Shown: piece by piece, positions 1-17,384 of the stretch
Numbering within the stretch: position 1 is the first letter of the stretch
How the letters are laid out: the number at the start of each line of letters is the position of its first letter
Assembly (NCBI GenBank): GCA_030018135.1
Contig: JASEGJ010000022.1
Location: 1 to 17,384, forward strand
Direction of reading: 5' to 3'
Length of the DNA: 17,384 bases
DNA from: Candidatus Hodarchaeaceae archaeon
GTDB taxonomy: Archaea; Hadarchaeota; Hadarchaeia; Hadarchaeales; Hadarchaeaceae
Notes under the pieces: generated by a model
What the model saw: the letters and a program-made list of their open reading frames with translations, nothing else
What the model was told of the DNA's origin: nothing
The model's database searches: none
Program-made: the position numbers and the translations under genes

Positions 1-65
1 CTCCAGTTCGCCTTGTATTCGATGTATCGTCGGAGCTTCCAGTGGGGCCAGGAGTATGTGGGCAA
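1..65 (-). pseudogene. tnpB: TnpB (IS200/IS605 OrfB) internal fragment, 5'-truncated, runs off the left edge
   Basis: Minus strand reads LPTYSWPHWKLRRYIEYKANW, matching the TnpB 'SW.f..l..fieYKA.w.G' segment before the Zn ribbon. An in-frame TGA at 78-80 and the adjacent glmM leave no room for the N-terminal part. Confidence 0.6.
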
Positions 66-72
66 CTGTAGG

Positions 73-115
73 ATTTTTCAACAGAAAGGGTTAATTCGGC
101 GCATCGTTGAAAAAT
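73..115. terminator. 10-bp perfect inverted repeat directly after the glmM stop; possible terminator or element boundary
   Basis: ATTTTTCAAC (73-82) and GTTGAAAAAT (106-115) with a 23-nt spacer; T-tract on each strand. Confidence 0.4.
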
Positions 116-1467
116 TACGACAGCTTTCGAACGCATGCTTTTAGCTCCCGCATCCCGAGCTTGGCCAGATCCTCAGCCCGCTTGCCGTCGCGGGCCTCGG
201 CGAAGCACCTGAAGATGGGCTCTGTGCCGGAAGGGCGGAGCAGGAGCCATCCATCCTCAAAGGACACGCGGAGCCCATCGGTGCGATCGAGTTCGTAGCG
301 CGAGAAGCGCCTCTCCAGCGCCTTCAGCACCTTTGGCTTGAGTTCTTCGGGGCACCTGATTCTCCGCTTGCTCTGATGGTAGCGGGGCAGGGTAGCGTCG
401 AGCCCTGACATGCTCATTCCGCTGGCGGCGAGCGCCTCCACCAGCTTGGCCGCGGTAAGGATGCCGTCCCGGCAGGGCGTCCAATCGAAGAATATCACAC
501 CCCCGTTCTCCTCCCCTCCTATGTCGCCGCCGTGCTTTCGGAAGTGTTCGATGATCGCCGGCTCGCCCACGCGCGTGCGGACGATCGAGCCGCAGAGCTT
601 GGTCGCCACATCGTCGATCACCGAGCTCGTCGCCACGGTGGTCAAGATCTTGGGCCGCTCTCGCCCTTGGAGGTGGTGCAGCGCGACGAGCGCGAACACT
701 CGGTCGCCAGTCAGCACCTCACCCGCTTCGTTCACGACTATCGTGCGGTCCGCGTCGCCGTCGTGCGCTGTGCCCAAATCCGCGCCGCATGCCACGACGG
801 TTTTAGCCAGCTCCTCGAGGTTCTCGGGCGAGGGCTCAGCTGGCCTGCCGGGGAAGCGGCCGTCGAGCTGGCAGTTGAGCGAAACCACCTTGCAGCCTAG
901 CCTCGTCAGCAGGGCGGGCGTCGCCACGCTACCCGCGGCATTCGCGCAGTCCACGACGACCTTCAGCTTTCGCTTGATCCTTTGGATGGCCGCTAGAACA
1001 GCCCGCATGTAGGGCGTCAGGGCATCCGCCGAGCGGCAGCTCCCGATGCGATTCCAAGGCGCGCGTCGCCAAGCCCTGTTCGATACGATCCCCTCGACCT
1101 CGAGCTCCCTCGACCTTTGAAAGCCAGCGCCGTCGGAATCCCAGAACTTTATACCGTTGTACTCGGGCGGGTTGTGCGAGGCGGTTATCATCACGCCCGC
1201 GTCGCAGCCGAAATGCTTGATGGCGAACGAGAGCACGGGCGTGGGCACCATGCCAAGCCTTAGGACGTCACAGCCGCCGGCGCTCAGGCCCGCTACGATC
1301 GCATGTTCGAGCATCTCGCTCGACGTTCGGTTATCGTAGCCCACCGCGACTACGCCCCGATTTCGCAGGTGGGTCGCGAGCGCCGAGCTGAGCTCGAAGG
1401 CCAGCTTGGGTGTGAGCTCGAGGTTCGAGACGCCCCGGACGCCGAAGGTGCCGAACAGCCTTGGCAT
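115..1467 (-). CDS. glmM: Phosphoglucosamine mutase / phosphomannomutase (alpha-D-phosphohexomutase)
   Basis: 450 aa; RLFGTFGVRG N-terminus, TASHNP phosphoserine loop, DGDADR metal loop, GEENGG sugar loop, RPSGTEP phosphate site. Confidence 0.92.
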   Translation of the reverse strand: MPRLFGTFGVRGVSNLELTPKLAFELSSALATHLRNRGVVAVGYDNRTSSEMLEHAIVAGLSAGGCDVLRLGMVPTPVLSFAIKHFGCDAGVMITASHNPPEYNGIKFWDSDGAGFQRSRELEVEGIVSNRAWRRAPWNRIGSCRSADALTPYMRAVLAAIQRIKRKLKVVVDCANAAGSVATPALLTRLGCKVVSLNCQLDGRFPGRPAEPSPENLEELAKTVVACGADLGTAHDGDADRTIVVNEAGEVLTGDRVFALVALHHLQGRERPKILTTVATSSVIDDVATKLCGSIVRTRVGEPAIIEHFRKHGGDIGGEENGGVIFFDWTPCRDGILTAAKLVEALAASGMSMSGLDATLPRYHQSKRRIRCPEELKPKVLKALERRFSRYELDRTDGLRVSFEDGWLLLRPSGTEPIFRCFAEARDGKRAEDLAKLGMRELKACVRKLS

Positions 1468-1498
1468 GCCCCCGCCGCGTTAGGGTTTGCATCGCATG

Positions 1499-1506
1499 TA
1501 TTAAAT
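1499..1506. promoter_or_regulatory. Probable TATA box in the 61-bp divergent gap, positioned to serve tRNA-Arg (+) and glmM (-)
   Basis: TATTAAAT lies about 23-30 nt before the tRNA 5' end; the reverse strand TTTAATA lies about 32-38 nt before the glmM ATG. Confidence 0.4.
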
Positions 1507-1528
1507 TGTTGCATGTCGAGTTTAACTT

Positions 1529-1603
1529 GGGCCCGTGGCCTAGCTAGGATAAGGCGGCAGCCTTCTAAGCTGCAAATCGTGGGTTCGAATCCCGCCGGGC
1601 CCG
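1529..1603 (+). tRNA. tRNA-Arg, anticodon TCT, intronless, CCA not encoded
   Basis: Acceptor GGGCCCG/CGGGCCC, D arm GCCT..AGGC, anticodon arm GCAGC-CTTCTAA-GCTGC (TCT at 1564-1566), T arm GTGGG-TTCGAAT-CCCGC, discriminator G. Confidence 0.97.
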
Positions 1604-1635
1604 CATTCTTTGAACTGAAAAAGAATAACCATAAG

Positions 1636-1643
1636 TTTAAATA
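1636..1643 (+). promoter_or_regulatory. TATA box of the TA operon
   Basis: TTTAAATA preceded by a purine-rich BRE-like tract; RBS AGGTGG at 1666-1671 before ATG 1677. Confidence 0.55.
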
Positions 1644-1676
1644 AATCTAACTTCAAGTAATACCAAGGTGGCAGAC

Positions 1677-1922
1677 ATGAAATTGAAAGTGAAAGTCGGG
1701 CCAAAGGGGCAGATCGTGATCCCGAAATCAATTAGGGACAAGATGGGGATAAATCCCGCGGATGTTGTCCTTTTGGATATAGAGGGCGAGAGGGCGGTAG
1801 TGGAAGCCGTCCGCTGGGACCCCGTTGAAAAACTTTCGGAGATCTCCCGCAGGGTCGGAACAAAGTCGTCCGAGCTGGTCTGGGGGGACAGGCTCTACGA
1901 GGAAGTGCTCGGCGGTGCTTAG
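1677..1922 (+). CDS. AbrB/MazE/SpoVT-family antitoxin (VapB-like)
   Basis: 81 aa; KVGPKGQIVIPKSIRDKMGI..D.V swapped-hairpin motif; directly upstream of a PIN gene. Confidence 0.9.
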   Translation: MKLKVKVGPKGQIVIPKSIRDKMGINPADVVLLDIEGERAVVEAVRWDPVEKLSEISRRVGTKSSELVWGDRLYEEVLGGA

Positions 1923-2333
1923 TTGGTCTACCTCGATGCTAATGTCTTCGTGTTTGCAACGTTAGCCACGGATAAACTTGGAGATGCCTCGAGGCATATA
2001 TTAGCAAACCTACGAAAGATGGACGCCAAAACCTGCTGCCTGACGATTGACGAGCTAGCTTGGGCGATCTTGAAAAGGGCAGATGTTTCGACTGCGGCTG
2101 AAGCGTGCAGGGCAGTGCTGATGTTGAAGGATCTGGATATCGTTTCGGTTGAGTACGGCGACATGTGGGAGATGGCGCGGGAGATGGAAACATGGGGGTT
2201 GAAGCCGCGTGACGGGTTGCATCTCGCGATCATGAAGCGGTTGGGGGAAAAATCGATAGTCACAGAAGATGCACACTTTGATAAGGTTGGCGTAAAGAGG
2301 ATTCAGATCAACGTCTTCGCGAGGTCGATTTGA
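1923..2333 (+). CDS. vapC: VapC/PIN-domain ribonuclease toxin
   Basis: 136 aa, TTG start; VYLDANVFV, TIDEL, PRDGLHLA and IVTEDAHFD carry the PIN acidic residues. Confidence 0.9.
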   Translation: MVYLDANVFVFATLATDKLGDASRHILANLRKMDAKTCCLTIDELAWAILKRADVSTAAEACRAVLMLKDLDIVSVEYGDMWEMAREMETWGLKPRDGLHLAIMKRLGEKSIVTEDAHFDKVGVKRIQINVFARSI

Positions 2334-2353
2334 CTTCACGCCCTTCATCGGAG

Positions 2354-2391
2354 AGCTGCAGTCTAGGGTTCAAATCCCCACGGGCCCGCCA
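2354..2391 (+). repeat. Degenerate tRNA-Arg 3' half (att-like direct repeat of 1568-1605)
   Basis: AGCTGCAGTCTAGGGTTCAAATCCCCACGGGCCCGCCA versus the tRNA's AGCTGCAAATCGTGGGTTCGAATCCCGCCGGGCCCGCA. T loop, 3' acceptor strand and a CCA are present; no 5' half. Confidence 0.85.
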
Positions 2392-2451
2392 TTTTTAAAC
2401 CATTAACGAGATATCACGATGTCACGAGGTTGAATCTGAAAAGGGGATACT

Positions 2452-3990
2452 TTGCCGGAGCCAGAGGGCTATGCGAAGCGGTTGGTTAAAGGGAGCGCCA
2501 TCGTCTTCATCGCATTGGTCGCCTCAGGCTTCATCGCTTTCTTCTTGCGCATGTTTCTCGCGCGCAGTCTGAGCGTGGCTGAGTACGGGCTGTTTTATGC
2601 CATCTTCGCCCTCATTTCCATTTTTGGCATGTTTCGCGATTTGGGCCTGGGTGCAGCGCTCGTAAAATATATTCCAGAGTTCGCGGTTAGAAAACAGTTC
2701 GACAATATCAAATCCTCAGTAGCAATTCTTGTTCTCCTCCAAGCGCTTCTTGCATTTCCAATTACTGCAGCTTTGTTCCTCTTTTCCGACCAAATCGCGA
2801 TCGCGGTTTTCGGAACTGAAAGCGCCTCGCAGATCATAAAATTTTTGAGCATATGGTTCTTCACGATGATATTTTTCTACACCTTTCAGCCGACATTTCA
2901 GGGATTCCAAAACATGCCCATATATGCATCGATGGAATTTTTCAACATCTTTTTCGTCCTCCTTTTTGCCGTTTTGTTCCTAAGCGTTTGGGGGCTAGGC
3001 CTCGGGGGCGTCGCATTCGCATATTTATGCAGCTCATTGGCGCTGGCAGTTCTAGGATCGATCATTTTCTTGAAAAAATATTTCCATGTTTTTAAGGAAA
3101 AAGCCCAAATCACAAAGCCCCTGATGACAAAATTGCTCAAGTTTGGCCTGCCGGTCTTTCTCAGCACTTTGGGAATCTTCATCTTGGTCTATACCGACAC
3201 CATCATGATCACCTTATTCCGCACCCTTAAGGAAGTCGGTTTTTACCAAGCGGCCCAACCCGCTGCGCACATCCTGTGGTACTTCCCAATGGCTTTAACA
3301 ACAGTTCTCTTTCCGATGATCTCCGAACTCTGGGTGAAGCGCGAGGAAAAACTTTTGGGCCAAACGCTGCACTTCCTCATCAAATTCTCATTTGTGTTGA
3401 TCATACCTGCAGCTCTCGTCTTCATAGCTTTTCCGGAGATAGTACTCCATCTGCTTTTCCCGGGATATGAAGCTGGAAGCGCCGCGCTTCAGATCCTCGC
3501 AGCGGCGATGGTCATCACTACGCTTCACGTAATTCTATCAAGCACGATGGCTGGGATAGGAAAACCCATCGTCACCACTAAAGTTGTCGCTGTCATGGCA
3601 TGTTTAAACGTGATCATGAACCTGCTTTTGATCCCCCATTACGGCATAGAGGGCGCGGCTGCAGCGACTTTCGCGTCAACGCTCATCGGCTTCTTCCTGA
3701 TGCTCTACTTCGCATTAAAATTAGTTAAGTTCACTTTGCCGGCAGCATTGCTCCTGAAAACGATAAGCGGTGGGCTGCTCACGCTGCTCCTCATTTTCGG
3801 GCTAAAGTCCATCATCGTGCTATCGCCTTGGCTGGAGCTACTTATCGTCATGATGCCAAGCCTGCTCTTCTACGCGATGTGGGTCCTTGTTACAAGGGGC
3901 CTGACGATTGGTGACCTAGAACTGATCAAGGAGGTAGCGCCACCGTTAAAGAGGCTGATCGATGTTGCGAAAAAGCTGGCTAGAAGCTGA
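2452..3990 (+). CDS. Oligosaccharide flippase (Wzx/MOP family, AglR-like)
   Basis: 512 aa, TTG start, many hydrophobic segments; ARSLSVAEYGLF, DLGLGAALVKYI, DTIMI..F....VGFYQAA, NLLLIPHYGIEGAAAAT. Confidence 0.9.
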   Translation: MPEPEGYAKRLVKGSAIVFIALVASGFIAFFLRMFLARSLSVAEYGLFYAIFALISIFGMFRDLGLGAALVKYIPEFAVRKQFDNIKSSVAILVLLQALLAFPITAALFLFSDQIAIAVFGTESASQIIKFLSIWFFTMIFFYTFQPTFQGFQNMPIYASMEFFNIFFVLLFAVLFLSVWGLGLGGVAFAYLCSSLALAVLGSIIFLKKYFHVFKEKAQITKPLMTKLLKFGLPVFLSTLGIFILVYTDTIMITLFRTLKEVGFYQAAQPAAHILWYFPMALTTVLFPMISELWVKREEKLLGQTLHFLIKFSFVLIIPAALVFIAFPEIVLHLLFPGYEAGSAALQILAAAMVITTLHVILSSTMAGIGKPIVTTKVVAVMACLNVIMNLLLIPHYGIEGAAAATFASTLIGFFLMLYFALKLVKFTLPAALLLKTISGGLLTLLLIFGLKSIIVLSPWLELLIVMMPSLLFYAMWVLVTRGLTIGDLELIKEVAPPLKRLIDVAKKLARS

Positions 3991-4164
3991 GAAAGGTCTT
4001 ATTTAGCGTCACAAAAATAGAGGCATAGGATGGTAAAAATCAGCATTTTGGCAGCGGAACGGTCGAGACAGATTGTATATATATAAATTTCATGATCTGT
4101 TTTTTGTGTAATGATTTGGCAATTCTCTAGCATAGGGATCAATCCCACCTTTACTTAAGCACGG

Positions 4165-4198
4165 AAGGATGAAGATTTCATCTTTTTCATCTTTTTTT
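4165..4198 (+). terminator. Short hairpin plus T-tracts in the AT-rich intergenic gap
   Basis: GATGAA-GAT-TTCATC (4168-4182) followed by TTTTT and TTTTTTT. Confidence 0.3.
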
Positions 4199-4326
4199 AT
4201 TCCTAAACTAATTATCCAAAAATTTCTTCTTATATTTGGTGTATAAACCGTTTTTATGTTTGAAGCTTAATAACACTTAAGACGATACAGTAAACATAAA
4301 AATCTGACTACAATCGAGGGAAGTAA

Positions 4327-5616
4327 ATGGAACTCCAAAGTAGGGTGAAGAGTAGGAATTTCACGTTAGCCGTAATCGGCTTGGGGCGCGTAGGCCTTCC
4401 TCTTTCTCTAGTATTCGCATCAAAAGGTGTGAACGTAACCGGAGTGGATGTGAATCCAGATACAATAAATAATCTTGAAAGAGGTGTTGTCACAGTTCGT
4501 GAAGAAGGCATCGAGGAATTATTTAACAAAGCACTTGAAAACCGAAAATTCTCAGTTACCACTGATGCGGCAGGCGCTATAAACAAAGCAGACGTCGTAA
4601 TCGTAACTGTAGGTACTCCCCTAACCCAAGACCTTAGACCTAATTTTAGTCAGCTTTATCAGGCACTGGGCGCGATATCGAGCCAATCGCTAGAAGGAAA
4701 GTTGATCGTGTTAAGAAGCACCGTTCCCCCAGGGACTACCGAAGGAGTTACATGCAAGTTCTTAAAGGAAAAAACTGGTTTGGAACCTGGACGTGATTTT
4801 TACCTAGCCTATTGTCCCGAGAGGATCTTAGAGGGCAAGGCAATAGAGGAATTAGAAAACCTTCCGGAGATCATAGGTGGTGTAGACTCGACGAGCTCGG
4901 CAATAGCCGCGGAGTTGTTCAAATTGATAAACCCAGAAAAAAGGATGATAATCACATCACCTAAGGTTGCGGAATTGGCAAAACTTTTCACGAATATTTA
5001 TAGGTATGTGAATTTTGCCTTAGCGAATCAATTCGCCTTGATCGCCGAGCACTACGGAACCGATGCGCATGAAGCGATTAGAGCAGCTAATGAGGATTAT
5101 AAACGATCTAACATTCCTTTACCTGGCCCAAGTGGGGGCCCTTGCCTTTATAAAGACGGATATATGCTCAACTATACCCCTTTTATCGATTTCATCAAAT
5201 CTGCTTGGCACCTCAACGAGAGTATTCCTCTCCATATTGTTAATCGGATAAAAGGAAAAGTAGGGAGCTTATTCGGTTTGAAGGTAGCGTTGTTGGGCTT
5301 AGCATTTAAAGCAGATATAGATGATACGAGACAATCACCAGCCATCAAGTTATTAAATGCGCTTAAAGCGGAGGGATGCGAAGTCGTGGCCCATGATCCC
5401 CATGTTAGCTCAGCCTCCCTCGAATCAGCGCTTTCTGGCGCGGATGTCGTAGTGTTAGCGGTTAATCACTCAAAATTTAAGGATCTAACATGCCAAGATA
5501 TCTCTAAGCTTGCTAAACCCAATTCTCTGCTTGTAGATTGCTGGGGTTTCTTTAAACCATCCGAAGCTGAAAAAGCCGGAATGAGATATGTGGGGCTGGG
5601 GAGGGGGCAGTTATGA
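4327..5616 (+). CDS. Nucleotide-sugar 6-dehydrogenase (UDP-Glc/GDP-Man DH family, WecC/WbpA-like)
   Basis: 429 aa; GLGRVG Rossmann motif, RSTVPPGTT, CPERILEG, ELAKLFTN, catalytic GPCLYKD, GLAFKADIDDTRQSPA. Confidence 0.92.
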   Translation: MELQSRVKSRNFTLAVIGLGRVGLPLSLVFASKGVNVTGVDVNPDTINNLERGVVTVREEGIEELFNKALENRKFSVTTDAAGAINKADVVIVTVGTPLTQDLRPNFSQLYQALGAISSQSLEGKLIVLRSTVPPGTTEGVTCKFLKEKTGLEPGRDFYLAYCPERILEGKAIEELENLPEIIGGVDSTSSAIAAELFKLINPEKRMIITSPKVAELAKLFTNIYRYVNFALANQFALIAEHYGTDAHEAIRAANEDYKRSNIPLPGPSGGPCLYKDGYMLNYTPFIDFIKSAWHLNESIPLHIVNRIKGKVGSLFGLKVALLGLAFKADIDDTRQSPAIKLLNALKAEGCEVVAHDPHVSSASLESALSGADVVVLAVNHSKFKDLTCQDISKLAKPNSLLVDCWGFFKPSEAEKAGMRYVGLGRGQL

Positions 5617-6575
5617 TTCTAGTTGCGGGCGGCGCTGGTTTCATTGGCAGCCATCTTATAGACCAACTTGTAGATGGCGGGTATGTGGTCCGCGTAGCAG
5701 ATGATTTCAGCAAAGGACGTCGAGAAAACATAGAAAATCATGAGGGCAAACCAAACTTCGAGATGATGCATGCAGATTTTACGGATTATGAGAATTGTAA
5801 GAAAGTGATCGACGACATCGATATCATGTTTCTGCTAGCAAGCAAAATAGGTGGGATCGGCTATTTTCACAAGTACCCAGCGGAAATCATCGATGCGAAC
5901 ACTAAGATAGTTTCAAATTTGCTGAATGCTGCTAGGAGGGCCGATGTCCAAAGGATTCTTTACATTTCCTCGAGCATGGTGTTTGAAAGAGCGGCGATAT
6001 TTCCCACCCCGGAACGGGCTTTGGAAAGGACTCCAGTACCAATAACTTCCTATGGCTTCTCAAAGCTAATTGGAGAATGGTTTTGCCGAGCTTTTTGGGA
6101 GGAACATGGCTTAAAATATACTATTCTTCGCCCGTTTAACTGCGTTGGACCCAGAGAACATCCGGAGGAGGAACCCGGTATGGCCCACGTCATCCCAGAT
6201 CTAACTAAGAAAATACTCCGAGGGGATTATCCACTCGAAATATATGGAGATGGATTACAGACGAGATGTTTCACCAATGTTAAAGATACTGTACGAGCGT
6301 TTGTACTTGCGATGAAGGAAAAGAAGGCCGTGTGCGAGGATTTCAACATAGGTAATCCGGAGGAAACACGGATAAAGGACCTAGCGGAGATGTTGTGGAA
6401 AATTTGCGGTAGAAAAGAACCTTTTAAATTAAAACATTTGCCATCTTTTGAGCACGATGTGCAGAGAAGAGTTCCGGATATTACAAAGGCTAAAAAAATA
6501 CTGAAATGGAAGCCACGAACACCGCTTGAAAAAACTCTCCAAGAGTATGTTGGATGGTATAAGAGTTATAGATAA
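5613..6575 (+). CDS. Extended SDR NAD-dependent sugar epimerase/dehydratase
   Basis: 320 aa; GGAGFIG, SSSMV, YGFSK, RPFNCVGP, GDGLQTRCF; ATGA-coupled to the dehydrogenase. Confidence 0.9.
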   Translation: MILVAGGAGFIGSHLIDQLVDGGYVVRVADDFSKGRRENIENHEGKPNFEMMHADFTDYENCKKVIDDIDIMFLLASKIGGIGYFHKYPAEIIDANTKIVSNLLNAARRADVQRILYISSSMVFERAAIFPTPERALERTPVPITSYGFSKLIGEWFCRAFWEEHGLKYTILRPFNCVGPREHPEEEPGMAHVIPDLTKKILRGDYPLEIYGDGLQTRCFTNVKDTVRAFVLAMKEKKAVCEDFNIGNPEETRIKDLAEMLWKICGRKEPFKLKHLPSFEHDVQRRVPDITKAKKILKWKPRTPLEKTLQEYVGWYKSYR

Positions 6576-6639
6576 TTAAAGCATGTAAAATCACAAAATA
6601 AATCGTAAATTAACTGATTCGGGATAGGAAGGAAGAATC

Positions 6640-7635
6640 TTGAAAATTCTAGTCGTTCCAGCACATGAACCCATTGATGCAGAGCTAATGACATGTTGGT
6701 CAGCCCTTGGTCATGAAATATGCATTTATCCTACAAATCGATGGAAGTCATTCTTTGCCGAATTACCTGCGGGCGTTCAAACCAAACTAATAATTCCAAA
6801 CGTTATCTATTGTGGAGATCATTGGGATATCTTACGCGCACTATTTCTAAAATATGGATTAAATCCAAAAACACCAATTTTCAATGTTCTCTGGTGGTTC
6901 CCTTCTAAAAGCCCTCTTTATTATTTCGTAAATAACATTTCAGTCTGTGATTACGAAAGGGAATATCTGAAGAATCTCCTTGGTATCGATAGCCCTGTGA
7001 TATACTGCCCCGTAAACACCGATTTGTTTAGACCTGCCGAAAAATGGGAAAATAGAAAGATAGCAACGATCATAGGGAATTACTTTAAGGAAAGGCCAAT
7101 GATGGGGTGCGGTTACCTTCTTAAAATATTTGAGCGGGTTCATGAGCTAGATCCCGAAATCCGATTTCGGGTAATCGGGAATAATCCAAATCTACTGTGT
7201 CCTCCCCACGTTGAAAAAGTGTTCTTAAAAAGAGAAGAAATGCCAAAATACATTAACGAGTCTTCCTGTGTCTTCTTTACGACCACGCAGAATTTGATAC
7301 CCCATAGTTTGTTGATAAGCATGAGCTGCGGCAAAAATGTGATCGCCTTCGATTTACCATCTCTCCGTGAAGTAATCGTCGACGGCGTAACGGGGCACTT
7401 AATCCCCCTATTCGATGTTGAAATGTTTGCCAAAAAAATTGTTGAAGTAGCAAGTGACCCCCCAAGAAAAATAGGGGAAAAAGCTAGAGAAGTTGTTATA
7501 GACAAGTGCGAAAGGATGAAGGTCGCAAAACAATTTATTAAGGTTTTTGAAAAGGAACGCGGTTATTTTTGGCATAATATCCGGATGGCCCTTCTTTTCC
7601 GTTTCACCCGCTCGGCAAAAGTTTTTCCAATTTGA
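6640..7635 (+). CDS. GT-B fold glycosyltransferase, divergent GT4-like
   Basis: 331 aa; VIYCPVNTDLFRP linker and SMSCGKNVIAFDLPSLREVIVDGVTGHLI C-terminal signature. The EX7E glutamates are absent. Confidence 0.75.
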   Translation: MKILVVPAHEPIDAELMTCWSALGHEICIYPTNRWKSFFAELPAGVQTKLIIPNVIYCGDHWDILRALFLKYGLNPKTPIFNVLWWFPSKSPLYYFVNNISVCDYEREYLKNLLGIDSPVIYCPVNTDLFRPAEKWENRKIATIIGNYFKERPMMGCGYLLKIFERVHELDPEIRFRVIGNNPNLLCPPHVEKVFLKREEMPKYINESSCVFFTTTQNLIPHSLLISMSCGKNVIAFDLPSLREVIVDGVTGHLIPLFDVEMFAKKIVEVASDPPRKIGEKAREVVIDKCERMKVAKQFIKVFEKERGYFWHNIRMALLFRFTRSAKVFPI

Positions 7636-8180
7636 CTAAAAATATCAAATAAAAATTTGATTTTTATCCTTTTGATTTCAAAAGCACAACATTGGGCACT
7701 GAGTATCTTAAACCTCGATTTTTCAAATAAATCTGAAAGGGATTCTTTGGTGAAAAACTGTTTGTGATCTGGGTCTGCACGAATATTAGGATCCCATTTT
7801 GACGGAACTTCCGCGATGATTACGCCTCCTTTTTTTAAGACTCTAAAAAATTCTCTCACCGCTTCATGCGGATTTTCTAAATGTTCTAGAACATGGTGGC
7901 AAAAAATTCCGTCGAAAAAGTTATTTTTGTAGGGCAAACTTCTAATATCACCGATTACTGACATTTCATACTTACTGGCGGTCTTTACCTCTTCAGGGTT
8001 ACAGTCGATTCCATGAAGCTCCACTTGAGCAGGTTTAAATTTACCAAACCACCCAACCCCACAACCCGCATCCAAGATTTTATTACAATTATGCTTAATG
8101 AAAATCGACCAGTACTTTTGAATTTGATACTCCGATGGATATTCCTTGTATATCCTTAACACAGTTCGAATTCCTGTCAA
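7563..8180 (-). CDS. Class I SAM-dependent methyltransferase (Methyltransf_11-like)
   Basis: ILDAGCGVG motif I, LHGID, GDIRSLPY..NFFD, HVLEHL, FRVLKKGG. The start (TTG 8180) is uncertain. Confidence 0.85.
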   Translation of the reverse strand: MTGIRTVLRIYKEYPSEYQIQKYWSIFIKHNCNKILDAGCGVGWFGKFKPAQVELHGIDCNPEEVKTASKYEMSVIGDIRSLPYKNNFFDGIFCHHVLEHLENPHEAVREFFRVLKKGGVIIAEVPSKWDPNIRADPDHKQFFTKESLSDLFEKSRFKILSAQCCAFEIKRIKIKFLFDIFSQIGKTFAERVKRKRRAIRILCQK

Positions 8181-8186
8181 GATAGA

Positions 8187-9350
8187 TCAGCCCTTGTCAA
8201 ACTTTTCTACCATTTGGATAAATCTGTCACAAACCTTCGGCCAGGTGTAGGTGGCCTCCACATATTCTCTGCCCTTTTCAGCCAACTTTCGCCTTTTTTC
8301 CTCCTCGGAAAGCAAATTGCATATCTCACGCGTAGCCTCTGAAGCATCCCTAAATAAAAATCCACGTTTCCCGACCACTTCCCGGTGGGCCGGAATGTCC
8401 GACACGACGGGGAAAGCCCCACACGCTAGCGCCTCGATGGGTACTATCCCAAATCCCTCGAACTCGGAGCACGAGAGCAGGACCTTAGCCCGTTGTAATA
8501 CCCTGAGCTTCTCCTGCTCCGCGACGAACCCCCTAAATTTTATACCTTTATCCTTAGCCAGCTCCATTAACCTCCTCCTGTCTGGGCCATCCCCAACGAT
8601 AACGAGCTTAACATCAGGCACCTTTTCCTTCACCCGCCTGAAAATCTCTATCGCCATGTCCACGCGCTTGTAGGACACCAGCCTCCCCAGTACCGCTATC
8701 GTCTGCTGCTTTTCCTTGGAGTACTTGTACTTCTCTATCTCTATCCCGTTGCCCGTCACGAATATCCTCTCCCTCGCTATGCCGTAGCTCCTGACCATGG
8801 GCTCGATGTTCTGAACTGAAACAGTTTCAACGAGGTCGGCATATCTGGGTAGGTTGTTGTAGAGCCAGACGTAGAAGAGGCCCGGATAAACGAGCGGACC
8901 GTAATCCCTCCTGTAGTGATGAAGATAGAGCGGGATCTCGTACACATCGTGCACCTCGGCAATCAACGGGATTTTATGCGCCCTCGCCAGCACGAAAACC
9001 CTTGGAAAGGCGAACGACATGGGGGTGACGAGGAAATCGGGCTTTTTCGCTTTAAGGATCCTATTGAGCGCCCTAACACAAGAAACGGTGTTGACCGCCA
9101 TGTTTTTCAAGGAGACGGCTATGGGCTCATCGAACCAAGGGGAATAAGAGCCATACCTGATGAACTCGATACCATCGATGACCTCGTGTTCTGGCGTCCC
9201 TCTCCACCTACCCGTGACCATCTTCACCCCATGCCCTCTTTTAACCAGCTCCCTCGACAAGAAGAACGCATGCGCCTCCCCTCCGCCCGGGATCACCAGC
9301 TTCTCGCCCTTCCGATGAGGGAAGACCTCGCTAACGAAGCAGAACTTCAT
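8187..9350 (-). CDS. GT4 glycosyltransferase
   Basis: 387 aa; GGGE N-terminal loop, GRLVSYKRVD, IVGDGP, EGFGIVPIEALACG (EX7E), YTW C-terminus. Confidence 0.92.
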   Translation of the reverse strand: MKFCFVSEVFPHRKGEKLVIPGGGEAHAFFLSRELVKRGHGVKMVTGRWRGTPEHEVIDGIEFIRYGSYSPWFDEPIAVSLKNMAVNTVSCVRALNRILKAKKPDFLVTPMSFAFPRVFVLARAHKIPLIAEVHDVYEIPLYLHHYRRDYGPLVYPGLFYVWLYNNLPRYADLVETVSVQNIEPMVRSYGIARERIFVTGNGIEIEKYKYSKEKQQTIAVLGRLVSYKRVDMAIEIFRRVKEKVPDVKLVIVGDGPDRRRLMELAKDKGIKFRGFVAEQEKLRVLQRAKVLLSCSEFEGFGIVPIEALACGAFPVVSDIPAHREVVGKRGFLFRDASEATREICNLLSEEEKRRKLAEKGREYVEATYTWPKVCDRFIQMVEKFDKG

Positions 9351-9417
9351 TTTTATCCCCCACAGTTTTCAAACTTTTTTAGTCCAAAGAGCTGTTAAAT
9401 CTATGTTTTGCCCCAAG

Positions 9418-9678
9418 TCAACCCCAAGACCCAAGTATAAAGGCCGCATGAAAGCGGAGCCGTCGGCGTGATTCAAGCTTCATCCCCGCGGAAGAGACGA
9501 ATACTCTATGGATGTGTACGCCTTCGTGCACCTCGTAGCTCGGCAAACCTCTGAACCTCCGCGTGAGGATGTGGATCTCGTGTCCTTTGGCCAACCTCCT
9601 TGCGGTCTCGTACATCCGCGTTTCCTCGCCGCCCAGCAGAAAAGGGTAGAAGAGATCCGAGGCCATAAGAATACGCAT
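9418..9678 (-). pseudogene. GT4 N-terminal fragment, copy 1 (longest, 86 codons)
   Basis: MRILMASDLFYPFLLGGEETRMYETARRLAKGHEIHILTRRFRGLPSYEVHEGVHIHRV is a typical GT4 N-terminus; the frame closes early with no C-terminal domain. Confidence 0.85.
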
Positions 9679-9745
9679 CAGCTCACCCCCAAGCAATCAC
9701 TTCCAGAGCGGTCTGTAAATGATTCTCCCCCAATCTTTCTCTCCC
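9679..9745 (-). pseudogene. Remnant C-terminus of a DUF4143 ATPase paralogue
   Basis: Reads GRIIYRPLWK*LLGGE (TGA at 9697-9699), compared with KIRFIPLWKWLLGGS at the end of 11016..12269. Confidence 0.75.
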
Positions 9746-10378
9746 CTAAACTTGGGACACCCAAACATCCAGCTTCTCATATTCTGCTCCAAACCTCTGC
9801 AGCGCGTCCGTCAGCTCCTTTAGGTTCTTCGCTGGAACCAAGACAGATGCTATGCCGGTCCTTCTGCCCCCCAACTTTTCGATCAGCCCCGCAACCTCAC
9901 TTTTGTATGTCTTCCCCCCATATCGTTTAACCGTCCGATGCCCATAAAGCGCCCTTTTGAGCCTCATCTTGTCGGGTTTGCCAATTTTTTTAAGGGAAAA
10001 GTGTACGAGCGAGCACGGCTCCAGCTTTAATCTTTTAGCATCTACTTGCGGGACCTTGCCGTACAGGATTAGACCCTCCTTGAACACTTCCTCGATGAAT
10101 TGACTGTCAAGTCCGTCGAAATTTTTGTTCGTGAAAACGAGTGATACGCCCCTGCCGAATTCTTTCTCGAGGTTCAAACCGATTTCGCCGACATGTCTTC
10201 GGAGTTCTTTGCTTACCGGTTTTTGCGTGTCCGAGATCACGAGAAAGTCCACATCGCTTCTAGGGTCAGCCTCCCCCTCAGCTACCGAGCCGAAAAGGAT
10301 TAAGGATCGAACTTCAGGAATGCCGGAAATCCTCTTTGCGAACTCAAACACCAAGTCCTTAAACTCGGTTTGAATCAT
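9746..10378 (-). CDS. MNT (Pol-beta-like minimal nucleotidyltransferase) antitoxin with an extra ~90-aa C-terminal domain
   Basis: ILFGSVAEGEADPRSDVDF (GS..D.D) and EEVFKEGLILYG; the ORF continues to 210 aa. Confidence 0.85.
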   Translation of the reverse strand: MIQTEFKDLVFEFAKRISGIPEVRSLILFGSVAEGEADPRSDVDFLVISDTQKPVSKELRRHVGEIGLNLEKEFGRGVSLVFTNKNFDGLDSQFIEEVFKEGLILYGKVPQVDAKRLKLEPCSLVHFSLKKIGKPDKMRLKRALYGHRTVKRYGGKTYKSEVAGLIEKLGGRRTGIASVLVPAKNLKELTDALQRFGAEYEKLDVWVSQV

Positions 10379-10797
10379 TTCCTCGCCCCATTATCACGAA
10401 AACTTTCTTTTGTGGACTTTCGTAATACTGGATTGGAACCCAAGTGCTTTTCACAAATATTTTTGACGACCTCCGTCAGCTCCTGGGTTCTCTCTAACGC
10501 CTCGCCGTTTATGGCGCCACCGTAAGCCTGCCCCGGTCGGATTTGATTCTCTACTTCTTGGAACGCCCGCCAAACCTTTTCCGTGTCTTCTCCAAAAATT
10601 CCTTTGTTCAATTCGAGGACGTTTCTCACGAGTTTGTGTTTGTTGATATGAATTCGGTGTTTCGCGGTTACCGCCTCGATCAGGTGAAATGTCGCCTCAA
10701 AGAAAGCCTCTATCCTAGTGGGCTCCGAGTTCTGCTCGTTTGTTACGTCCTTCAGGAACATGTGATACTTTTTAATGTGAATCTCGAACGATGACAT
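10375..10797 (-). CDS. HEPN-superfamily protein, putative toxin partner of the MNT
   Basis: 140 aa, helical pattern; EAFFEATFHLIEA, a conserved-type H, RPGQAY (RX4Y); ATGA overlap with the MNT. Confidence 0.65.
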   Translation of the reverse strand: MSSFEIHIKKYHMFLKDVTNEQNSEPTRIEAFFEATFHLIEAVTAKHRIHINKHKLVRNVLELNKGIFGEDTEKVWRAFQEVENQIRPGQAYGGAINGEALERTQELTEVVKNICEKHLGSNPVLRKSTKESFRDNGARK

Positions 10798-10818
10798 ACT
10801 CTTCCCTTGTTTATATTG

Positions 10819-10854
10819 TATTACGCAAAATACCTATTTATAGTTTTCGTTATA
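10819..10854 (-). promoter_or_regulatory. HEPN-MNT promoter: TATA inside an imperfect 36-bp inverted repeat
   Basis: Minus-strand TATAAATA (10835-10842) flanked by TATTACGCAAAA and TTTTCGTTATA; a related copy sits at 10392-10427. Confidence 0.5.
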
Positions 10855-10893
10855 TTATCTTAGAAAAAGCGGGGAGCAATCGAGAAAAAGTTT

Positions 10894-11016
10894 CTATAGG
10901 TCGTGAGGATGTGGGGTTTCGTGTTTCACCAACCTGCGCACTATCTCGTACATCCGCTTTTCCCCACCGCCAAGAAGGAAGGGGTGGAAGAGGTCCGAGG
11001 CCATCAGGATTCGCAT
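10894..11016 (-). pseudogene. GT4 N-terminal fragment, copy 2 (40 codons)
   Basis: MRILMASDLFHPFLLGGGEKRMYEIVRRLVKHE, then a frameshifted HILT. DNA similarity to copy 1 ends at 10902. The ATG overlaps the ATPase stop (TGATG). Absent from the ORF track because it is short. Confidence 0.85.
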
Positions 11017-12269
11017 CAGGACCCCCCAAGCAGCCACTTCCATAGGGGAATGAAGCGTATTTTTACCCCCCCAACTGTTTCACTTCCCTCAACATCCTTA
11101 GTTACAATCGTGCCTTCTTCAGCACCGAGTTCTCTCGCGCACGACACGAGCCCCCCGACCTCGCGCTTTCGCACCTTGTCGCTCATTTCGACCACGACCT
11201 GCACCAGCTCCTCCACCCTCACCCCTTTCCTGGTCACGAAATCCGTTTCAGCTCCCCGCCTGTCTTTCCAGTAGTGGATTTCGTGGTTTTGCGGCAGCCG
11301 CCTTTTCAACTCCAAGAACACGGCGTTTTCGAAGAGCCGGCCCATATCGACTTTTCCACTCACCGTATACATGAAACCGGTGTCCCCCAGATACGCCTTC
11401 CTCGGGTACTGCAACCGGTCCTTTATGCTGTACGAAAATATGGGGACGAAGAAGAAAAGGTAGCCGTCCTGAGAGCGTTTTTCCAAGTTGAGGATGCTCT
11501 GTTTGCCGATTTTGTGGCCGAGGCTTTTGAATAGGTTCAGACACTTCGAGGCGGAGAAGTACGGCGTCTCGACGATGTACTTTCCGAACAGCTCTACTGT
11601 GGTCGGAGTTTCCCCAGCCATCTCGGCCACATCGAGCCCCGCGATGTCCTTGAAGTAAGAGTTAAGCAGTTTGACCTTGTCCGTTTTATCGCTGAGGAGG
11701 ACGACCTCCGGGAACCCCCCGTAAATGAGGTAGTCGTGCAGCGCCCTCTCTATTTTGCCCAGTCCGACGGTCGTCCGTTCGAACTCTATGCCGCAGAACT
11801 GCAGAAACTCCTTGAACGATAGGGGGTAAAGCTCGTACGTCAGCACTCTCCCCCTGAGCGGTTTGCTGGGCACCGCGAGCCTTTTCCGCGAGGAGCTCAC
11901 AATCAGGTGCAGCTTTTCCTTCAGTAGCTCATGGTTGCGGGAGAGCCACCCTTCCCAGTCCCAAACATTTGTTATCTCATCCAGCAACAAGTAGCCAGTG
12001 TCTCCGAACCACTTCAGTATCTCGTCGAGGACATTCCGCGCATCCTTGATCCTGCTGTCCTCCAGATCGATGTATCCAGCCTTTTTGCCTTCCTTGGCCA
12101 GCTTCTGGTGCAAGAGGATCAGCAGGCTGGACTTCCCCGCCCTCCGTATGCCGGTGACCCCTATTATCTTCAGCAGGGAGTTGGCTTCCATGGCGTCGAG
12201 ATCGGTTGCCCGCGGCTTGAGCTGTTTTTTGAGAGCGTAGGTGTTCCACTCGTCGAACACTTGCTGCAT
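11016..12269 (-). CDS. AAA_14 ATPase with DUF4143 / PD-(D/E)xK-like C-terminal domain
   Basis: 417 aa; Walker A GIRRAGKS, Walker B LLLDE, LYPLSFKEF, YGGFPE, KAYLGDTG, GRLFENAVFLEL, ETDFV..VQV, PLWKWLL. Confidence 0.9.
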   Translation of the reverse strand: MQQVFDEWNTYALKKQLKPRATDLDAMEANSLLKIIGVTGIRRAGKSSLLILLHQKLAKEGKKAGYIDLEDSRIKDARNVLDEILKWFGDTGYLLLDEITNVWDWEGWLSRNHELLKEKLHLIVSSSRKRLAVPSKPLRGRVLTYELYPLSFKEFLQFCGIEFERTTVGLGKIERALHDYLIYGGFPEVVLLSDKTDKVKLLNSYFKDIAGLDVAEMAGETPTTVELFGKYIVETPYFSASKCLNLFKSLGHKIGKQSILNLEKRSQDGYLFFFVPIFSYSIKDRLQYPRKAYLGDTGFMYTVSGKVDMGRLFENAVFLELKRRLPQNHEIHYWKDRRGAETDFVTRKGVRVEELVQVVVEMSDKVRKREVGGLVSCARELGAEEGTIVTKDVEGSETVGGVKIRFIPLWKWLLGGS

Positions 12270-12325
12270 AATATTGTTTTTCTACAGAACAATATTTAAG
12301 TATTATTGTTTTTATATGGAACAAT
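12270..12325 (-). promoter_or_regulatory. ATPase promoter with two ATTGTT-N9-AACAAT operators
   Basis: AATATTGTT-N9-AACAATATT (12270-12296) and ATTGTT-N9-AACAAT (12305-12325). Minus-strand TTAAATA at 12293-12299 lies 24-30 nt before the ATG. Confidence 0.65.
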
Positions 12326-12341
12326 TTTTGAGTGGGTGTTT

Positions 12342-12463
12342 AGTTCGTATGTGGTTCGAGTTCATCGTTTTTTCGGCCAACCTGCGCGCTACCTCGTACA
12401 TCCGTGTTTCCTCGCCGCCAAGCAGGAAAAGGTGGGAGAGACCGAAGCCATCAGGATGTGCAT
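12342..12463 (-). pseudogene. GT4 N-terminal fragment, copy 3 (frameshifted)
   Basis: MHILMAS, a 1-nt deletion, then LSHLFLLGGEETRMYEVARRLAEK..HIRT. Clear DNA similarity to copies 1 and 2 over 12375-12463, weaker down to about 12342. Confidence 0.8.
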
Positions 12464-13149
12464 CGGCTAACCTGCCCCATCTTGATAGTAAGGTAGGTGG
12501 AATGCCGGGTGAATATCCGTGAAAGGAGATTCGAAATCCGGCGGGGGAAAGGGTAAATCCCGCAACCCACGAGCTTTTCCACTTTAAATCCATGATATCT
12601 TGCGAGGTCTCTAAGCGCCGCAGCCGTGAATAACTTAACGTGACCGTGGGTTTCGGTTCCATAAAGAAAATTACCACCTGGACTCTGCTCACGTGCGGGC
12701 CGGGAGGCATCATACCTAAGCCCATAAAAGCTAAGTTGTGGAATGAGCTCAGATTTGCCGTCGATATCACCGCGTAACCTCCGGGGTCTAAAATCCTCCG
12801 AATCTCCGAGAAAAAGCCATCCGTGTTCCAAAGGTGCTCCAGGACTTGATTCGATACGACAACATCGAAAGAGTCGTCTTCGTGTGGGAACTTTGCATTC
12901 GCATCGTGTTTGATCGCCTCAATTCCCTTTTCCCTCGCTTGTTCCACACCATATTCATCGATGTCCATGCCATACAACCTCTTCGTCCCGATCACCCCCC
13001 ACTTTAAGCGTGAATTCGCCGGAAGTGCACCCGATGTCCAATACCCTCGCGTCGCTGTCCTTTTCCAGAAGCGAGAGCACCCTATGCTGGTTCTCCTGAT
13101 AATGTCCGCTAGCAAATCCGAAAAACTTGCTATCACTCCACTTTCTCAT
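12451..13149 (-). pseudogene. Class I SAM methyltransferase, two frameshifts
   Basis: Motifs fall in three frames: RVLDIGCTSG (12955..13242 frame); LYGMDID..FDVVVSNQVLEHL..RILDPGG (12312..13136 frame); GHVKLFT..HGFKVEK (12451..12831 frame). Shifts occur near 12995-13000 and about 12675-12680. Confidence 0.85.
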
Positions 13150-13802
13150 CAGCTCACCCTCTGCTTCAGCAGCGCCCAAAATATCTTGAACCCGCTGGCG
13201 ATGGTCGTCCCCCGCGCCTTCGAGTACGGGGTGTAGAAACACCTGACCGGAACCTCCTTGAGCCCCAACCCAAGTTTCCGTGCCTGGACTATTATTTCAG
13301 ACGAGACCTCGTAGCGGTCGCTCCGGATGCGGATCGCCTCGAGCGCCCGGCGGTTGAACGCTCTAGAGCCGGACTGGGAGTCCGTGAATACGCCCGAAAA
13401 GAGGTAGGTTATGAAATTCAGCCCAAAATTCCCTATTCGCTTGTGAAGAGGTATGCCAAGGTGCTGCCTGACGCCTATTGCTACGTCCCCTCCGTCCAAA
13501 GCCTCCAAAAGCCTTTGCACGGCTTTGGGGTCATGCTGCCCATCTGCGTCGAAGGTGACGGCTCGATCAGCTCCCCTCTCGCGAGCAGCCCCCAAACCGG
13601 TCCTGAGTGCTGCCCCGAGTCCCATATTTTTGGGATGGCTAATGACCAGCGCACCCTTCGAGCGGGCGATCTCAACCGTCCGATCAGTTGAGCCGTCGTC
13701 GACCACTATGACATTCGCCCAGCCCTCAGTGCGTAGGGAGTCAAGTACCCCTCCTATGGTCCGCTCCTCATTGTGGGCAGGCATGACTATCCAGACTTTC
13801 AT
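13149..13802 (-). CDS. GT2 glycosyltransferase, DPM1/AglJ-like polyprenol-phosphate glycosyltransferase
   Basis: VMPAHNEE, VVDDGSTD, N.GLGAA, FDADGQH, TDSQSGSRAF; ATG 13802 preceded by GTGAGG. Confidence 0.88.
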   Translation of the reverse strand: MKVWIVMPAHNEERTIGGVLDSLRTEGWANVIVVDDGSTDRTVEIARSKGALVISHPKNMGLGAALRTGLGAARERGADRAVTFDADGQHDPKAVQRLLEALDGGDVAIGVRQHLGIPLHKRIGNFGLNFITYLFSGVFTDSQSGSRAFNRRALEAIRIRSDRYEVSSEIIVQARKLGLGLKEVPVRCFYTPYSKARGTTIASGFKIFWALLKQRVS

Positions 13803-13882
13803 TTTCCTCACACTTAATTGGTTTCGGGCCCTGATTAAACCCTAACTTTATGACCTTCTAGAAATAAGAAATGAGGGATCAA

Positions 13883-14365
13883 ATGGAGATGAAAATAGTA
13901 AAGCTCGAAGCGCCCGAGGGCTGCCAACTTGTGCTGGGTCAGACTCATTTCATTAAGTCGGTCGAGGACATCTACGAAGCGATGGTAAACTCAGTGCCAA
14001 GCGTGAAGTTCGGGATCGGCTTTTGCGAATCGTCTGGGCCCTGTCTAGTTCGTCACAGCGGGAACGACGAGGCACTTGAGAAGCTTGCTGCTGAGAAAGC
14101 CCTCGAGCTCTCCTGTGGGCATTGTTTCCTCCTCTTCATGAGGGGCGCGTATCCGATCAACGTGCTCAATGCCATGAAACAAGTACCAGAGGTCTGTTCC
14201 ATCTTCTGCGCCACCGCTAATCCCGTCGATGTGATCGTCGCAGAAACCGAGCAGGGACGCGGCATCCTGGGGGTGATCGATGGACTGAAGAGTAAGGGCA
14301 TCGAAGGGCCCAAAGACGTAGCGGAGCGGAAGGAGTTCCTCCGGAGGATAGGCTACAAGCTCTAG
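13883..14365 (+). CDS. Adenosine-specific kinase family protein (DUF355)
   Basis: [58 protein letters not shown]. The start may be 13871, 13883 or 13889. Confidence 0.88.
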
Positions 14366-14435
14366 GCTAGGCGCTTTTCAAAAAGAAGGAAATACTTTTC
14401 GGCTCGAGAGTATATAGGAGGTTGAGGCTCTGAAG

Positions 14436-15113
14436 ATGAACAAAGGGCTAGTACATCTCCCGCTCACCCTGCCCTTCTTCCTCCTATTCATCCTCCTCGC
14501 CCTACTCTTCCCCTTGATCATGAGCGAGGCGTTCATGCGGTTGGGTTTTTCCCCCCTCGCAGCCCTCTACTTCCTGATATTTTCGATATTCGGGAGTGCC
14601 ATCAACATCCCCCTCAAGACCATCTACACCGCTGGGGAGATAGTGAGGGTGAGGGTCCATAGTTTCTACGGGTTGCTCCATCCCGAGTTGGTTCGGGAGC
14701 ACGGCAGGAGAAGAACCGTGATTGCCATGAACGTCGGCGGAGCGTTGGTCCCCATCCTCGTATCCAGTTTTCTGTTCCTAAGGTTCGGTACAGCCCTATC
14801 CTGGCGGGTCCCCCTTGGGATAGCACTTGTCTCCGCGATATGTTTCAAGCTCGCGCGAATCGTGCCTAGGGTCGGGATCGTGATGCCAGCTTTTATCCCC
14901 CCGCTTGCTGCAGCCGCGGTAGCAATCCCTTTGGGTGGGACTTCAGCCCCAGCCCTAGCCTACATCTCGGGCGTCTGCGGGGTGCTGCTGGGGGCGGACC
15001 TATTGAACCTTAGGGAAGTTTCGAAGCTGGGGGCGCCGGTGATGAGCATAGGCGGAGCCGGCACATTCGATGGAATTTTTCTGACGGGGATAATCTCGGT
15101 CCTCTTGGTCTAA
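14436..15113 (+). CDS. DUF1614 family membrane protein
   Basis: 225 aa, hydrophobic; GSAINIP, IAMNVGGALVP, LLGADLLNL, SIGGAGTFDGIFLTG. Confidence 0.85.
   Translation: MNKGLVHLPLTLPFFLLFILLALLFPLIMSEAFMRLGFSPLAALYFLIFSIFGSAINIPLKTIYTAGEIVRVRVHSFYGLLHPELVREHGRRRTVIAMNVGGALVPILVSSFLFLRFGTALSWRVPLGIALVSAICFKLARIVPRVGIVMPAFIPPLAAAAVAIPLGGTSAPALAYISGVCGVLLGADLLNLREVSKLGAPVMSIGGAGTFDGIFLTGIISVLLV

Positions 15114-17384: not shown

Follow-up and report, generated by a model that had tools for sequence, protein, structure and literature searches.

A possible recombination hotspot at a surface-glycan operon junction in Hadesarchaea: glycosyltransferase gene starts stacked between selfish cassettes

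The stretch of DNA analysed here (17,384 nucleotides, hereafter the window) contains three 5' ends of one GT4 glycosyltransferase gene, with ATGs at 12463, 11016 and 9678, which stand between cassettes of TA-like and ATPase genes. These are the sole copies in the 1.1-Mb Hadesarchaea genome, and a full-length version of this GT4 is absent from both the window and the genome. Similar arrays recur in relatives with other cargo and other breakpoints. We propose, giving it roughly an even chance, that they mark a hotspot of recombination in a surface-glycan operon, at the junction where the stop of one gene overlaps the start of the next, and that cassettes and GT4 alleles have been added there serially.

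A repeat search of the window returned a three-copy family (9586-9689, 10924-11027 at 78% and 12372-12475 at 63% ungapped, the last figure being low because of a 1-nt deletion), with a further repeat directly upstream of it (9686-9711 and 11023-11048, 85%). When 9540-9760 was compared by BLASTN with the whole 1,108,398-base genome, 10902-11048 (78%, E 5.9e-27) and 12372-12472 (79%, E 1.7e-18) were recovered and, beyond the three GT4 copies, just two matches of 16-20 nt (E>0.2). Both searches confirm what an earlier note on this DNA had read from the letters, namely three diverged direct repeats encoding one GT4 start, and its gene order on the minus strand also holds: a GT2 gene (13811-13149), a methyltransferase, stub3, an AAA_14+DUF4143 ATPase (12269-11016), stub2, a 140-aa ORF (10797-10375), an MNT gene (NTP_transf_2, 10378-9746), the 3' remnant of an ATPase, stub1 (9678-9418) and then a different, intact GT4 (9350-8187). 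The note was equally right that the window holds neither a full-length copy nor an integrase; none of its 20 ORFs matches PF00589. The array units measure 1.3-1.45 kb and hold cargo genes only.

The three stubs, all on the minus strand, are cut at different points. Stub2 (10901..11024) comprises the ribosome-binding region and the first 116 nt of the GT4 with a 2-nt indel, is 90% identical over 93 nt to the full GT4 of genome G055 and breaks off sharply after CACATCCTCACG, at +116 (window 10901), as claimed for its H-I-L-T codons. Stub3 (12358..12475) retains the ribosome-binding region and codons 1 to ~32-35, with a 1-nt deletion. It had been said to fade at equivalent H-I-R-T codons, which was not borne out: the GT4 homology of stub3 stops near +97 to +106, a break that differs from that of stub2, and the H-I-R-T letters are part of a motif, GAACCACATAYGAACTA, found ahead of ATPase genes in four other loci. 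What remains of this older ATPase-promoter motif, GAACCACATACGAACTA, occupies 12341..12357 (minus strand); the loci with the same motif before an ATPase gene include L093, L060/L067 and G024:C14. Stub1 (9418..9678) is an open remnant of 86 codons that is cut as well, its GT4 homology reaching ~+232 with the unrelated GT4 beginning 70-100 nt further on; it is 85-86% identical to full-length genes in other genomes. Full-length relatives 75-89% identical to stub1 match PF13439 and PF00534 (E 1e-26 to 1e-46) and are GT-B-complete, and judged by these sequences the stubs belong to a GT4 glycosyltransferase; stub1 itself scores 25.3 bits on PF13439, below the 28.5-bit cut-off.

The first cassette is an intact ATPase (11016..12269, minus strand) of the COG1373, PD-(D/E)XK type, in which AAA_14 (PF13173, residues 34-156, E 1.2e-22) is followed by DUF4143 (PF13635, residues 267-350, E 1.9e-11), both above cut-off; its stop codon overlaps the ATG of stub2. 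DUF4143 is counted among the PD-(D/E)XK families in a passage of PMC3424549. Both cargo units are preceded by AT-rich, TATA-like stretches. For the ATPase this is 12269..12332 (minus strand), where GC drops to 0.48 and two tandem 32-nt repeats with arms AATATTGTT/AACAATATT form its presumed promoter and operator; for the TA-like pair the presumed promoter is the spacer at 10798..10900 (minus strand), with TATA-like boxes and a GC of 0.42 over 10650-10949. The second cassette opens with the 140-aa ORF (10375..10797, minus strand), overlapped by 4 nt by the 210-aa MNT-type nucleotidyltransferase (9746..10378, minus strand). The latter matches PF01909 (E 4e-11, 43.6 bits against a 21-bit cut-off) and PF18765, and scores 39.3 bits on the NCBIfam MntA equivalog, under its 60-bit cut-off. 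The 140-aa ORF has no Pfam or NCBIfam match and no BLASTP similarity to the HepT of a relative; its nearest clusters in an Atlas feature search are labelled 'HEPN domain-containing' (score 0.95), its AF2 model is all-helical and weak (pLDDT 59.6), and it contains an R-x5-H string (RIHINKH), the HEPN motif being Rx4-6H. It is probably a HEPN-like partner of the MNT. The HEPN+MNT pair of the earlier note thus stands for its MNT domain, and its HEPN half, which matches no family, is carried by the Atlas score.

A second TA pair in the window, VapBC-like and next to tRNA-Arg, lies between diverged copies of the tRNA 3' end. These copies make up a direct repeat of 35 nt, and in relatives the site is cleanly empty. 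The 3' end of a tRNA gene is a classic integrase target, and this pair is a hint that small TA modules are inserted in this lineage by site-specific enzymes working in trans.

Behind the MNT gene, at 9679..9759 (minus strand), the 3' end of a second ATPase is left over; it reads RIIYRPLWK*LLGG, interrupted by an in-frame stop. By tblastn it is 63% identical to the C-terminus of a G037 ATPase over 27 aligned positions, two of them gaps, and 64% identical to the window's own ATPase over 14 residues; in BLASTN the region matches the end of the G037 ATPase together with the stub at 83% over 157 nt. On these comparisons the remnant belongs to an ATPase lineage other than that of the intact gene. 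The stubs likewise point outwards: stub1 and stub2 match genes in other genomes at 85-90% identity but each other at only 78%, and 13 of their 20 differences fall on third codon positions (P 0.004). The G055 stub and the full copy of the same genome differ in the same way (14 of 22, P 0.0035), as do 13 of 18 comparisons at P<0.05, these being non-independent and the P values raw. The third-position bias and the foreign ATPase remnant together show that the copies are different functional alleles rather than products of duplication in place, and this point of the earlier interpretation is supported.

Five further genomes, G022, G024, G026, G037 and G055, carry stubs of the same GT4, and G007 carries stubs of a second GT4 subfamily. 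This makes six further genomes among the 65 searched in the order, from three of its five families; 14 of 41 type-1 metagenome loci contain stubs too. The cargo behind them includes UPF0175-PIN, HicAB, ORF80 plus a retropepsin-like gene, diverse ATPases and other GT4 genes. Among 26 stubs, seven have an intact ATPase directly upstream, an eighth (G055s) stands at a contig start and two have a remnant. The uninterrupted site with an intact GT4 that the earlier note had called for exists: an intact GT2 lies directly before the full GT4 in 10 of 33 5'-complete copies. In the second subfamily three states can be compared, GFO followed by GT4 (G015), GFO-ATPase-GT4 (G009) and GFO-HicBA-stub-ATPase-GT4 (G007). 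Where an intact copy is present in direct orientation it is the last of the array (G055, G007); the G037 copies stand inverted. The right flanks often include 3' remnants, of a GT2 before copies in G055, L057, G022 and G026 and of an ATPase before the copy in L072 and before stub1. At least 25 5' stubs contrast with one orphan 3' part (L097). The same cassettes also occur in other settings. In contigs of two sequencing runs (X1, X2) the ATPase unit is missing: a stub is joined to the same MNT pair (~95% identical), and past the ATPase remnant these contigs run into a different GT4 start, the shared part beginning at 10867. In contigs of two other runs (X3, X4) the same ATPase (96%) has different neighbours beyond 12327 and 11024, and on one X3 contig two stub copies lie 1,223 nt from each other. 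A run containing the window itself was sought and none was found, the best share being 0.16, so that no excised circle or variant in reads of the source sample was seen as an intermediate.

Stubs in six further genomes and in 14 of 41 metagenome loci indicate a recurrent process, as the earlier note held, rather than three chance deletions. It is very improbable that the stubs are simply three tandem paralogous GT4 genes truncated independently in a decaying cluster, without any mobility. Divergence of the copies under coding constraint would fit such an origin, as would the visible decay (a frameshifted methyltransferase, frameshifted stubs, the ATPase remnant), but none of the 33 5'-complete copies adjoins a second full copy of the same type, the truncations are 5' stubs of at most 283 nt with one 3' orphan among at least 25, a promoter and a selfish gene regularly follow the stubs, and the same cassettes have other flanks in other populations. 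An artefact of metagenome assembly is barely credible: the assembly is in 45 contigs and two G026 contigs do end within stub copies, but equivalent arrays appear across many independent assemblies, and the window copies are 78-84% alike with exact runs of at most 13 nt, too short to mislead an assembler.

The genes around the array belong to a glycan cluster, and some have decayed. The GT2 (13149..13811, minus strand; PF00535, E 3.3e-24) is PpgS/AglJ-like, its NCBIfam PpgS and AglJ matches falling under the cut-offs. The SAM methyltransferase (12451..13136, minus strand; Methyltransf_11) is split between two frames that switch near 12674, residues 52-159 of the L097 methyltransferase aligning to one frame and 160-225 to the other; this would be either a pseudogene or a sequencing error. 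Its stop overlaps the ATG region of stub3, and the same methyltransferase-stub junction is present in G026:C121 and L097. The intact GT4 at the other end (8187..9350, minus strand), assigned by its Pfam matches, is of another subfamily ('GT4b'), with amino acid identities of 86% to G003, 79% to L090 and 69% to L097, and also adjoins stubs in L097 and L090. We regard the array in this genome as a fossil: it has lost the GT4 body by a later deletion, the methyltransferase alongside carries a frameshift, and the selfish genes alone are intact.

The positions of the breaks bear on how the cassettes entered. The fixed site about 115 nt into the GT4 that had been suggested is not supported, as 25 stub ends span about +30 to +283 nt and about five of them fall at +106 to +123; ends defined by BLAST are imprecise where stubs hold internal deletions, and two of the 25 values are shortened in this way (stub A of G026:C121, at +30, where the GT4 match resumes at position ~287, and L067b, at +123, which continues to ~+190). 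Nor does each cargo have one junction, one promoter occurring at three or four different join positions. The UPF0175-PIN promoter joins at ~+119 in G024, at +182 in L096 and behind an internally deleted stub in G026, and the ATPase motif GTGAACTAAATATT... joins at +109 (L093), +213 plus 21 nt (L060/L067), a type-2 stub (G024) and ~+97 (window). Alternative cargo thus exists (UPF0175-PIN, HicAB, ATPases), as predicted, but at scattered ends and not at the same breakpoint. Upstream, the extent of the repeat varies from -8 to about -290.

These data can be set against site-specific integration into the GT4 5' region, by a tyrosine or other recombinase encoded elsewhere, of small elements or decayed remnants of larger ones that carry a replacement 5' end, with later deletions scattering the ends. 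The copies differ mainly at synonymous sites, as element-borne replacement ends do, and the last copy is intact in the G055 and G007 arrays. The cluster at +106 to +123 exceeds a uniform spread, includes three cargo types and could mark a preferred site; a joint CAC(G/A)T|GTGAAC is seen twice, independently, in L093 and in G024, and would fit a short recognition core. Deletions within stubs do occur, as just described, and the VapBC-like pair at tRNA-Arg, with its 35-nt repeat and clean empty sites, shows a comparable form. A search of the genome for tyrosine recombinases, as had been advised, found three PF00589 genes, all on other contigs (C33, C22 and C1). However, no recombinase is encoded in the window, and PF00589 finds none in the annotated array loci or on the G024 and G055 array contigs and no match genome-wide in G022 (92% complete), G037 (94%) and G026 (75%), three of the five array-bearing genomes. 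Moreover, a single cargo has differing junctions and filler sequences, the upstream reach of the repeat varies, the longest block identical in all three window repeats is 12 nt, no attC-like fold was seen (the three repeats, folded as single-stranded DNA for each strand, gave z -0.27 to +1.36 against shuffles), and the G037 copies are inverted. We therefore consider such integration possible but unlikely.

A driving role of the COG1373 ATPase, whose DUF4143 domain would cut near the GT4 start so that break repair copies in the ATPase and neighbouring cassettes (homing-like or break-induced), is more doubtful still and, in our judgement, improbable. This subfamily is by far the commonest cargo, and its genes almost always stop precisely at the ribosome site of the GT4; the position is shared by very different ATPase lineages (31-57% identity), and DUF4143 is classed as a nuclease fold in the source passage cited above. 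Yet the three other ATPase copies of the genome (C10, C42) lack flanking repeats, a window-type ATPase stands elsewhere in G024 without any GT4 start, array units without an ATPase exist (G026:C121, L057), and no nuclease activity or target is known.

The proposed hotspot would work as follows. In the uninterrupted state the GT4 directly follows the GT2, its ATG overlapping the GT2 stop (GGTGAGCTGATG) so that the two genes leave no gap. Cassettes with promoters of their own, selfish or of defence type, would enter this junction serially, here a COG1373 AAA+/nuclease-fold ATPase and then the MNT pair, in other genomes PIN, HicAB and other modules. The operon would stay working only if a complete stop/ribosome-site/ATG junction remained on both sides, so that a surviving insertion would keep the displaced GT4 start to its left, as a stub of 30-280 nt, and have a new junction copy to its right, often with a short 3' remnant of the gene that preceded the GT4 in the source. 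Since the new copy is a different GT4 allele, we infer that one side joined by homology, through pairing within the conserved start region, and the other side illegitimately. Insertion of a looped-out X-cassette circle by a single crossover would be an equivalent route, as would unequal exchange, and a dedicated site-specific integrase need not be invoked. Addictive TA cargo would oppose later loss through recombination between the repeats. This route, like the selection filter, is reconstructed, the route from end states only, and we know of no efficient homologous pairing at 78-90% identity over ~100-230 nt, which counts against it.

Several known systems resemble the array in part. Chromosomal integrons such as the Vibrio superintegron are arrays with TA cassettes, mostly promoterless and read from a common promoter. 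Likewise, small independently acquired units including TA pairs are separated here by repeats, the array varies between relatives and the TA cargo is plausibly stabilising. However, there is no adjacent intI, what is repeated is the coding 5' end of a gene and shows no attC-like fold, boundaries vary, each unit is apparently self-promoted and the repeats are relics of functional alleles. An integron is therefore not supported (no adjacent IntI, no attC-type palindrome, no constant recombination point), and with it the integron-like hotspot with an att site imagined in the earlier note, whose interpretation overall is partly supported. Phage 21 and e14 in icd, like the elements of archaea and bacteria that target tRNA genes, bring along a replacement for the end of the gene they enter (for icd, its 3' end). 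The duplicated target end, the mainly silent differences between copies and the displaced fragment left in place are similar, and the tRNA-Arg/VapBC case has this form; the array differs in its use of a 5' end, its 1.2-1.5 kb units without integrase, serial stacking and scattered ends. An integrase-borne element with a replacement gene end is likewise not supported, as the units are cargo-only and the repeats 78-84% alike with a shared block of at most 12 nt. Homology-facilitated illegitimate recombination, and flexible (replacement or additive) genomic islands in glycosylation clusters, share one conserved anchor with one illegitimate joint, a hypervariable surface-glycan cluster and allele replacement by DNA of diverged relatives. 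With type VII HEPN-MNT systems the putative TA pair shares an MNT overlapping a small helical partner by 4 nt and a putative promoter region of its own, but the partner lacks a HEPN family match, the MntA model falls under its cut-off, and the partner-first order and 210-aa MNT are atypical. In the literature searched we found no description of stubs from a single gene start being stacked repeatedly, and with one polarity, with selfish cassettes in between.

It is tempting to go one step further, to a cassette exchange that would need no dedicated integrase alongside it and in which the conserved GT4 stop/ribosome-site/start and its first ~100-230 nt serve as a common recombination site, where self-promoted TA and defence cassettes, and alternative GT4 alleles, loop out, move between lineages and insert again. 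We regard this as speculative and rather unlikely. If true, such an exchange would couple the turnover of defence genes to surface-glycan variation and would be a functional analogue of the integron, built on a gene start.

The junction between GT2, or another upstream gene, and the stub-type GT4 is read as a hotspot. In the window, where all the genes relevant to the array are on the minus strand, Pfam scan and sequence place a GT2 gene (13811-13149) and a SAM methyltransferase gene (13136-12451) ahead of stub3, the first displaced GT4 5' end (ATG at 12463). An AT-rich stretch then leads to an AAA_14+DUF4143 ATPase gene (12269-11016), also assigned by Pfam scan and sequence, and the ATG of stub2 (11016) overlaps the ATPase stop. 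A further AT-rich stretch separates stub2 from a pair formed by a 140-aa ORF (10797-10375) and a nucleotidyltransferase gene of the MNT family (10378-9746), the latter recognised by Pfam scan and sequence. The MNT gene and stub1 (9678-9418) are separated by an ATPase 3' end of ~70-80 nt, and a different, intact GT4 (9350-8187; Pfam scan and sequence) follows. The stubs, the second AT-rich stretch, the 140-aa ORF and the ATPase remnant were placed from the sequence. The ATPase and the MNT pair alone remain intact: the GT4 body is absent, two stubs carry frame damage (a 1-nt deletion in stub3, a 2-nt indel in stub2) and the methyltransferase is broken, lying in two frames split near 12674 by comparison with its homologue in the metagenome locus L097. 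Residues 1 to ~46 of the methyltransferase have no match to that homologue, and the copy in the related genome G026 also appears split. The array in this genome is a relic rather than a working switch.

As the earlier note had it, the three stubs form a single repeat family; they are its sole copies in the 1.108-Mb, 45-contig genome (E 5.9e-27, 1.7e-18). In a six-frame search of the genome, stub1 matched nothing beyond the three stubs themselves and, at 9350-8187, the distant GT4; an intact stub-type GT4, whose absence had been noted for the window, is missing from the whole genome. Stub2 does break sharply, at +116 from the GT4 ATG, after CACATCCTCACG. The break of stub3 is not at the equivalent point that had been proposed, the homology to GT4 running only to about +97 to +106. 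Because the letters that follow, GAACCACATACGAACTA, match a motif, GTGAACTAAATATTTAAATATTTGAACCACATATGAACTA, found before ATPase genes in L093, L060/L067 and G024:C14, the supposed H-I-R-T codons were rejected and the stub3 tail is read as the remnant of an earlier ATPase promoter. An assembly artefact was rejected too, since the divergence between copies is too great and independent assemblies repeat the pattern.

Full-length stub-type GT4 genes are found in six related genomes (G037, G055, G046, G028, G040 and G034) and in many metagenome contigs. The uninterrupted sites that the earlier note had predicted exist: of the 33 5'-complete copies examined, 10 have an intact GT2 immediately ahead of the full GT4, the GT2 stop overlapping the GT4 start, and two more (G055, L057) have only a GT2 3' remnant of 56-116 nt there. 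G003 was rejected as a clean empty site for the array, the whole block being absent but DUF1614 rearranged. Of the order's 65 genomes, 7 contain stubs (six besides that of the window), as do 14 of 41 metagenome loci with the stub type (49 loci, minus seven with only distant GT4 genes and one duplicating a contig).

Other cargo behind the stubs, also expected, comprises UPF0175+PIN, HicB-HicA, ORF80 with a retropepsin-like gene, and ATPases. G026:C121 reads methyltransferase, stub, UPF0175+PIN, GT2 remnant, stub; G024:C14 reads stub, UPF0175+PIN, ATPase remnant, second-type GT4 stub, ATPase; and G022:C38 reads GT2 remnant, stub, ATPase. G055:C63 (with L061/L063) runs GT2, stub, ATPase, stub, ORF80 and retropepsin-like gene, GT2 remnant, full GT4. 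Among metagenome loci, L067 has GT2, stub, two ATPases and a stub; L060 has GT2, type-2 stub, ATPase, stub, ATPase, stub; L057 has UPF0175 and PIN/DUF3368, GT2 remnant and full GT4; and L097 has two ATPases, a methyltransferase, a 22-codon stub and a gene like the intact GT4 of the window. In L097 this last gene lies between the 5' stub (4001-4066) and an orphan 3' part of the stub-type GT4 (7123-7702, residues ~175-367), 3 kb apart. G037:C4 has an ATPase and then an 83-nt stub that matches the start of a full GT4, 1.5 kb away in inverted orientation, with 100% identity; an inversion between the two GT4-start copies is possible. This 83-nt perfect inverted repeat (5446-5529 / 7115-7197, L019) brackets the ATPase gene and the intergenic region.

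A second GT4 subfamily gives the same series behind a different upstream gene, GFO: GFO directly before GT4 in G015, GFO-ATPase-GT4 in G009, and GFO-HicB-HicA-stub-inverted ATPase-GT4 in G007. At the junction of the stub type itself, a second GT4 type with the start V(K/R)ILYITEIYPD takes turns with it (L060 2460-2560; L022, that is G024:C14, 9721-9900; L076 385-1557). Since this second type appears as full genes and as stubs, the two behave like alternative alleles of the slot.

None of 16 sequencing runs contained the window itself, the best holding 0.16 of the sampled words. Contigs from four of them (X1-X4), compared at a likeness of at least 85%, represent relatives only, from runs that may stem from few campaigns. 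X1 and X2 each have a contig where a stub runs into the 140-aa ORF promoter at 10867 and on through both MNT-pair genes at ~95% identity, without the ATPase unit; another contig passes from the ATPase remnant at 9687 into an apparent second-type GT4 start. In X3 and X4, the ATPase is 96% identical (12327-11024) with both flanks unlike the window, the 3' flank being once more a type-2 GT4 start. A single X3 contig carries two stub copies 1,223 nt apart. Two of four joints (X4: 9690->10970, 11007->9632) were excluded, being most simply one copy that maps partly to stub1 and partly to stub2. These contigs show modularity rather than dynamics.

The copies were compared by pairwise identities, their 93-230 nt being too short for a full tree. 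Differences fall at third codon positions in 13 of 20 cases between stub1 and stub2, 10/18 between stub1 and stub3, 7/15 between stub2 and stub3, and 14/22 between the G055 stub and its own full copy. The excess over one third reached P<0.05 in 13 of 18 comparisons, which are non-independent and uncorrected (exceptions: P = 0.2, 0.075, 0.52, 0.058 and 0.1). Stub1 and stub2 are 85-90% identical to genes of other genomes and 78% to each other. The ATPase remnant before stub1 (RIIYRPLWK*LLGG) likewise resembles the G037/L097 ATPase lineage more than the ATPase of the window (KIRFIPLWKWLLGG); the DNA of remnant plus stub1 shares 83% identity with the G037 ATPase end and stub, versus 78% with the window's ATPase end and stub2. 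This closeness to other genomes, together with the foreign remnant, argues from sequence comparison that each copy once belonged to a different working allele, rather than arising by duplication in place and then decaying. 5' stubs far outnumber 3' remnants, the sole orphan 3' part being that of L097, and an intact copy, where present in direct orientation, is the downstream one.

The model of integron-like modules integrating at a fixed site ~115 nt into the GT4 is not supported. (i), stub ends spread from +30 to +283 (n=25: 30, 66, 66, 74, 83, ~97-106, 109, 111, 116, 123, 154, 159, 182, 192, 213 twice, 216, 218, 219 twice, 228, 229, 232, 264 and 283, several being one junction counted twice and the values of G026 A and L067b being shortened by deletions within the stub). 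(ii), one junction per cargo is contradicted by the UPF0175-PIN promoter and by the ATPase motif. (iii), the repeat has no attC-like fold, and its upstream reach, -8 to ~-290, is set by the gene upstream in the source. (iv), the window lacks an integrase by Pfam scan, as previously noted; the suggested tyrosine recombinase search found three PF00589 genes, all on contigs other than the window's, with none on the array contigs of G024 and G055 and no match anywhere in G022, G037 and G026. The annotated array loci of relatives also lack an adjacent integrase. In G037, the full GT4 is followed directly by a DDE IS240-type gene, and IS200/TnpB-type genes occur in L037 and L096; a consistent link of these to stubs was not found.

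We propose instead that selfish cassettes and new GT4 alleles would be added serially at the upstream-gene/GT4 junction. As the upstream stop overlaps the GT4 ATG, the operon would be kept intact only if a full junction survives on both sides, which would explain the displaced start left, and the fresh junction right, of every unit. We favour homology at one side with illegitimate joining at the other (or its equivalent, a circle of repeat plus cassette that is looped out and inserted by a single crossover), because ends are scattered, fillers differ, upstream remnants are mismatched and a recombinase is lacking. A site-specific enzyme that acts in trans and inserts units at the GT4 start is nevertheless kept alive, since stub ends cluster near +110-120 (about five of the 25 lie at +106 to +123), the joint CAC(G/A)T|GTGAAC recurs, and a second TA pair of the window sits between diverged tRNA-Arg 3' ends with clean empty sites in relatives. 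There, the last ~25 nt of tRNA-Arg(TCT) (1529-1604) and 10 nt downstream recur at 2366-2400 with 80% identity, bracketing an 84-aa ORF (1668-1922) and a PIN/VapC gene (1923-2333): a second TA-like pair amid diverged gene-end repeats, without integrase. In G003:C11 and G019:C104, the tRNA is directly joined to the flippase side (two BLAST pieces overlapping by 36 nt), making these the empty sites.

That the ATPase itself drives the process is a weakened reading: some arrays contain no ATPase, and flanking repeats are missing from ATPase copies elsewhere in the genome, self-BLAST of the surroundings of the COG1373 copies on C10 and C42 giving no duplications. Three more COG1373-type copies, one truncated, lie at C42:26857-29399 and C10:13605-14717; the C42 copy at 26.8 kb has the PLWKWLL end seen in the array, but no GT4 start behind it. 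Directly upstream of the array ATPase ATG, a repeat search found a tandem pair of 32-nt repeats within the AT-rich stretch (12332-12269), both with inverted arms of 9 nt (AATATTGTT/AACAATATT), a likely candidate operator judging from the sequence; related palindromes precede the ATPase genes of G022 and G024. The 140-aa ORF had been called HEPN: it has no family match, no BLASTP similarity to a relative's HepT and a weak single-sequence AF2 model (pLDDT 59.6), and an Atlas feature search leads to HEPN clusters at 0.95, which makes HEPN a candidate identity.

Little is known of the routes by which toxin-antitoxin pairs and orphan defence ATPases travel in archaeal genomes; most of them occupy variable regions where no vehicle is apparent. 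Among known systems, the closest are integron TA cassettes, integrative elements that carry a replacement gene end and, within variable glycosylation islands, homology-facilitated illegitimate recombination. The locus has some features in common with the first two, but does not behave as either in their defining tests, and it shares features with the third. The literature searched, mostly at abstract level, describes no arrays of this kind. Here, stacked and dated relics (gene-start stubs, promoter remnants and 3' remnants) record how units were added serially at a single operon junction, and this uncultured lineage with small genomes offers many independent examples as well as uninterrupted sites. 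Should a trans-acting enzyme take part, its target is defined by the locus; should the process need no recombinase, it would reveal a route for selfish genes into compact genomes with overlapping genes, where only junction-duplicating insertions survive. The GT2/GT4 junction is also flagged as the variable point of the Hadesarchaea surface-glycan cluster.
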